From Fimbriimonadaceae bacterium (GTDB lineage: Bacteria > Armatimonadota > Fimbriimonadia > Fimbriimonadales > Fimbriimonadaceae): a stretch of 64,000 bases of DNA. The position numbers and the translations under genes were made by a program. Under the pieces are notes generated by a model. It was not told the origin of the DNA. It did no database searches and was given only the letters and a program-made list of their open reading frames with translations. The stretch is from positions 36,014-100,013 of the forward strand of contig JBJXDW010000010.1 of the NCBI GenBank assembly GCA_046154445.1. Direction: 5' to 3'. The stretch's first letter is position 1. Every line of letters starts with the position of its first letter. Of this stretch, positions 1-64,000 are shown piece by piece.

Positions 1-122
1 CCGTTACACCTACAGTTGTTGTCGTGTATAATGGGGTTATTACAGGTGTTCACTATGGACTGCCCAGTAATTCTCGGTACTCAGATTTTTTTCAGAATTC
101 TATACCGAGACAGGGAAAATAG
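1..122 (+). CDS. 3' end of an upstream gene (partial), possibly thioredoxin-like
   Basis: Open frame from position 3 (VTPTVVVVYNGVITGVHYGLPSNS...QGK) ending at TAG 120-122, one base before the next ATG at 124. The TPT-hydrophobic-G pattern resembles thioredoxin-fold C-termini. Confidence 0.4.
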   Translation, partial: VTPTVVVVYNGVITGVHYGLPSNSRYSDFFQNSIPRQGK

Positions 123-123
123 A

Positions 124-531
124 ATGAAAAACGAGTTCAGATCATCATTAATATGGTTGTCATTGAGTACCATGGCAGTGGTATTTGCACAAGTGCCTCC
201 TTTTCCCATTAACCCAGGTGAAGCGTGTTCGTATCAATTGGGCAATACTGAGAAAACAGGTTGCCTTGATCAAGCGTGTGCAAGTCAAGTTGTACTTGCG
301 CCGAAGCAGGGTATTGAATGGAATTATAGTTACTGGTGTTGCTACGATTTGGAGCTTGGGACGTATACAAGAGGTCCACTCGGCTTTAAATGGATAAAAA
401 AGATATTGCCACCGAGTTGGAATTTGTTGAAGGGCTGTTGTACAAATGTAAACGAGGATGAACCTAAGAAGCCCAAAATCACTTGCCTAGGACAGCCGAC
501 GGTAGCTGAAGACCCACCTTCAGGAGATTAG
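124..531 (+). CDS. Secreted Cys-rich hypothetical protein
   Basis: ATG 124 directly follows the upstream stop. Signal-peptide-like N-terminus (MKNEFRSSLIWLSLSTMAVVFAQ); 8 Cys including two CC pairs. Confidence 0.65.
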   Translation: MKNEFRSSLIWLSLSTMAVVFAQVPPFPINPGEACSYQLGNTEKTGCLDQACASQVVLAPKQGIEWNYSYWCCYDLELGTYTRGPLGFKWIKKILPPSWNLLKGCCTNVNEDEPKKPKITCLGQPTVAEDPPSGD

Positions 532-595
532 CGATATCTCAGCAAGCAAAGTACCCTTAACGAATGACTGTACTAAGAGACTCGGTGCCTTTAGT

Positions 596-1180
596 TTGCT
601 GGAATCGTTAGTTGCAATTGCTGTGATTGCTATCCTAACATCACTGACGGTCAGTGTTATGACACAAGCGAAGAAGAAAGGTTTACAGGTAGTGGCTACT
701 TCAAATCTGAGGCAAATGTTTGTAGCGCATTCTTTGTACATTGAGACTTGGGAGATTAATCAACCTGCTCAGTTGCCGACTCATTGGGAATACCGTGAAA
801 CGTTTCCGAAATACTTCACTTGTGATCCGAGAGACTACTGGAGAAGCAATTGTTCGGCGGAACCAATCGGCCCAAGTATTGGATCATTTGCGTATGTCGG
901 ATTTGTGAATACGCGTCCGGCCGGCAGTTATCCTGCATTAATTTCAGCTTTTTCTGGACGAGATGGTTCGAAAACGCCATTGCTCTTGAGCATATTTGAG
1001 TCGAACAGACTAGTTGATCCTGTTTCCAATCTTGATGAGTGCTTGGGTGATTTCAATTGTGAGATGCCCGATCGTGCGCTTGTGCTTTTTCAGGATGGAC
1101 ATGTTGCGTCGAAAGTGACCCGATATGACCGCCGATCACTGATGACGTGGAGCACGGTTTTTAGAAGTGTGAACTACTGA
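596..1180 (+). CDS. Prepilin-type N-terminal cleavage/methylation domain protein; true start unresolved and upstream of 596
   Basis: The frame is open from 506 and reads KRLGAF-SLLESLVAIAVIAILTSL (type IV pilin-like motif with E+5), followed by SNLRQM and a C-terminal LFQDGHV motif. Confidence 0.75.
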   Translation: MLESLVAIAVIAILTSLTVSVMTQAKKKGLQVVATSNLRQMFVAHSLYIETWEINQPAQLPTHWEYRETFPKYFTCDPRDYWRSNCSAEPIGPSIGSFAYVGFVNTRPAGSYPALISAFSGRDGSKTPLLLSIFESNRLVDPVSNLDECLGDFNCEMPDRALVLFQDGHVASKVTRYDRRSLMTWSTVFRSVNY

Positions 1181-1578
1181 TGAAGCGGGAGTTGTTTGTT
1201 CAAGTTTTGATTTCGATAGTTGCATACTTTTTTAGCTCCATTCTTGTACGTGTTCCGGCATCAATTTTTTTGGATCGGGGCTTTCTCATCAATTCTCCCG
1301 TGAATTTGGTAATATTTGGAATAGTTGCAGTTCCAATACTTGTTTTCCAAGTTAGGAAAGAAGTTCGAGTGCCATGGTGGCTATTCTTATATGGAGCGGC
1401 TGTTGGGTTGCTGATGTTTTTGCAACCGGTGATGGTAGTGCGGGCCGATGCAAGGACGATTCAGATTGGCTTGCTAGCAGCATGGCATGAATGTGGAGCG
1501 ATCATAGCGTCGTTTTATGTTTATAAAATGTTAGATAGAATCATTCGCGCAGTTAGAGATATGGACGCAATTGATTAG
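1180..1578 (+). CDS. Hypothetical membrane protein (about 4 TM)
   Basis: ATG overlaps the upstream stop (TGATG); four hydrophobic segments. Confidence 0.65.
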   Translation: MKRELFVQVLISIVAYFFSSILVRVPASIFLDRGFLINSPVNLVIFGIVAVPILVFQVRKEVRVPWWLFLYGAAVGLLMFLQPVMVVRADARTIQIGLLAAWHECGAIIASFYVYKMLDRIIRAVRDMDAID

Positions 1579-1579
1579 G

Positions 1580-2401
1580 TTATGCAAGATCGAAGGCTTG
1601 ACCGACCTGACCGATTGAGAATCCAAGCTCCCTGGTGGCTTTTGTTTCTGGGGAGTTTTTGTTGAGAATGGGGTTGGAGTGGTTGAGGTGGATGAGGGTG
1701 GTTTTATTGGCATATTCCTTGAGATGGATGTGCGTGTCGACGACGAACGGGTGGGGGATTTTTGAGAGGTCGCGGCCGGGGAGTTCGGCGCGGCTGTAGA
1801 ACGTGGCGTCGAGGAGGAGGTATTCGTTGAGTTCGAAGATGGTGCGGAAGCTTCGGTCATTGTTTGGCCAGAAGTTGATGTCGGGGCAGTAGAGGAGTGA
1901 TTTGCGCGGGCCGATGACGAAATAGGCGAAGGTGTCGGTGAAATCGGGGCGGTGAGGGACGGCGATTTGAGCGATGGTGAGGTTGGGCGTGAGGACCGTT
2001 GATTCGTAGGATTCTAGTTCTTGGATGAGAATATTTTGATTGCGGATGAGGCTGGCCCAGGGTTCGTTGTTGCTGAGGAAACTGTGCATTTGCCCACTGC
2101 AGTAGACGGGGAGGTTTTGGGTGCTTCGTGCTTCGTTGCCGAGGAAAATGAGGCCGGTGTAATGGCCGATGTGGGCGTGGGTGAGGAAGATTCCTTTGAG
2201 AGTGAGGTGCGCGAGGGGGCGGGTGGCTTGCTCGAATTGAGGCGGGGCGTCGATGAGCCAGTAGCTTTGGGATTCTTCATCGATTATGGCGAGGCAGACG
2301 GAGGAGCTCGCCGGGAGATCGGGGTTTGTGCAGTTGGGGCACGTGCATCCGGGCTGGGGAAAACCGCCATCTTGGGCGATTCCGAGGAGCCGGGCGTGCA
2401 T
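1580..2401 (-). CDS. MBL-fold metallo-hydrolase, PqqB-like family
   Basis: LGIAQDGGFPQPGCTCPNC N-terminus, THAHIGH metal-binding motif, and PHP and IHLNHSN motifs. Confidence 0.85.
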   Translation of the reverse strand: MHARLLGIAQDGGFPQPGCTCPNCTNPDLPASSSVCLAIIDEESQSYWLIDAPPQFEQATRPLAHLTLKGIFLTHAHIGHYTGLIFLGNEARSTQNLPVYCSGQMHSFLSNNEPWASLIRNQNILIQELESYESTVLTPNLTIAQIAVPHRPDFTDTFAYFVIGPRKSLLYCPDINFWPNNDRSFRTIFELNEYLLLDATFYSRAELPGRDLSKIPHPFVVDTHIHLKEYANKTTLIHLNHSNPILNKNSPETKATRELGFSIGQVGQAFDLA

Positions 2402-2455
2402 AGTCTTGTGAGTTTACTGGGTGGGGCATGTGAACAGTTGTTTGAGCAAAACGTC

Positions 2456-3343
2456 ATGGAGGGTATGACAACACTCGCTTGTTTTGTGGCACTGGCTCTG
2501 GCACCGGTTTCGGAAACGAAGACGGTGGATGCGGCGGGATTGAAATGGAGTTATGTTTGGGCGAAGCCAAGTGGAAAAGTGAAAGGATTGATTTTTGCGA
2601 TGCACGGGGCAGGGGGAAGTGGGCAACAGTTTGCAGTTGATTCCAGATGGGTGGAAAAGGCAACGGCGGCGGGTTTTGCGATTGCTTTGCCGACGGGGCA
2701 GCCAGCTTTGCCTTCGCGGGCGGCGAATCCGAAGCAGAATCCGAATTTGTGGAATTCGGGTGAGTTGAACAGCCGAGGTCCCCGGGCAAAGGTGGATGAC
2801 TTTGCGTTTTTTGACAAGATGTTGAAGGACTGCGAAATGGAGGTTGGGGCGGTGCCGGTCTTTTTGGCGGGACATTCAAATGGCGCGGCAATGAGTTACA
2901 AACTTGCGGTGCATTGGCAGAGCAGGGTGAAGGGAATTGGGATGATGGCGGGGGATTTGAAATGTGAGCTGGGGCCGAAGCCGCCGCAGGTAATTCCTTC
3001 TCTGATTTTTGCGGGTGAGAAGGATCCACTATTGCTTTGGGAGGGGGGAACGGTTGATTTGCCTTGGGGGAATGCTAAGCGGAAGACGGAACCGGTTTTG
3101 AAGATTGTTGGAGGATGGGCGACTTGGATGGGGTTGCCGAACGCACCGAAAAAATCGACAGCGGCGAATGGGACGGTGGTTTATGACTATGGGCAGGGGG
3201 TGAGTTTGGTGATGATTCCGGGGCAGGGTCACGTTTGGCCGGGAGGTCGGACGGGTGAGCTTTCGGCTCGGAAGGAGGGTCAGGATTCGGGGAAGGTTGA
3301 TGCGACGGGTGAGTTGGTGAAGTTTTTTAGTAGTCGCAGTTGA
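2456..3343 (+). CDS. Secreted alpha/beta hydrolase, PHB depolymerase/LpqC-like esterase (paralog 1)
   Basis: HGAGGSG oxyanion region, GHSNG nucleophile, GEKD Asp and GHVWPG His. Start moved to ATG 2456/2465 because the longer ORF is antisense to the MBL gene. Confidence 0.85.
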   Translation: MEGMTTLACFVALALAPVSETKTVDAAGLKWSYVWAKPSGKVKGLIFAMHGAGGSGQQFAVDSRWVEKATAAGFAIALPTGQPALPSRAANPKQNPNLWNSGELNSRGPRAKVDDFAFFDKMLKDCEMEVGAVPVFLAGHSNGAAMSYKLAVHWQSRVKGIGMMAGDLKCELGPKPPQVIPSLIFAGEKDPLLLWEGGTVDLPWGNAKRKTEPVLKIVGGWATWMGLPNAPKKSTAANGTVVYDYGQGVSLVMIPGQGHVWPGGRTGELSARKEGQDSGKVDATGELVKFFSSRS

Positions 3344-3360
3344 ATTAGTGGAATTGATCT

Positions 3361-4305
3361 ATGGGACGTGTTAAACCTTGGTTGATCGGGTGCGTTGTGC
3401 TTGGTATGGCGTTATCGGCGGCGATTATTGGATTGGTGATGGTTCGGACGGCTTTTCGAACGGTTCCAGAAAATGTGAGGACGGTTCAGGCGGAGGGTTA
3501 TACGTGGGAGTATGTTTTTTCGAAGCCCAAGGGGAAGGCGAAGGGATTGATTTTGGCGATGCATGGGGCGGGTGGTTCGGGGCCGCAGTTTGATGAAAGT
3601 GGCCAATGGAGCAAGAAAGCGAATGCGGCGGGTTTTGCGGTGGTTTTGCCGACGGGGCAAGCAGCGCGACCAAATCTGCCAGCCAATTTTCGGACTAATC
3701 CTCACCTGTGGAATTCTGGTCAGTTGAATTCAGGATCGCCGCGGACAAAGATCAATGATTTTGCGGCGCTTGAGAAGATTGTGGGCGAGTGTCAGAAGGA
3801 GTTGGGGAATGTTCCGCTGTTTGTGAGTGGACATTCGAATGGGGCGGGTATGAGTTTCGCGGTGGTGAGTGAGTGGTCAGACAAAGTTACGGCGATGGGA
3901 ATAATGAGCGGAAATTTGCTCCACAAAGTTGAAGGGAAGGCAAAGAAACCGGTTCCGACACTGTGGATTGTGGGCGAGAAGGATCCGCTTTCACCGTTTG
4001 ATGGTGGGACAACAAAGATGGAAATTTGGGGGACTGAAAAGGAAAATCGCCCGGTGATGGAGGCTTCGAAACAGTGGGCGGAATGGAATGGATATTCGGG
4101 TGCGGTTAGAAAACTGGATGTCAAGGATGGGGTGACGGAGTTTCGGTATGGGGATGTGGTTCGGGTTTTGGAGTGCATGGGGCATGGGCACGCTTGGCCC
4201 GGTGGGAAGAAGGGTGAGTTGCCGGCTTCGATTATTGGGCCGGATGTGGCGAAGATGGATGCGACGAGTGAGTTGGTGAAGTTTTACCAAATGTTTCTGA
4301 AATAG
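3361..4305 (+). CDS. Alpha/beta hydrolase, PHB depolymerase/LpqC-like esterase (paralog 2, N-terminal membrane anchor)
   Basis: Same motifs as paralog 1 (HGAGGSG, GHSNG, GEKDP, GHAWPGG) plus a hydrophobic N-terminal helix. Confidence 0.85.
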   Translation: MGRVKPWLIGCVVLGMALSAAIIGLVMVRTAFRTVPENVRTVQAEGYTWEYVFSKPKGKAKGLILAMHGAGGSGPQFDESGQWSKKANAAGFAVVLPTGQAARPNLPANFRTNPHLWNSGQLNSGSPRTKINDFAALEKIVGECQKELGNVPLFVSGHSNGAGMSFAVVSEWSDKVTAMGIMSGNLLHKVEGKAKKPVPTLWIVGEKDPLSPFDGGTTKMEIWGTEKENRPVMEASKQWAEWNGYSGAVRKLDVKDGVTEFRYGDVVRVLECMGHGHAWPGGKKGELPASIIGPDVAKMDATSELVKFYQMFLK

Positions 4306-4407
4306 GTCGTTGGCACGAATCTGGCTCAAAACACGTCTTGGATTTTACGGGTAGGATTACAACTACTTGTAGTCACATATGAAACAGAATTTCGATGGAG
4401 GTTTGGC

Positions 4408-5145
4408 TTGATGCCTGAGTTCACCAATGTCCCTTTAGAAGAGGTTGCCTTGAGGCTGACATTATCAGCTGGCATAGCCTGGAATTTGGAAAGGGCAATG
4501 CGTTTACATTCAGTTCTTGGCAATGACTTTCAGGTGATAAAAGAAACACACGGTTTAGAACAAATTCCTGGAATGGATGGCTACATGACCGAAATTCCTT
4601 TTGGTGCGATTGCAGGAATTGAATTGCAAGATACAACGAATGGTGTCAGATTAATGTCACAGGCGAATCTAGTTAAAGTAAGTTGGCACCAAGGAATTTC
4701 CCCTGATAATAAGTATGTCAGATTTGACTATCTTCTTGATTTGTTAGTTAAATTTTATGGAATTTTACAGAAGTTAGTAGATAATCCATTGCCTGTTATG
4801 GTGGCCAATATGAGCTATCTTGATAAGGTGAATGATGGAAAAACTGATGCTGAATATTTTTTAGAAAAATATTTAGATAGATCATCTTTTCCTAGCCTTT
4901 TTCCTGATGATGCGCATGTAAATCACGTTGATTCTTCCTGGAAACTAGCTGATGGTATTGACATCCGCTTTCAGTTTCGTAGAATAGAGGAACCTACAGG
5001 ATATGCGTTTATAACCTCAGGCGGCAAAATTCTTGAAGAAGGTGATCAATATGGTGAATCACTTAAATCAATTAGAGTTCACTTGCATGAATTTTTCCTA
5101 AAGCAGCTATCAGAGAATGGCAAGAAGGAATTTGGCCTTTTATGA
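4408..5145 (+). CDS. TIGR04255-like family protein
   Basis: FTNVPLEEVAL N-terminus, Q...W...KYVRFD..L and NMSYLD motifs resemble the TIGR04255 family. GGAGG SD before TTG/ATG; AT-rich. Confidence 0.65.
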   Translation: MMPEFTNVPLEEVALRLTLSAGIAWNLERAMRLHSVLGNDFQVIKETHGLEQIPGMDGYMTEIPFGAIAGIELQDTTNGVRLMSQANLVKVSWHQGISPDNKYVRFDYLLDLLVKFYGILQKLVDNPLPVMVANMSYLDKVNDGKTDAEYFLEKYLDRSSFPSLFPDDAHVNHVDSSWKLADGIDIRFQFRRIEEPTGYAFITSGGKILEEGDQYGESLKSIRVHLHEFFLKQLSENGKKEFGLL

Positions 5146-5654
5146 ATACGACACTGAACGCAACATTATATACTGCATTGTGTACCCTTTCTGAGATTCT
5201 TGATCAGTCCGAGTATAAATCTCGATTGTTAAAGAATATTGATTCCAGGATCGAAGAGCTTGAAGAAGAGGCAATTGAATATGGAGAAAAAGCTTTGCAG
5301 CCTGGTCAGGTTGAAGAAATTAGGCAGGTTTATCTAGATATTGCTTTAAAGATGGGTAACTCGAGAAAAATCGGAGTTACCCGAGACGCAGATGCCAAAT
5401 TGTCACTGCAAGTTCTTGATAATGAAGTTGGCAAGCAGTTGACGCTTTATATTAAACCTAGTAATACTTGGCTAGAGCTAATGTGGCTCGATTCGGAGCA
5501 AAAAATTTGTGGGCCCTCGATATTGTTTGGCGATCCTGTCTCGATCCTGAGAAACGAACGTTACTGGCAAGCGATTTCTTCGCAGTCATTCAAATTGCTT
5601 GATGCTACAGGAGACTTGGTAGGAGCGGTGCAGTTGCCGTCAAAAATGATCTAA
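5142..5654 (+). CDS. Hypothetical protein (middle gene of three-gene module)
   Basis: ATGA overlap with the upstream gene; 170 aa; AT-rich. Confidence 0.7.
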   Translation: MNTTLNATLYTALCTLSEILDQSEYKSRLLKNIDSRIEELEEEAIEYGEKALQPGQVEEIRQVYLDIALKMGNSRKIGVTRDADAKLSLQVLDNEVGKQLTLYIKPSNTWLELMWLDSEQKICGPSILFGDPVSILRNERYWQAISSQSFKLLDATGDLVGAVQLPSKMI

Positions 5655-5660
5655 AGTTTT

Positions 5661-6089
5661 ATGTCAGAACCTCGTTTGCTTCGACGATTAAGACCCCGCA
5701 AAAACGAGTTGGAAAAATTGTCAGATAGTACTTATTATATTCATGATAACGCATTTAATATGGATGAAAATTCTGGGTGTTCGGTTACTAAGCAAAGCGA
5801 ACCCAACCTCTCAGACGCTTGGTTGCATTCATACTGGTGCCATGTGGATTGTCGAATGCCCTCTGGCGATGCTTTGGCAATATGTTACATAACTGTTGCA
5901 CAAGCTGAAGATTCTAATGCAAATGTTGTTTCGACTCCTTCAGAAAAATGCTTTCCTGATTTGCATTACGAGATTTTGTATGAGTCGGAGTCCGCAAAGA
6001 AAAAATTAGGTATGTACGCTAGGGTGAACGGTCTTATAAAACAACCGATGAAGGAGGCAAAAATCACCAAGTCAGGTTGTTGTAGTTGA
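5661..6089 (+). CDS. Hypothetical protein with R...AF...SV...H pattern (possible ADP-ribosyltransferase-like fold)
   Basis: Starts 6 nt after the upstream stop; LLRRL / NAF / GCSV / PDLHYEI motif spacing. Confidence 0.65.
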   Translation: MSEPRLLRRLRPRKNELEKLSDSTYYIHDNAFNMDENSGCSVTKQSEPNLSDAWLHSYWCHVDCRMPSGDALAICYITVAQAEDSNANVVSTPSEKCFPDLHYEILYESESAKKKLGMYARVNGLIKQPMKEAKITKSGCCS

Positions 6090-6115
6090 GGCAAATCTGC
6101 ATAACCGGAGAAGGT

Positions 6116-6169
6116 TCACTCTTCTAATATGAGGTTCGGCATTCTGGTAATTCGTAAATTACACGTCAT
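6116..6169 (-). pseudogene. Truncated RelE/ParE-type toxin stub
   Basis: ATG overlaps the end of the Phd antitoxin; MTCNLRITRMPNLILEE* resembles a ParE N-terminus but stops after 17 codons. Confidence 0.4.
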
Positions 6170-6440
6170 ACTTTGCCCGCATTCTTTCATAGACTGCTTC
6201 GGCGGATTTGCTCTCGCCATTATTGGCCTCGATTATTCCCTCGCGGACTGCTTCGAGGAACCGGCTTCGCTCGAGTTCGTTAAGCATTGCCTGATAGGCT
6301 TCGGCATCTTGAACGACGAGTTTGGCTTGACCGTTTACGGTGAGCACGAGAGGCTCCTTACTCTGCCCCAATTTGCCAACATATGTTTTAACGTTCTTTT
6401 GGAAGTTTGTGAGAGAGTCGATGGCAGTGGTTTTGATCAT
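6159..6440 (-). CDS. Phd/YefM family antitoxin
   Basis: SLTNFQKN...LVLTVNGQAKLVVQDAEAYQ is the typical Phd/YefM pattern. Confidence 0.85.
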   Translation of the reverse strand: MIKTTAIDSLTNFQKNVKTYVGKLGQSKEPLVLTVNGQAKLVVQDAEAYQAMLNELERSRFLEAVREGIIEANNGESKSAEAVYERMRAKYDV

Positions 6441-6558
6441 TTCAGGTAAGTCTCGGAATAATCATGTTATTCCATGCTCTTAATGACGTTTGAGGAAATC
6501 AGTTTGTCACAGACTTTCGGATGAATGTGTCCTCGCGGGTCCTGAAGGTGGCGTAGGA

Positions 6559-6570
6559 TAGAATGAGCTT
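6559..6570 (+). promoter_or_regulatory. -10 box (TAGAAT) 6 nt before the lipA ATG; putative leaderless promoter
   Basis: TAGAAT-gagctt-ATG with no SD between them. Confidence 0.5.
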
Positions 6571-7497
6571 ATGGCCCAGCGCCTTCCGGAATGGTTAACG
6601 ATTCGATTGCCGCGACCTGACACGATCAACGAGGTTCAGGCGATGATGCGGGGGAAGAACTTGCACACGGTGTGTGAGAGTGCACGGTGTCCGAATTTGC
6701 CGGAGTGTTGGAGCAAAAAGACCGCGACGTTTATGATTTTGGGGGATACGTGTACGCGGAGTTGTGGATTCTGTGCGATTAAGGTGGGGAAGGGGCTGGA
6801 GCTTGATCCGTTTGAGCCCCTGAACGTGGCGAAGGCGACCAAAGAGCTGGGATTGAAGCATGTTGTGGTGACTTCGGTTGCCCGGGATGACTTGAAAGAC
6901 CAAGGTGCGGGGCAGTTTGCGAAGACAATTACGGCGTTGCACAAAGAGTTGCCGGATGTGATTGTTGAGATTTTGACGCCAGATTTTAAGGCGAATGAGG
7001 AATGTATTCGCACGGTTTGCGCGGCTCATCCGGAGATTTATAACCACAATATTGAGACCGTGGAGCGGTTGCATACAATTGTTCGGCCACAGGCGAAATA
7101 TGCGCGGACGATGCGCGTTCTGGAGATGGTGAAGGAGATTGATCCGGCGATTTATACTAAGTCGGGGTTAATGCTTGGGCTTGGGGAGACGCGGGAGGAG
7201 GTTGTTAAGACCTTGGAAGATTTGCGACGGATTGGGGTGGATGCGATTACGATTGGTCAGTATTTGCGGCCGACGATGAAGCATTTGCCGGTTCATGAAT
7301 ACATTCACCCGGATGTTTTTAAGGAATACGAAGCGATTGGTGAGGAGATGGGGTTTGCGTTTGTGGCGAGTGGGCCGTTTATTCGGAGTTCTTATAATGC
7401 GATTGCGTTTAGTGAGAAAGTGATGGGCGAGCGGTTGGCTCGGGCGGGTTATAAGGCTCCTTCGAAGGGTGGGGATATGCTGCGGGTTTTACAGTAA
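6571..7497 (+). CDS. lipA: Lipoyl synthase
   Basis: CESARCPNLPEC and CTRSCGFC motifs; RSSY C-terminal motif. Confidence 0.97.
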   Translation: MAQRLPEWLTIRLPRPDTINEVQAMMRGKNLHTVCESARCPNLPECWSKKTATFMILGDTCTRSCGFCAIKVGKGLELDPFEPLNVAKATKELGLKHVVVTSVARDDLKDQGAGQFAKTITALHKELPDVIVEILTPDFKANEECIRTVCAAHPEIYNHNIETVERLHTIVRPQAKYARTMRVLEMVKEIDPAIYTKSGLMLGLGETREEVVKTLEDLRRIGVDAITIGQYLRPTMKHLPVHEYIHPDVFKEYEAIGEEMGFAFVASGPFIRSSYNAIAFSEKVMGERLARAGYKAPSKGGDMLRVLQ

Positions 7498-7501
7498 GAT
7501 T

Positions 7502-7528
7502 GGCACTCCCGAAGGAGTGCCGATTTTT
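7502..7528. terminator. Hairpin between convergent genes
   Basis: GGCACTCC-CGAA-GGAGTGCC followed by GATTTTT. Confidence 0.65.
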
Positions 7529-7537
7529 GAAGATTGG

Positions 7538-8476
7538 TTATGTTCCGATATTGAACGAGACTCCGATAAAGAAGAGCGGTTTGAATTCCTTTCTTGTTGG
7601 GAGTGTTTCGCCGGCGAATTCTTGCCCTTCTTTAATCCCTTGTAAAAGGACATTGCGGCTGCGGAATGAAAGCCCATAACTGAGGACGGCGGTGCCGTCT
7701 CTATCGAGGAGCCAACAGATTCCAATTTGATATGTGGGGTCGATATCATCTTTCGTGGCGATGCCGGCCATGAGCCCGAGGCGGTGGTGACTTGGATCAA
7801 AGAGCCCAAACGTGAGAAGGCGGGCGACGCCGGGGCTTGCTAGCCATGCTTCATCATCGAATGGTAGATAGATTTGACCGGTGAGGTTGCCGTTAAAATT
7901 GCGTTGGTCAGCTTTTTCGACGACTTTTTTGCTTGGGTCACCAACTTTTGGGACGAGCTGGTAGCTGCCGAAATCGTCGCCAAAATTATAAGCAAACCCG
8001 GCACCGATTTTTGTGATTGCCTTGAGCTTGCGAGCGGCGAGGATGGTTATTGATTGGGAATGTTCGTCGCTAGAGATGGTGATTGTTTGGTCAAATTCAC
8101 TAGAGATATCTAAGGAGTTGTTGCTTTTGATTGTTCGTTCGGGCAGTGGTTTTCCGTCATCGTAGACGCCACTAATTTTGATCTCGTAGTTGGCAGCATT
8201 AGTGAGGGTGACCTTCCAATCTCGGGCGACGAATACGCGGCCCGGTGCGGGTACGAAGTCGAGATCGCTTGCGGTCTGCTTTTTGCCATTTTCTGATCGA
8301 ATCTGCCGGATGGAGAGCTTGCCGGATTGCTCGAAGCGAAATTCTTGGCTCCCACGAATCGCAGCGAAGGTGATGTCACTATTTTGTTCAGGACTGCGGT
8401 CAATCGGGTTGTCGGCCCGCGCAAGTGTGACCGAACACAGACAGATTGTGGCAAGGAAATAGGTGGCGTATTTCAT
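7538..8476 (-). CDS. Secreted hypothetical protein, C-terminal half beta-strand-rich (possible outer-membrane protein)
   Basis: Signal peptide MKYATYFLATICLCSVTLARA; alternating hydrophobic pattern ending FFIGVSFNIGT. Confidence 0.7.
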   Translation of the reverse strand: MKYATYFLATICLCSVTLARADNPIDRSPEQNSDITFAAIRGSQEFRFEQSGKLSIRQIRSENGKKQTASDLDFVPAPGRVFVARDWKVTLTNAANYEIKISGVYDDGKPLPERTIKSNNSLDISSEFDQTITISSDEHSQSITILAARKLKAITKIGAGFAYNFGDDFGSYQLVPKVGDPSKKVVEKADQRNFNGNLTGQIYLPFDDEAWLASPGVARLLTFGLFDPSHHRLGLMAGIATKDDIDPTYQIGICWLLDRDGTAVLSYGLSFRSRNVLLQGIKEGQEFAGETLPTRKEFKPLFFIGVSFNIGT

Positions 8477-8567
8477 TTGTGATATGTTGCCCCGGTTGTT
8501 GTTTAGCGGCTGAAAATTATGAATTTCTCATAAATTAACTATGATAAATTTGTGATAGAAAGGAATG

Positions 8568-9389
8568 TTAAGGTTTGAGTGCCCAATCTGGGGGTGGGAT
8601 GTTTTCGAACTTGTTGGGGTTGAGGTCGGCGATGAGGGTTGGTTTACCTTCGGGGAAGTCTTTCCATGCATAGAGGCAGCCTTTGTCGGCGTAAACGAGG
8701 CGGCCGGAATCATCGAAGTCGATCCAGAGGGGGTGGTTGTCATCAGAATGTAGTTCAAAAATTAGTTTCCCATCGTTTGAAAAGAACTCTGCGTGGTGGG
8801 ATTCTCTCATCCAATGGTTAGGCTCGGTGCGAAGGATGTAACCATTTTGGATATCTTTTCTAAATGTTAAAGGTATTCGCTGTGGCCCCTGGAACCGCTC
8901 CCATATTTCACGGCGTGTGCCGCTCGTTTCATTCGTGAGATTCCACCCTGATAACACGGGTATGTCTTTTTCATCTGTGCCAAAAAGGGATCGGGCCAAA
9001 GCGATCAATTCGTCACTCAGTTGAATTTTCTTCACGTTGTTCCAGTTGCCGATTTGGAGCAAATTGAAGATAAAAAAGTCAGTATTCCATACTCCGATGG
9101 CAGAAAAGTAAGGTGGTTTGGAGATCGAGACCCAACGGTTGAGGCTACCTCTTGGGGCCTTTTTGGCGGTCGGAGAATAGTCAAGTGCAGAAATTGCTAC
9201 GTAATCTCCTTCTTCTGAAACAGCGTAAGAGTGCACGGTTGCGGAAATCCACTGTCCTGAAATGATGCAATCATCGGCGAAATCCCAAACCAGCATTTGG
9301 CAATATTTGCTTGGTCCACGTCTTAACAGAACGGCCCTATTTGCTCTGCGTGCAATGGCTCCATCGATTCGACAATAGGATTTGGACAT
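8568..9389 (-). CDS. Conserved hypothetical protein (RRGPSK...GQW...SKPPYFSA motif family)
   Basis: 273-aa ORF with motifs I recognise from an uncharacterised, widely distributed family. Confidence 0.7.
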   Translation of the reverse strand: MSKSYCRIDGAIARRANRAVLLRRGPSKYCQMLVWDFADDCIISGQWISATVHSYAVSEEGDYVAISALDYSPTAKKAPRGSLNRWVSISKPPYFSAIGVWNTDFFIFNLLQIGNWNNVKKIQLSDELIALARSLFGTDEKDIPVLSGWNLTNETSGTRREIWERFQGPQRIPLTFRKDIQNGYILRTEPNHWMRESHHAEFFSNDGKLIFELHSDDNHPLWIDFDDSGRLVYADKGCLYAWKDFPEGKPTLIADLNPNKFENIPPPDWALKP

Positions 9390-9415
9390 TTTGATGAAAT
9401 TTTACTTTGTTGGTT

Positions 9416-9530
9416 CCCGGGTTGCGCTTTGCTTATCCCGGGCCACCAAGTCTTGCCACTGGTTTCTCCAGTGCCACCCGTTCTTGGACGTGCTTTTCCC
9501 TGCCTGATGCATGGCATAAGGCAGGGGCAC
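9416..9530 (-). repeat. Cluster of three REP-like palindromes
   Basis: On the - strand: GTGC-CCCTGCCT..AGGCAGGG (9530-9498), GTGG-CACTGG-AGAAA-CCAGTG (9477-9457) and GTGG-CCCGGG-ATAAGCAAAGCGCAA-CCCGGG (9446-9416). Confidence 0.65.
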
Positions 9531-9552
9531 AGCAATGAATGGTCGCACATTG

Positions 9553-9969
9553 TTAGCCGCCGGGGCCGGTGCCGCCGGCTTCGACGACGGCTTTGGCGCG
9601 GTGAAGGAGGGCGGTGAGTTCTTCGAGATTGAGTTTGGCGAGGGATTTTGTGCGGATGCAGCTTTTGCCGATATCGGAGGTGCCGAGTTTGCCTTTGGCG
9701 GATTCGGGGAGCATGACGCCGTTTTCGCTGAGGGTGATGTAGATTGCGATTCCGGATTTGAGGGCGGCAAGGCCGATGAAGAACCAGTCGCCGGAGCAAG
9801 CTTTGGATGAACCTTTGTAGCTGTAGCGGCCGAACGCCATGATGCCTTTGGTTTCCCACTGTTCCCAGTCAGGGACGACGCTAGTGATGAGGTCGTGGAG
9901 GGTTTGGATTTCTTCGCGCTTCGGCGATTCGATGGCGTCTATGATGGAAGCGTGGCAAGATTCAGACAT
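9553..9969 (-). CDS. DUF1801 domain-containing protein
   Basis: MAFGRYSY...WFFIGLA and LGTSDIGKSCIR motifs. Confidence 0.85.
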   Translation of the reverse strand: MSESCHASIIDAIESPKREEIQTLHDLITSVVPDWEQWETKGIMAFGRYSYKGSSKACSGDWFFIGLAALKSGIAIYITLSENGVMLPESAKGKLGTSDIGKSCIRTKSLAKLNLEELTALLHRAKAVVEAGGTGPGG

Positions 9970-10002
9970 AAAAAAATGGTCAGCTTTTCAGCTGACCATT
10001 TT
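9970..10002 (-). terminator. Intrinsic terminator after the DUF2188 gene
   Basis: 13-bp inverted repeat (AAAATGGTCAGCT / AGCTGACCATTTT); U7 tract on the - strand. Confidence 0.75.
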
Positions 10003-10022
10003 CAAGATATTTCTTTCTTATT

Positions 10023-10247
10023 TTAACCCCTGGGGGGGAATGGATCGTTGCCGTAGCTGTCTTTAGCGCGAATAGTGCCATCTTTTCGGTGAATCACCAA
10101 TTCTGATCGGTAATTTTTTGCGATCTGAATTCCCTTGTCGATGGCCTCTTTTTGAGTTGTAGTCACTTTAGCGGCCCTCGCGGAGCCTGCCGTTTTCACT
10201 TGCCATGAATTACCCTTTGGGGTCACGTGAACTGATTTCTTTGCCAT
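10023..10247 (-). CDS. DUF2188 domain-containing protein
   Basis: HVTPKGNSWQVK...TQKEAI...ELVIHRKDGTIR..SYGNDPFPPRG is the DUF2188 consensus. Confidence 0.92.
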   Translation of the reverse strand: MAKKSVHVTPKGNSWQVKTAGSARAAKVTTTQKEAIDKGIQIAKNYRSELVIHRKDGTIRAKDSYGNDPFPPRG

Positions 10248-10302
10248 TGGAGTTTCCTCAATAATAGTAGACGAAAAACTACCAATAAATTTTCCACATT
10301 TT

Positions 10303-11220
10303 TCAAAAAAGATTCAGTTGACTTTGGGTGTCATCATTTGTATCGCCGTCATCAAAGAGATATTCGCTTTTGGGATCGTGTTCCTTAAAGCGCCTAATCG
10401 CTAAGCTCTGATTTCTGACTGCGTAACAGTAAATACACCCATGTGGGCAAGTATCGTAGTCACCAATGTCTCTGCTTTGGGAGCATTCGCAGCCCGGACG
10501 ATTACCTTTTGTCTTTGAGATAATCTCGTAACCGGCGACGTCGGAGAGCCGGATTGAATCTATGCAGCGAGAAGGTTCTTGAATTGAGATCAATTCAGGC
10601 TGGGAACATATGGTCAGATTCATGTTGAAGCGGCTGGCTATCTGATGAAGTTCTTTGGCAAGTTCACGCTTTTCTTGAAGTGACGGGTCTCTCCATAAGT
10701 TGCCGGTTTCATCTGCCATTTGCTTCAAATTGAGTGCAGTCTTCCTATAAAGTTGCAAGAATGAGATGACGACTTCATCAGTTGCCCCCGACAAGCCGCG
10801 TGCGATCCTCTCAAAGTTCTCAAGGTGAAAAGCTATAGGAGTTTGTTGCGAAACAATGATAGTATCGTATCTCCAGACGATAACGCGCTTACCGAATTTG
10901 CTTGCAACTTCCTGAGCAGTTGAAACTGACTTTTCCCAATCAACCACATTTCTCTCTAGTGCTGTTGGATAGCCGTTGATTGTATACTGTACTGTAAATG
11001 GGGCGCCATGAATTCTTACTGAATCAATGTATCGCATGAAGGGGCGGAAATTCTTTGTCCAAAACACAAATCCATCTACTTCAGTGCGAGATAGCGGCAC
11101 TATTATTGTTTTGCGATTGAATGGATTGCGCATCTTGCAATAGCCCGCTGCAAGACGATTTGCGAACCACTCGCCATAGAATGCAGGGATGTCGGTCTTG
11201 TAGCTGGCAGAAATGATCAT
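10303..11220 (-). CDS. DUF1848 domain-containing protein
   Basis: MIISASYKTDIPAFY N-terminus, FWTKN, WRYD and C-terminal DTCPHGCIYCYA. Start set at ATG 11220. Confidence 0.92.
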   Translation of the reverse strand: MIISASYKTDIPAFYGEWFANRLAAGYCKMRNPFNRKTIIVPLSRTEVDGFVFWTKNFRPFMRYIDSVRIHGAPFTVQYTINGYPTALERNVVDWEKSVSTAQEVASKFGKRVIVWRYDTIIVSQQTPIAFHLENFERIARGLSGATDEVVISFLQLYRKTALNLKQMADETGNLWRDPSLQEKRELAKELHQIASRFNMNLTICSQPELISIQEPSRCIDSIRLSDVAGYEIISKTKGNRPGCECSQSRDIGDYDTCPHGCIYCYAVRNQSLAIRRFKEHDPKSEYLFDDGDTNDDTQSQLNLF

Positions 11221-12041
11221 TTTAGCTTCACTTTGAACAAAGAGCACTTTGGTACCTCGAATTTTGGAACAACCCCTATTAATCCCGAGCTACTATCAAC
11301 GTCTTGCCTGAGTGCATCCCCGAGTGACGAATGTGTTTCCGGTAGGTAATCCCACTTACAGTTTCGACAAACCTCATTAATGAGATTTGAGATATAGATG
11401 CTTTCACCTGTAACGGGACATAAATACGAGGAGAAGTCGAGAAACATTGCGTTCGGTGAATTGGAAAAATTAGAAAGTCCTTGTAACAAAAGTTTCGCGG
11501 AATTGTTTCTAGCAGCGTCAGTCAATACAAAAGAGCCAATAATTTGTCCGCTTCTATTCAAATTCACTAGATTATTTGTCATAATTGACTCGAATGGCCT
11601 ACCAGATAGTTCAATAAATTTATCTCGCGCTATTTCGTATATTTCACGCCAGCCTTCTTCTTCTTCTAACCCGAAAACACTTATTTGAACTCCATCAAGC
11701 TTTGGAATTGCACTCAGCATCCCAAAAATGTCTGACCCAGGACCGGGGCCTATACTATTTAAACTCCATTCCCTGGGAACAGCTTTTTTCCACGAGAAGC
11801 TCTTTGCAAGCTCTCGCCAAACGGTGGCATGTTTTGGCGCATAGTGCAATGTGTATGCAATTCGAGTTATTGGATCACTGTAGTCTATACTTGCATTTTT
11901 AAAGTACTTTGCGCCTAAGTCGACCTGAGTATCTCGGTATTGTGCGATTAGTTCTGGCGTAAAGGTTGATATACCAAGAACTTGTTTTTGATAATCAAGT
12001 GCAACACTTTTGTAGAAATCAAAAAAATTGATTTGCATCAT
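11217..12041 (-). CDS. Hypothetical protein, class I SAM methyltransferase-like
   Basis: AYTLHYAPKH helix and SIGPGPGSD Gly-rich motif I-like segment. Start set at ATG 12041 because the longer ORF overlaps the prepilin gene. Confidence 0.6.
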   Translation of the reverse strand: MMQINFFDFYKSVALDYQKQVLGISTFTPELIAQYRDTQVDLGAKYFKNASIDYSDPITRIAYTLHYAPKHATVWRELAKSFSWKKAVPREWSLNSIGPGPGSDIFGMLSAIPKLDGVQISVFGLEEEEGWREIYEIARDKFIELSGRPFESIMTNNLVNLNRSGQIIGSFVLTDAARNNSAKLLLQGLSNFSNSPNAMFLDFSSYLCPVTGESIYISNLINEVCRNCKWDYLPETHSSLGDALRQDVDSSSGLIGVVPKFEVPKCSLFKVKLK

Positions 12042-12063
12042 ATATTGATAATACCTAGTTGCA

Positions 12064-12726
12064 TTAGTTTGTGCGAGCATCCCTAAGAAATTTGACGTGG
12101 GTGTCGAGGAAGAGGCGGTTGCGGCCCCCGGCGTGCACACTCTTTCCGCGTTTATCGGCAGGGATGCTGGGGACGGTTTTGGGGAAATAGGGGTCGACGG
12201 CGAGTTCGACGTCGGCGGGGCCATCGGGGATGCCGATAAAGGGGTTGGCGGCAGCAATGAGATCGGCAGAGAGCTGCTCGGGAGATTTGCCCCAGCCGTT
12301 ATCTTGGGGAATGGGGTCGGTGATTTGGTCGAACCGCCAGAGCCAGTAGTTGACGCCGTTTTGGGTGACTTGGGGTTCGGTTTTCCAGATGGCTTCGGTG
12401 CTGGGGCAGGTGAAAATCTGTTTGGCTTTGTAGGGGGCGAGGGGTTCGATGATCCAGCCGCCTCGGGGGTCGCTGGGGGGCCAAGTTGTCCAGGGTTTGT
12501 AGCCGCCTTCGGCGGTTGATTTGAGGTCGCGGCGGTCGGGCATGCGGTCGTCGTAGTCGTTAAGATAGAGGAACCAGGCGGTGCCGAGTTGTTTGAGGTT
12601 GCTGGTGCAGTTCGCTTTTTTGGCGGCTTCTTTGGCTCGGGCGAAGACGGGGAACAGGATTGCCGCGAGGATCGCGATGATGGCGATTACGACGAGGAGT
12701 TCGATGAGTGTGAAGGCGCGGCGCAC
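12064..12726 (-). CDS. Prepilin-type N-terminal cleavage/methylation protein (DUF1559-like, H-X9-D(G/T) motif)
   Basis: GTG start gives [32 protein letters not shown], then CTSNLKQLG and [15 protein letters not shown]. Confidence 0.9.
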
Positions 12727-12783
12727 TATTGGTAGTTTACGGTGTTTTCGGTTTGTTCGTCGCTCTTTGCTTTGTAGGTTTTG

Positions 12784-12907
12784 CCGGGAGACACCGCTCC
12801 GAGCACCCGGAGACGGCGGATTCCGACACTCAAGAGTCGGGCCACCCAGGAAGAAAGGATCGATTAGGTATTGACGTGTTATTCCTGGGTGTTGCCACCC
12901 AGGCCAC
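12784..12907 (-). repeat. Cluster of REP-like hairpins / structured intergenic element
   Basis: GTGG-CCTGGGTG-GCAA-CACCCAGG (12907-12884), GTGG-C-CCGAC-N8-GTCGG (12845-12823) and CCGGG-N17-CCCGG (12810-12784). Confidence 0.55.
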
Positions 12908-12923
12908 GACTTTATCTCTTGAA

Positions 12924-13442
12924 TTACTTTTTGTAATTCATTGTCATCAGAGGTACCCAAGCGTTTTCAGCTTTCATTTTTATTGAAAAGTTGTATGCAC
13001 GGGATGACTCTTTGCTATAAACAATCTTGAATGTCGTTTTTTGGCCAGGAGCCATTTCAAATTCCTCGCTGAACATGACAAGGTATTTACCTTCGATGTA
13101 TCCGCTTGCTTTCATCGGAGTTTCACTCATATTGTCGCACCAAACTCCGTCGTATCGTTTCTTTGATGCGTTGTAGGTGACTGAGAATCGTCCATTGAGC
13201 TTTCCGCCATCGCCCATATCGTACGATGACTCGAGATTGAGCCAGCGGTCAAATTCCATGACGCCATTTGATGTTCCGGTCATCTTCATGGCTTTGCCGG
13301 TGGGGTCACTTCCGGTTCCGGTGCCGCGATATCGGCCGGTGAGGAAGCTGAGGGCGTCGAGTTCCGCTTTGGGAAGTGGCGGCATCATGGGGTCTTGGGC
13401 CGAAGAGATCAGAGCTGAGACGAGAGCAAGTGAGGTCAACAT
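12924..13442 (-). CDS. DUF1579-like secreted protein
   Basis: Signal peptide; [24 protein letters not shown] and TMNYKK patterns. Confidence 0.7.
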
Positions 13443-13505
13443 AGTTTTTCCTTTGGTTATAATATCGAATCAGATTACATAGACCGACATTTTGCGACGA
13501 TTTTT

Positions 13506-14579
13506 TTAGAGAATTCTTGGAGTGAAGTCGGTTTCTGGCGTGACGCGGGCGCAGTAGCCAGCCATCAGTGAGGCGCAATGTTCGACATCAGTAAGGCTGA
13601 GGAGTTCGCACGGGGTGTGCATGTAGCGGAGCGGGATGCCGACGAGGCCAGTTGCCATTCCGGAACCTGCGACTTGCATGGCGTTGGCGTCGGTTCCGGT
13701 TCCGCCGGGCTCAGCAGCGACTTGGTATGGGATTTTTTCGTCGTCGCCGGCTGATTTGATCATTTGGAAGACGATGGGGTTGATGTTTGCGCCACGAGTG
13801 ATGCTCGGGCCCTTACCGATATCGAGGGCACCATATTTTGATGGGGTTAGACCGGGATGGTCGATAGCAAAATCGACATCGACGGCGAGGCCGGATTTGG
13901 CTCCGAGAGCTTGGGCGGCGGTGCGCGCACCTCGGAGGCCGATTTCTTCTTGGACTGTAGCGACGGCATAAACGCCGACATCTTTGTGGAGTCGACCGGA
14001 TTCTTTGAGGTGGCGGAGGGCTTCGGCGACGGCGAACGAGCCAACTCGGTTATCAAAACCTCGAGCGGCGGCGCGGTCTTCGAGAAGCATTTGGAACTCC
14101 CATTGATACGTTGCGCAGTCGCCGATGCTGATGTACTTCTCAGCTTCTTCTTTGCTGGTTGCGCCAATATCTATATACATATCGCTTAAGGCGGGGCGTT
14201 TTTCTTTTTCACCATTTTCGAGGAGATGGATGGGTTTGCGACCGATGACTCCGGGGATTTTTTCTTTGCCGTGGATGAAGACGCGGTTTCCGAGTGGAAC
14301 CATGGTGTCGTGGCCCCCGATGCCCCGGAAGTAGATGAAGCCTTTTTCATCGATGTAATGGACTTGGAAGCCGATTTCATCCATGTGTCCAGCGAGCATG
14401 ATTTTTTGTTCGGCTTTGGGGTTGAGGATAGCGAAAACGTTACCGTGTTGATCGGTGCGGACTTCGTCGGCGAAGTCTTTGGTGTAGTCGCGGTAAACCT
14501 GCGCGGCTCGTTCTTCATAGCCGGATGGCGATGGTGTGTTACAGAGGGTTTTGAGGAAATCGAGGGATTCTGAGCGCAT
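13506..14579 (-). CDS. M42 family metallopeptidase
   Basis: PSPSGYE, LAGHMDEIG, FDNRVG, TVQEEIGLRGA and RYMHTP motifs. Confidence 0.95.
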   Translation of the reverse strand: MRSESLDFLKTLCNTPSPSGYEERAAQVYRDYTKDFADEVRTDQHGNVFAILNPKAEQKIMLAGHMDEIGFQVHYIDEKGFIYFRGIGGHDTMVPLGNRVFIHGKEKIPGVIGRKPIHLLENGEKEKRPALSDMYIDIGATSKEEAEKYISIGDCATYQWEFQMLLEDRAAARGFDNRVGSFAVAEALRHLKESGRLHKDVGVYAVATVQEEIGLRGARTAAQALGAKSGLAVDVDFAIDHPGLTPSKYGALDIGKGPSITRGANINPIVFQMIKSAGDDEKIPYQVAAEPGGTGTDANAMQVAGSGMATGLVGIPLRYMHTPCELLSLTDVEHCASLMAGYCARVTPETDFTPRIL

Positions 14580-14587
14580 TGGGGCCT

Positions 14588-15271
14588 TTACCTATCCTTA
14601 ATACGGACGGGGCTCCAGGCGATTTTGAGGCTCATGATAACGATAATTAAGGAAAAGAGTGTCCATCCAGCGGCCCAGATATAGTCGGGGATGAAGGTTC
14701 TTTCTTGAAGAATATAGGCGTCTGAGTGGGAATTTGTGAGCAGTGAGCTGTTGAGCAAAAGAAGAAACGAGTGGAAGGAGGTGAGGCACATTTGCACGCC
14801 GAGGAATTGGGTGGCGAGTTGGAGGTTCTCGGCTTTGAGTTTGATACTGGCGAACCAAAGGGCGGGTATCCAGATGAGGGCACTGATGACTCCAACGATA
14901 TCGCCACGGATGAGGAGGAGGAGGGAGAGCGCGAGGATTATGGCGAGGGTTTTGAGGATGCTTTGGGCATTTTTGGTGGTTCTTCCGGCGAGGATTAGGA
15001 GTGAGCCGAGGATAGCGGTGCCGGGATAACCCGCGCTGGCGATTAGGAAAATGCTTCCGCCAGAGACGGGGGTTGAGCCGCTGCCATCAGCATTGACAAT
15101 GATGTAATCGGGTTGGCCCCCAGTGGCGAGAGCCATGATGGCGTGGGCGAGTTCGTGGAAATGGGTGTTGAGGTATTCGAGCGGGAGGATGAGGTAGCGC
15201 GCGATGGGGATTCCCCAGAGCGCGATGCTGAGGACGGCGGCGGTGAGGAGGAGTTTTTGGGATTTGGTCAA
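14588..15271 (-). CDS. M50 family (M50B-like) membrane metallopeptidase
   Basis: THFHELAHA zinc motif, SAGYPG and SHSDA; multiple TM segments. Start set at TTG 15271 to avoid overlap with the upstream gene. Confidence 0.85.
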   Translation of the reverse strand: MTKSQKLLLTAAVLSIALWGIPIARYLILPLEYLNTHFHELAHAIMALATGGQPDYIIVNADGSGSTPVSGGSIFLIASAGYPGTAILGSLLILAGRTTKNAQSILKTLAIILALSLLLLIRGDIVGVISALIWIPALWFASIKLKAENLQLATQFLGVQMCLTSFHSFLLLLNSSLLTNSHSDAYILQERTFIPDYIWAAGWTLFSLIIVIMSLKIAWSPVRIKDR

Positions 15272-15287
15272 TGGGGGTTGTTCGTTC

Positions 15288-15854
15288 TTACGGGTTGGAG
15301 GTTGGTTTGGTTCTATTGGCGAGAGCGAGGAGGCGTGAGATTGTTTGTTCTGCGTTTTGGGGGCTTTCTCGTTGGCACCACTCTTTAATGATATCAATAT
15401 CGATGTCTGTTTCATTGTAGACACCAGCGGCGGCTTCCATTGCGGAGTTGTCGTGCCAATAAATGTATTTGGTAAGTCGGTCTTTTATGCAGTCAATCGG
15501 GTGCAAAACGTGCAGAGTGAGGTTGTCTCTTGTGACCGTATTCCATGAACTTATGAGTTCTTCTCCAATCATGAGGTCATCGTTAATGAACTCAATTGTA
15601 AAAGGGTTGAGAGGATGGCGATAACACGAGCCTGGTCCAGATTCATAGCCTAAGTCGCGAAGAGCTTGAGCTTCAGGTTTGCCTGCCATTTGAACTTGGA
15701 GGACAAAATCAATGTCTCGCGATTGGTAACTTTGAGGAGCGTAATACGTTGCGGCGCTACCGCCCGTAAGAACAATGGTTGTTCCGAGTTTGTGAAAAGC
15801 GGTGCAAATTATTGTAGCGCATTCGGCGAGCGAATTTTCTTTTCGGATTTCCAC
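15288..15854 (-). CDS. Nucleotidyltransferase-fold protein (DUF6036/AbiEii-like), putative toxin
   Basis: VLTGGSAA...SRDIDFV Pol-beta-type G[GS]..DxD motif; GTG start abuts the HTH gene stop. Confidence 0.7.
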   Translation of the reverse strand: MEIRKENSLAECATIICTAFHKLGTTIVLTGGSAATYYAPQSYQSRDIDFVLQVQMAGKPEAQALRDLGYESGPGSCYRHPLNPFTIEFINDDLMIGEELISSWNTVTRDNLTLHVLHPIDCIKDRLTKYIYWHDNSAMEAAAGVYNETDIDIDIIKEWCQRESPQNAEQTISRLLALANRTKPTSNP

Positions 15855-16196
15855 TTAGATTTCTTTCCCTTTTGCTCTCGGACGCTTCCTCATTGTTGCG
15901 GTAGCTTCTTGATAGAATGGATCGTTAAGATACATTTTTTCCAGCAGTGTTGTTAATTCCACCCGAATGGAGAAAGAGGGATTCATGCTGGTTACCCTTG
16001 TTTTGCCTACTGATCTTCGGACAATTAATTTCTCCTCTTCAAGTTTGTCGAGGTGATGACCGATTAGCTGGGGCGATACGCCGAGCATCGACGCCAATTC
16101 AGCAGCGTGGGTTTCGCCCTGTCCTTGAATTAAGACAAGGATGCTTGTCCTGATTTCACTACCGAAAATTTCGGCACCCACTTTTCTTGTTTGCAT
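15855..16196 (-). CDS. Winged-helix HTH regulator (ArsR/MarR-like), putative antitoxin
   Basis: IFGSEIRTSILVLI...AAELASMLGVSPQLIGHHLDKLEEEKLIVRRSVGKTR; start set at ATG 16196. Confidence 0.8.
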   Translation of the reverse strand: MQTRKVGAEIFGSEIRTSILVLIQGQGETHAAELASMLGVSPQLIGHHLDKLEEEKLIVRRSVGKTRVTSMNPSFSIRVELTTLLEKMYLNDPFYQEATATMRKRPRAKGKEI

Positions 16197-16239
16197 GAAT
16201 CTATTGTACAATAATATTTGCCATATAGCAAATATTATT
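16197..16239 (-). promoter_or_regulatory. Sigma70 promoter overlapped by a 12-bp perfect inverted repeat (operator)
   Basis: TTGCTA(16231-16226)-17 nt-TACAAT(16208-16203)-6 nt-ATG; AATAATATTTGC-N6-GCAAATATTATT at 16210-16239. Confidence 0.75.
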
Positions 16240-16261
16240 TGTTAGTTAGATAAAAATTTGT

Positions 16262-17173
16262 TTACCATCCGCGGGTGGCGAGTTGTTCGGATTGGGGGAG
16301 GGTGGAGCAGTTGATGCCGACCATGGCTTCGCCGAGGTTTTTGCTGATTTCGGCGAGTTTTTTGGCATCTTTATAGAACAGCACCGATTCGACGATGGCG
16401 CGGGCGCGCTTGGCGGGGTCGCCGGACTTGAAGATTCCGCTCCCAACAAAAACGGTTTCGGCGCCGAGTTGCATCATGAGAGCGGCGTCGGCGGGGGTTG
16501 CGATTCCACCGGCGCTGAAATTGGGGACGGGGAGTTTGCCGAGTTTTTTGACTTCGCGGATGAGATCGAGAGGGGCTTGGTGCTCTTTGGCGAGGACGAA
16601 GAGTTCATCTTCGCGGGCGTTTTGCACGGTTCGGATCTCGGACATGATTGTACGCATGTGGCGGACGGCTTCGATCACGTCGCCGGTGCCGGCTTCGCCT
16701 TTTGTGCGGATCATGGCGGCGCCTTCGGCGCATCGCCTGAGGGCTTCGCCGAGGTTGCGTGCGCCGCAGACGAAGGGGACGGTGAATCCGTGTTTATCGA
16801 CGTGGTTGGCGTGGTCGGCGGGTGTAAGGACTTCGCTTTCGTCGATGAAGTCGATTTCGAGAGCTTCGAGGATTTGGGCTTCGACGAAGTGTCCGATGCG
16901 GCATTTTGCCATGACGGGGATGGATACGGTGGCTTTGATCTCGAGGATCATTTCGGGGTCGGACATTCTGGCGACTCCGCCATCTTTGCGGATGTCGGCG
17001 GGGACTCTTTCAAGGGCCATGACGGCGACGGCTCCGGCGTCTTCGGCGATGCGGGCTTGTTCGGGGTTGACGACGTCCATAATGACGCCGCCTTTGAGCA
17101 TTTCGGCGAGGCCGACTTTCTCTCGCCAAGTTTTTGTGGCGGTTGTCGAGGTGGAGTTGCCGTTATTGTTCAT
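16262..17173 (-). CDS. pdxS: Pyridoxal 5'-phosphate synthase lyase subunit
   Basis: [42 protein letters not shown] and FVGSGIFKS motifs; start set at ATG 17173. Confidence 0.97.
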
Positions 17174-17297
17174 CGCTATTGACCTTGGGAGTACGGTTTT
17201 GGGCCGCTTTGTGAGTTTACTAGGCGGTTGGGGGTCGGGAGGGGACTGTACGTGGATCAAATGGTACCAATTGGCGATCCGAACTGGCCTGGTTCTA

Positions 17298-18035
17298 TTA
17301 CCCCCACTTTTTTACATATGCAGACAACCGATCATGCATTGACTTCTGTTTATCTTTATCATTAATATGAGTGATATACTCTTGCATGTATTTCTTAGCT
17401 TCTTTATAGTCAGTATCGCTTCTAGTGCGGGCAAAGATGCCCAATGTAAGCCAACACTCCAATTCAACTCCCCTGGCCTGATTCAATATTGGCTTTAAAG
17501 CCGATCGGAATCTACTTAAAGCAAACCTAAGTTGTTCAATCTCCTTGTTCCCTGTCACTGAGTCCCAAACGTACGCTTCCAGTAGCAGCATGTCCTGTGG
17601 GTAAGACTTGACAACTTTACTCCCAAGATTTTTCCACCCAGGGTAACCGCCGTCATTTAGGCATAGCGCAGTATAAGCCGTCCTCCAGAATTCAGGATCG
17701 GTACTTCCAGCCGAGTCGCTAATAGCACTAAGTGATTTACCCATAAATGACTTTCCACGAAGTTCATTTCTGAAGGCAATCAAGTAATGTGCCAGCTGGT
17801 AAACATCTTCTGCCGACTTACTCCTTAATGTTTCATTTGTTAGTTTCTCAATTTTGCTTAGTCTTTGATTCGCGGAGTCTATTTCTAGAAACATTACTTT
17901 GTCGAGTGACTCGGTTCTGCGTTTTATCCATATGAAAGAAGCCGACGTGCTCATTGATGAACTATGCCAAGACGATTGCGACCCCTGAATGCTAATTTGC
18001 GATACTAGTAAGAAAGTGATGCTGCTTAAGATCAT
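17298..18035 (-). CDS. Secreted helical hypothetical protein
   Basis: ATGA overlap with the upstream stop and GGAGG SD before ATG 18035; signal-like N-terminus; AT-rich. Confidence 0.7.
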
Positions 18036-19862
18036 ATTGCCTCCACCCATAGTGTATGGTAACCATTTCGGGCGCTGATTAACTCATCATTAGTATGTAT
18101 TTGAGTACCAATGAACCCATTTTCATCGTAGTCCATTGTCGTGTTAAACTGCACAAGGAAACCTTGGCGAACAGTAACTCTCCATTTTAAGTTACTTCGA
18201 TACTCGGCATCCCAGTCTGCTTGTACAATGGGATTAATATTACGAATAGGAAATGCACCATCTCGGTACAATGGGAATGGTGTCGGAATGTCAATAATGT
18301 TACCAAATACTACATTTAACCCTGCACGTGCCACTGGTGCAGCCAATTTTGCTGCAAAGCCCGCATTTTTGAGCACTTCAATTCCAAGGTCAACACCTAA
18401 ATTGATTGCAGCCTGCTGCGGTGTTCCGGATGAATACTGTTCAAAATGCAATTGATCAAAAAAATCATGTGAACTAGCCAGAACCCACAAGCCATTAGTA
18501 TTCCCATCAGGAAGTGGAATCAAGTTCCTGTCCATGAAATAGGAAAGCGGGTATTCGGGGGGTGAAATCTTGAATATTGGAGAACTATGGGTTTCATTAG
18601 AGGCCTCCTTCCACTCAATTTCATACTTCACCTCTCCCTTAATTCCATCAACCCAATCGACGGAAAATGAAACTTCATGCGTTTGGCCTACATCGTTATC
18701 CTGTTCGCCAACAACTAAGTCAATTTGCCAAGGTGCGGGAAAGTGCTGAACAAGGACGTTAGGACGTCTTGCTATGCCAGAATGTTCTTTCATAATGGAT
18801 ACAACCCACGGAAACGTGCCGCTCAGAGGATAGTTGGCAGTGCTATAAGCTGGATTTGGCTTCGTTAATGTCCAAGTATAGTTGCCATGCCCCGATTGCT
18901 CTGCGTTTGGAAAATCACTAAATGCTGAAAAGCCTAGTACTTTGTCAGAGTAGAAATTATTATTGATATTACGCGACTCACGTAACAGACCTATTTCCAA
19001 TTTTGCAAATTTTGTGTAGAGTCCTGTTGACTTCGGACTTATTGCAACTCGATCGTATTTTGGAGACCAGTAATTGAAATCATATGTATGGAGATCATGC
19101 TGGTATAAAAGATTATAAATTTGACCATTAGTCGGACTAGATGTATAGTATTGCCCGCCTGATACGTAGAGTGATAAATTTCTCGGATCTTTGACTGCCC
19201 CTGCGGCTTGTGCTGAAGCCCAGACTTGAGCACCGTTTCCAGAGCTGCTAGCAGTAGCAGAGGAAGAAAATTCAAGTTCTCCATATCCAGCTGAATTGAG
19301 TTTAACAACACGAAGATGTTTGCCAGTTGAGTAATCACCAGGGAGGCCGACGAGACTGTAATCAGAGCCAGGAGCCGCGTATGTGGATTCGTCGCCCAAA
19401 CCATTATCAGCAGAAGCGTTGCCGTTATTATTGAAGTGTGCAGTAGCGGTTGAATCCAAAATGACGCCAACTTCCGTAATATTGGTAGGCAATTGACCCG
19501 TGAATTGGACAACGACTTTTTGAGTGCCGTGGCTGTTCATTTCTATTGGTGCGGCAGTCGATATTCCTTGGCCAACTGGGATGCTAGGCGACATCATTGT
19601 TGAAATTCCGTTGATTTTCCAAGTACCTGTGACCCAATCCCGTGACCAGAGTTCTGTGTGAGTGCCTCCCGGGTTTGGCCCGGGCATGATTCGAGTGAAT
19701 TCGTCAGTTCCTTCGACGGGTACAACGCTGATTGTGAATTGAGATCCTCCGCTGGGGTTTCCACCACCGCCAGGCTCACCTTGAGCGAGAGATAACAAAG
19801 TTGAGGCATTGAGGGCAAAGAAGAGGGCTATGAGCCGGAATTTGGGGGGGGGGGGTGATCAT
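18032..19862 (-). CDS. Large secreted hypothetical protein, frameshifted at a C12 tract (phase-variable OFF or sequence error)
   Basis: 588-codon open frame; its signal peptide (KFRLIALFFALNASTLLSLAQ) is in frame, but ATG 19862 is 1 nt out of frame because of 12 C (G12 at 19844-19855). Confidence 0.75.
19844..19855 (-). repeat. Poly-C12 simple sequence repeat in codons 3-7
   Basis: G12 on the + strand; the longest homopolymer I saw in the window. Confidence 0.9.
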
Positions 19863-20068
19863 TAGCAGGTTTTCCTATGGCGAAGAATATGCACGCCTTT
19901 CAATACTATACAAAAGAATGAACCGATTTGCAAAGGATTTCATTTCATATTTTTTTCATAGTTATTCGTTGGGGAGGGAGTTTTGAAGTGGGATGCAAGT
20001 CGAAATATGTGTGATTTTGAGACGGGCCGAAGTTGGATGCAGGTGAAAGTACGGAATAATCTAGTGTG

Positions 20069-21166
20069 GTGAATGAGCGGCAGGTAGCGGTCTTGGCGGA
20101 AGCTCAGCATTTGGCGGCGACGGCGAAGAATATTGGGAAGTTGGGGGATAAGTATTCGCCGGAATATTCGCGGTGGGCTTTTGGGCAATGGGAGATGCGT
20201 AAGCGGGGGCGGGAGAAGTTTACGCGGGCGGCTATGATGCAGTTCACAAGGCAGGGGTTAGAGATGGCGACGCATGAGCGGATTGCGGCTTATCATGCTT
20301 CACTTTTTCCGACGGGGGTCGAAGTTTTAGATGCGGGTTGTGGGATTGGAGCGGATTTGATGGCTTTGGGAGCGCGGGGTCCGGTTGTTGGGGTGGACAA
20401 TAATCGCGAGCACGTGAACTGTGCGCGGCATAATTTGTCGGTTTATGGGTTTAAGGGGAAGGTTGGTCGGGGGGATGCGCTTGATGTTTTGGCGAAGGGT
20501 TGGGATTTTGTTTTTTGCGATCCGGGCCGTCGGGATGATGGGCAGCGGTTGATCAGTCCGGATGATTATCAGCCAAATGTAGAGGCATTGCGGCAGTATT
20601 TGAAGCGAGCGAAACGAGGAGTGATCAAGCTTTCGCCGATGCTGCGAGATGAGTATTTGTTGGGGCTGGGGGGTGATGTTCGGTTTTTGAGTTATGGGCG
20701 GGAGTGCCGGGAAGCATTGGTGGTTTTTCCGGGAAAAAAGCGGGTTTCGGCGGTGCATATTGAGAGCGGTGAGGAAGTGTTTGCTACGCCCTTGGAGGGT
20801 ACGGTCACTGAGCCGGTGGGCTATCTTTATGAAGCTGATCCGGCATTGATTCGGGCGCATGGTTTGGGGCACTTTGAAATGGATGGGGTTGGGGATTCTA
20901 ACGGTTATTTGACTTCAAAATCGCTCGTTGAGTCGCCTTGGTTGCGCCGTTATGAGGTGCTTTGGTCGGGACCGTGGCGGATTCGGATGGTGAAAGATGC
21001 GCTTCGGGAGGGGGGATGGCAGGTGGATGCGGTGAAGAAACGGGGGATTAAGGTGGAGCCGGCTTCGGTTTTGCGTCAGGTCGAGGTGGACAGGGGCGAT
21101 CCGGTTCAGCTCGTGATGTATGCAATTGGGGCAAAGGTTGCGGTTGCATTGGTTCGGGTTCTTTAG
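20069..21166 (+). CDS. Class I SAM-dependent methyltransferase with C-terminal THUMP-like domain
   Basis: VLDAGCGIGAD motif I, DPGRR, IKLSP, and YEADPALIRA / VKKRG. GTG 20069 lies 6 nt after TAATCT (GTG 20066 is an alternative start). Confidence 0.85.
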   Translation: MNERQVAVLAEAQHLAATAKNIGKLGDKYSPEYSRWAFGQWEMRKRGREKFTRAAMMQFTRQGLEMATHERIAAYHASLFPTGVEVLDAGCGIGADLMALGARGPVVGVDNNREHVNCARHNLSVYGFKGKVGRGDALDVLAKGWDFVFCDPGRRDDGQRLISPDDYQPNVEALRQYLKRAKRGVIKLSPMLRDEYLLGLGGDVRFLSYGRECREALVVFPGKKRVSAVHIESGEEVFATPLEGTVTEPVGYLYEADPALIRAHGLGHFEMDGVGDSNGYLTSKSLVESPWLRRYEVLWSGPWRIRMVKDALREGGWQVDAVKKRGIKVEPASVLRQVEVDRGDPVQLVMYAIGAKVAVALVRVL

Positions 21167-21175
21167 ACTAGGTCC

Positions 21176-21218
21176 TTGACATTGTATGTAACTATATGGT
21201 TACATAACCACATGGTTG
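21176..21218 (+). promoter_or_regulatory. ArsR operon promoter with tandem TAACC-N4-GGTTA-like operators
   Basis: TTGACA at 21176; TAACTATATGGTTA (21189-21202) and TAACCACATGGTTG (21205-21218). Confidence 0.6.
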
Positions 21219-21562
21219 CAGACGCATTGATAATATCGCCGTTGGACGCAGTCTTTTCGGCATTGGCGCATCCGGCACGTCGAGAGATGATTCGATTACT
21301 GAGAGATAAGGCGGCTTCGGTGAGTGATTTTTTGCAGGTCTTTGACTTGAGTGGCCCGGCGATTTCGAAGCATTTAAAGGTTTTGGAAGATGCAGGTTTG
21401 GTGCGTGTTGTGCCTGAAAAGCAGACTCGATTACGCGTGTTGAACGCGAAAGCGTTGGAACAAGCGACGGATTGGCTTGAGGAGTACCGTATTTTCTGGG
21501 AAGGGAGTTTTGACCGATTGGAATCGGTTGCGCGGGAATTGGAATCGGAGAAAAAGTTATGA
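21212..21562 (+). CDS. ArsR/SmtB family transcriptional regulator
   Basis: LDAVFSALAHPARR...SGPAISKHLKVLEDAGLV...DWLEEYRIFWEGSFDRL. Confidence 0.92.
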   Translation: MVADALIISPLDAVFSALAHPARREMIRLLRDKAASVSDFLQVFDLSGPAISKHLKVLEDAGLVRVVPEKQTRLRVLNAKALEQATDWLEEYRIFWEGSFDRLESVARELESEKKL

Positions 21563-22491
21563 AACAGGTTGCTGACAATGAATTGCTGATGGAGCGGCTT
21601 GTGCCGTGTGGGATAGAATTGATGCCCCGGTTATGGTCAGATCCTGCGTTGCTTACCAGGTGGTGGGGACCGGAGGGTTTTAGTACAACAACTCATGCCA
21701 TGGATTTTCGAGTTGGGGGCGAGTGGGATTACACGATGCACGGCCCAGATGGTCACGACTATGGAAATTTGATTCGTTACACGAGAATTGGCGAAGAAGG
21801 AATTGACTATCTCCATTTTGGCAAGGGTGATGATGCCCATGCGAGCTTTAAAGCTGTGATCACTTTTGAACCTGTGACGGGGTCTATGACTCGGATGGGT
21901 TTCAAGATGGTGTTTGGGTCGGCGGAAGAAATGAAGCAGATTTGTGACGAGTATGGGGCGGCAGAGGGCCTTTATCAGACGACAGATCGATTGGCGAAGG
22001 AAGCGGAGTTGGTTGTAATGGTCGAAGCTGAATGTGCGAAATTGGAACAAGCGGTTGGGCGGATGCGCACTGGGCTAGCGCGGATTCCGATTGAGAAACA
22101 AAGTTGGTCGTATTCTGATTCGTCGAGAAGCGCGGTTCATATGGTGGCGCATTCGGGTTGGTCACTGGGATGGATTCGGTCGATGCTCGCGGGAACGCCT
22201 TATCCGGCTACGACGACGGCAATTGGTGATCAGGAGATGAGAGAGTTTGAGCTCGGGTTTACCGATGCGGAATCAGCGTTGGCACTTTTGGATGAAAAGT
22301 CTTCAGCGTGGATGGCTTATGCGCGGTCGCTGACGATGGATGATTTGGATCGGTTGGTGCAGTTGCCATTTGGGTTTGGGGAGATGCGAATGCGGGATGC
22401 TTTGGGGGCAGCGGCATGGCATACGAATGAGCATTGTGCGCAGATTGAGTTTATTCAGACGATGTTAGGAGATCGAGATTGGGGGTTTTAA
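21559..22491 (+). CDS. SRPBCC (AHSA1) domain fused to DinB-like domain
   Basis: WWGPEGF..DFRVGGEW..MHGPDG (AHSA1) followed by HSGWS...HTNEHCAQIEFIQTMLGD (DinB). Confidence 0.85.
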   Translation: MKQVADNELLMERLVPCGIELMPRLWSDPALLTRWWGPEGFSTTTHAMDFRVGGEWDYTMHGPDGHDYGNLIRYTRIGEEGIDYLHFGKGDDAHASFKAVITFEPVTGSMTRMGFKMVFGSAEEMKQICDEYGAAEGLYQTTDRLAKEAELVVMVEAECAKLEQAVGRMRTGLARIPIEKQSWSYSDSSRSAVHMVAHSGWSLGWIRSMLAGTPYPATTTAIGDQEMREFELGFTDAESALALLDEKSSAWMAYARSLTMDDLDRLVQLPFGFGEMRMRDALGAAAWHTNEHCAQIEFIQTMLGDRDWGF

Positions 22492-23084
22492 CTTCCAAAG
22501 TAATCCTGAATTGACAGGACATCCTGTTGGATAAGATTGTGGCCTGTGGGGAACAGGTTGAGGGTTGTTTCTGCACCGGCATTTGTGAAAGTTTCGGCCA
22601 GCTGCATGGATTGATCGGCGGGGCAGATCTGGTCGTGTTCGCCTGCGTTGATAGTGATTTTTGCGTTTGTTAGATTGAGGTTTTCGATAGCAGTCGGGAG
22701 GAACATGGGTCTCAGGAGGATGGCGCCTTGCAAGGGGAATGCATTGGTGAGCAAGAGATTTGCGGCCATGTTGGCGCCGTTGCTGTATCCGATTGCCATG
22801 ACTTGCTTGTTTTGGAGTTGGTCTTGGTTTTTTAAAAATTCGGCGAGTTCTTGGGTGCGGAATGCGAGATCTTCGTAGTCCAGTTTGCCTTCGGCGAATC
22901 GGGCAAAGTATCGGTTTGCTCCGTGTTCGGAGACTTTTCCTCTCACGCCGAATATGTTGTGGTTTGGGAGAATTTCATGGAGGAAACTGGTGATTTCGTG
23001 TTCGTCTCCGCCGGTTCCGTGGAGGGCTAGGATGGTGGGCTTTGATGGGTCACCTTGGCTAAACGATGTGTGGAATGTGTTCAT
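22488..23084 (-). CDS. Carboxylesterase / alpha-beta hydrolase (MhqD-like)
   Basis: LHGTGGDE, RYFAR, GYSNGAN nucleophile, GEHD and GH motifs. Confidence 0.9.
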   Translation of the reverse strand: MNTFHTSFSQGDPSKPTILALHGTGGDEHEITSFLHEILPNHNIFGVRGKVSEHGANRYFARFAEGKLDYEDLAFRTQELAEFLKNQDQLQNKQVMAIGYSNGANMAANLLLTNAFPLQGAILLRPMFLPTAIENLNLTNAKITINAGEHDQICPADQSMQLAETFTNAGAETTLNLFPTGHNLIQQDVLSIQDYFGS

Positions 23085-23085
23085 T

Positions 23086-24036
23086 TTAGTTCGGGAATTT
23101 TGCTCCAGTCAGGCTGGTGAATTCTGGCAGATTGGAGGCGACTTCGGCGCGGTGGGGTTCGAGCCAAGGGGGGAGGACGAGGGTTGTGCCGAGGGATTCG
23201 ATCGGTTCGTTGTAGGTCATTCCGGGGGGATCGGTGGCGATTTCGTACAGGATGCCGCCGGGTTCGCGGAAGTAGATGCTGTGGAAGTAGTTTCGGTCGA
23301 TGAATTCGGTTGGACGCATTCCGGCGTTGATGAATTTTTCGCGCCACTGGGCGTGGTCTTCGTCATCTTCGGCGCGGAAGGCGACGTGGTGGACGATACC
23401 GGAGCCCATGCGGCCGGTGGGGGTTGAGTTGAGGCTTAGCTCTACGGTGTTACCGATTTCGGCGGGACTGGTGTAGAGTTCGATGTTGTTTTCTTCAGCC
23501 GTGAGCACGTAGCCCATTGTTTCGGTGAGCAGTTTTTGAGTGTTCTGAGGGCGAAGAGAGGCGATTTGCACGCCGTGGAATCCGTGGATAGCGACTCCGG
23601 CGGGGGTGCTATCCCAGGCGACTTCGGGCTTCGGGGTTTGGATACTCGCGACGAGTTCGAGTTGGAAGCCGTCGTGGTCTAGGAATTGGAGGGTTGGGTT
23701 GCCGAATTTTTCAACTTGGTTGAAGGGGATATTGTTGTTGGATAGGCGGTCTGTCCAGGATGGGATTGCGTTTTTGGGGATGGCGAAAGACATGGTGGTG
23801 GCTTGTCCGGCGCCGATTGTTCCTAGGGGACTTTGGGGCCAGGGGAAGAAGGTGAGGAGGGTTCCGGGGGAGCCTTGGGGGTCGCCGTAATAGAGGTGGT
23901 AAGTGCTGGGGTCGTCGTAGTTGATTGTGACTTTGACGAGGCGGAGGCCGAGGACTCCGGAGTAGAAATTCACGTTGCTCTGGGCGTCGGAGCACATCGC
24001 GGTGACGTGGTGGATTCCTTGGATGCGGTCGGTCAT
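23086..24036 (-). CDS. Ring-cleaving dioxygenase (MhqO/MhqA-like, VOC family)
   Basis: GIHHVTA, VKVTINYDDP.TYHLYYGD, VHHVAFR, DRNYFHSIYFREPGGILYEIATD. Confidence 0.93.
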   Translation of the reverse strand: MTDRIQGIHHVTAMCSDAQSNVNFYSGVLGLRLVKVTINYDDPSTYHLYYGDPQGSPGTLLTFFPWPQSPLGTIGAGQATTMSFAIPKNAIPSWTDRLSNNNIPFNQVEKFGNPTLQFLDHDGFQLELVASIQTPKPEVAWDSTPAGVAIHGFHGVQIASLRPQNTQKLLTETMGYVLTAEENNIELYTSPAEIGNTVELSLNSTPTGRMGSGIVHHVAFRAEDDEDHAQWREKFINAGMRPTEFIDRNYFHSIYFREPGGILYEIATDPPGMTYNEPIESLGTTLVLPPWLEPHRAEVASNLPEFTSLTGAKFPN

Positions 24037-24081
24037 GGTGTTAATAACGAAACGATGTGTTTAGTAATTCCTGAGATGGGT

Positions 24082-24462
24082 CTATTGATCCAGTCTTGTA
24101 CTCAGTGGTAGATGGTGGATTGCCGTTCTTGACCTAGAAACAGAAATGGCGGCGCCGTTTGAAATTGCCTCTTGATGAATCTCAGTAATGTTCCGAATGA
24201 GTTTTGACATTTCTTCGGCTTTGAGTGCATCAATCCTTATCCTAATTACTGATGGCTTGTCCGCGCGGGTATGTGCAAGGATTGCATGAAAATCAGCATC
24301 GAGGGTGATTATTATTCTGTCCTTTGATAATGCGTGCAAAAGTATCTCGGAATCTGATTTTGTGGAGTACCCAATTTCTGAAGTATGGACTGCATCAACT
24401 CCTGTGCTTTGAAGGAGTTGGCTCGTTGATCGAGGTATTCCTTGGTCAAGCAAAAGTTTCAC
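24082..24462 (-). CDS. DUF5615 family PIN-like protein (putative toxin)
   Basis: MKLLLDQGI...DSEIL..A....RIIITLDADF. Confidence 0.88.
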   Translation of the reverse strand: MKLLLDQGIPRSTSQLLQSTGVDAVHTSEIGYSTKSDSEILLHALSKDRIIITLDADFHAILAHTRADKPSVIRIRIDALKAEEMSKLIRNITEIHQEAISNGAAISVSRSRTAIHHLPLSTRLDQ

Positions 24463-24689
24463 GAAGCGAACTGGGTTTCGACTGTTTCGTCTGGCAAATA
24501 AGATGCAGCGTAAGCAAGGGCTTGCTGGATGTCTTGATCAGTCAGGTCGGGATATTCGGAGAAAAGTTCTCCCCGATCTTCATAGAGTGCGATAATTTTG
24601 AGGACTCGCCGAACTGTGAGTCGGGTGCCTTTTATGCATGGTTGCCCGTTCATTATCTCGGGATTCATCGAAATTCGATCAAGTTCCAT
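24459..24689 (-). CDS. DUF433 domain protein (putative antitoxin)
   Basis: RISMNPEIMNGQPCIKGTRLTV...EYPDLT.QDIQQALAYAA. Confidence 0.92.
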   Translation of the reverse strand: MELDRISMNPEIMNGQPCIKGTRLTVRRVLKIIALYEDRGELFSEYPDLTDQDIQQALAYAASYLPDETVETQFAS

Positions 24690-24776
24690 GGTTCGATAAT
24701 TATACGCTAAGTCTGATGAGTTTGAGATTTAGGTGAACCTACTTGAGCTATTGGCGGTTAGAATTGAGATTGATTT

Positions 24777-25232
24777 ATGCGCCAGAAGGCATTGCTCGTT
24801 TTGAAATATGGAGTTTTAGACAATTTGGAAGTCCACCTTGTTGTTGAACGAGGGGAGGATGAGGGACCTCTACTTGTCATTATTGGCTCTTATGCGGTCG
24901 CAAGCCAGAAACGGGATGATACTGATGCCTTGGATTGGGGTCGCACTTTGACGCGGCTTGCAGAGTCAATGCGCCAGATTGCAGGAAAAAGTCAGAATCA
25001 TCCGCATTCTGATCCACTTTGGGGATTGAAGGCGGGGAATTCAAATTTCGAAGTTTTCATGACTCCAAGTTTCAAAGGTAATCATCTCGTTGAACTATGG
25101 GTGCTCGATGAATATTCGGCCATTCATGTGCCATTTACGGGGAGAGTTGATTCAAATGGTTTGTGTGCGTTTGCGAACGATCTTCAATGTTTGTTGGGAA
25201 ATGATTGGCATGTGGAGAGAGAGTTTGAATAA
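24777..25232 (+). CDS. Hypothetical protein
   Basis: 151-aa ORF in an AT-richer islet, followed by a hairpin. Confidence 0.55.
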   Translation: MRQKALLVLKYGVLDNLEVHLVVERGEDEGPLLVIIGSYAVASQKRDDTDALDWGRTLTRLAESMRQIAGKSQNHPHSDPLWGLKAGNSNFEVFMTPSFKGNHLVELWVLDEYSAIHVPFTGRVDSNGLCAFANDLQCLLGNDWHVEREFE

Positions 25233-25241
25233 ACCACAGAA

Positions 25242-25272
25242 CCCTGCCTAACCAATGGTGAGGCAGGGGCAC
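25242..25272 (-). repeat. REP-like hairpin, same arms as 9498-9530
   Basis: CCCTGCCT-N11-AGGCAGGG-GCAC. Confidence 0.65.
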
Positions 25273-25412
25273 TCGATCGCGTTTTGTAATATTAAAATTT
25301 TGGACTGTCTCACTTAGGGTTCATGCCTCGTTATTCAACAATGACCCAAGCATCCATATAGAGTTAACTGTCTGGGCCCCCGACTCCTCGAGGGCGACGA
25401 ACGCAACCCTTT

Positions 25413-26915
25413 TTAAACGTCGAAGGTGATGCCTTGGGCGAGGGCGGGGCGGTCTTGTCCGAAATAGGTGGTGCTGGTTTGGCGGCGCATATAGGCTTTC
25501 CAGGAATCGGAGCCGGATTCGCGGCCGCCGCCAGTTTCTTTTTCGCCACCGAAGGCACCGCCGATTTCGGCGCCGGAGGTGCCGATGTTGACGTTGGCGA
25601 TGCCGCAGTCAGAGTGTCGTTTGAAGAATTCGGCTTCGCGGACGTCGGTGGTCATGATGGCACTGCTGAGACCTTGGGGCACGGAATTGTGCATGATCAT
25701 GGCTTCAGATAGGTCATTGTAAGGGATGAGATAGGTGAGGGGGGCGAAGGTTTCGGTGTGGATGACTTCGGGGTGGTCGCTGAGGCGGACGAGACAGGGG
25801 TGGGCGTAATAGCCGCCGGTTTCGGCGAGGACGCGATCGCCGCCAACGATTTCCTTGGCATGGGGTTTGATGCGCTCGATTGCGGCTTGCATGGTTTCGA
25901 ATGAATCTTTATCGATGACAGGGCCGACGAGGGTTGATGCTTCGAGCGGGTTGCCGACTTTGGTGGAGCCAATTTGGAGGTAGGCAGATTTGAGGGTTTC
26001 GAAGACTTTATCGATGATGCTGGTGTGGACGAAGACTCGGCGGGTGGTTGTGCAGCGCTGGCCGGCGGTTCCGACGCTTCCGAAGAGGATGCTCGGGATG
26101 GCGATGGCGAGATCGGCGGATGGGGTGACGATGATGGCGTTGTTGCCACCGAGTTCGAGGAGTGATCGACCAAATCTTGCGGCGACTTTGGGGCCGATTG
26201 CTTGGCCCATTCGGGTTGATCCGGTGGCGGAGATGAGGGGGAGTCGGTGGTCTTCGACCATTTGCGCGCCACCTTTGGCGTCACCGATGAAGATTTGGGA
26301 GAGTCCCTCGGGGGCTTCGGGGAAATCTTTGAGGACTTCGTTGAGGAGGTTTTGGACAGCGATGGCGGTGAGCGGGGTTTTCTCGCTGGGTTTCCAGATG
26401 GTGCTGTCGCCACAGACGAATGCCAGGGCGGCATTCCATGACCAGACGGCGACGGGGAAATTGAATGCGCTGATGATGCCGACGGGTCCGAGGGGGAGCC
26501 AGTTTTCTTGCATTAGGTGGTTTGGTCTTTCGGATTGGATGGTGAGTCCGTAGAGCTGGCGGGAGAGACCGACGGCGAAATCGCAGATGTCGATCATTTC
26601 TTGGACTTCGCCCCTGCCTTCTTCGATGATCTTGCCGCATTCGAGGGTGACGAGTTGGCTGAGATCTTCTTTGTGTTCGCGGAGTTTGTTGCCGAGGAGT
26701 CTGACGAGTTCGCCTCGCCTTGGGGCGGGGACTTCGCGCCATTTTTCGAATGCCTCGGTGGATTTGGCGATGATGGCGTCGATTTCTTCGGCGGTGTGGA
26801 ATCGGAGGGTGGCGAGGGTTGAGCCGTCGATGGGGGTGGTGACTGTGAGGTCGTTGCCTTGGTAATCGGCGAGGTTTGGGATTAGTTTGGTGACGACGCT
26901 GTCGAATTGGCTCAT
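25413..26915 (-). CDS. amaB: Aldehyde dehydrogenase family 7 (piperideine-6-carboxylate / alpha-aminoadipate semialdehyde dehydrogenase-like)
   Basis: ISAFNFPVAVWSWN, ATGST, LELGGNN, TAGQRCT and FGGEKETGGGRESGSD. Confidence 0.9.
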   Translation of the reverse strand: MSQFDSVVTKLIPNLADYQGNDLTVTTPIDGSTLATLRFHTAEEIDAIIAKSTEAFEKWREVPAPRRGELVRLLGNKLREHKEDLSQLVTLECGKIIEEGRGEVQEMIDICDFAVGLSRQLYGLTIQSERPNHLMQENWLPLGPVGIISAFNFPVAVWSWNAALAFVCGDSTIWKPSEKTPLTAIAVQNLLNEVLKDFPEAPEGLSQIFIGDAKGGAQMVEDHRLPLISATGSTRMGQAIGPKVAARFGRSLLELGGNNAIIVTPSADLAIAIPSILFGSVGTAGQRCTTTRRVFVHTSIIDKVFETLKSAYLQIGSTKVGNPLEASTLVGPVIDKDSFETMQAAIERIKPHAKEIVGGDRVLAETGGYYAHPCLVRLSDHPEVIHTETFAPLTYLIPYNDLSEAMIMHNSVPQGLSSAIMTTDVREAEFFKRHSDCGIANVNIGTSGAEIGGAFGGEKETGGGRESGSDSWKAYMRRQTSTTYFGQDRPALAQGITFDV

Positions 26916-26943
26916 GTGAGCTAGTTTACGGGTTTAACATGAA

Positions 26944-26971
26944 GACGCCCAGGCTTTGCGGCCTGGGCGTC
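26944..26971. terminator. Intrinsic terminator hairpin after the PEP-CTERM gene
   Basis: GACGCCCAGGC-TTTGCG-GCCTGGGCGTC. Confidence 0.75.
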
Positions 26972-26994
26972 CTAGTTTTTTTGATTTTATGTGC

Positions 26995-27591
26995 TTACTT
27001 TTTTCGTCGTTTGAGGGCGGCGAGAGCAGCGGCTCCGGCAAGAATGGTCATCGTTGCGGGTTCGGGGACAGCATTTGTGTTTACTCGGAATGCGGAAAGA
27101 GTATCGGTTGAGTAACCTCCATTCGGATTATTGAGGTCAGCAAAGAATGTGTTTCCTTGAATACTTTGGTCGTTCCAATACCATCCGCTCCAGCCAGTGG
27201 AATCGGTTGGACGTGCTTCAAGCCAATACTTGTTGCCAGCGGTTAACTGGACGGAAGGAAATGGGTTGAAATATGTTTTGATTCCACTTGATGACAGAGA
27301 ATCACCCCAGCCAACCATTTGAGTACCAATTGTGCCAGCGTTGTCTTCGTAAAGTAGGATATTGATAGTGCCAGGAGTTATGGACTGCATCGCCAATTCG
27401 ACAGAATCAAGAACGCCGGTTGTTAAAGATTGAAATTGCATTGCAATGCTTTGTTCTGTACCGGGAAATCCAACAGTCCAGGATGCGCCCGTATTGTAAC
27501 TGTCTCCGGGCCCGAACGAGGAGTATGCGGTGTCGGCAAAAGCTGAGGTAGCAAGTACGGCAAGAGCCGCGATGATGAAGACTTTTTTCAT
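26995..27591 (-). CDS. PEP-CTERM surface protein
   Basis: Signal peptide; C-terminal VPEPATMTILAGAAALAALKRRKK. Confidence 0.92.
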   Translation of the reverse strand: MKKVFIIAALAVLATSAFADTAYSSFGPGDSYNTGASWTVGFPGTEQSIAMQFQSLTTGVLDSVELAMQSITPGTINILLYEDNAGTIGTQMVGWGDSLSSSGIKTYFNPFPSVQLTAGNKYWLEARPTDSTGWSGWYWNDQSIQGNTFFADLNNPNGGYSTDTLSAFRVNTNAVPEPATMTILAGAAALAALKRRKK

Positions 27592-27733
27592 TTTTTGTCC
27601 TTTCCAACGGTGATTTAGTCACCTTGAACAAATAGCGTATCAGGTTTTTGTCGCTTTGTCAAAAATAGCTTGTAAAAACGCCTCCATTGGTAGGTACACG
27701 GTTAGATGATTGTATCAACCCCTGTCAAAAACA

Positions 27734-27766
27734 TCAGGTCGCAGGTGAAAATCACCTGCGACCTGA
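27734..27766. terminator. Intrinsic terminator hairpin
   Basis: 15-bp perfect inverted repeat TCAGGTCGCAGGTGA-AAA-TCACCTGCGACCTGA. Confidence 0.75.
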
Positions 27767-27788
27767 ACGAAGACTTCTAACTTTTCAG

Positions 27789-28781
27789 TTAGTTTTTCTT
27801 TCGTCGCTTGAGGGCGGCGAGAGCAGCGGCTCCGGCAAGAATGGTCATCGTTGCGGGTTCGGGGACGGCTTGGGTGACAACGACGTTGTCGATCAGACCG
27901 AACTGGAGGGCGTCGCTATTGATGTCGGTTGAAGCACCTGCATTGATGTCGGATTGACCGAAGAAGATGTTGCCATTAGGGGTTGCTGCACTGGTGACGG
28001 TTGCAAAAGTGACTCCATCAACAATCCAATTGACGGTGGTTCCTACTTTAACTATGTTCCAGTGTCGCCATCCGAAGCCCATCGCGCCAGCAGATGTTGT
28101 TCCGGTTTGACCGGGGAACAATCCTAGTTGAGCAGCGGGGGCAGCGGCTCCAGGATAGATGCCAGTCCAGAACGCATTTGAGCTATTATTTGACCCAGCA
28201 GCAATGCCGGAAGCGTAGTAACCAGTCGAGGTCGCGGCAGTTACGCCTGTACCGTTGTATGCCCGGTAGTCGACGGAAGATCCACCGTCGCCGGTAGAGC
28301 CGAATGCGGTTCCGAGGATGTTGACGGCAGGAGTTGAGTTTGTTGTGCCGGAAACACCAATACCAGCCAAGGTGACGTGGGTTGAGCCACTCCCACCGGC
28401 GCCGAGTGGGCCGTTAAAGTTTTGCCATGCGTCGAATTCTAAGTTGTAATCGCCGGTAACGTTGACACCAAGCGGGGAAACACTCATTCCGTAGAGGGCG
28501 CCGTTCGGGTTAGGCGTATTTCGCATGTTGGTTTGCATGCGCAAACCGAGCGTTGTTGAGCCACTACCAGGGGCAGCGGAAATTCCGACAGTTGAATAGT
28601 CGAAGAAGAAGTCTGCGGCACTACCGAGATCAGCTTGAGAAGCTGTATCGCCAGTAATATTTGAGAAGAACGACCAGTTTGCGGTTGTATCGACATCAAA
28701 GTTGTTGCTATAAACAACTTGGGCCTGTGAAACGGCCGCGAAAGCGACTGCCAGCATGGGGGTGAGCAATTTGATATTCAT
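27789..28781 (-). CDS. PEP-CTERM surface protein
   Basis: Signal peptide; G/S/T/A-rich body; VPEPATMTILAGAAALAALKRRKKN. Confidence 0.92.
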   Translation of the reverse strand: MNIKLLTPMLAVAFAAVSQAQVVYSNNFDVDTTANWSFFSNITGDTASQADLGSAADFFFDYSTVGISAAPGSGSTTLGLRMQTNMRNTPNPNGALYGMSVSPLGVNVTGDYNLEFDAWQNFNGPLGAGGSGSTHVTLAGIGVSGTTNSTPAVNILGTAFGSTGDGGSSVDYRAYNGTGVTAATSTGYYASGIAAGSNNSSNAFWTGIYPGAAAPAAQLGLFPGQTGTTSAGAMGFGWRHWNIVKVGTTVNWIVDGVTFATVTSAATPNGNIFFGQSDINAGASTDINSDALQFGLIDNVVVTQAVPEPATMTILAGAAALAALKRRKKN

Positions 28782-28929
28782 TTTTTCCGTCTCCGAAAAT
28801 GAGGTTGACAGCCCACATAGCTGCAGGCGACATCACCCTCTAGTATTGCGGATATTGCTGATGAAATGGGGGGCCCGTAAAAAAACAGGTAATTGTTCTA
28901 CCGATTTTCAGAACAATTGAGCAGTTAGT

Positions 28930-31443
28930 TTAGCGTTTTGATTCGCTTAATACAGTTGCGGTGAGCGGATTGACGGTGAGGGTTTTAGAGGTTCGTTGAT
29001 TGTTAGTTAGGGAGGGGTCGGTGCTTAACAGTGCCTGCCATTGCATCTTTTCGGGAAGGCTCACGGTTTTTGCATTGAGGGAGCCGTTCAAAACGACAAA
29101 AAAGTCGTTCCCGGCAGAATTGATCTGGAAAGTAACGACACCTTCTGGCTGTGAATGGAAGGTGATTGCGTTTGGAGTGGAGTGTTGGAGTTCGGGGATT
29201 GATTTTCGTAGAGCGATGAATTGCCGAGTGATTTCAGCGGTGTCGTGGAATGTTGAGGCGCGGTGCCAGTCGAATTGGTTGGCTTGATCGCCGGCGTTGT
29301 AGGAATTGTGGTTGCCGCCTTTGGTGCGGCCGAGTTCGACACCGCCTTCTAGGAAAGGGATGCCTTGGCTGAGCAGAAGAGTTGCGGTGGCGAGGGTTTG
29401 AGCACGTTTTTTAAGTTCCGGACTCAGGTTGAGGAGAGCGATTTTGTCGTTGAGGGTGAGGTTGTCGTGGGCAGAGATGTAGTTGATGGATTCGGATGGC
29501 TTTTGAGCGAATGTGTTGACTGATCCGAGGATGCCTTGTTTGACAGCTTCTCCATTGTTGCCGGTGGTAATGAACCCGGGGGCAGGGCCGTCTAGTTCGC
29601 CGCGGAGGGCGTTGCGGAAATCGTCGTTGAAGACAGCAACGTTTGTATTTCGTTGGGCTCCTTTCCCGAACCGGGTGGGGCCGCCACCGGTCCATGGTTC
29701 GCCATAGATGAGGACATCGGGGCGGATTTGGTGGCATGCAACTGACCAATCTTTGACACTTTCGGGGGTGAACATGCCGATGAGGTCGAATCGGTAGCCG
29801 TCAAGTTGATATTCGTAGAGCCAGAAAGTAAGGGAGTCGCGGACGAACTTGCGAACCATTGGGCGTTCATCGGCAAGGGCGTTGCCGACTCCGGATTCGT
29901 TGAGGAGTTCTCCAGCATCGTTAGTACGGAAGTAGAAATAGGGGACGGTTTGATCGAATGCTGACCGTTCACCGTTGGTGGGGACGGTGTGGTTGTAGAC
30001 GACATCTTGAATGACTCGGAGTCCGGCGTTGTGAAGGGCGAGGATCATCGCCTTGGTTTCGCGGATGGTGGTGATGGGGTTGGCGGGGTTGGTGCCGTAT
30101 TGCTCTTCGGGGACATTGAAGAGGGTGGTTTCGTAACCCCAGTTGTAGTTGGTGCTGTGGTCGGGGTTGAAGTTTTGGAAGGGGAGGATGTGTACGTCGG
30201 TGACGCCCAGCCACTTGAGATAGTCGATGCCGGTGGGCTGGTTCTTGTATTTCGTGCCAGTTTGGGTGAATCCGAGGTATTTGCCGCGCCACTCGTGCCT
30301 GACGCCGCTGTTGGGGTCGATCGTGAAATCGCGGACGTGGAGTTCGTAGATGATCGACTCGGTGGGTTTGTGGTTGGATTTCGGGAGAGACTTGGGCCAG
30401 CCAGGCGGGTTTGTGGAGTTGAGGTCGACGATGACGCTGTGATTTGAATCCTGGGTTGCGGCGGGGGCGTAAATGTCGGCAGCGCGGCGGGTTTTTCCGT
30501 ATGATTCGAATTCGTATTGGTATTGCCAGCCTACGAGATTAGTAGGCTTTGATCCGTACCAGACTCCGGAAGAGCCTCGAGTGAGAGTTACGACTATGGG
30601 GACGTGGTAATCGGGATGGGTGAGGAAGACTCGGGCGGATGTTGAGACAGGAGACCAGACTTTGAATGAGGTGTTGGTCTTGGTAAGGGTGTAGCCGAGG
30701 TCGGACTTTTTGTATTGGAAGATTGGGTCGTTGAGGACATCGCGAAGAAAAATTTGTTGATACTCGAAAGAGCCGTTGGAGAGCATCATCGGTTGGAGGA
30801 GTTCTTGGTTAGTCAGCGGCCGGGGGAATGTTAACGAGACACTTTTAATTTTTTGCGTTTGGGATGGCAGAGATTGACTGGACGGGGCGAGAATTCTGGG
30901 CGGGATAACTTCGTTAGGGTTATTGATTGAGTCCTTGATAGTTTTGTTGGAGAAATTGACTTCGAATCGGACGACGGCACGGGGGTCGGGAACCTTGAGG
31001 CTGATGTTCTGGCCGTCTTGTTTGAAATTGGCGCCGTAATTTTCGGCCCAGGTTCCACCGCGGGCGAGTTTGAACTCGTAGGTTCCACCAGGGATGACGA
31101 GGTCGAGCGAGTAGATCTCGGGGCTGGTTTGGGTCATTCGGGTTGTGTCGTCGTTGGGATCCCAGGCATTGCCGCCGAGGGCAGGGGCGAATGATCCGGG
31201 GAGAGTGACTTTGTCGGGGGAAGGGGGGGTGGTCGGTCGTTTGGCGTATTCGGAAACTTTGAGGTCGCTCGGGGTGAGTTTGTTTTTGCCGATCCAGAGG
31301 ATGAAATCTTTTACCTCGATTGATTCTCGGGGGGTGGGGAGGGCAACTCGAATTTCGGTGCGGGAATCGAGGAATGCAGGAGTGAGTTGGGCTTGGAGGA
31401 TTGCGGCTAAGAAAACTAGAAGGGAGAGAATGATTGCGCGCAT
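28930..31443 (-). CDS. pulA: Type I pullulanase (GH13) with N-terminal carbohydrate-binding modules
   Basis: YELHVRDF, YNWGY, DVVYNH, DGYRFDL, YGEPW and HDN catalytic regions; signal peptide. Confidence 0.93.
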   Translation of the reverse strand: MRAIILSLLVFLAAILQAQLTPAFLDSRTEIRVALPTPRESIEVKDFILWIGKNKLTPSDLKVSEYAKRPTTPPSPDKVTLPGSFAPALGGNAWDPNDDTTRMTQTSPEIYSLDLVIPGGTYEFKLARGGTWAENYGANFKQDGQNISLKVPDPRAVVRFEVNFSNKTIKDSINNPNEVIPPRILAPSSQSLPSQTQKIKSVSLTFPRPLTNQELLQPMMLSNGSFEYQQIFLRDVLNDPIFQYKKSDLGYTLTKTNTSFKVWSPVSTSARVFLTHPDYHVPIVVTLTRGSSGVWYGSKPTNLVGWQYQYEFESYGKTRRAADIYAPAATQDSNHSVIVDLNSTNPPGWPKSLPKSNHKPTESIIYELHVRDFTIDPNSGVRHEWRGKYLGFTQTGTKYKNQPTGIDYLKWLGVTDVHILPFQNFNPDHSTNYNWGYETTLFNVPEEQYGTNPANPITTIRETKAMILALHNAGLRVIQDVVYNHTVPTNGERSAFDQTVPYFYFRTNDAGELLNESGVGNALADERPMVRKFVRDSLTFWLYEYQLDGYRFDLIGMFTPESVKDWSVACHQIRPDVLIYGEPWTGGGPTRFGKGAQRNTNVAVFNDDFRNALRGELDGPAPGFITTGNNGEAVKQGILGSVNTFAQKPSESINYISAHDNLTLNDKIALLNLSPELKKRAQTLATATLLLSQGIPFLEGGVELGRTKGGNHNSYNAGDQANQFDWHRASTFHDTAEITRQFIALRKSIPELQHSTPNAITFHSQPEGVVTFQINSAGNDFFVVLNGSLNAKTVSLPEKMQWQALLSTDPSLTNNQRTSKTLTVNPLTATVLSESKR

Positions 31444-31506
31444 GGCACAATTGTACAGAATTTGAGTTATGAATACGTAATCTCAGCTACTTAATTTTTA
31501 TATCCC

Positions 31507-31541
31507 TTGATTTTTAATGTAGACATAAGTATTCTACTGGT
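31507..31541 (+). promoter_or_regulatory. Sigma70 promoter of the DinB-family gene, leaderless geometry
   Basis: TTGATT(31507)-17 nt-TATTCT(31530)-6 nt-ATG(31542). Confidence 0.55.
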
Positions 31542-32009
31542 ATGCGAGTTCAAGATTTTATTGCAGATGAGACAATGCGGGCAACGGAGGGTTTGATTCA
31601 TCAAACGACTCGGATGCCGGACGGAAAGTCGGACTGGAAACCTTTGGACGAGGGGCGGACGGCTCTGGATCAGGTTGCGGAGTGCGCTTTGATTTGTGGG
31701 GCGATGGTGAAAGTCTTAGAGGAGTTCAGAATGCCGGACTTTACGCCGGAGATGATGGAGGAGTTTGAGCGGAAAAAATCAGCGCTGTCTCTTGAATCGG
31801 CGATTGATTTGTTGCGACAGAATTCAGCAGTTTTGGGCGAGGCGATACGCGCGGTGCCAGATGAGAAATTAGCGGAAGAGATGTCGTTTTGGGGACCGGA
31901 GAAGTGGACGGTTGCTGCAGTGATGAACTATCACAATTGGAATTTGGTTTATCATACGGGCCAGGTCAGTTACATCCAAACTTTGTACGGCGACAAAGGG
32001 ATGGGATAA
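31542..32009 (+). CDS. DinB family protein
   Basis: DWKPLDEGRTALDQVAEC...YHTGQVSYIQTLYGD. Confidence 0.8.
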   Translation: MRVQDFIADETMRATEGLIHQTTRMPDGKSDWKPLDEGRTALDQVAECALICGAMVKVLEEFRMPDFTPEMMEEFERKKSALSLESAIDLLRQNSAVLGEAIRAVPDEKLAEEMSFWGPEKWTVAAVMNYHNWNLVYHTGQVSYIQTLYGDKGMG

Positions 32010-32018
32010 GCTTGGCTT

Positions 32019-32963
32019 ATGAAAGAGATGACGAGGGATGAAGCGGTTCGTCTTGCACGTCATTCGGTTTTAATAGGGGCACTCACCAATGGTTCGTTGG
32101 CGGTGGTTAAAGGCGTTGCGGGTGTGCTTGGGAATTCTCAAGCACTTATTGCCGATGCGATTGAATCAATTTCGGATGTTTTAAGTTCACTTGTCGTTCT
32201 AGGAGGTCTAAAAGTAGCGGCGGAGGCACCGAGCGAGAAGCATCCTTATGGAAAAGGTCGGGCGGAGCCGATGGCGGCGGCGGTGATTGCCTTTATGCTT
32301 TTTGGGGCCGCAGTTTTGGTTGCGATATCAAGTGTGCGGGAAATTATGCATCCGCACCACACTCCAGCGGCTTTCACGCTCATTGTTTTATTAGGCGTCA
32401 TTTTTGTGAAGGAAGTGCTCTTTCGATTTGTGCGTGACCGAGGTGCGCAGACTCGGAGTATGGCTTTGGAGGCAGATGCTTGGCACCATCGGAGTGATGC
32501 AATTACTTCGCTAGCAGCGTTTATTGGGATTACTATTGCGCTCATTGGTGGAAAGGGTTTTGAGGCGGCGGATGATTGGGCGGCTCTGGTTGCGGCGGGA
32601 ATATTGGCGTTTAATGCTTGGCACTTACTTCGTCCGGCGGTGAACGAATTAACGGATGCTGTGCCAGATGAGAAGATTGTATCGGAGATTCGGGAGATTG
32701 CTTATTCGGTGAAAGGGGTTAAAGGGACGCATCGGTGTTGGGTGCGCAAGTTGGGGCTTGACTATTTTGTGGATTTGGACATATTGGTGGATGGTAGTTT
32801 AAGTGTGCGCGAGGGGCATGATTTGGCGCATGAAGTTCATGATGCGGTTACGGCGCGGTTGCCGTTTGTGCGAAAAGTGATGGTGCATGTCGAGCCGGAG
32901 GATGAATTTGGTCGGTTTAAACTGGGTTGGGAATCGGATCAAAAAAGCGCAGAATTGGAGTAA
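32019..32963 (+). CDS. Cation diffusion facilitator family transporter
   Basis: SQALIADAIESISD, HPYGKGRAE, DAWHHRSD, VMVHVEP. Confidence 0.95.
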   Translation: MKEMTRDEAVRLARHSVLIGALTNGSLAVVKGVAGVLGNSQALIADAIESISDVLSSLVVLGGLKVAAEAPSEKHPYGKGRAEPMAAAVIAFMLFGAAVLVAISSVREIMHPHHTPAAFTLIVLLGVIFVKEVLFRFVRDRGAQTRSMALEADAWHHRSDAITSLAAFIGITIALIGGKGFEAADDWAALVAAGILAFNAWHLLRPAVNELTDAVPDEKIVSEIREIAYSVKGVKGTHRCWVRKLGLDYFVDLDILVDGSLSVREGHDLAHEVHDAVTARLPFVRKVMVHVEPEDEFGRFKLGWESDQKSAELE

Positions 32964-33036
32964 TTGCAACCCGTTTTGGGTAAAAATCAAAGGAAGAGTT
33001 GTAAGTGAAGAGGGGATGACAAGGGAAATTTGATCG

Positions 33037-33579
33037 TTGGAATACTTCGTTTTTGATGTTAATGGTAATCAATACGGGCCGGCTCGGATTGATGAAATCA
33101 ATGCTTGGGTGAAGGAGGGTCGCATTGATCCCTCGATGCAGGTAATGCAAGTTGGGACGACTTTTCGGTATCCAATTACTCAACTTGCGGGGGTGATTTT
33201 TCCTTCGCCGACGATGAATCAGAATCCGCAACCACCTTTGCAGGGAGCTGGGTCGCAGTATTCGTCCGGATTTGGGGGAGGGTATGGAAATCCTCAACCG
33301 AGCGCAGGTTATGGAAATTATCCGAGGGCGAGCCATGCGCCGGTTGATAACCACTTGATCAAAGCAATTTTTTGTACTCTGTGTTGTTGTTTGCCGATTG
33401 GAGTGGTTTCGATTGTCTATGCAGCGCAGGTGGACGGACATGTTCGGCGAGGGGATTATATGTCGGCGCAGAATGCGGCGGCGACGGCAGACACCTGGGC
33501 GAATTGGTCGATTGGTTTAGGGTTGGTCGGGATGTGCTTGAACTTGGCGACGACCCTGCCGGGGATGATGGCGCGATGA
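33037..33579 (+). CDS. CD225/dispanin family protein with N-terminal GYF_2-like domain
   Basis: GNQYGP..I...WVKEGRI; VDNHLIKAIFCTLCCCLPIGVVSIVYAAQV. Confidence 0.85.
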   Translation: MEYFVFDVNGNQYGPARIDEINAWVKEGRIDPSMQVMQVGTTFRYPITQLAGVIFPSPTMNQNPQPPLQGAGSQYSSGFGGGYGNPQPSAGYGNYPRASHAPVDNHLIKAIFCTLCCCLPIGVVSIVYAAQVDGHVRRGDYMSAQNAAATADTWANWSIGLGLVGMCLNLATTLPGMMAR

Positions 33580-33962
33580 TTAAGAAGCGGTTGACCGAGC
33601 GAGTTGTTTTGGGGGTTGGTCTTGGAGTTTATCTTTTGGTGGTCGCGACAGTGGGGGTGCCTTGTTTATTTCACCAGCTGACCCATTTGCATTGTCCGGG
33701 GTGCGGAGCAACTCGGGCGACATGGGCTTTGGTGCGGGGTGATTTTGGGTTGGCGGCGAGGCAGAATGCGTGGTTCGTGTTTTTGATTTTGCCTTGGGTG
33801 GCGAGTTTGGGATTGGCTTGGTTGATGCGGACGAGTCGGAGCGGAGAGGCGATCGGGGTTTGGTCCAAACGATTGACTTACGCGACAGCATATGCGGCGA
33901 TTGGATTTTTTATATTGCGCAACGTGCCGTTGCCGGTTTTCGATTTCTTGCGGCCGATTTAG
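33576..33962 (+). CDS. DUF2752 domain membrane protein
   Basis: CLFHQLTHLHCPGCGATRA...RN; ATG 33576 overlaps the upstream stop. Confidence 0.88.
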   Translation: MIKKRLTERVVLGVGLGVYLLVVATVGVPCLFHQLTHLHCPGCGATRATWALVRGDFGLAARQNAWFVFLILPWVASLGLAWLMRTSRSGEAIGVWSKRLTYATAYAAIGFFILRNVPLPVFDFLRPI

Positions 33963-33965
33963 TGG

Positions 33966-34943
33966 TTACTCTTTTTCTTTGGGTTCGATGATTCCGGCAT
34001 GGCGGAACCATGCGACGATTCCAAAACTACTGAGGATCATGATGCCGATTGCTAGGGGATAGCCCAGGGGCCAATCGAGTTCGGGCATATGTTTGAAGTT
34101 CATTCCATATATTCCGGCGATGAGGGCGGCGGTCATGAGAACGGTTGTAATGACTGTGAGTGTCCGCATGACTTCGTTCAGTCGGTTGCTGGTGATGCTG
34201 AGTTGGATATCGATGAGGCCCGCGAGGAGGTCTCGGCCGAGATCGAGGTTTTCAGCGATGCGGAGGCTGTGGTTATAGAGGTCTTGATATTCGGGGAGTT
34301 GTGCGGGTTTGACGATGGGTTGTCCGTGGCGGATGATGGAGTTGATGTTTTCGCGGACGGGACTGACTTGTTTGCGGATTGTGAGGAGTTGGCGCTTGAT
34401 TTTGAGGGCGTCGGTGGGGGTGGTTCGGGGTTGTTCGAAGATTTGGGCTTCGAGGTCGTCGATTTGGTCGTTGAGGAGATCGATAAGGGGGAAATAGGAA
34501 TCGAGTGAAATATCTAATAAGGAATAAAGTAGGTGGCCGATATCTTTGCCGACTTCTTGGGGGTTGTGTTGCCATGCTTCGAATTCTTCGGTTAATTCGG
34601 GGACGTGTTCTTGGGTGATAGTGAGGAGACAGTGTGTTGTGGCGAAGAATGCGATTGGGCGGTATTTGGGTTGTTCGGCGCAGGTGGGGATGGAGCACAG
34701 GAGGGCGAACCCTTCGGCGCGGTATTCGACGCCGAGTCGGAGGTAGTCGTTGAAGAAATCGCTCGCAGTGAGGGGGAACGTTTCGACCATGATGTTGATC
34801 GCGGAGTGGACTTCGGGGGCGGAGACTGCTTCGAGGTGGATCCAGGTAAGGCCGGTTTCGGGGATTGGGTCGCTCGGGTTGAACAGGGTTGTGGTTTTGC
34901 CGCTTAGGTGGGCGGCGAGGTGATTTGGAGCGTGTTCGTCCAT
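33966..34943 (-). CDS. corA: CorA family Mg2+/Co2+ transporter
   Basis: AGIYGMNFKHMPEL signature; two C-terminal TM segments. Confidence 0.93.
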   Translation of the reverse strand: MDEHAPNHLAAHLSGKTTTLFNPSDPIPETGLTWIHLEAVSAPEVHSAINIMVETFPLTASDFFNDYLRLGVEYRAEGFALLCSIPTCAEQPKYRPIAFFATTHCLLTITQEHVPELTEEFEAWQHNPQEVGKDIGHLLYSLLDISLDSYFPLIDLLNDQIDDLEAQIFEQPRTTPTDALKIKRQLLTIRKQVSPVRENINSIIRHGQPIVKPAQLPEYQDLYNHSLRIAENLDLGRDLLAGLIDIQLSITSNRLNEVMRTLTVITTVLMTAALIAGIYGMNFKHMPELDWPLGYPLAIGIMILSSFGIVAWFRHAGIIEPKEKE

Positions 34944-34990
34944 TGATGCATCCGGTGACAGATTAATGGACGTGCTTGGGAGGAGTTTGT

Positions 34991-35085
34991 TGGCGGGAAC
35001 GTGTGGGAATCGAACCCACCCAGCGCCCTAAAGCGCCACACACGGTTTTGAAGACCGGGGGCCACACCAGCAACCATCCGCTCCC
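34991..35085 (-). tRNA. selC: tRNA-Sec (anticodon UCA)
   Basis: 95 nt; CTTCAAA anticodon loop, 6-bp D stem with 4-nt loop, long variable arm, GTGGG-TTCGATT-CCCAC T arm, G73 and encoded CCA. Confidence 0.93.
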
Positions 35086-35239
35086 TCGCAGGGGTTTATT
35101 TAACCTGAGTTCGAGGTTCATGGACAGTGCCCTTTGAGTTGATCCAATTCAGATATCGAGACAAAAAGTCTTTCTGGTGGGACTAGGGAATCGTTTAGAG
35201 GGTTTTAGTCTTCTTGGAGATTGGAGATTAATTTGAACA

Positions 35240-35650
35240 ATGAGAGTTGAATGGAAAGGCGGGATGGCTTTTGATGGCATTGGGGAGAACGGGATGAGTA
35301 TTCGCATGGATGCGCACCCGGATCACGGCGGGGCAGACTCGGGGATTTCACCGGTTGAGGCGTTGTTGGCTTCGGCGGCGGCTTGTTCGGCGATGGATGT
35401 GATTTCGATCTTGCAGAAGAAGAAACAAGTGGTGTCGAAGTATTGGATGGAAGTTGATGGGGAACGGAACCCGCCGGGTGAATGGCCGAGGCCATTTTTG
35501 TCGATTTCGATTAAGCACTTTATTGAGGGCGAGAACTTGGATGAGGTGGCGGTGGCGCGTTCGGTTCAGCTTAGTGATGAGAAATATTGCACGGTGGTTT
35601 CGACGTTAAGGTCGGCGCCGGTTGTGACATCAAGTTACGAGATTTTGTAG
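35240..35650 (+). CDS. OsmC/Ohr family protein
   Basis: SPVEALLASAAACSAMD and EKYCTV Cys pair. Confidence 0.92.
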   Translation: MRVEWKGGMAFDGIGENGMSIRMDAHPDHGGADSGISPVEALLASAAACSAMDVISILQKKKQVVSKYWMEVDGERNPPGEWPRPFLSISIKHFIEGENLDEVAVARSVQLSDEKYCTVVSTLRSAPVVTSSYEIL

Positions 35651-35656
35651 TTAGAT

Positions 35657-35698
35657 AAAAAAAGAGAGGCGATCCAGTTAGGATCGCCTCTCTTTTTT
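35657..35698. terminator. Bidirectional intrinsic terminator
   Basis: AAAAAAGAGAGGCGATCC-AGTTA-GGATCGCCTCTCTTTTTT between convergent genes. Confidence 0.9.
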
Positions 35699-35714
35699 GA
35701 GCGTTAGCTTTTCT

Positions 35715-36659
35715 TTAGCCGCCGATGCCTCGGAAGGGGTTGATACCGATTCTGTCGAAGATAAAGAAGACGTTGGCGATGGAGTTAATCGTTTCGAAAT
35801 CAATGTTGCCAGAATCGGGGATGTAGACCAGGTCGCCGGGCTTCATCGTAATGTTTTGGCTGGGGTCTTTTCCGCCTTCGAATTCAATCATGTTAGATTC
35901 GATGACGAGGAAGTCGTTTGGCCGACCGGGGAGCGGTCGGAACACTTGGACTTTTGAAAGTTTTGATCTCTTTTCGATTTTTCCTGCAGTGGCGATGACT
36001 TCGGAAAGCTTCATTTGTTCGCGATAGGTGATTGGCCCTTCTTGTCGCACGCGTCCGGCAACAACGACACGGCTGTCGGTTTCTTCTGGGACTTGGAGGA
36101 GATCGCCATCTTCGATGATGTAGTTTTGGCTGGCATCACCGGCGAGGAGAGCGCGGATATCGATGGGGATACGTTCGCCGCTCGATTTTTTGACTAAATA
36201 TGCTTTGGAGAGATCGGCTCGGCCATCGGTGCTTGTTCCACCAGCGGCGCTCAGGAGATCGAGGAGTCGGTCGTTGGGGCGGATATCGTAGACGCCCGGA
36301 CGGCCAACAAATCCGTTGGCGGATGCTCGGAGACGGCGGTAATCGCGAATTGTGACGGACACGATAGGATCCTTTAGTTGGAGCTTATCGACGTAGCCAG
36401 CGGTGAGGTCGGCTTCGAGTTCTTTGATTGTTTTGCCAGCCGCTTTCATGGTGCCAAGGAATGGAGCGGAGATATTGCCATCTGGGCCAACGGGAACGAC
36501 AGCGTTGATTTCGGTGACTCGATAGACTTGAATTGTGATGACATCTTCTGGTTGAAGCCGATAAGTTTCAGTCGTCACTTGACCGAAAGTAACGACGCTC
36601 ATGAATGTCATGAGGCAGGTCATCAGGGCAAATAGTTGTTGTTTTCTCGTGAAGTTCAT
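35715..36659 (-). CDS. Polysaccharide export protein (Wza-like poly_export + SLBB domains)
   Basis: YRLQPEDVITIQV..VGPDGNISAPFLG; AGGTS and VAGRVRQEG SLBB repeats. AGGAG SD supports a start at 36662/36659. Confidence 0.85.
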   Translation of the reverse strand: MNFTRKQQLFALMTCLMTFMSVVTFGQVTTETYRLQPEDVITIQVYRVTEINAVVPVGPDGNISAPFLGTMKAAGKTIKELEADLTAGYVDKLQLKDPIVSVTIRDYRRLRASANGFVGRPGVYDIRPNDRLLDLLSAAGGTSTDGRADLSKAYLVKKSSGERIPIDIRALLAGDASQNYIIEDGDLLQVPEETDSRVVVAGRVRQEGPITYREQMKLSEVIATAGKIEKRSKLSKVQVFRPLPGRPNDFLVIESNMIEFEGGKDPSQNITMKPGDLVYIPDSGNIDFETINSIANVFFIFDRIGINPFRGIGG

Positions 36660-36696
36660 CACGGTGTTCTCCTTAGCTCCGGTCATTATAGCTTAA

Positions 36697-37389
36697 TTAT
36701 TCCAATTCGAGGGGCTTTCTTGACCCCTCTATGACTAAAGTAAATTCACCTTTATGGGGAACTTGCTGTTCAGTTGGAATATCGGGGAAAGTGCCCCGGT
36801 AAATTTGTTCGTTCATTTTGGTCAATTCTCGGGCGATTACGAAGCGTCGCGGGCCGAGAACTTCGGCGCAGAGAGCGAGGGTTTTTTGGAATCGGTGGGG
36901 GCTTTCGAAGAGGACAAGTGTGAAGGATGACTCTGCGAGTGGTTCGATCACTTTTTTGGCGGGGCCAGGTTTTCGTGGGAGGAATCCGAGGAACGCGTAG
37001 CGCTGGGCAAAAAATCCGCTTGCGCTGAGTGCGGTGCTTACGGCACTTGGGCCGGGGATTGGGGTGACGGTGAGGTTTGAGTCGAGGCAGAGGTCGATGA
37101 GTTGGGTGCCGGGGTCGCTGATGGTAGGGGTTCCGGCATCGCTGAGGATGGCGATGGTTTTTCCGTCGGCGATTTCGTCGCGGAATTCCTCTATCTTTTT
37201 AGCGTTTGTGTAGTCATTAAGGGTGGCTTGGGGAATTTTGATGCCGAGATGGCTAAGGAGTTTGCCAGTAACTCGGGTGTCTTCGGCGAGGACGAGGTCG
37301 GTGGTTTCAAGGACATCTCGCATTCTTTGCGAGATGTCCTTGAGGTTGCCGATGGGGCCGGCTACGACGTAGAGCTGACCCGGTGCCAT
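36697..37389 (-). CDS. rsmI: 16S rRNA (cytidine1402-2'-O)-methyltransferase
   Basis: LYVVAGPIGNLKDI, AEDTR, SDAGTPTISDPG and RELTKMNE. Confidence 0.95.
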   Translation of the reverse strand: MAPGQLYVVAGPIGNLKDISQRMRDVLETTDLVLAEDTRVTGKLLSHLGIKIPQATLNDYTNAKKIEEFRDEIADGKTIAILSDAGTPTISDPGTQLIDLCLDSNLTVTPIPGPSAVSTALSASGFFAQRYAFLGFLPRKPGPAKKVIEPLAESSFTLVLFESPHRFQKTLALCAEVLGPRRFVIARELTKMNEQIYRGTFPDIPTEQQVPHKGEFTLVIEGSRKPLELE

Positions 37390-37393
37390 TGGT

Positions 37394-39139
37394 TTAGTTG
37401 CCGGATTTGGGGATGGTCGCGCCGCCGACGGGTGGGGCGGTTCCTGTGGTTCCAGTTGTTGGTTTGTCTTTTCCTTGGGTTGCGAGCTCTTTATCGAGTT
37501 CTTCTTGGGCTTTCTTTTGAGCTTCTTCGATTTCTTTTTGCTCGGTAACGTATTTTGCGTATTCGTCTTGCCAGCGATTTTGTTCTTTGTTCATTTCATC
37601 GAGGCTTTCTTTGCTCCACGCTTTTTTGGTTTCGGCGGTCGTGATCAGCTCACCTATTTGGGCGTACACGCCTTGTCCCGCTCGCTCGAAGTCGCCGTTA
37701 TTTTGGGCGGCGGCCAGGGCAAATGTGAGGGCGTCGTCGTTGCGGCCCTTTTCGAGGAGATCCTTCGCGAGGGCGAGGCGGAAACTGTTATCTTCAAAAA
37801 AGCTCAGCATGTTGTTTGCTGACTCGATGCGGTCATCGAGCATTTCTTTCTTTTCAGCATCGGTCGCGGATGCGTAGAGATTTTCTTGCAAGAGAAATTG
37901 TGCGGCAACGATGATGTTTTGGAATCCGTCGGTGCTGAAATCGTCTTTGCGTAATTCAGAGAGTTTTTCTTTGAAGAACTCTTTTTGTTTTTCGGGGTTG
38001 GCTTGATATTCGGGCTTAGATGCGTTTGTGAAAATGTCGTAACAAATGCCGAGTCCCTTGTCTTCAAATTTCGGTGTCAGAGATTCAATTTTCTTTTTGC
38101 TATCGGCATCGAAGAGTTGACCTGCCTTACTGGCTTTGCCGTTTTCGAGCAAGGTTGCTTTTGACTTTTCGAAATCTTTTGGCAGATTTTGTTTAACAGC
38201 GTTGAGCTTGTAGATGGTGGGGGTTCCGCCAGCTAGGATCATATCGCTGATTTCGCCGGGCTTGAGCTTGGCGATGGGTTTGAGGTCGGGGATTGCGTCG
38301 AGCATTCCACCTGAGAGGGTTGACTTTTTATCTTCGGGCTTTGCCTTAGGATTCACTTCGGCTTGGACGGTTGCGAAGTCTTTGCCAGCTTTGATTTTTT
38401 CTATTGCATCGATGGCGGCAGATTGTCGATCTTCAAGTGGCTTGGAGAGGTCGTCAAACTTGATGACACTCAAGTCGTAATCGTTGAATGCGGCTTTGAG
38501 GTCTTCTTCGGTGAACTGAACTCCCGCTTTGTATGAATCTTGGATTGCGACAGGGAGTAGGGCGTTTATGACATCGGTTTTGGTCGAGGCGTCACCGTAT
38601 TTTTTGACGATTTCGTCGGTTTGTTCTTTAATGAGATCGCCTGGCTTTTTGCCGCTGCTTAGTTCGGTGATCTTTTTGTCCACTTCGTCACGAGTTGCAT
38701 TGCTCTTTACGACGCCTTGCTGGATAAGTTGGGCACGATAAGAATCCATGTACTGTGTCGCGACGGATTCGCCGAGTGTCCGGATGTTGGAATCGGTAAT
38801 AAAAACGCCTTTTTCTTTGGCGAGGCTGGCGATTGCGGCATCGTTCACATAGGACTGGATCGCTTTCATGTGGCTGCTGAATTCAGCGTTTGCTGTGCCG
38901 GGAACCATTCCTTGGGTTTGCTGACTTTGGGCTTCTTTTTGAACTCTTTCGTTAAATTGTTTTGCGGTTACTTTTTGTGAACCGACTTCAAACACAACTC
39001 GTTCCTCTGGGGTTTGTGGGTGTTGATTCCCGAGTTGACCACCCAAGACCATACCGATGATCATGAGCACGCCCAAAATGACAAGGATGGCCTGGCATCC
39101 TTTTTTTTCCATGGTTTTTCGAATTGTGATGATTGACAA
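37394..39139 (-). CDS. SurA/PpiD-like membrane-anchored chaperone (degenerate parvulin domain)
   Basis: MSIITIRKTM + TM anchor, SurA_N-like region, GKDFATV and LKPGEISD parvulin-like motifs. Confidence 0.65.
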   Translation of the reverse strand: MSIITIRKTMEKKGCQAILVILGVLMIIGMVLGGQLGNQHPQTPEERVVFEVGSQKVTAKQFNERVQKEAQSQQTQGMVPGTANAEFSSHMKAIQSYVNDAAIASLAKEKGVFITDSNIRTLGESVATQYMDSYRAQLIQQGVVKSNATRDEVDKKITELSSGKKPGDLIKEQTDEIVKKYGDASTKTDVINALLPVAIQDSYKAGVQFTEEDLKAAFNDYDLSVIKFDDLSKPLEDRQSAAIDAIEKIKAGKDFATVQAEVNPKAKPEDKKSTLSGGMLDAIPDLKPIAKLKPGEISDMILAGGTPTIYKLNAVKQNLPKDFEKSKATLLENGKASKAGQLFDADSKKKIESLTPKFEDKGLGICYDIFTNASKPEYQANPEKQKEFFKEKLSELRKDDFSTDGFQNIIVAAQFLLQENLYASATDAEKKEMLDDRIESANNMLSFFEDNSFRLALAKDLLEKGRNDDALTFALAAAQNNGDFERAGQGVYAQIGELITTAETKKAWSKESLDEMNKEQNRWQDEYAKYVTEQKEIEEAQKKAQEELDKELATQGKDKPTTGTTGTAPPVGGATIPKSGN

Positions 39140-39205
39140 AATGAGTTCTCCTACGCCGAAAGGAAACGTTATTATGACGCCCGAAAGTTTCCGAGACCCG
39201 GAACT

Positions 39206-39270
39206 AGACTTGACACGTAGACAAATAATGTGAATAATGGATATGTCTGGCAGACAGAAGACTATGTCTG
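39206..39270 (+). promoter_or_regulatory. lexA promoter with AGAC(A)/TGTCT repeats (candidate SOS boxes)
   Basis: TTGACA at 39210; TGTCTG-G-CAGACA, CAGACA-N8-TGTCTG (39251-39270) and AGAC-TAT-GTCT. Confidence 0.5.
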
Positions 39271-39282
39271 CGGGTGAGAATT

Positions 39283-39915
39283 ATGGCAAAGGGTTTAACC
39301 GCACGTCAAGAAGAGATTTTGCGATTCGTTTCGGATTACCAAGCGGAGAATGGGTATCCCCCTTCGATTCGTGAGATTGGGGCTCGATTTAAGATCGGGT
39401 CGCTTAGGGGTGTGACGGTGCATCTTGATGCATTGGAAAAGAAAGGGTTTATTGAGCGAGCGAATACGCCGCGATCAATTAAGATTATTCATCCGGCTTA
39501 TCAGAACACAATCAATGTTAGCATGTTGCCGCTGTTGGGTTCGATTGCAGCGGGGGCTCCGATTTTGGCAGAGGAATCAGTGGAAGATATGATTCCGGTT
39601 CCAAGCGAAATGGTGCGAAACATTGCAAATGCATTTGTTTTGCGTGTTAAGGGTGATTCGATGACGGGCGACGGGATTAATCCTCGCGATTTGGTTGTAA
39701 TTAAGCCGCAGGAAACGGCTTCACACGGTGAATTGGTTGCGGTTCTGCTTGACAATGAAGCGACGGTTAAGCGGATGCATATGCGAGATGGGGTTGTCAA
39801 ATTGATGCCAAGCAATCCGGCTTATGAACCGATTGATGTTCGGCCTGAAGACAATGCGCGGGTGATTGGTCGAGTGATTGGGCTGATGCGCGACTATCAG
39901 GGTATGGCTTTTTAG
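39283..39915 (+). CDS. lexA: SOS repressor LexA
   Basis: LTARQEEIL, GYPPSIREI, IAAG cleavage site, VKGDSM Ser and ATVK Lys. Confidence 0.96.
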   Translation: MAKGLTARQEEILRFVSDYQAENGYPPSIREIGARFKIGSLRGVTVHLDALEKKGFIERANTPRSIKIIHPAYQNTINVSMLPLLGSIAAGAPILAEESVEDMIPVPSEMVRNIANAFVLRVKGDSMTGDGINPRDLVVIKPQETASHGELVAVLLDNEATVKRMHMRDGVVKLMPSNPAYEPIDVRPEDNARVIGRVIGLMRDYQGMAF

Positions 39916-40478
39916 GGGCCAGAGACGTATTTGATTTGAGTTGCAAGAGTGTCGTTGATGCGATGCTCTTGCCGGAAGATTCCTTTGCCGGATTGAAACC
40001 AGGTGGTGATTTCGTGGCGTTCGTTTTCAATTTGTAGAGTGACTTGGCCGACATAGAGATGTAATTTTTTATTGTCTATATCTTCGTCAACTTGCTTGAC
40101 CTTGAGTTCGCCTTTTGCTGATTTGGCGGAGCCGGAGGCGCGAATTGTGCCTTTCCAGTTGATGACTTCGCCCTCGTTGATGTTGGCGTAGATCGGGAGT
40201 GGCGGGAAGAATTCTGAGTTAGCAAGTCGGCTGGTGATGAGTTGATTATTTTTCCAAGCGAGGGCGGAGTCACCAATATCTGAGGTGAGGGTGAAACCTT
40301 CGACTTGTCCAACGGGTGATTTTTTTTCAATTTTGAGTGTGGAAACTCGGTTGCTGAGTCCGGCTTTGACTTGGTAAGTCCATTTGTTGCCGATGGCAAG
40401 GGGCATGATGGCTTGGCCCCGATTGCATCCGGCTAATAGAGTCGCAGAAGAGATGAGGATGAGGGTGAAGCGGTTCAG
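39912..40478 (-). CDS. Hypothetical lipoprotein, probable CTG start
   Basis: In-frame extension of 39912..40406 gives (M)NRFTLILISSATLLAG-C (lipobox); GGAGG lies 4 nt before the CTG, which overlaps the pcrA stop. Confidence 0.65.
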   Translation of the reverse strand: MNRFTLILISSATLLAGCNRGQAIMPLAIGNKWTYQVKAGLSNRVSTLKIEKKSPVGQVEGFTLTSDIGDSALAWKNNQLITSRLANSEFFPPLPIYANINEGEVINWKGTIRASGSAKSAKGELKVKQVDEDIDNKKLHLYVGQVTLQIENERHEITTWFQSGKGIFRQEHRINDTLATQIKYVSGP

Positions 40479-42691
40479 ATTGCCTCCAACTTTGCTAGAG
40501 ATTGAACCATTTTTTTGATGCCGGTTGCGCCGGGGAATGCCACGGTGACTTCGGCGTCGTTCTTGAGCGGGGCGCAGGCGACGACGATACCGACGCCGAA
40601 TTTGCGGTGGGTGACTTTTTGACCGACGGTAAATGGGGGTGTCCAGCTTGGAGCGGATGCTCGGGGACTTTCTGTGATTGCGTAGCCTCCGGTGCGGAGC
40701 GGTTCGAGGCGGGGCGCGTTGCTGACTCGGGTGAACGACGTTTCCATTGTGGTGCCCGGCATTTGGTCAATGATTTCGCGGGGAAGGTCGTCGATGAATC
40801 TTGATCGGGGGTTGAAATTTGCTTGTCCATACTGGGATCGACGGCGGGCGTAGGTCATGTAGAGACTCTCGCGGGCGCGGGTCATGCCGACGTAGCAGAG
40901 GCGGCGTTCTTCTTCGAGCTCGGTGTCGTTGCCGAGGGCACGGCTGTGGGGAAAGATGCCTTCTTCGAGGCCCATGAGAAAGACTACGGGGAATTCGAGA
41001 CCTTTGGAGGAGTGGAGGGTCATGAGTTTGACGCCATCGCCGCTGTCTTTCATCGAATCGATGTCGCTAACGAGGGCGACGGTTTCGAGGAATTGACCGA
41101 GGTCGTGCTCTTGGGCGGGGTCGGCGTCGAATTGTGCGGTGACGTTGATGAGTTCTTGGAGGTTTTCGAGCCGGGCCTGGGCTTCGTCGGTGCGTTCGGC
41201 TCGGAGTTCGTCGAGGTAACCACTTTTTTGCATGAGGAGCTTGAGGATGGGGGTGACGGCTCCGGCGGCGATGAGTTCGCGGGCGTCTTCGATGGCCTTA
41301 CAATAGGTGCGGATGCTTGTGAGGGGCTTCCTTTGTATTTCCTGTTCGAATTGAGGATCCGAGATGGCTTGGTAGAGCGAGATTCCGCGGGCATCAGCGA
41401 ACGCGATGGCTTTTTGGATGACCGATGGCCCGATTCCTCGGGTGGGCGTGTTGATGGTGCGGCGGAATGACACTTCGTCGGCGGGATTCCAGGCAACGCG
41501 GAGGTAGCCGATCATGTCTTTGATTTCTTTACGGTCGTAGAATCGTTGACCGCCGACTAAAATGTGGGGGATTTGGTGGGTGAGGAAGGCTTCTTCCACG
41601 ACTCGGGATTGGGCGTTGGTGCGATAGAGGATGGCGAAGTCGCCATATTTTCGGCGTCCGGTACGGATTTCGTGGTTGATGGTGTCGACGGCGAGACGGG
41701 CTTCTTCGTGTTCGGTGCCGGATTCGCCAATTTGGATGAGTTCGCCGGAATCATTGGCAGTCCAGAGTTTTTTGTCGTTTCGGGATCGGTTGTGTTTGAC
41801 GACTTCGTAGGCACCGGCGAGGATATTTTTGGAAGATCTGTAGTTTTGGTCGAGGGTGATGAGGCTGGCGCTGGGGTGGTCGAGGGTGAATCTCATCATG
41901 AGGCCGACATCGGCACCGCGCCACGCGTAGATGGATTGGTCGTCGTCGCCGACGACAGTGAGGTTTTTGTTTTTTCCGGCGAGGAGATCGGCGAGCCGAT
42001 ATTGGGTGAAATTGACGTCTTGGTATTCGTCGACGAGTACGTGGAGGAATTTTTCTTGATATTTTTCGCGGACTTCTTGTGATTCTTCGAGGAGCTTTAC
42101 GGTTTTAAAGAGGAGATCATCGAAGTCGAGTGAGTTTGCGTTTTGGAGTCGTTTTTGATAGTCTTTGTAAATTCCGGCGACGGTGCGCTCGAAGAATGAG
42201 CTGGCGCGGTCGGAATATTTTTCAGGGGTGAGCATTTGCTCTTTGGCGCGGCTGATTTCGCTGAGGACACCGCGAGGTTGGATGGCCTTGTCGTCGTAGC
42301 CTTTATTTTTGATGAGGTCTTTGATGAGGCTGAGTTGTTCGGAGTCATCGTAGACGACGAAGTTTCGGTCGATACCGATTGCGGTGCCATCCATTCGGAG
42401 GATTCGGGCGCAGAGAGCGTGGAAAGTGCCCATCCAGATTTGGGTGGCTTGGGGACCGACGAGATGTTCGATCCGCTCGCGCATTTCTTTGGCGGCTTTG
42501 TTAGTAAAAGTGACAGCGAGGATGCGGTAGGGGGGGCATCCTTCTTCCATCAATCGGGCGATGCGGTAGGTGATGACCCGAGTTTTGCCTGATCCGGCTC
42601 CGGCAACGATCATGAGAGGTCCGCCGGGGTGCATTACGGCTTCATGTTGTTGAGGGTTTAGGGATTCGAGGTCGAGGGAAATAGTGGACAT
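40475..42691 (-). CDS. pcrA: ATP-dependent DNA helicase PcrA/UvrD
   Basis: AGAGSGKT, VDEYQD, VGDDDQSIYAWRGA, LYRTNAQSR, HSSKGLEF, YVGMTRA and a C-terminal Tudor-like domain. Confidence 0.97.
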   Translation of the reverse strand: MSTISLDLESLNPQQHEAVMHPGGPLMIVAGAGSGKTRVITYRIARLMEEGCPPYRILAVTFTNKAAKEMRERIEHLVGPQATQIWMGTFHALCARILRMDGTAIGIDRNFVVYDDSEQLSLIKDLIKNKGYDDKAIQPRGVLSEISRAKEQMLTPEKYSDRASSFFERTVAGIYKDYQKRLQNANSLDFDDLLFKTVKLLEESQEVREKYQEKFLHVLVDEYQDVNFTQYRLADLLAGKNKNLTVVGDDDQSIYAWRGADVGLMMRFTLDHPSASLITLDQNYRSSKNILAGAYEVVKHNRSRNDKKLWTANDSGELIQIGESGTEHEEARLAVDTINHEIRTGRRKYGDFAILYRTNAQSRVVEEAFLTHQIPHILVGGQRFYDRKEIKDMIGYLRVAWNPADEVSFRRTINTPTRGIGPSVIQKAIAFADARGISLYQAISDPQFEQEIQRKPLTSIRTYCKAIEDARELIAAGAVTPILKLLMQKSGYLDELRAERTDEAQARLENLQELINVTAQFDADPAQEHDLGQFLETVALVSDIDSMKDSGDGVKLMTLHSSKGLEFPVVFLMGLEEGIFPHSRALGNDTELEEERRLCYVGMTRARESLYMTYARRRSQYGQANFNPRSRFIDDLPREIIDQMPGTTMETSFTRVSNAPRLEPLRTGGYAITESPRASAPSWTPPFTVGQKVTHRKFGVGIVVACAPLKNDAEVTVAFPGATGIKKMVQSLAKLEAI

Positions 42692-42869
42692 GGGTCACCT
42701 ATGATTGTGCTCGATTTTTTGAGTTGGTCCGGGTAGAATTTTCCACGAAGCTTTTTGGAATAAAGCTTTCTGCCTTTGTGTAACGTTGAGCCCTTTTGCG
42801 AGCGTCATAAGCGTAGGATAAAACCGTAGTGTGCCTTACCTTGAATGGGCGTGGCACCGGAGATTCTTG

Positions 42870-44405
42870 ATGAAGAGATTACTTACAACAGCTTTAGCGG
42901 CACTGATGGTCGCAGGAGCATTTGCCCAGGGGACGTTTACGATTCGTCGTCCGGCGGATGGATCAAAGGTACGTGAGGTGGTGAAAGTCCGCATTCCGAA
43001 GAACAGTATTCCGGAAGGTGGCTACATTGGCGTTTTGGTCAATGGCAAATTTTTGGAAGCAGTTATTCCGGATGTTGAAGGCAGCGACTATGTTTACAAT
43101 TTGGACACGAAGGCTCGAAAGATTGCCGATGGTCCGATGACGATTGAGACTGTCCTTTATTTTTACACGCAAGGTGCTCCGCAGGTTTTGAACCGATCCA
43201 GTGTCAATGTGGTTCTTGATAATTCGGCCACGATTATGAAGAATGCTCCGAATGGATTTAACTTGCGCTACAAGTTTTATCCGGGTAAGGAGTACGTTTA
43301 CAATATGACTGAGCAGTCATCAGTCTCATTTGTGACGCAGGCTCAAGCTCAGCTTGGCTCGAGAGCGGCCGAAATTGTTACAAACACCGAAAGTATTCGC
43401 TACTTAATTGCTCACGCGAACAATTACGGAACGAGCGGATTGATTCGTATGCAGGCTCTGCCAACTAAAGGTAAGGATTACGCCTACATTATTACGGCAG
43501 GCGAAACGGTGCCTAAGAAGTTTATGGATTATGAAATGCACCCGATCTTTATGAAGATTACTGATCGTGGTCGCGAAATGTTCACATCTTTGCCAATTTA
43601 CTTCCCATGGGAAGGTGCATCGGTCGATGCGCGAACAGATCTTTTTGCGATGTTCCCGCCGTCGGTGTTGCCAGATCGTCCTAAGTCAGTTGGAGATCGA
43701 TGGCCAGCAGCAATCCCTCAAGGAAACATTAATCTCGAAAAGAAAGACGAGATTGAGCATATGGTTGAAAATTTGCCAGGAAGTGCAACCTTAGAGTCAG
43801 TTGAATGGGAGCAAGGATTCCCATGCGCAAAGATTCGGTCTGAGCTTTCGTTGGGTGCGAACGACTTGAAAAATTTGAAGAGTCTTGAAGGCGTTATTGG
43901 TCAAGCACAATCGTTGAAGATTGAATCGATCCAATGGTTTGCGATTGATCGTGGCATCATGATTCGAGAAGAACTGCGGTTTACATCTGAAATTTTGGTA
44001 ACCGTTGGTGCTTCAGCGGGTGGTGCTGGGGCGGCAGGTGGTGGTCCTAGCGGCGGTCCAACTGGACTCGGTTCAGCTGGTAGTCCTGGCGGCGGTCAGG
44101 GTGGCGGTGCGTCTACAGCAGGCGGGAAAATTATTCGTCGAAATGGCGGAGTCAACCCAGGCATCGTCTTAAGTAATAACTTCTTCGATCAGTTTGATCC
44201 TGCTACTCTGCTGCAGCAACGTGGAGGACGAGGTAATGGTCCTGGCGGCGACGAAGATGGTCAGGAAGGTGGCCCTCCGGGTCTTGGTGGCGGTGAAGGG
44301 TTTGGGGCACCTGGTGGAAGAGGCGGTGCATCTGCTGGGAGTTCTGTTCCCGTTAAGGTAATTCTTCGACAAACATCACGACGATCGACGGTTCTCGAGC
44401 AATAA
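42870..44405 (+). CDS. Secreted hypothetical protein with Gly-rich low-complexity C-terminal region
   Basis: Signal peptide MKRLLTTALAALMVAGAFAQ; Ig-like N-terminus; G/P-rich tail. Confidence 0.75.
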   Translation: MKRLLTTALAALMVAGAFAQGTFTIRRPADGSKVREVVKVRIPKNSIPEGGYIGVLVNGKFLEAVIPDVEGSDYVYNLDTKARKIADGPMTIETVLYFYTQGAPQVLNRSSVNVVLDNSATIMKNAPNGFNLRYKFYPGKEYVYNMTEQSSVSFVTQAQAQLGSRAAEIVTNTESIRYLIAHANNYGTSGLIRMQALPTKGKDYAYIITAGETVPKKFMDYEMHPIFMKITDRGREMFTSLPIYFPWEGASVDARTDLFAMFPPSVLPDRPKSVGDRWPAAIPQGNINLEKKDEIEHMVENLPGSATLESVEWEQGFPCAKIRSELSLGANDLKNLKSLEGVIGQAQSLKIESIQWFAIDRGIMIREELRFTSEILVTVGASAGGAGAAGGGPSGGPTGLGSAGSPGGGQGGGASTAGGKIIRRNGGVNPGIVLSNNFFDQFDPATLLQQRGGRGNGPGGDEDGQEGGPPGLGGGEGFGAPGGRGGASAGSSVPVKVILRQTSRRSTVLEQ

Positions 44406-44446
44406 GGTCATACAACGGTTATTGAAAATAGCCGATAATAGGAATC

Positions 44447-45256
44447 ATGGCAAGGCGCCTTGATCAAGAAGATGGAAGCTCATCGGAACAGTCCGATGAG
44501 CTTCGTCTTACTTTAGGCGAGCACCTTGAGGAGCTTCGGGTTCGGATTTTCCGAATTGCAGCGGTAATTGCAGTTGGGATGGTCGCTGGTTGGTTTTTGG
44601 TGGTTCCGGTTTACGACCATTTTATAAAAATGGTGAAAAGTTCATTGCCGAAGGACTTTGAATTCACCACTGCATGGAGCAGTTTGTCTGAGCCTTTTAT
44701 GTTCCAGCTTAAATTGGCTCTTGTGCTGGGTTTGGTTGTTACGATTCCGATCACGGTTATGCAGCTTTGGGGGTTTATCAAGCCAGGCTTAAAACCACAT
44801 GAACGTAAACCTCTTCAAAGGGTGGTTCCGATCTCATTGGTTTTATTTGCGTTTGGATGTTTGTTAGGCTATACGATTCTGCCAGTCACCTATCAATGGT
44901 TTGCAGGCATGAGCTCACAATTTAAGGGGTCGATTATTATCCAGAGTCCAAGTGAAATCGTGCTTTTTAGTGCGAAAATGATGTTGGCGTTTGGCATTGG
45001 GTTCCAATTGCCGATTATTGTATTTTTCTTGACTAAGCTTGGAATAATTACTCCTGAGGCGATCACCCGCTATTGGCGACAGGCCGCGGTTGGCGTGTTT
45101 ACAGCGGCGGCAATAATCACGCCTTCTGGTGATCTATTTTCGATGACATTGATGGGTTTGCCGATGGTTATTCTCACTTTTGCAAGCATCGGGGCAGCAC
45201 GATTGACGATGAAAGATCGCGACGGGTCTGGTGATGTGCTTAACTCATTAGACTGA
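44447..45256 (+). CDS. tatC: Twin-arginine translocase subunit TatC
   Basis: LGEHLEELRVR, QLWGFIKPGLKPHE, GIGFQLP and AAIITPSGD. Confidence 0.95.
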   Translation: MARRLDQEDGSSSEQSDELRLTLGEHLEELRVRIFRIAAVIAVGMVAGWFLVVPVYDHFIKMVKSSLPKDFEFTTAWSSLSEPFMFQLKLALVLGLVVTIPITVMQLWGFIKPGLKPHERKPLQRVVPISLVLFAFGCLLGYTILPVTYQWFAGMSSQFKGSIIIQSPSEIVLFSAKMMLAFGIGFQLPIIVFFLTKLGIITPEAITRYWRQAAVGVFTAAAIITPSGDLFSMTLMGLPMVILTFASIGAARLTMKDRDGSGDVLNSLD

Positions 45257-47505
45257 TGCTTGACCCGCGACGTATCGGCGAGATATTGAGTTCGCGGCCG
45301 GTTCATGGGGTTGTGTTTCCGGCGCGGGATGCCGAATTTGCGGATATCCCTGATGAGTTCCCGGACATGTTACGGAGCTGGCTGAAGCAGGCGGGGATTC
45401 AGAAGCTCTATTCGCATCAGGCGGAGGCAGTTGAAGGGTTTTCGCGGGGGGAAGACTTGATGGTTGTTACGGGCACAGGGAGTGGGAAGTCGCTCTGTTA
45501 CGTATTGCCGGCATTGAAGGCGTGTTTGGATGAGCCAGCGGCGCGGTGTTTGTTTTTGTTTCCGACAAAGGCTTTGGCGCAGGATCAGTTAGGGAAGTTG
45601 GGCGAATTGATTCCGGCGGATGAGGTTTTGTGCGCGACTTATGATGGGGATACGGAGCGATCGGGGCGGTCGGCGATTCGGAGGCAGGCGAATATAGTTT
45701 TGACGAACCCGGACATGTTACATATCGGGATGTTGCCAGGGCATGAGAATTGGTTGAGGTTCTTGAAGAATTTGCGGCTGATTGTGATTGATGAGGCGCA
45801 CGTTTATCGCGGTGCGTTTGGGGGGCATTTTGGGTGGGTGGTTCGACGGTTGCTTCGGCTTTGTGCTTGGCATGGGGCGCGGCCTCAGATTATTGCGTGT
45901 TCGGCGACGATCAGTAACGCGGCGCAGCATTTTGAGGACTTGACGGGGCGAACCGCAAGGCTCATCACACAAGATGGGGCGCCGCAGGGGGAGAAGCAGG
46001 TGCTGGTCGTGGAGGCGGTTGATGATGAGGCGGGGGAAGCTCGGAGCCCGAATAGTGAAGTTGCGGAAATCTTGGCGGAGGCGGTGACACATGGAGTGAA
46101 GACGATGGTGTTTTGTCGAAGCCGGAATGGGGTTGAGCTGGTTTTGCGGGCAGGACGAAATGAACTCAAAAAATTGGGGGGCGATCCTGAATGGATTGAT
46201 GCTTATCGAGGGGGGTATACGCCGACAGAGAGAAGAGATATTGAGAGTCGGCTCTTTTCGGGTGAATTGAGGGGGATCGCGACGACCAATGCAATGGAAT
46301 TGGGGGTGGATGTCGGCGGGCTTGATTTGGTGATCCTCAATGGGTACCCGGGGAGTCGGGCGAGTTTTTGGCAGCAGGCTGGTCGCGCAGGCCGAGGTGG
46401 TCGCGGAGGCATGGCGATGATGCTGGCTCATGCTGACCCGTTGGAGCAGTTTTTGGCTAGGCGGATTAATTTGTTGGCGGTTGAGCCGGAGCCATCGCTC
46501 GCAAGTATTCGCAATCCGTTGATTGCGTCGCGGCAGTTGAAGTGTGCAATTTATGAGCGGCCAATGACTTGGGGGGAGATTGACGTGGTTGGTGCGAGGG
46601 CGGTAGCCGAAGATTTGTTGACTGCGGGTGAGATTCATGATTCGGCGGGGATGTTGTTCTTCCCGGCGCATCGTACGCCGGCGGTAGAGGTGAACATTCG
46701 CAGTGCGGATAATGAAAGTGTTCAGCTTTTTGTCGGAGGTGTTTCTCTTGGTGATATGGAAAAATGGCGGGCGATGCAGGGCGCGCATGTTGGAGCGGTT
46801 CATTTGCACCGGGGAGAGAGTTACATTGTAGAAGCGGTTGACTTTAGTAAAGGTGTGGCGTTTTTGGCGAAGTTTGACGGGGATTACTATACGCAACCAG
46901 TTGTTCAGAGTTTGATCGAGTCGCAGGCAGTTTTGGAAGAGGATGATCAAAGGGATCGACGCAGTTCGCTTGAGGCGGTCAGCGTGACGACATTGGTGAC
47001 GGGATACAGAAAGATGAGTTTGAAAGGGAACGTGGTGCTTTCGGATGAAGAACTTGAACCGATGAGCCGAACGATTGATACGATTGCGTTGCGGTTTGGG
47101 ATGGCTTATGGGGGTGTGAAAGGATTTGAGTTAGGGGTTGAATCCGCTACTGGCGGCGTTCATGCTTTGGAACATGCGCTTTCGGCGGTGGCACCGCTCG
47201 TTGCAGGGTGTGATCGGCGAGATTTGGGATCGAGTTGGTATTTGATGGCTCCGGATCGGATGGAGCCGGCGGTTTATCTCTATGATGTTGCGCCGGGTGG
47301 ATTGGGATTGGTGGAGCAGTGTTATCGTGAGAGGGCGACGCTGGTTCGGCGGGCTTTAGAATTGGTTGAAGGGTGCAAATGTGCGGATGGCTGCCCGCTT
47401 TGCATTCTATCGGCAATGTGTGAGTGCAGGAACGAAAACTTAAACAAAGCGGTTGTGCTGGCATTGTTGCGGGGTTGGTCTTCGAGCCTGGGTCAGCTTG
47501 CCTGA
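45256..47505 (+). CDS. DEAD/DEAH-box helicase with DUF1998 domain (MrfA/YprA/Hrq1-like)
   Basis: TGTGSGKS, DEAH, SAT, TNAMELGVDVG, QQAGRAGR and C-terminal CxCxxGCPxC. Confidence 0.93.
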   Translation: MLDPRRIGEILSSRPVHGVVFPARDAEFADIPDEFPDMLRSWLKQAGIQKLYSHQAEAVEGFSRGEDLMVVTGTGSGKSLCYVLPALKACLDEPAARCLFLFPTKALAQDQLGKLGELIPADEVLCATYDGDTERSGRSAIRRQANIVLTNPDMLHIGMLPGHENWLRFLKNLRLIVIDEAHVYRGAFGGHFGWVVRRLLRLCAWHGARPQIIACSATISNAAQHFEDLTGRTARLITQDGAPQGEKQVLVVEAVDDEAGEARSPNSEVAEILAEAVTHGVKTMVFCRSRNGVELVLRAGRNELKKLGGDPEWIDAYRGGYTPTERRDIESRLFSGELRGIATTNAMELGVDVGGLDLVILNGYPGSRASFWQQAGRAGRGGRGGMAMMLAHADPLEQFLARRINLLAVEPEPSLASIRNPLIASRQLKCAIYERPMTWGEIDVVGARAVAEDLLTAGEIHDSAGMLFFPAHRTPAVEVNIRSADNESVQLFVGGVSLGDMEKWRAMQGAHVGAVHLHRGESYIVEAVDFSKGVAFLAKFDGDYYTQPVVQSLIESQAVLEEDDQRDRRSSLEAVSVTTLVTGYRKMSLKGNVVLSDEELEPMSRTIDTIALRFGMAYGGVKGFELGVESATGGVHALEHALSAVAPLVAGCDRRDLGSSWYLMAPDRMEPAVYLYDVAPGGLGLVEQCYRERATLVRRALELVEGCKCADGCPLCILSAMCECRNENLNKAVVLALLRGWSSSLGQLA

Positions 47506-47526
47506 ATTGGTATATTTGAGCTTGCC

Positions 47527-48555
47527 ATGTTGATTTTGATGAAAGTTGGGGCGAGCGATGCTCAGATAGACCAGGTTTGCGAGATTATCCGAAACCGGGG
47601 GATTGAGCCGCTCGTTCTGCCGGGGGAACCCCGCCGAGCGGTAGGTATCCCTTCGAGCCTCAGTCAAGATCAGCGAGTTGACCTTGAGTCGATTCTTGGT
47701 CGGTTGGACTTTGTTAGTAAGATTACGCAGACATCGAGTCCGTTCCGGCTTTCAGGGCTGGAATTTCACCCCGAGAAGACAGTTGTTAAGGTTAAGAATG
47801 TCGAGTTTGGTGCGGGGAAGTTTGTCGTGATTGGGGGTCCGTGCTCGGTTGAGAGTTACGCTCAGTTTAGAAAAGCGGCGGATGTTGTCAAGGCTTCTGG
47901 AGCGACGATGTTGCGCGGGGGTGCGTTTAAGCCGCGGACTTCGCCTTATTCATTCCAAGGTTTGCAAGAAGAAGGGCTAAAAATTATGAAGCAGGTTTCT
48001 GAGGAAACTGGCTTGGCGACAATAACGGAAGTGATGTCGGCGGAGAAGGTTGAGCTGGTGGCTGAGCATACTGATATGTTACAGATTGGGGCACGTAGTA
48101 TGCAAAATTTCCCTCTTTTGATTGAAGCGGGCAAGTCGGGCATGCCTGTATTCTTAAAGCGTGGCCCATCGGCAACGATTGATGAATTTGTGTTGGCGAG
48201 TGAATATATTTTGAATGAAGGGAATAACAATGTTGTGCTTTGCGAGCGGGGGATTTTGGCGATGGATAAGACTTATGTTCGTAACACGCTTGATTTGAAT
48301 GCGGTGCCGGTTTTGAAGAGTTTAACGCACTTGCCGGTGGTCGTTGACCCGAGCCACGGCACGGGGGTGGCTTCGCTCGTTGCGCCTCTGGCTAAGGCGG
48401 CGTTGGTTGTTGGTGCGGATGGGGTGATGATTGAAATGCACCCTGATCCGAATGAAGCATTGAGTGATGGGTCACAGGCTTTGGATTCTGATCAGTTTTC
48501 GACTTTGGTTGCGGAATTGAAGGGATTGGCCGATTATTGCGGGCTTAGTTTCTAA
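47527..48555 (+). CDS. aroF: DAHP synthase (class I-beta) with N-terminal regulatory domain
   Basis: GPCSVES, RGGAFKPRTSPYSFQG, QIGARSMQN, LCERG and DPSHGTG. Confidence 0.95.
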   Translation: MLILMKVGASDAQIDQVCEIIRNRGIEPLVLPGEPRRAVGIPSSLSQDQRVDLESILGRLDFVSKITQTSSPFRLSGLEFHPEKTVVKVKNVEFGAGKFVVIGGPCSVESYAQFRKAADVVKASGATMLRGGAFKPRTSPYSFQGLQEEGLKIMKQVSEETGLATITEVMSAEKVELVAEHTDMLQIGARSMQNFPLLIEAGKSGMPVFLKRGPSATIDEFVLASEYILNEGNNNVVLCERGILAMDKTYVRNTLDLNAVPVLKSLTHLPVVVDPSHGTGVASLVAPLAKAALVVGADGVMIEMHPDPNEALSDGSQALDSDQFSTLVAELKGLADYCGLSF

Positions 48556-49891
48556 GTTCCGAAAGAACTTTGGTCTCGGTAACTTTAGGGCGGTCTTTCC
48601 AGATGACAGATCCATCCACTCGGACGGTGGCTTGCCCGAAGGGAGTTTGGATCATTCCTAGAACTCGATTTGCAGGGTCATCAATCTCGGTGAGGTTTTC
48701 GCCGTTGAGTAAGTAATTGAATCCGTTCGTAAGGCTGTTGTTTCTCAGGTACGGCTGGAGGCTTTGATCCCATCCACTGGACGTTGGGAGCATGTCGTCG
48801 TAATCGGACGCATAAATCAGCATGCCAGTGCCGACCTGTTTTGCCCGCATTATGGACTCGTATTTGACGACTTCTTTCACCAATTCGGTGTATTGTTCGA
48901 AATTCATGGGCCGGACATCGGCAAGGAAGAGTCCGGAGCGGTCGACGTACCAGGCGAGTTGTCCGTTGAGGGTGGCTCCGCCTTCAGTTCCGTTCATGGT
49001 GAGATTAGCGGATTTTTGTCTACTCGGCGGTGTTTTGCTGTAGACGTCCATTGCAGGATCGTAGATTCTGAGGATTGGGCCACCCCGATTGACAGAATAG
49101 GGAGGTTCGAGATTGGTGAAATTTGGTTCAATGATTGCGTTTATGGTTCCGGTGTTGAGATCGAATTCGCTATCTGCAACTATTTTTTCGCCTTGTCGAT
49201 CCCACCCGAGGTTTACAATTCGATTGCCATCACTTACGAAGTCCCAGTATTCGCCCTTTGGGAGGGGAATTGTGCGTCGAGAGTTGTTTGAGAGGTTGAT
49301 GATTGTTGCTTGACTGACTGGTTGTTTTTCGACAATAGACTGTCTGAAAATCACGATGGAGTTCGATGCCTTCTGGAAGAGAGGTGGGGAATTGAATCCG
49401 ATTTCGTTTGTGGCGTAGATGGCTTGTTTGGAGCCGTTGATTGGATCGACAAAAAAGAGAGTTGTGGTTTCTTTTTGGTTGATTGAGACGGCAAGGTAGG
49501 GGGTGCCATTGACCCAAGCGTAGTAGTTCAGTTCGGTTGTTTTGGTATCGATGGGGTAGGCAAGTTTGGATTGTCCGGAGGCGAGATCAAGGGTGTAGAT
49601 TCCAGGTTTGGAGTTTTCGGCAGCTTGCAGGTTACGAGAATCGGGGAAATAGGGGATGGCTCGGTTGGCTTGTGGGTCGGCTACAAATGCGACGTAGCGA
49701 CTATCCATTCGGGCTTGGACACCGGCAACGGCGCCGTAGAAAACTTGGTGGGAAGGGAGAACATAGCGGTATTCGTTGCCGATTTTGAAGACATTTTCGA
49801 CGGGGACAGAGTCGAGATAGTTCTGGTCGATTTGGGCGAAGGTGGGAGCTGCGAGACAGAGTGTGGCGAGGAATGTGATGAGAGTTTTCAT
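48545..49891 (-). CDS. Secreted beta-propeller-like protein with C-terminal pilin/DUF1559-like helix
   Basis: Signal peptide from ATG 49891; C-terminal SIMRAKQVGTGMLIYASDYDDMLP...VDGSV. Confidence 0.7.
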   Translation of the reverse strand: MKTLITFLATLCLAAPTFAQIDQNYLDSVPVENVFKIGNEYRYVLPSHQVFYGAVAGVQARMDSRYVAFVADPQANRAIPYFPDSRNLQAAENSKPGIYTLDLASGQSKLAYPIDTKTTELNYYAWVNGTPYLAVSINQKETTTLFFVDPINGSKQAIYATNEIGFNSPPLFQKASNSIVIFRQSIVEKQPVSQATIINLSNNSRRTIPLPKGEYWDFVSDGNRIVNLGWDRQGEKIVADSEFDLNTGTINAIIEPNFTNLEPPYSVNRGGPILRIYDPAMDVYSKTPPSRQKSANLTMNGTEGGATLNGQLAWYVDRSGLFLADVRPMNFEQYTELVKEVVKYESIMRAKQVGTGMLIYASDYDDMLPTSSGWDQSLQPYLRNNSLTNGFNYLLNGENLTEIDDPANRVLGMIQTPFGQATVRVDGSVIWKDRPKVTETKVLSELRN

Positions 49892-49948
49892 AAGAAATGA
49901 AGCCCTTTTGTAGCCGAGCTTGCGAAATGCTCGTCTAACACTGTAATT

Positions 49949-50614
49949 ATGACGGTTTTGAGCTTTGCTTTCTTCGCGAGTTTGGTTGGACACGGTGAAT
50001 TTTCGGCGGAGAGTTATGCGTTGAGATGGGTGCCGACCCAGGGTGAAACGTTGACCTATACAATGCATGCTTTGAGTCAGGACAAAGAGAATTTGATGGA
50101 ATTAGAAGCTTCGTTGAAGCAGACAATTACCCTCAAAGATGACCATGGCTACTTGGTGGAAACGCAGAATTTGGGAGCGCTCATGCGAGTTGGGGGCCAG
50201 GATATACGTGATAATCGTGGTTCTAAGTCTGAGGTTGTTTTTACGAGTCGGGGAGCGGTTGCAACCGTCAAATTGGGGGAGAACGACGACGAGAAAAATC
50301 AGTGGACGTTTGCAGTTTCGCGGGCGTTTGTAGCACCAGAAAAGTCGGTTGCCGTTGGGGATGGTTGGCAATATGAATATAAGTCGAAGGGAGCGTTTGA
50401 AGGGGCCAGGATGACGTACAGTTTTGAGTCGCTTAAAGATGGAAAAGCGAAAGTAAGTTTTATCATGGGTGGGCCAGGTCGTGAGCGACCGCAATTGGGA
50501 AGCGGTCATTGGATGATTGATGCGAAGTCTGGCTTGTGGGATTCGATGGACGGGGAGTTTATCGACTTGTTCGGCGCGGTTGGGAAAGTAACTCTCAATT
50601 TGAAGCGCGATTAG
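49949..50614 (+). CDS. Secreted hypothetical protein
   Basis: Signal-like N-terminus; beta-rich 221 aa with host-like codon bias. Confidence 0.7.
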   Translation: MTVLSFAFFASLVGHGEFSAESYALRWVPTQGETLTYTMHALSQDKENLMELEASLKQTITLKDDHGYLVETQNLGALMRVGGQDIRDNRGSKSEVVFTSRGAVATVKLGENDDEKNQWTFAVSRAFVAPEKSVAVGDGWQYEYKSKGAFEGARMTYSFESLKDGKAKVSFIMGGPGRERPQLGSGHWMIDAKSGLWDSMDGEFIDLFGAVGKVTLNLKRD

Positions 50615-51792
50615 GGTTGCTGGGCGAGGATTTCGAGCATCCAGAGGGCGCAGGCGAGTTTTGATTTGCGGCCCGATTTGTGGGATTCGCCTGAACTCAG
50701 AATGAGCGTGAGTTCGTTCTCGTCGCTATGGAACCCAATTTCAGGGTTTGAGACATCGTTAAGGGCGATAGCGAAGACACCTTTTCGTCGCATTTTTTCG
50801 GTGGCGTAGGTAGTGTCGTCGCTGGGCTCGGCGGCGAAAGCGATGACGCGTTTGGTGGGGTTTTCTTTGGCGAGGCTGCCGATGATGTCAGGGTTGGGGC
50901 TTAGAGTAAGGGTGAGGTCACCGTCATTTCTGCGCAGTTTGGTGTTGCTCGGATTGTTGATTTTGTAGTCGGCTACTGCGGCAAGGCCGATGATCCAGTC
51001 TGCTTTTGCTGCGTAGGCTTGGCAGGCGGCAAGCATTTCGTCGGCGGTTTTGACTTTGATGGTGGTGGAATTGGCAGGAGTCGGGAGGCTGGTCGGGCCA
51101 GTGATGAAGATGACTTTGGCACCCATAAGTTTGGCGGCGCGAGCCATAGCGTCGCCCATTTTTCCGCTGGATCGGTTGGTGATGTAGCGGACGGAGTCGA
51201 TGGGTTCTTGAGTGGGGCCGCTCGTGATGAGGATGGTTTTGTCTTTGAGGAGTTCGCGCTTAGCGAGAATGGTTTCGACACATTCGAGGATTTGGGAATT
51301 GGGGGCGAGTTTGCCTTGTCCGGTTTCACCGGAGGCGACATCGCCTTCTGTGGGTTCGATGATGAATGCGCCTTGGCTCTGGATTTTGGTTATGCTGGAT
51401 TGGGTTTCGGGGTTGGTGAACATCGCGGGGTTCATGGCAGGGGCGATGACGAGGGGGACTTGGGCGGCGAGGATGATGGTTGTGAGCATTTCGTCGCCGA
51501 TGCCGTTGGCGACTTTGTTGAGGGTGTTGGCCGTGGCGGGGGCGATGAGGACGAGGTCGGCTTCCCGGGCCCAATCGATGTGGGCCATGCGTCCGCGGAT
51601 GGGTTCTTCAAATGTTTCGGTGAGACAGGGGTTGCCGGTAAGGGTTTCGAACAAAACGGGAGTGACAAATTGGGCGGCGGAATCAGTGAGACAGACGCGA
51701 ACGGTGTGACCGGCTCGCATGAGGTCGCGCGCGAGGTCGCAGGCGCGGTAGGCAGAGATGGAGCCGCATACTCCTAGGACGATGTTTGACAT
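50611..51792 (-). CDS. coaBC: Phosphopantothenoylcysteine decarboxylase / phosphopantothenate-cysteine ligase
   Basis: GVCGSISAY, APATAN, PAMN, GQGKL, NRSSGKMG and AAVADY. Confidence 0.96.
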   Translation of the reverse strand: MSNIVLGVCGSISAYRACDLARDLMRAGHTVRVCLTDSAAQFVTPVLFETLTGNPCLTETFEEPIRGRMAHIDWAREADLVLIAPATANTLNKVANGIGDEMLTTIILAAQVPLVIAPAMNPAMFTNPETQSSITKIQSQGAFIIEPTEGDVASGETGQGKLAPNSQILECVETILAKRELLKDKTILITSGPTQEPIDSVRYITNRSSGKMGDAMARAAKLMGAKVIFITGPTSLPTPANSTTIKVKTADEMLAACQAYAAKADWIIGLAAVADYKINNPSNTKLRRNDGDLTLTLSPNPDIIGSLAKENPTKRVIAFAAEPSDDTTYATEKMRRKGVFAIALNDVSNPEIGFHSDENELTLILSSGESHKSGRKSKLACALWMLEILAQQP

Positions 51793-52349
51793 TCTTTCTC
51801 CACGATTTCGCTGATGAGTTTGACGCAGTCAGCGACATTTTCGTTGACGACTTGATATTTGTATTTTGGGGCTTGGGCGAGTTCAAATTCGGCGTTTTTG
51901 ATGCGCTCGGCGAGCTTTTCGGGGTCTTCTGTCCCTCGGCTTTCGAGGCGGTTGATGAGTTCTTCTTGGCTGGGGGGGAGGAGGAAAATGGTGAGGAATT
52001 CGGGGTGTTCGGAGATGACTTGGAGTGCGCCTTGGACATCGATTTTGAGGATCGCTTTTTTGCCTTGGCGGATCATTTCTTTGAGGTTTTTGAGAGGGGT
52101 AGCGTAGAAGTTGCCGTGGACTTCTTTGTATTCGAGGAAGTGCCCGGCTTCGGCAAGTGATTTGAAGGTGCTGCTGCTGACAAAGAAATAAGATTGACCA
52201 TCGACTTCGCCGGGTCTAGGCGGGCGAGTGGTAAATGCGACGACTCTTTCGACGTTGGGGTCGATTGTGCGCCAGTGGTCGATGATGGTGTCTTTGCCGA
52301 CACCGCTCGGGCCGCTGATGATGATGGCGATTCCTGGTTTTCGGCTCAT
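51774..52349 (-). CDS. gmk: Guanylate kinase
   Basis: SGPSGVGKDT P-loop, TTRPPRPGEVDGQSY and IDVQGA. Confidence 0.96.
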   Translation of the reverse strand: MSRKPGIAIIISGPSGVGKDTIIDHWRTIDPNVERVVAFTTRPPRPGEVDGQSYFFVSSSTFKSLAEAGHFLEYKEVHGNFYATPLKNLKEMIRQGKKAILKIDVQGALQVISEHPEFLTIFLLPPSQEELINRLESRGTEDPEKLAERIKNAEFELAQAPKYKYQVVNENVADCVKLISEIVEKECQTSS

Positions 52350-53671
52350 GATTTTTTGAGGAGGTCGATGAGCCGTGCGGCGATGCGCATGGGGTCATGT
52401 CTGACGTAATCGGACTCCGACATAAAGTTGCCGGGAACTGGCTTGTACCCCATTTGTTTGATGCGGTCGGTATCGGCAACGACGAGGTCTTGACCTGATT
52501 GTTGGTATTTTTTGACGAGATCTTGGTGGGGAGAGGCGGTGTTGACGAGGACGTAATCGAAAACTCGGTTGGGGACGTTGGCTTGGATGGCAACAACGTG
52601 TTCGGCGGCGGAAAGGTGGTCGCTTTCGCCGGTTTGGGTCATGACGTTGCAGATATAGACCTTCATGGCGTCGCTTTCGAGGACGGCTTCGGCGATTCCG
52701 GGGACGATGAGGTTGGGGACGATGCTTGTGTAAACGCTTCCAGGGCCGATGCAGATGAGATCGGCTTCGTGGATTGCTTCGATCGCGCTAGGGTGGGGTT
52801 TTGGGTGGGAGGGGTTGAGATAAATGCGCTGGATTTTGAGGCTGGAATCGACGATGGTGGTTTCGCCGTCGAGCGTGCTTCCATCTTCCATGAGGGCGCG
52901 GAGGGTGACTTTGTCGGTGGTTGATGGGATGACTCGGCCCCGGATGGCGAGGACTTCGCTGGCGAGGATAAGGGCTTCGTCGAAATCACCGCCAGCTTGT
53001 TCGACAAATCCGGCGAGAAGGAGGTTGCCAATGCTGTGTCCGCTCAGGGCGCCGGTGCCTTCGCTGAAGCGATATTGGAAGAGGTCGGTCATCCGTTTTT
53101 CAGCGTCGGCGAGAGCGACGAGGCAGTTGCGCATGTCGCCGGGGGGGATGATGCCCATTTCTTGGGTGAGGCGACCGGAACTACCGCCGTCATCGGTGAC
53201 GGTGACGATCGCGGTGATATTGGAACTGTATTGTTTAAGGCCGCGAAGAAGGGTGGACATTCCGGTTCCACCGCCGAGAACAACGATGCGGGGGCCACGG
53301 GCGAGTTGTTGGCGTTTGATGTACCCGTGGACAAGGGTTTTTTTGCCGGATTGAGTTGTCGATTCTGATCCTAGACGTCGGAAGAATCCGCGAACTCCTC
53401 GGAAGATGCTATACCCCCCGATGATCATGAATATGAGGCCAACCAGGTGAGTAAATTGGCGGCTATCGGGATTGTTAGATAGTTGTTGGGCGGCGAGATC
53501 CCAAGCTTGACCGACAGGGCCAAAAACGGCCTGCAGGACATATTGGAAGCTCATGTGGATACCGAGGAGCAACGCAACGAATCCACCTCCGGCGAGCAGA
53601 ACGTATCGGTAAAGCTCGGCGGTCGGCAGGAGCCAGTTTTGAAGGCGTCTAGTCGTTCTCTTTTTTATCAT
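52346..53671 (-). CDS. yvcK: YvcK/CuvA gluconeogenesis factor with N-terminal TM extension
   Basis: GGGTGMS, VTVTDDGGSSGRL, PPGDMRNC, GHSIGNL, GPGSVYTS and RHDP; start set at ATG 53671. Confidence 0.9.
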   Translation of the reverse strand: MIKKRTTRRLQNWLLPTAELYRYVLLAGGGFVALLLGIHMSFQYVLQAVFGPVGQAWDLAAQQLSNNPDSRQFTHLVGLIFMIIGGYSIFRGVRGFFRRLGSESTTQSGKKTLVHGYIKRQQLARGPRIVVLGGGTGMSTLLRGLKQYSSNITAIVTVTDDGGSSGRLTQEMGIIPPGDMRNCLVALADAEKRMTDLFQYRFSEGTGALSGHSIGNLLLAGFVEQAGGDFDEALILASEVLAIRGRVIPSTTDKVTLRALMEDGSTLDGETTIVDSSLKIQRIYLNPSHPKPHPSAIEAIHEADLICIGPGSVYTSIVPNLIVPGIAEAVLESDAMKVYICNVMTQTGESDHLSAAEHVVAIQANVPNRVFDYVLVNTASPHQDLVKKYQQSGQDLVVADTDRIKQMGYKPVPGNFMSESDYVRHDPMRIAARLIDLLKKS

Positions 53672-54035
53672 CCGAAACAAACGCCCCGAGCACACCACTC
53701 ACAGCGGAGACAAGGACGGAGCCGACGAAGGCGGCCAGAAATCCGTTGACGGTGTAACCCATGCCGAGGCTACCGACGGCCCAAAAGAGCGCAGCATTGA
53801 TGACGAGAGCGAAGAGGCCGAGAGTGAGACAACTGATTGGGAAAGATATGAATTTTATGAAATTACCAAGAGTGGCATTGACGATTGCGAGGAATGCACT
53901 GCCGATGAATAGGGTCATGACACCTTGAGGAGTTGGGGAAACAATGATGCCGTCTTTGATGACCAGATTGGTGAGATAACTCGCCGCTATTATTGAAATG
54001 ACTAGCAAGATCCAGCGAATGAGCAACTTTTTCAT
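53649..54035 (-). CDS. YvlD-like 4-TM membrane protein ('phage holin family')
   Basis: AIVNATLG...PISCLTLGLFALVINAALF...GFLAAFVGS. Confidence 0.88.
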   Translation of the reverse strand: MKKLLIRWILLVISIIAASYLTNLVIKDGIIVSPTPQGVMTLFIGSAFLAIVNATLGNFIKFISFPISCLTLGLFALVINAALFWAVGSLGMGYTVNGFLAAFVGSVLVSAVSGVLGAFVSDDKKEND

Positions 54036-54105
54036 AACCGTGTGTAGTTATTTTAGCTGGTTCGAAGGTGGAGTGTATGGTCAATGATTCGGCATACTGA
54101 AAAGG

Positions 54106-56667
54106 TTGAAAGCGCAAACTCCGATGTTGCAGCAGTACTTCCGGGCGAAAGAAGCTCATCCGGGGGTTTTGATGGCTATGCGGGTGGGGGATTTTTATGA
54201 ATTTTATGGTGAAGATGCAGAAACAGCGGCGCGGACTTTAGAGATTACATTGACGGGTCGCGAGGACGGCAAAAACGGTCGTATTTCGATGGCGGGGGTG
54301 CCGTATCATTCGGTGGAGAAGTACTTGGCGGGGTTGGTGCGAGCAGGGCACAAAGTGGCACTGTGCGACCAGGTGGAGGATCCGAAGAAGGCGCAGGGGC
54401 TGGTGAAGCGAGAGGTGACCCGTGTTTTGACGGCGGGGACATTGATGGAAGAATCGATGTTGACGCCTGGTAGTAATAACTTCCTAGCGGCGCTTTGCAT
54501 GGTGAACGGGAAAGCAGGGATAGCGACTCTGGATTCATCAACAGGGGAATTTATGGCGACGGAGATCGAGGGCGATCACGTTGCGGAGCGGATTTTGCAG
54601 GAGCTTGCGCGTTTAATGCCGGCGGAACTATTGTTTTCGGAAAAATATGCGAGTGGTGTGGAGGAAACTGCGGCGCAGGGATTGGGGATTATTTCGACTA
54701 ATTTGGATGGGGTTGATTCACGGAGGGCGGATCGTCTTTTGAAGGATCAGTTTTCTGTGAGTGGGTTGGGGGGATTTGGGCTTGAGGATCGGGTGGGAGC
54801 GAGTGTGGCGGCGGGGATGGTTTTGGATTATGCGCGGACAAATGGGATCGGGCTTTCGCACGTTTCGGGGATTTCATATTATTCTACCGATGGGTTTATG
54901 CAGCTTGATCCGAGTACTCGGCGAAGTTTGGAACTGACGCAGAACTTGGCAGAAGGGGGGCGGCGGAATACGCTTTTGAGCGTGCTAGATGAAACGGTCA
55001 CGACAATGGGGGCGCGTCTTTTGCGGCGATGGATTGAGCAGCCTTTGCTTGATGGGGAGTTGATTCGGTCGAGACTGGAGGCGGTGGAACGATTTGGGGG
55101 CCATGTTTTGGTGCGGGCGGATTTGCGGTCGGGGTTGAAACGACTGAGTGATATTGAGCGGTCGGTAAGCCGGTGTGCCAGTGGTTTGGCTTCGCCGCGG
55201 GATTTGTTGGGGCTAAGAGATTCTTTGGAGGCGCTACCGGCAATAGAGGACGCGGTGCGGAAAGTGGCTTTGGGGCACATTAAGAAACTCAAAGACGACT
55301 TTGATCGGCATGAAAATTTGGCAGAGCAGCTGCGACGGGGGGTTGCTGATGCGGCTCCGGTGACAGCTCGAGATGGGGGAGTGATTAAGGCAGGTTTTGA
55401 CGTTGAGCTTGATGAATTGCGTCGGTTGGCGAAAGATGGCAAAGGTTATATCGCAAGGTTAGAAGCCAAGGAAAGGGAAGCGACAGGGCTCGATAAGCTG
55501 AAGGTTGGCTATAACTCCGTGTTTGGATATTATTTAGAAGTTTCTCGAGCTATGGCGGATCGCGTGCCGGATCATTACATTCGCAAGCAGACTTTGGCGA
55601 ATGCCGAAAGATACATCACGGCTGAATTGAAGGAGCACGAGTCGGCGGTTTTAGGTGCGGAGGAGAAGGCTGATGAATTGGAGTTTGATATTTTCACGCG
55701 GCTCCGAGATTTGGTGGCGTCGCATGGGCCAGCATTGCTGAAAACGGCTCGGGTGATTGCAGAGCTTGATGTTTTATGTACTTTTTCGGAAGTTGGGCTT
55801 TCGCGAAAGTACGTGAAGCCGGAGATAGTTGAGGACGACGGTTTGGAAGTTGTGGCGGGGCGGCATCCGGTGGTGGATTCGGGGGTAGGAACATATGTGC
55901 CGAATGATTTGGATTTAGGGGATGAGACTCGTCTGATTGTTCTAACGGGGCCGAATATGAGCGGGAAGTCGACTTACTTGAGGCAGGCGGCTTTGATCGT
56001 GGTGATGGCTCAGATTGGGTGTTTTGTTCCGGCGACGAGTTGCCGGATGGGGCTGTGTGACCGGGTGTTTACGCGGATTGGGGCAAAGGATGAGATTGCG
56101 CTTGGGCAGAGCACATTTATGGTTGAGATGGTTGAGAGTGCGAATATTTTGAATAATGCTACGGCGCGGAGTCTGGTGGTTTTGGATGAGGTGGGTCGGG
56201 GGACTTCGACGTTTGACGGGCTCGCAATTGCGTGGGCGATGGTTGAGTATTTAGCGAATACGCGGGCGAAGACACTCTTTGCGACGCACTACCACCAGAT
56301 TAATCAGATTGCGGAGCAGACTCCGGGAGTTGCAAACTATAGGGTGGCGGTTGAAGAACGTGGGGATCAGATTATTTGGGCACATAAGGTTTTGCCGGGT
56401 GGGACGGACCGTAGCTATGGTTTACATGTTGCAAAAATGGCGGGGGTGCCGCCTTCTGTGGTGCGCCGAGCAGAAGAAGTGTTGAATTCTTTGGAGGGCC
56501 GAGAGGATACGGTGACGGTTCCGGTGAGTTTGCAGCGGATGCAGATGTCGCTTTTTGAGGTTGAGCCTCATGCCGTGGTGGAGGCATTGAAGGGTCTGGA
56601 CGTGAATCAGCTTTCGCCACTTGAGGCATTGATGAAGCTAGATGAGTGGAAAAAATCGCTTGGTTAG
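54106..56667 (+). CDS. mutS: DNA mismatch repair protein MutS
   Basis: TPMLQQY, GDFYE, TGPNMSGKSTY, STFMVEM, DEVGRGTST and SYGLHVA. Confidence 0.97.
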   Translation: MKAQTPMLQQYFRAKEAHPGVLMAMRVGDFYEFYGEDAETAARTLEITLTGREDGKNGRISMAGVPYHSVEKYLAGLVRAGHKVALCDQVEDPKKAQGLVKREVTRVLTAGTLMEESMLTPGSNNFLAALCMVNGKAGIATLDSSTGEFMATEIEGDHVAERILQELARLMPAELLFSEKYASGVEETAAQGLGIISTNLDGVDSRRADRLLKDQFSVSGLGGFGLEDRVGASVAAGMVLDYARTNGIGLSHVSGISYYSTDGFMQLDPSTRRSLELTQNLAEGGRRNTLLSVLDETVTTMGARLLRRWIEQPLLDGELIRSRLEAVERFGGHVLVRADLRSGLKRLSDIERSVSRCASGLASPRDLLGLRDSLEALPAIEDAVRKVALGHIKKLKDDFDRHENLAEQLRRGVADAAPVTARDGGVIKAGFDVELDELRRLAKDGKGYIARLEAKEREATGLDKLKVGYNSVFGYYLEVSRAMADRVPDHYIRKQTLANAERYITAELKEHESAVLGAEEKADELEFDIFTRLRDLVASHGPALLKTARVIAELDVLCTFSEVGLSRKYVKPEIVEDDGLEVVAGRHPVVDSGVGTYVPNDLDLGDETRLIVLTGPNMSGKSTYLRQAALIVVMAQIGCFVPATSCRMGLCDRVFTRIGAKDEIALGQSTFMVEMVESANILNNATARSLVVLDEVGRGTSTFDGLAIAWAMVEYLANTRAKTLFATHYHQINQIAEQTPGVANYRVAVEERGDQIIWAHKVLPGGTDRSYGLHVAKMAGVPPSVVRRAEEVLNSLEGREDTVTVPVSLQRMQMSLFEVEPHAVVEALKGLDVNQLSPLEALMKLDEWKKSLG

Positions 56668-57002
56668 GAGTTTTCGAAATAGAGATGAGTGTGGTTGCGA
56701 CAGCCGGGGTTGAATTGAGCAGCACAGTTTGGACATGCGTCGCCGGGAAGTTGATATTCGACAATTGTTAATTGGTGACCACAGTTTCCGCAGAGAATGG
56801 CAAGTCGATCACGGTCGGTGGTCGGCCACGTTTTTGCAGGGTGATCAGCGAGAGATTTGTGGCAGTCGAAACAGCAATAGAACTCTTGACAACAAGGGAA
56901 TTTGATTGCGATAACATCGAGATTCGAGTGCCAGTGCTCGCATTCTGTCTTTGCTCCGATTTGGAGACCGTGAACATGTACGCCGTGGATCAGCCTCATC
57001 AT
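56664..57002 (-). CDS. CHY zinc-finger protein
   Basis: CEHWHS..DVIAIKFPCCQEFYCCFDCH...CGNC...CPNCAAQFNPGC..H. Confidence 0.88.
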   Translation of the reverse strand: MMRLIHGVHVHGLQIGAKTECEHWHSNLDVIAIKFPCCQEFYCCFDCHKSLADHPAKTWPTTDRDRLAILCGNCGHQLTIVEYQLPGDACPNCAAQFNPGCRNHTHLYFENS

Positions 57003-57021
57003 TTCAACAGAGCTTACTGGA

Positions 57022-57807
57022 CTACAGGAATTTATTGAGTGGGCCGTTTGAGCGGGCGGTACCGGTCATTGTGGCTTGCTGGGCGAGCTTGACTTGGGTG
57101 TCTGAGATGACGTTTTGGAGGCTGAGGAGGGTGGTTCGTGCTTCGTTGAGAGATCGTTTAGCACGTTCGGTTGTATGCGGTCCGTTGTCGGAGATGTTTT
57201 GAAGATCGGCGAGGATTCCGTTTGGTCCAGTGATGTGGAGGGTGACGACATTCATTGATTGCCGGATAAGGGATGGATCGCGATTGGTTGGGCTTGAATA
57301 TTCGGCAGACTTGCCATAGGCAGCGACGGCCCGTTGACTATGGGTGGGGAGGGTTTTACTGTAAAGATTGGCGTATTGGATACGAAATAGTTTCTCGCCG
57401 TCGGCTTGAGAGTGCGAGACGATTTCAGTGGCGGCGCTAACGGCGCTTTTGATGAGGCGCTGGTTATTTTTTGCACTGGCAGGGCCGTAACCAGACGTTG
57501 AAACGCCTTGATAAACGCCATCGATGAGGTCGCTCAATTGATGGAGGGTTGATTGAGCGGCCTCGAGACGATTTTTAGCCCGAATGTAATCAGGGTGGAG
57601 TTCATCGATTGGGCCGGGACCGCCGCCGCCGGATGAAACTCCGTTTTGTTTTTGAGAGTTTGAATTGCTTTGTTGGTTTGCGGCCCCGCTAGCAGGAGAT
57701 TTGTTAACAGAATTTGCGCGAGCAGCGACGTGCTGCTGAAAAATGGGGTGCTGTATGGCAACTGGGACGATAGGTTCCTGGCTGACTGGGCGATCGAGGG
57801 AATGCAA
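57022..57807 (-). CDS. Helical hypothetical protein, distantly flagellin-like
   Basis: Coiled-coil segments; SHSQADGEKLF and AKRSLNEARTTLLSLQNVIS echo flagellin D1 motifs. Start uncertain. Confidence 0.6.
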   Translation of the reverse strand: MHSLDRPVSQEPIVPVAIQHPIFQQHVAARANSVNKSPASGAANQQSNSNSQKQNGVSSGGGGPGPIDELHPDYIRAKNRLEAAQSTLHQLSDLIDGVYQGVSTSGYGPASAKNNQRLIKSAVSAATEIVSHSQADGEKLFRIQYANLYSKTLPTHSQRAVAAYGKSAEYSSPTNRDPSLIRQSMNVVTLHITGPNGILADLQNISDNGPHTTERAKRSLNEARTTLLSLQNVISDTQVKLAQQATMTGTARSNGPLNKFL

Positions 57808-57892
57808 AGCAATTTGAGGCGCACCTATGGTGTCTCAAATGATTTGTTCCTTGAGCCTGATTTTAGGTTAACGGTAGGGTTGCCGGGTTAAC

Positions 57893-59452
57893 CTATTGGA
57901 TATGCCTGATTTCTTGCCAGAATTCGGGCACGGTTTTTTTGAGTCCGCGCAGGATTGTGATTGGGGCGTGGGATTCTTCAGGGACGGCCCATGGTTCGTT
58001 GAGCTGGGCAACTTGGAGGCATGATTCGAAGCTGTTTTCGATTTGGGGGGTGAGCGTTCCGACGACAATGAGGGATTGACCGTCCCAGTCGCCGGGCCCC
58101 CAGAGCCAGTATTCGTTGTGCCGACCGATTACTTTGAAATTGGGTTTGTCGCGATTGTTGAACCAGATGGCAGCGCTTTCACCATAATTCATGCCGAAGA
58201 CGGGGGTGCGATTTCGCTCTTCTTCGGGAAGGGATTCCCAGATTTTGTAGGTGACGCGGGCCATTTTTGGCCAGCCAAACATATCGGCGTGGCCCTGGAG
58301 GGGTGATTTTTTGCCGACTTCGGATGCGGGGACATCGACTTGGGCTCCGGAGACGATGCGGTTTACGACTTTTTCGAAGATTGTTGGAGGGAGAAGGGGG
58401 AGGGCGAGGGCAAGGCAGAAGATTGAGGAAAGGACAAAGGCAGCGGCGTAGGTGTTGAGGCGAGCTTTTGACTTTGCGAGCCATTCGCTGAGGACGATTG
58501 CGCCGAATGGGACGACGAAGATGTAGGCGGGAGCGGGGTAGTTTTCGCGGCTCCGCATGGAGATGAGTAGGATCGTGATAACAAGAAAATACGTAACGGC
58601 GAAGGGTCGCCATTTGGGGTTTTTGATTGCGGCATAGATACCGAGTATCCAGAGGGTGGCGAGGACGGGATTGGTGACAACGACCTGCACGCCGAGGATG
58701 ATCCAGGGAGGTTGGGCGACCATTTTGAATTCGGCGGCGTTGCGGACAAATTCTTGGGTGATCCATCCGTGTTCTTGTTGCCAGATGAAGTGGGGGAAGA
58801 AGATGATGAAGGCGATGACAATTGCGAGCCAGGGGTAGATGGATTTGAGCTCGATGCGGCGGTAACTGAAGAGGGTGCTTAGTCCGACTCCTGCGACAAG
58901 CCACGCTCCACTGAGCTTGTTGAGCATGGCAATTCCGCAGATGAGTCCGACGTAGAGCCAGAGTTTTGGGTTTTTGTCTTGATCGGCTTTGAGCCAGAGG
59001 AGAGCGGCGGCGGCCCAGATAGTGATATCGATGCCGTTCATCGAATAAAGGTGGGTGACAACGGCACAGACGGGTGCGAGGCCAGCAAAGAGGCATGCGA
59101 GGGTTTGTCCGAGACGGTCTGCTCCTAATCTAGCGGCGATGAGACCGTAAAGGATGACCGTGCCGATGCTGGCGAGGATTCCGGGGACTCGGACGGCCCA
59201 GAGTTCGGGGCCAAGGATTGAGGTGAATAATTTGAGGATTGCAACAGATAGGGGCGGGTGATCGACATAGCCCCAGTCGAGGCGGTTGGCGCAGGCGAGG
59301 TAGTAGAGTTCGTCGCGGAAGTAGCCGTAGCCGTTTATGCAGAGTAAGTGGATTATGAGAGTGAGAGCGGCGACGCCAAAAATCGCGGGCCACACGGGTG
59401 CGGTAGGTATGAGTTCTCGTTGTGGCTTGGTTGCCGGTGCATCGTTTGGCAT
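57893..59452 (-). CDS. GT39/ArnT-like membrane glycosyltransferase
   Basis: YGYFRDELYY..C...DWGYVDHPPL and many TM segments. Confidence 0.9.
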   Translation of the reverse strand: MPNDAPATKPQRELIPTAPVWPAIFGVAALTLIIHLLCINGYGYFRDELYYLACANRLDWGYVDHPPLSVAILKLFTSILGPELWAVRVPGILASIGTVILYGLIAARLGADRLGQTLACLFAGLAPVCAVVTHLYSMNGIDITIWAAAALLWLKADQDKNPKLWLYVGLICGIAMLNKLSGAWLVAGVGLSTLFSYRRIELKSIYPWLAIVIAFIIFFPHFIWQQEHGWITQEFVRNAAEFKMVAQPPWIILGVQVVVTNPVLATLWILGIYAAIKNPKWRPFAVTYFLVITILLISMRSRENYPAPAYIFVVPFGAIVLSEWLAKSKARLNTYAAAFVLSSIFCLALALPLLPPTIFEKVVNRIVSGAQVDVPASEVGKKSPLQGHADMFGWPKMARVTYKIWESLPEEERNRTPVFGMNYGESAAIWFNNRDKPNFKVIGRHNEYWLWGPGDWDGQSLIVVGTLTPQIENSFESCLQVAQLNEPWAVPEESHAPITILRGLKKTVPEFWQEIRHIQ

Positions 59453-59564
59453 CGCAGTCGGTGGTTCCTTGATGTTACTTGAGTCAACGGAAATTGACCG
59501 GACTTGGTTTTGGGGGTCTTAGTTGAATCGCGTACAATAGGGAAAGCGGTGACGCTTTTTGGGG

Positions 59565-60356
59565 ATGCAAGAACGTAAAAGATACCGATCGGTGTTCGTC
59601 TCGGACATTCATATAGGCGCGGTGGGTTCTCAGACGGAAAAGTCGTTGCGATTTTTGGAATCGGTTGAGTGTGAGTATTTGTATCTGGTGGGAGACCTCA
59701 TTGACGGTTGGGTTGGACGTAAAGACCGGAAGTGGGGGCCGATGGCGACGGGGGTTTTGCGGGAGATTTTGGAGCAGGGGAACCGGGGCACGATTGTTCG
59801 TTATACGCCGGGGAATCATGATGCCTTTATGCGGCGGGTGCATGGGGTTCAACTTGGTAATATTTATATTGAACCGAGTTTTTTGCATGAAACGGTGGAT
59901 GGTAAGGACTTACTGGTTGTGCACGGAGATATTTTTGACAGGAGTTGCACGAAGTATCAACCGATTGCGTTCGTTGGTGCTTGGGCTTATGAGGTTTTGG
60001 GGATGGCGAATGCGAGCCTGAATAAGAAACGCGGGGAGGATGGGAAGCGCCCGATTGATTTTACGACGGTGACAAAGCGGAAGATCAAAAAATTCATTGG
60101 TAAGGCAACGCATTATGAAGACCTGGTCATGAATTATGCTCGGGAGGCGGGTTTTGATGGCGTTGTTTGCGGTCACGTACATCGTCCACAGATTGCGGTT
60201 CAGAATGACGAGTTTTTGTATGTGAATACGGGTGATTGGGTTGAGCATCAGACGGCGGTTGTTGAGCACTTTGATGGTCGTCTTGAGCTATTGAATCTTG
60301 CAGAAGAGATTGAGGTGAGCGGGAGAAAACGGTTGGTGAAATTATCAACCAAATAG
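59565..60356 (+). CDS. Calcineurin-like metallophosphoesterase (UDP-2,3-diacylglucosamine diphosphatase-like)
   Basis: SDIH, GDLID, GNHD, HGD, CGHVH and NTGDW; start set at ATG 59565. Confidence 0.88.
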   Translation: MQERKRYRSVFVSDIHIGAVGSQTEKSLRFLESVECEYLYLVGDLIDGWVGRKDRKWGPMATGVLREILEQGNRGTIVRYTPGNHDAFMRRVHGVQLGNIYIEPSFLHETVDGKDLLVVHGDIFDRSCTKYQPIAFVGAWAYEVLGMANASLNKKRGEDGKRPIDFTTVTKRKIKKFIGKATHYEDLVMNYAREAGFDGVVCGHVHRPQIAVQNDEFLYVNTGDWVEHQTAVVEHFDGRLELLNLAEEIEVSGRKRLVKLSTK

Positions 60357-60366
60357 TTGATTAGTT

Positions 60367-61167
60367 ATGTTGATGCGGTTTTTGGAGTTCGTTGGGGTCA
60401 GGCAGCTCCACTTGTTTACTTGCCGATGTACGGGAGAAAACCCATTGCCGAGTTTGAGTACGGCTTCGGCTTGCCATGAGTTTTCTGGTGAGCAACTTTG
60501 GGAAATGCAGTCGGGGGCTCGCTATTTTGGTCTGGCTAACTTTTGGAGGATGATCTTTCATATACCTGTTCTCTTGTTATTGATTAAGTTTGAGTCGGGT
60601 TGGATTATGTGGCTTTATGTTGTGCTTGTGGTATTTCATGCCTCGCTTTTGGTCATGGAGAGTTACAAGTCGGCGGTGATGGCAAAGATATCGCCAAGTT
60701 TTACGGTAGAAAGTGCAAAAGAAGAACCTCAAATTAGTGAGACATGGGGGGATTGGCTTTTTGCGCCAAAGAAGTGGGAGACAGATGGGCTTTATCGGGC
60801 GGCGGGCTTATTCATGTTCCAGCATTTGGTTGAATATGTGATTGATCATTTACGATTGACAAAGCGGGAGCGGATCGAAGGCAAGACGGTTGAGTATGTT
60901 GGGCGGAGCACTAACGATTTAATTAGGTTTGAAAATGGGTCACGGGTGAGTGAGTTGGTTCACTTGACAATGGCAGTTCTTGATATTTTGCCTCTAGCCT
61001 TTGTGATTTGGAAAGGGTTGTGGTTGGCGGTTCCCTATACGTTTTATGTGATTTGGAGCGACTTTTATTGTGCGTTATTGCAGCGATTGCATCGGCGTCG
61101 CGTTTGGCCGATCATTATGCGTGCCAGGAAACAGGCAGAGCGTCGGGCGGCGAAAGCGAATGAGTAA
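60367..61167 (+). CDS. CrtO-like (glycosyl-carotenoid acyltransferase family) membrane protein, apparently two repeats
   Basis: LYRAAGL..F...RFENGSRVSELVH...FYCALLQRLHRRRV matches the CrtO pattern as I recall it; the N-half has a similar layout. Confidence 0.6.
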   Translation: MLMRFLEFVGVRQLHLFTCRCTGENPLPSLSTASACHEFSGEQLWEMQSGARYFGLANFWRMIFHIPVLLLLIKFESGWIMWLYVVLVVFHASLLVMESYKSAVMAKISPSFTVESAKEEPQISETWGDWLFAPKKWETDGLYRAAGLFMFQHLVEYVIDHLRLTKRERIEGKTVEYVGRSTNDLIRFENGSRVSELVHLTMAVLDILPLAFVIWKGLWLAVPYTFYVIWSDFYCALLQRLHRRRVWPIIMRARKQAERRAAKANE

Positions 61168-62242
61168 ACCACGGCTCTTAATCCTTTCGGCGTCGACAGG
61201 CAATGGTCATATGTCGGCGGCTTATGCGGTGGCGGCAGAGGCCGAAATTGCAGGGATGGCGGCGGAAGTGATTGATGTTTTGGACTTCACTTCGGCGGGA
61301 TTTACAAGTTGGTACCGAGGTGGATATGAGAAACTTGTTAAAGATAAACCTGCTGTTTGGGGACATTTATACAAGAGCTCTGATCGACCACTTTTTAACT
61401 ATACATTTCAAACGGGGCTTGACTACGTTTTTACGAAGCGGGTGAGGAAGGCGATTCAGGAATTTAAGCCAGATTGGGTGATTTGTACGCATAGTTTGCC
61501 TCAACCGAGGCTAGTGCCGTTGCGGCGGGAATTTGGGTTTCGTATTGGGATAGTGGTGACAGATTTGTATGTTCATCGGATGTGGTTACGGGGTCGTCCG
61601 GATTATTTTTTTGTTCCTCAGCAGTGGTCAAGGGAGGTTTTGATGCGTCGGCGCCCGTCGCTTGGAAAACACTCGTTGGTGACAGGGATTCCCATTCATC
61701 CGGTGTTTGGTGAAATCAAATTTGAACGCGAGTGGGGCGGAGAGAAAGTGGCATTGGTTTCTTCGGGAGGGATCGGTGGGGGGCCGTTGGTGGGGGCGGT
61801 TCAGCAGGTTTTGGATGCTGGATGGCGGGTAAAGGTCATAGCGGGGCGGAATGAAGCGGTTAAAGAAGACTTAACGATGGCATTTGGAGATAACCAAATG
61901 GTGGAAATATTTGGGCATATTGATCAGAATAAGATGGCCGAACTGATGCAGACTTGCCATTTGCTAGTTAGCAAACCGGGAGGATTGACGACGTTTGAGA
62001 GTTTGGCGAGCGGCATCCCATTTATGGTTTATTGGCCGTTTTTGATTCCGGGGCAGGAGGAGGGAAATGCGTTGTTTTTGAAGGACTGTGGGGCAGGAGT
62101 CATTGTCACAGAAGTTCAGCAGATTGAATCTGAACTTGAGTATTTAGATGTTGAAAAGTTAAAGAAGATGTCCGAGAGTGGGTTGGCTCAGGCATTGCCC
62201 CATGCCGCACGGGACATTGTTGAAGCTCTTCAACGACTTTGA
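61160..62242 (+). CDS. MGDG synthase/UgtP-like glycosyltransferase (GT28)
   Basis: STGNGHMSAA, ICTH, VVTD, TGIPI, SKPGGLT..E and IPGQEEGNA; start set at ATG 61160. Confidence 0.9.
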   Translation: MSKPRLLILSASTGNGHMSAAYAVAAEAEIAGMAAEVIDVLDFTSAGFTSWYRGGYEKLVKDKPAVWGHLYKSSDRPLFNYTFQTGLDYVFTKRVRKAIQEFKPDWVICTHSLPQPRLVPLRREFGFRIGIVVTDLYVHRMWLRGRPDYFFVPQQWSREVLMRRRPSLGKHSLVTGIPIHPVFGEIKFEREWGGEKVALVSSGGIGGGPLVGAVQQVLDAGWRVKVIAGRNEAVKEDLTMAFGDNQMVEIFGHIDQNKMAELMQTCHLLVSKPGGLTTFESLASGIPFMVYWPFLIPGQEEGNALFLKDCGAGVIVTEVQQIESELEYLDVEKLKKMSESGLAQALPHAARDIVEALQRL

Positions 62243-62937
62243 TTTTTTGGGATGCAGATATCGCGGTATTTTGCGGCTAAGGTAAAGCCGTGACGATCGA
62301 AAAAGTCGCCCATGAGTCGGACAAATGTGCCGCCGATGAAGAGGAATTCGATGATCACGATGAGTGCTCCGGCGGGGGTGTGCTTTGCAAGATTGGGAGC
62401 AAATGTTGTTAATAGCAGATAAAAGGGGGTGAGGAGGATGTAGTTTATGAGCGAAAAACCGATAGCGATTGGGAGCGCGGCTTTGTGGACAGGCCACAAA
62501 TCGCGTTGGAGGGCGAGGAACTGTCCGCCGGGAGTGGGGCTGACTGATTGATAGATTTTTTTGTTATCAAGCCACCATCCGATTTGGAATGCGATTGCGG
62601 TGACGGTGAAACAGAGTGGCGGGGTGGCATAGAGGCCGAGGATTGGGTTTTCGAATCGGAATTGGAGTAGACCGCCAATGAAGATGCCGATGAGATTTGT
62701 CCATCCGGTGGCGAAGAAAACACCCATAAGTTTTCCTCGAAAGATGTCGGGGAGTTCGGCTTCGGTTGCCGTGCCAGCGAGGAGAGCTTTTCGACGTTCA
62801 AGTGCGGCCTTGGTGACGGCGAGGTCTTCTTTGAGGCGGCGAGCATGGTAGCGAATGCTCAGCATATCGGAGAGGGCATGCAGAATGGGGCGCTTTTTGG
62901 GTGAGTTTTCGAGATTGTCGTTTGGCGCCGATTGCAT
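62230..62937 (-). CDS. Hypothetical membrane protein
   Basis: 235 aa, about 4 TM segments, host-like codon bias. Confidence 0.7.
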   Translation of the reverse strand: MQSAPNDNLENSPKKRPILHALSDMLSIRYHARRLKEDLAVTKAALERRKALLAGTATEAELPDIFRGKLMGVFFATGWTNLIGIFIGGLLQFRFENPILGLYATPPLCFTVTAIAFQIGWWLDNKKIYQSVSPTPGGQFLALQRDLWPVHKAALPIAIGFSLINYILLTPFYLLLTTFAPNLAKHTPAGALIVIIEFLFIGGTFVRLMGDFFDRHGFTLAAKYRDICIPKNQSR

Positions 62938-63071
62938 GGTGATTAGGGAGTGGACTTCGAGTTTGAGGATACCTGGCTCTCTTTTTACGAGGTTGGCGAG
63001 CTAAACGTGTCGGAAATAGGGACTAAATGTGTTATGATTTTTTTTAGAACAGTTTTGGGATTTGCGGTTCT

Positions 63072-64000
63072 ATGGCAATGGGCATGATTGGAGACGGCGG
63101 CGTTAGGCAAGGCAAACAGACAAAATCTGAACGGGTGGCGCGTGATTTGGAAGTTATGGCGAGGCAATTAGGGGCCGGTGAGCGATTGCCTTCGGTTCGC
63201 TCACTTTGCACGTCGCTTTGCATATCGTTGGCTACATTGAATGCGGCCATGCGAAGTTTGGAAGCTCGTGGGGTAATCGAGCGGAGGCATGGGAGTGGGG
63301 TTTATGTTGCGGAAAGCATTGCGATTAAGCGGATTGCGGTCGTCGTGAACAGTGGGTTTTTACTTGCGGGTGGCTCGCCAGTTTGGGGGATGTTGTTTGG
63401 CGAAATAATGACGCGGATGCCAGCAGGAGAGGCAGAGGCGGCAATTTTTATGGCGACTCCACCAAAAGAAGGGGGGTTACCGCAAACTTTGCCCGCTGAT
63501 TTGGTTTATGCGATTGAGCAGGGTCGAGTTGATGGGGTTATTGGGATTGGGCTCCACGTGAATGCAGTGAACGCATTAGAGTTGGCGGGGCTCCAGGTTG
63601 TTTCGTTTTCGGGTTCGGGAGATTGGGTTTTTCGGGTCAATGTTGTGGATATGGCTCAAGAACTTGCGCGAGGATTTTTAAAAGCAGGATTAAAAACGGC
63701 AGTCATTGCCGGGTGCTCAAATGCCGCTCAGTGGGAAGAAAATAGGGTTGCCTTGGAGGAGGCAGGTCTGCGAGTGCTTGGTGAAAGTGATGAACAGTGG
63801 AGCGAAGGGGGTCTAGTTGAGAGGATGTCGCATCCGTTTTTGCATCTTGGTCAGGATTTCGCGACGAATTTTGAATCGGTCGTGCAGGGCCCAGAAAGGC
63901 CGGATGTTTTGTTCTTGATGGACGATATTTTTGCGCAGGGCTTTTTAATGATTTGGCGGAATTCGAAGTATCGAGATTCCGTTCAGTTGGCGTGCCATTC
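63072..64000 (+). CDS. GntR-family regulator with periplasmic-binding-like C-terminal domain (3' truncated by window end)
   Basis: Translated by hand, as it is absent from the ORF track: KSERVARDL...GERLPSVRSLC..LCISLATLNAAMRSLEARGVIERRHGSGVYV; open to 64000. Confidence 0.88.
   Translation, partial: MAMGMIGDGGVRQGKQTKSERVARDLEVMARQLGAGERLPSVRSLCTSLCISLATLNAAMRSLEARGVIERRHGSGVYVAESIAIKRIAVVVNSGFLLAGGSPVWGMLFGEIMTRMPAGEAEAAIFMATPPKEGGLPQTLPADLVYAIEQGRVDGVIGIGLHVNAVNALELAGLQVVSFSGSGDWVFRVNVVDMAQELARGFLKAGLKTAVIAGCSNAAQWEENRVALEEAGLRVLGESDEQWSEGGLVERMSHPFLHLGQDFATNFESVVQGPERPDVLFLMDDIFAQGFLMIWRNSKYRDSVQLACH

Follow-up and report, generated by a model that had tools for sequence, protein, structure and literature searches.

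Among the described systems, those closest to the locus reported here are PDC-M32, the tripartite toxin-antitoxin-chaperone (TAC) systems and the type II toxin-antitoxin (TA) systems. PDC-M32 is a phage-defence candidate of PADLOC, composed of an A protein of ~375 aa and a B protein of ~123 aa, and is one of 145 candidates obtained by 'guilt-by-embedding' (Payne et al. 2024, bioRxiv 10.1101/2024.01.29.577857). In our literature search PDC-M32 was met only among the PADLOC annotations of one survey of prophages. TAC systems, such as HigBA-SecB(TA) of M. tuberculosis and CmdTAC, consist of three coupled genes, the last of which encodes a conserved SecB-like protein. Type II TA systems consist of small overlapping genes in antitoxin-then-toxin order, and their toxins are interchangeable. 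To these may be added a protein family of unknown function, TIGR04255 (NCBIfam 'sporadTIGR04255'), of which no mention was found in our literature search.

In this study, we analysed a stretch of 64,000 nucleotides from the genome of a Fimbriimonadaceae bacterium (contig JBJXDW010000010.1 of assembly GCA_046154445.1), hereafter the window, and describe in it a 1.7 kb cassette of three genes, g1, g2 and g3. The initial annotation of this cassette had proposed a tripartite TA-like or anti-phage module on the pattern of TAC systems. The modular part of that proposal gains from a mobile and conserved trio, from the use of the third position as an effector slot, from a restriction-modification (R-M) context and from kinship with PDC-M32B, whereas the ART and SecB identities assigned to individual proteins did not survive. 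We favour the reading that the cassette is a TA-like or defence module with g3 as its effector, and put its probability at about 0.55.

Results and Discussion

The cassette lies between an alpha/beta-hydrolase gene and lipA, in the following arrangement.

3361-4305: alpha/beta-hydrolase gene, flank of the insertion
~4306-6535, no strand: low-GC insertion of ~2.2 kb, from the alpha/beta-hydrolase gene to the conserved lipA leader
4397-4401, + strand: GGAGG Shine-Dalgarno sequence, 9 nt 5' of the g1 ATG, found by sequence inspection
4411-5145, + strand: g1, 244 aa, first gene of the cassette (4408 is an alternative ORF start)
5142-5654, + strand: g2, 170 aa, middle gene
5661-6089, + strand: g3, 142 aa, last gene, putative effector or toxin
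6159-6440, - strand: solitary, convergent gene for a Phd/YefM-type antitoxin, inside the insertion (PF02604, 31.8 bits; phrog_2268, antitoxin)

The ATG at 4411 was taken as the start of g1 because the protein in the public annotation has 244 aa. Sequence inspection confirmed the three open reading frames and their tight coupling as initially described, with an ATGA overlap at the g1/g2 junction and a 6-nt gap at the g2/g3 junction. The placement of the three genes in an AT-rich insertion between core-type genes was likewise borne out. GC content is 0.36-0.42 within the cassette versus 0.50-0.56 in the flanks, and the site is empty in three genomes of the same genus, in which hydrolase and lipA are separated by 173 bp (G010), 212 bp (G011) and 48 bp (G006). 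Since the same spacing is about 2.25 kb in the window, the segment at ~4306-6535 is regarded as an insertion. A search for target-site duplications and terminal repeats around it returned only chance-level matches.

The same trio layout was found in independent Armatimonadota genomes (L002-L005 and L009) and in one metagenome contig (L046) at 18-30% identity, so that the conservation of the neighbourhood, which had been suggested as a check, is established. In L046, where identity to the window proteins is 26% for g1, 23% for g2 and 30% for g3, the cassette adjoins alaS and again has a GC content below that of its flank. Genes like g1 are present in 19 of 175 genomes of the family, and the third position, or slot 3, is occupied by a g3-family gene in 19 of the 25 unique g1-like loci; HNH (22.8 bits) and Fic/DOC (45.3 bits) genes are among the others found there. 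g3 itself is sporadic, being found in 5 of 401 genomes of the phylum. Canonical TIGR04255 genes are present in 73 of the 401 Armatimonadota genomes (18%), and two coupled ORFs lie downstream of them in each of the 25 canonical loci analysed. Slot 3 of these loci encodes HEPN (five by Pfam), PIN or HNH domains, or else a Pfam-less family with the pattern 'YRRV..AF..GLSV..GH', which matches both the g3 profile (hmmsearch, 3e-5; hhalign, 87%, E 4e-6) and PDC-M32B (2.4e-4). In total, a TIGR04255 gene followed by two coupled small genes was the arrangement in 50 of 50 loci analysed. Because slot 3 is filled either by g3 relatives or by HEPN, PIN, HNH or Fic/DOC domains, we regard it as a swappable effector slot. 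The window cassette is very probably one conserved mobile trio of this TIGR04255-led class.

These features bring the cassette close to type II TA systems, with which it shares adjacent, translationally coupled and overlapping small genes in what would be antitoxin-then-toxin order, presumed toxins that replace one another, a site between core genes that is empty in relatives, and a sporadic distribution; the domains that occupy slot 3 of the sister cassettes (HEPN, PIN, HNH and Fic/DOC) are themselves toxin domains of type II systems. It differs from them in that no HTH, RHH, AbrB or Phd DNA-binding domain is recognisable in the middle protein with Pfam and NCBIfam models, in that an additional first gene is obligatory, and in that g3 cannot be placed in a known toxin family.

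From this genomic context we infer a horizontally acquired, three-part TA-like cassette, a candidate abortive-infection or anti-phage module. In this mechanism g3, a small alpha/beta protein with a conserved Arg/Ser/His set, would be the toxic effector. Its cognate neutraliser would be g2, whose C-terminal domain resembles the portion of PDC-M32A found in pairs with PDC-M32B-type proteins; the remaining part of g2 would contact g1. The first protein, g1, may serve as a constant hub, i.e., a sensor, stabiliser or chaperone-like regulator, that sets when g2 releases g3.

The kinship with PDC-M32 is seen most clearly in other loci. Three g3-family members match PDC-M32B, all of them at g3 positions (L010, 1.3e-46; L003, 2e-7; L030, 3.3e-6), and L010 belongs to a full PDC-M32 pair, whose A protein of 397 aa matches its model at 7.5e-131. 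The PADLOC models, whose use had also been suggested, recognised neither g2 nor g3 of the window, and the links of these two proteins to PDC-M32 are therefore transitive. The window g3 had no match with the PDC-M32B models; since it is joined to these three members through a leave-one-out HMM (E 2.1e-8), we treat it as a distant relative of PDC-M32B rather than as a member of the model. Pfam, NCBIfam and PHROG models likewise gave no match for the window g2. The g2 slot holds an ORF of 107-207 aa in 47 of 50 loci, and nine g2 members were linked by iterated HMM; no shared N-terminal motif was seen by eye among the g2-slot proteins. In profile comparison, g2 aligned with the C-terminal domains of PDC-M32A-type proteins (hhalign probability 60%, E 8.5e-5), and the slot-2 proteins of L029 and L057 match positions 258-353 of the 375 in PDC-M32A. 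We describe g2 as a fast-evolving middle protein, a putative neutraliser or adaptor, with a central/C-terminal region (residues ~27-111) that is probably the counterpart of the PDC-M32A C-terminal domain.

Taken side by side with PDC-M32, the window cassette has a last protein of the PDC-M32B superfamily and, probably, the C-terminal domain of PDC-M32A in its middle protein, and a homologous cassette (L004) is found within a type I R-M system, between hsdR (EcoEI_R_C, 94.8 bits) and hsdS (Methylase_S, 40.2 bits). In contrast to PDC-M32, no ~375-aa PDC-M32A gene adjoins g3 in the window, and its place is taken by the TIGR04255 protein of 244 aa and the short protein of 170 aa. The idea that PDC-M32A is a fused TIGR04255 protein was rejected, as its N-terminal part is unlike g1 (hhalign 0.9%). 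PDC-M32B-like proteins are also encoded in five plasmid records. In the two records inspected the gene overlaps one encoding 378-402 aa, and one of these two pairs sits among RelE/ParE and VapBC modules.

Such two-gene plasmid pairs raise the alternative that the functional unit is the g2-g3 pair, as a PDC-M32-like TA or defence system, and that toxin control does not need g1, which would be a separable accessory such as a stabiliser or a regulator acting at the transcriptional or post-translational level. It would agree with this that g3 relatives exist without a TIGR04255 gene, the partner being the 397-aa PDC-M32A protein in L010 and another upstream protein in L008. However, the two coupled genes follow a TIGR04255 gene throughout the 50 loci, g1 is better conserved than g2 and g3, and all three co-diverge, as judged from the identities to L046 given above. 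Moreover, the N-terminal ~255 aa of PDC-M32A are missing from the short g2, suggesting that a function carried in cis by the long A protein is provided here by g1. We therefore consider a self-sufficient g2-g3 pair unlikely.

With regard to g1 itself, the resemblance to TIGR04255 noted in the initial annotation holds over the full length. The alignment is collinear, from residue 4 to 241 against model positions 2-251 of 252 (E 7.5e-5), although the score of 22.7 bits is below the curated whole-protein cut-off of 30 bits, and a whole-genome search with the TIGR04255 model did not recover the window g1. The model matches 16 of 25 members of the g1 clade (best 6.6e-16), and the g1 profile matches 25 of 30 canonical TIGR04255 loci. 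By these profile comparisons, we assign g1 to the TIGR04255 family as a divergent protein, of a clade found mostly together with g3-type effectors; the same type of three-gene cassette also begins with canonical members of the family. The AlphaFold (AF2) model of g1 (pLDDT 92.0, pTM 0.90) consists of two tandem beta-alpha-beta3-alpha lobes. Foldseek against the PDB returned nothing significant for it (best E 3e-3), the structural neighbours being weak ones, namely helix-grip/Bet v 1-type ligand-binding proteins with TM <= 0.27. Profile searches of PDB sequences with g3, g1, the type-A toxins and PDC-M32A gave nothing below E 0.02.

The ligand-binding character of these neighbours would suit a role outside biological conflict, in which the cassette is either an accessory operon of a small-ligand binder or sensor, g1, with two partners, or a selfish addiction module without a defence role. 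No defence phenotype is known, and the window cassette is situated between housekeeping genes, outside any defence island. But the similarities are non-significant, nucleases and Fic repeatedly fill slot 3, one cassette lies inside the type I R-M locus mentioned above, and the distribution is sporadic and insertion-like. A non-conflict role thus seems quite improbable to us, and we retain the TA-like or defence module as the preferred reading.

The proposed effector, g3, belongs to a Pfam-less and previously unnamed family. Models of Pfam, NCBIfam, PADLOC and PHROG gave no direct match for it. Word-indexed homologue searches returned no homologue with g3, g1 itself only with g1, and one known relative with the g3 profile, and a full HMMER search with g3 found one true relative (P0004), the rest being repetitive false matches. 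The initial annotation had pointed to an R, an AF and an SV motif and a late H in g3, and these are exactly the conserved columns: in a 22-member alignment at about 20% identity, F32, S41 and H102 never vary, and R8 almost never does. The residue set of the family also lists R9. Two identities suggested by relatives of g3 were rejected. AbiJ_NTD3 gave one weak match among the relatives and its model matches no g3 locus in 19 genomes, and the PARP-like DUF3715 was matched by one relative only, at E 0.044, which is far below the cut-off and did not recur.

The AF2 model of g3 (pLDDT 89.6, pTM 0.85) places the conserved R in strand 1, the S in strand 4 and the H late in the chain. No ART, nuclease or known toxin was matched by this model in the PDB (best E 0.55, TM <= 0.25), and no structural match was found in BFVD (best E 0.093). 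By context, g3 would most likely be an enzyme that acts on nucleotide phosphates, such as a metal-independent endoribonuclease. Because the fold matches no known toxin, RNase chemistry is a guess, based on three residues and on the genes with which g3 is associated, and we regard it as doubtful.

These results bear directly on the TAC-like scheme that had been put forward, in which g1 would be a SecB-like chaperone and g2 the antitoxin to g3, a small ART toxin, in reversed order with respect to CmdTAC. The cassette does share with TAC systems three coupled genes, two of them for what are presumed to be toxin and neutraliser and one for a conserved protein, as well as a sporadic, mobile distribution, and the conserved R, S and late H of g3, together with the DUF3715 match of one relative, could be taken to point to an ART protein. 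Yet the confident g3 model matched no ART protein in the PDB or BFVD, the 22-member alignment lacks both a conserved Glu that could complete an R-S-E or H-Y-E triad and any R-S-E, H-Y-E or H-H-h signature, and the DUF3715 match is confined to a single member. For g1, no SecB was present among the best 50 PDB matches listed, and its two-lobed architecture is a different one. Furthermore, unlike in TAC systems, the conserved protein is encoded first in the window operon and not last, and the putative toxin is not HigB, MqsR, HicA or ART; no chaperone-addiction segment was identified in the cassette. We consider a reversed TAC of ART toxin and SecB-like chaperone very unlikely, and the parallel with CmdTAC is not upheld by the models.

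Finally, that the Phd/YefM-type protein is the real antitoxin of g3, and that g1 and g2 have another role, is hardly credible: although its gene shares the insertion with g3, whose stop codon is 70 bp away, and lacks an accompanying toxin gene, the downstream space being too short for one, it is convergent to g3 and therefore not co-transcribed with it, it is missing at this site in relatives, no homologue adjoins any other cassette among ~27, and g3 relatives always keep a partner of the g2 or PDC-M32A type, so that, on sequence comparison, it is best described as a co-passenger and not as a conserved part of the module.

Conclusions

The window cassette, as a probable TA-like or defence module, invites a wider and more tentative proposal. 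It is possible, albeit short of an even chance in our estimation, that a large and so far undescribed class of conflict systems with three components has TIGR04255 as its common two-lobed hub, which governs many unrelated adaptor-toxin pairs; the superfamily of g3 and PDC-M32B would then be a toxin of new fold with an Arg/Ser/His active site. If this is true, the widespread TIGR04255 family would gain a function, and the PADLOC candidate PDC-M32 would be tied to a larger modular class. It would also add a toxin family without a recognisable fold, and would extend three-part TA control beyond the SecB-type chaperones.

Three coupled genes within an intergenic insertion

The initial annotation described three tightly coupled genes in an AT-rich insertion, and both observations were borne out in the window. 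The features concerned are as follows.

4408/4411-5145, + strand: g1 (ORF scan)
5142-5654, + strand: g2 (ORF scan)
5661-6089, + strand: g3 (ORF scan)
6159-6440, - strand: solitary Phd/YefM-type antitoxin gene, inside the 2.2-kb insertion and convergent with g3

In the sequence, g1 and g2 share an ATGA overlap, the g2/g3 junction reads TAA-AGTTTT-ATG, and GGAGG at 4397-4401 lies 9 nt upstream of ATG 4411. Since the public annotation gives g1 a length of 244 aa, g1 starts at this ATG and not at TTG 4408. GC content is 0.36-0.42 across 4400-6000, compared with 0.50-0.56 on either flank. A DNA search of the 12 other genomes of the genus recovered the region from ~6533 onward only, that is, lipA and its leader, and the distance from the hydrolase gene (3361-4305) to lipA is 173, 212, and 48 bp in genomes G010, G011, and G006, respectively, in contrast to 2.25 kb in the window. 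Thus, ~4306-6535 is an insertion in an intergenic spacer that is itself variable; the insertion showed no terminal repeats. The space downstream of the Phd/YefM-type gene is too small for any toxin gene, and this gene is absent from the insertion site in all 12 other genomes and from the surroundings of all other cassettes. GC skew is very strongly positive (0.3-0.5) over the flanking core genes at 1400-4400, where two paralogous alpha/beta-hydrolase genes lie in tandem (~2400-3343 and 3361-4305), and much weaker in the inserted cassette (0.04-0.19).

Conservation of the trio

The proposed resemblance of g1 to the NCBIfam family TIGR04255 holds for the alignment, which spans the whole model (E 7.5e-5), but not for the score, which at 22.7 bits is under the 30-bit cut-off. 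No match to g2 or g3 was found in Pfam, NCBIfam, PADLOC, or PHROG, and word-indexed homologue searches gave nothing useful. When 1.84 billion representatives were scanned with g3 by full HMMER, a single credible relative emerged, P0004 (125 aa, E 1.3e-8), along with repetitive false positives. P0004 is encoded on a metagenome contig in a 255/141/125-aa trio adjoining alaS, with 26%, 23%, and 30% identity to g1, g2, and g3 and a GC content of 0.51 versus 0.61 in the flank; its true start lies further upstream, which restores an FVRRVRP motif.

Searching 40 whole genomes of relatives with g1 gave four matches (24-28% identity), and each of these loci repeats the three-gene arrangement of the window (228-259, 137-176, and 127-154 aa), with 18-25% pairwise identity for each gene. 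With a g1 profile, 175 family genomes yielded 25 unique loci in 19 genomes; slot 2, the position of g2, holds an ORF of 100 aa or longer in all but one, and slot 3, the position of g3, holds a g3-family gene in 19 by iterated HMM. The window g3 scored E 2.1e-8 against a leave-one-out HMM made from 20 relatives. Together, these results show a mobile, coupled three-gene unit in which g1 is the constant, best-conserved member and g2 is fast-evolving. Genes next to the cassette in two relatives (L003, 2473-3390; L002, 2442-3683) encode, among others, proteins with a P63C domain (86.5 bits) and with DUF2130 (189 bits), both characteristic of mobile or phage-related DNA.

Three further loci came from searching 400 phylum genomes with a g3 profile: L009 is a full trio, and L008 and L010 carry g3 with different upstream partners. 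L008 (G207:C14, 642-1869) lacks any TIGR04255 gene; ahead of its g3-family gene it has a 129-aa ORF together with a divergent ORF at the position of g2, and Pfam matches neither. It adds a third architecture to the trio led by TIGR04255 and the PDC-M32 pair described below.

Slot 3 as an exchangeable effector position

Among the g1-like loci that lack a g3-family gene, slot 3 encodes an HNH protein in L015 (22.8 bits against a cut-off of 21.4) and a Fic/DOC protein in L027 (45.3 bits). Canonical TIGR04255 genes, recovered with the family model, are present in 73 of the 401 phylum genomes, and two coupled ORFs follow in all 25 loci analysed. Their slot 3 holds HEPN (five by Pfam at E <= 0.01, nine judged by eye to be of this sequence type), PIN (one), and HNH (one). 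Another five proteins, Pfam-less and with a YRRV...AF...GLSV...GH pattern, match the g3 HMM (3e-5 and 8.5e-5) and, by hhalign, the g3 profile (87%, E 4e-6, across the N-terminal 78 columns). Slot 3 is therefore a swappable effector slot, in which nucleases, Fic, and the g3 family are shown to replace one another, and g3 is one recurrent occupant. Five further Pfam-less proteins (L056, L060, L069, L072, and L077; 160-212 aa) have the motif 'v-L-T/S-Q-x-C-D/E-l' in common and may be another unnamed effector family of TIGR04255 cassettes. The maximum of six canonical loci per genome is reached in G170, of the same phylum, where all are separate and two lie ~7 kb apart on one contig, which suggests that cassettes accumulate the way TA modules do.

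Relation to PDC-M32

By PADLOC models, L010 is a complete PDC-M32 pair, with a 397-aa PDC-M32A (7.5e-131) and a 124-aa PDC-M32B (1.3e-46), the latter being the g3 relative. PDC-M32B also matches g3-family members in L003 (2e-7) and L030 (3.3e-6), and across 19 genomes this model matched at g3 positions only, in three genomes. Slot-2 proteins of L029 (1.1e-8) and L057 (3.8e-4) match PDC-M32A positions ~258-353, and the window-type g2 alignment matches this C-terminal domain with 60% probability (E 8.5e-5). PDC-M32B and the window g3 are distant relatives within one superfamily. The N-terminal part of PDC-M32A, compared as a possible g1 relative, is unrelated and was ruled out.

PDC-M32 is one of 145 phage-defence candidates derived from genes that lie inside BREX, DISARM, and type I R-M loci (10.1101/2024.01.29.577857), and no experimental test of it was found in the literature. 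Consistent with this origin, hsdR (EcoEI_R_C, 94.8 bits) and hsdS (Methylase_S, 40.2 bits) flank the cassette of L004. PDC-M32B-like proteins are encoded on five plasmid records, and none was found in the phage collection. In the two records examined, from Rhodococcus and Limnohabitans, the gene overlaps an upstream gene of 378-402 aa, and the Limnohabitans pair sits among RelE/ParE and VapBC modules. The embedding in an R-M locus and the origin of PDC-M32 in PADLOC make a phage-defence role of the cassette plausible.

Structure models and putative mechanism

The g3 model, built on a nine-sequence alignment (pLDDT 89.6, pTM 0.85), has the order b5-10, b17-21, b24-27, b40-45, a52-60, b73-78, a79-84, b88-91, b102-106, a110-123, b125-127, a132-137. 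The ART fold initially proposed for it was not recovered: Foldseek gave nothing significant in PDB (best E 0.55, TM <= 0.25) or BFVD (best E 0.093, TM 0.37, match unnamed), and PDB sequence-profile searches were empty. Likewise, the SecB fold proposed for g1 did not appear among the top 50 Foldseek matches listed. The g1 model (25 sequences; pLDDT 92.0, pTM 0.90) has two tandem beta-alpha-beta3-alpha lobes, with weak matches only (E >= 3e-3, TM <= 0.27), including helix-grip/Bet v 1-type proteins, di-domain aromatase/cyclases, EspG5, and Med18/20.

F32, S41, and H102 do not vary across 22 g3-family sequences; R8 hardly varies, R9 is present in most, and none of the acidic residues is conserved. 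Because of this Arg/Ser/His set and the RNase-rich company in slot 3, our leading guess, with a probability of about one in three, is that g3 is a metal-independent endoribonuclease; another phosphate- or nucleotide-directed activity comes next. Several g3-superfamily proteins have a Cys-containing C-terminal tail (...SGCCS in the window, 6069-6086; ...ECSGS in P0004; ...PVTC in L003; an invariant EEC in type-A proteins).

The C-terminal domain of slot-2 proteins appears to vary with effector type: g3-type and type-A effectors come with the PDC-M32A-like domain, and slot-2 proteins paired with HEPN have a different C-terminus. We picture g3 as a putative toxin, which g2 would neutralise via its C-terminal domain; the remaining part of g2 would tie it to g1, and g1 may sense or stabilise, thereby setting the conditions for release. 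The original view, a three-part TA-like or defence candidate whose effector is gene 3, is right in kind and wrong in its structural detail, as neither an ART fold nor, among the Foldseek matches listed, a SecB fold came up. Neither the architecture headed by TIGR04255 nor the g3 family seems to have been described in the literature. The window contributes a new effector family, whose fold is confidently modelled yet unmatched, and a bridge to PDC-M32.
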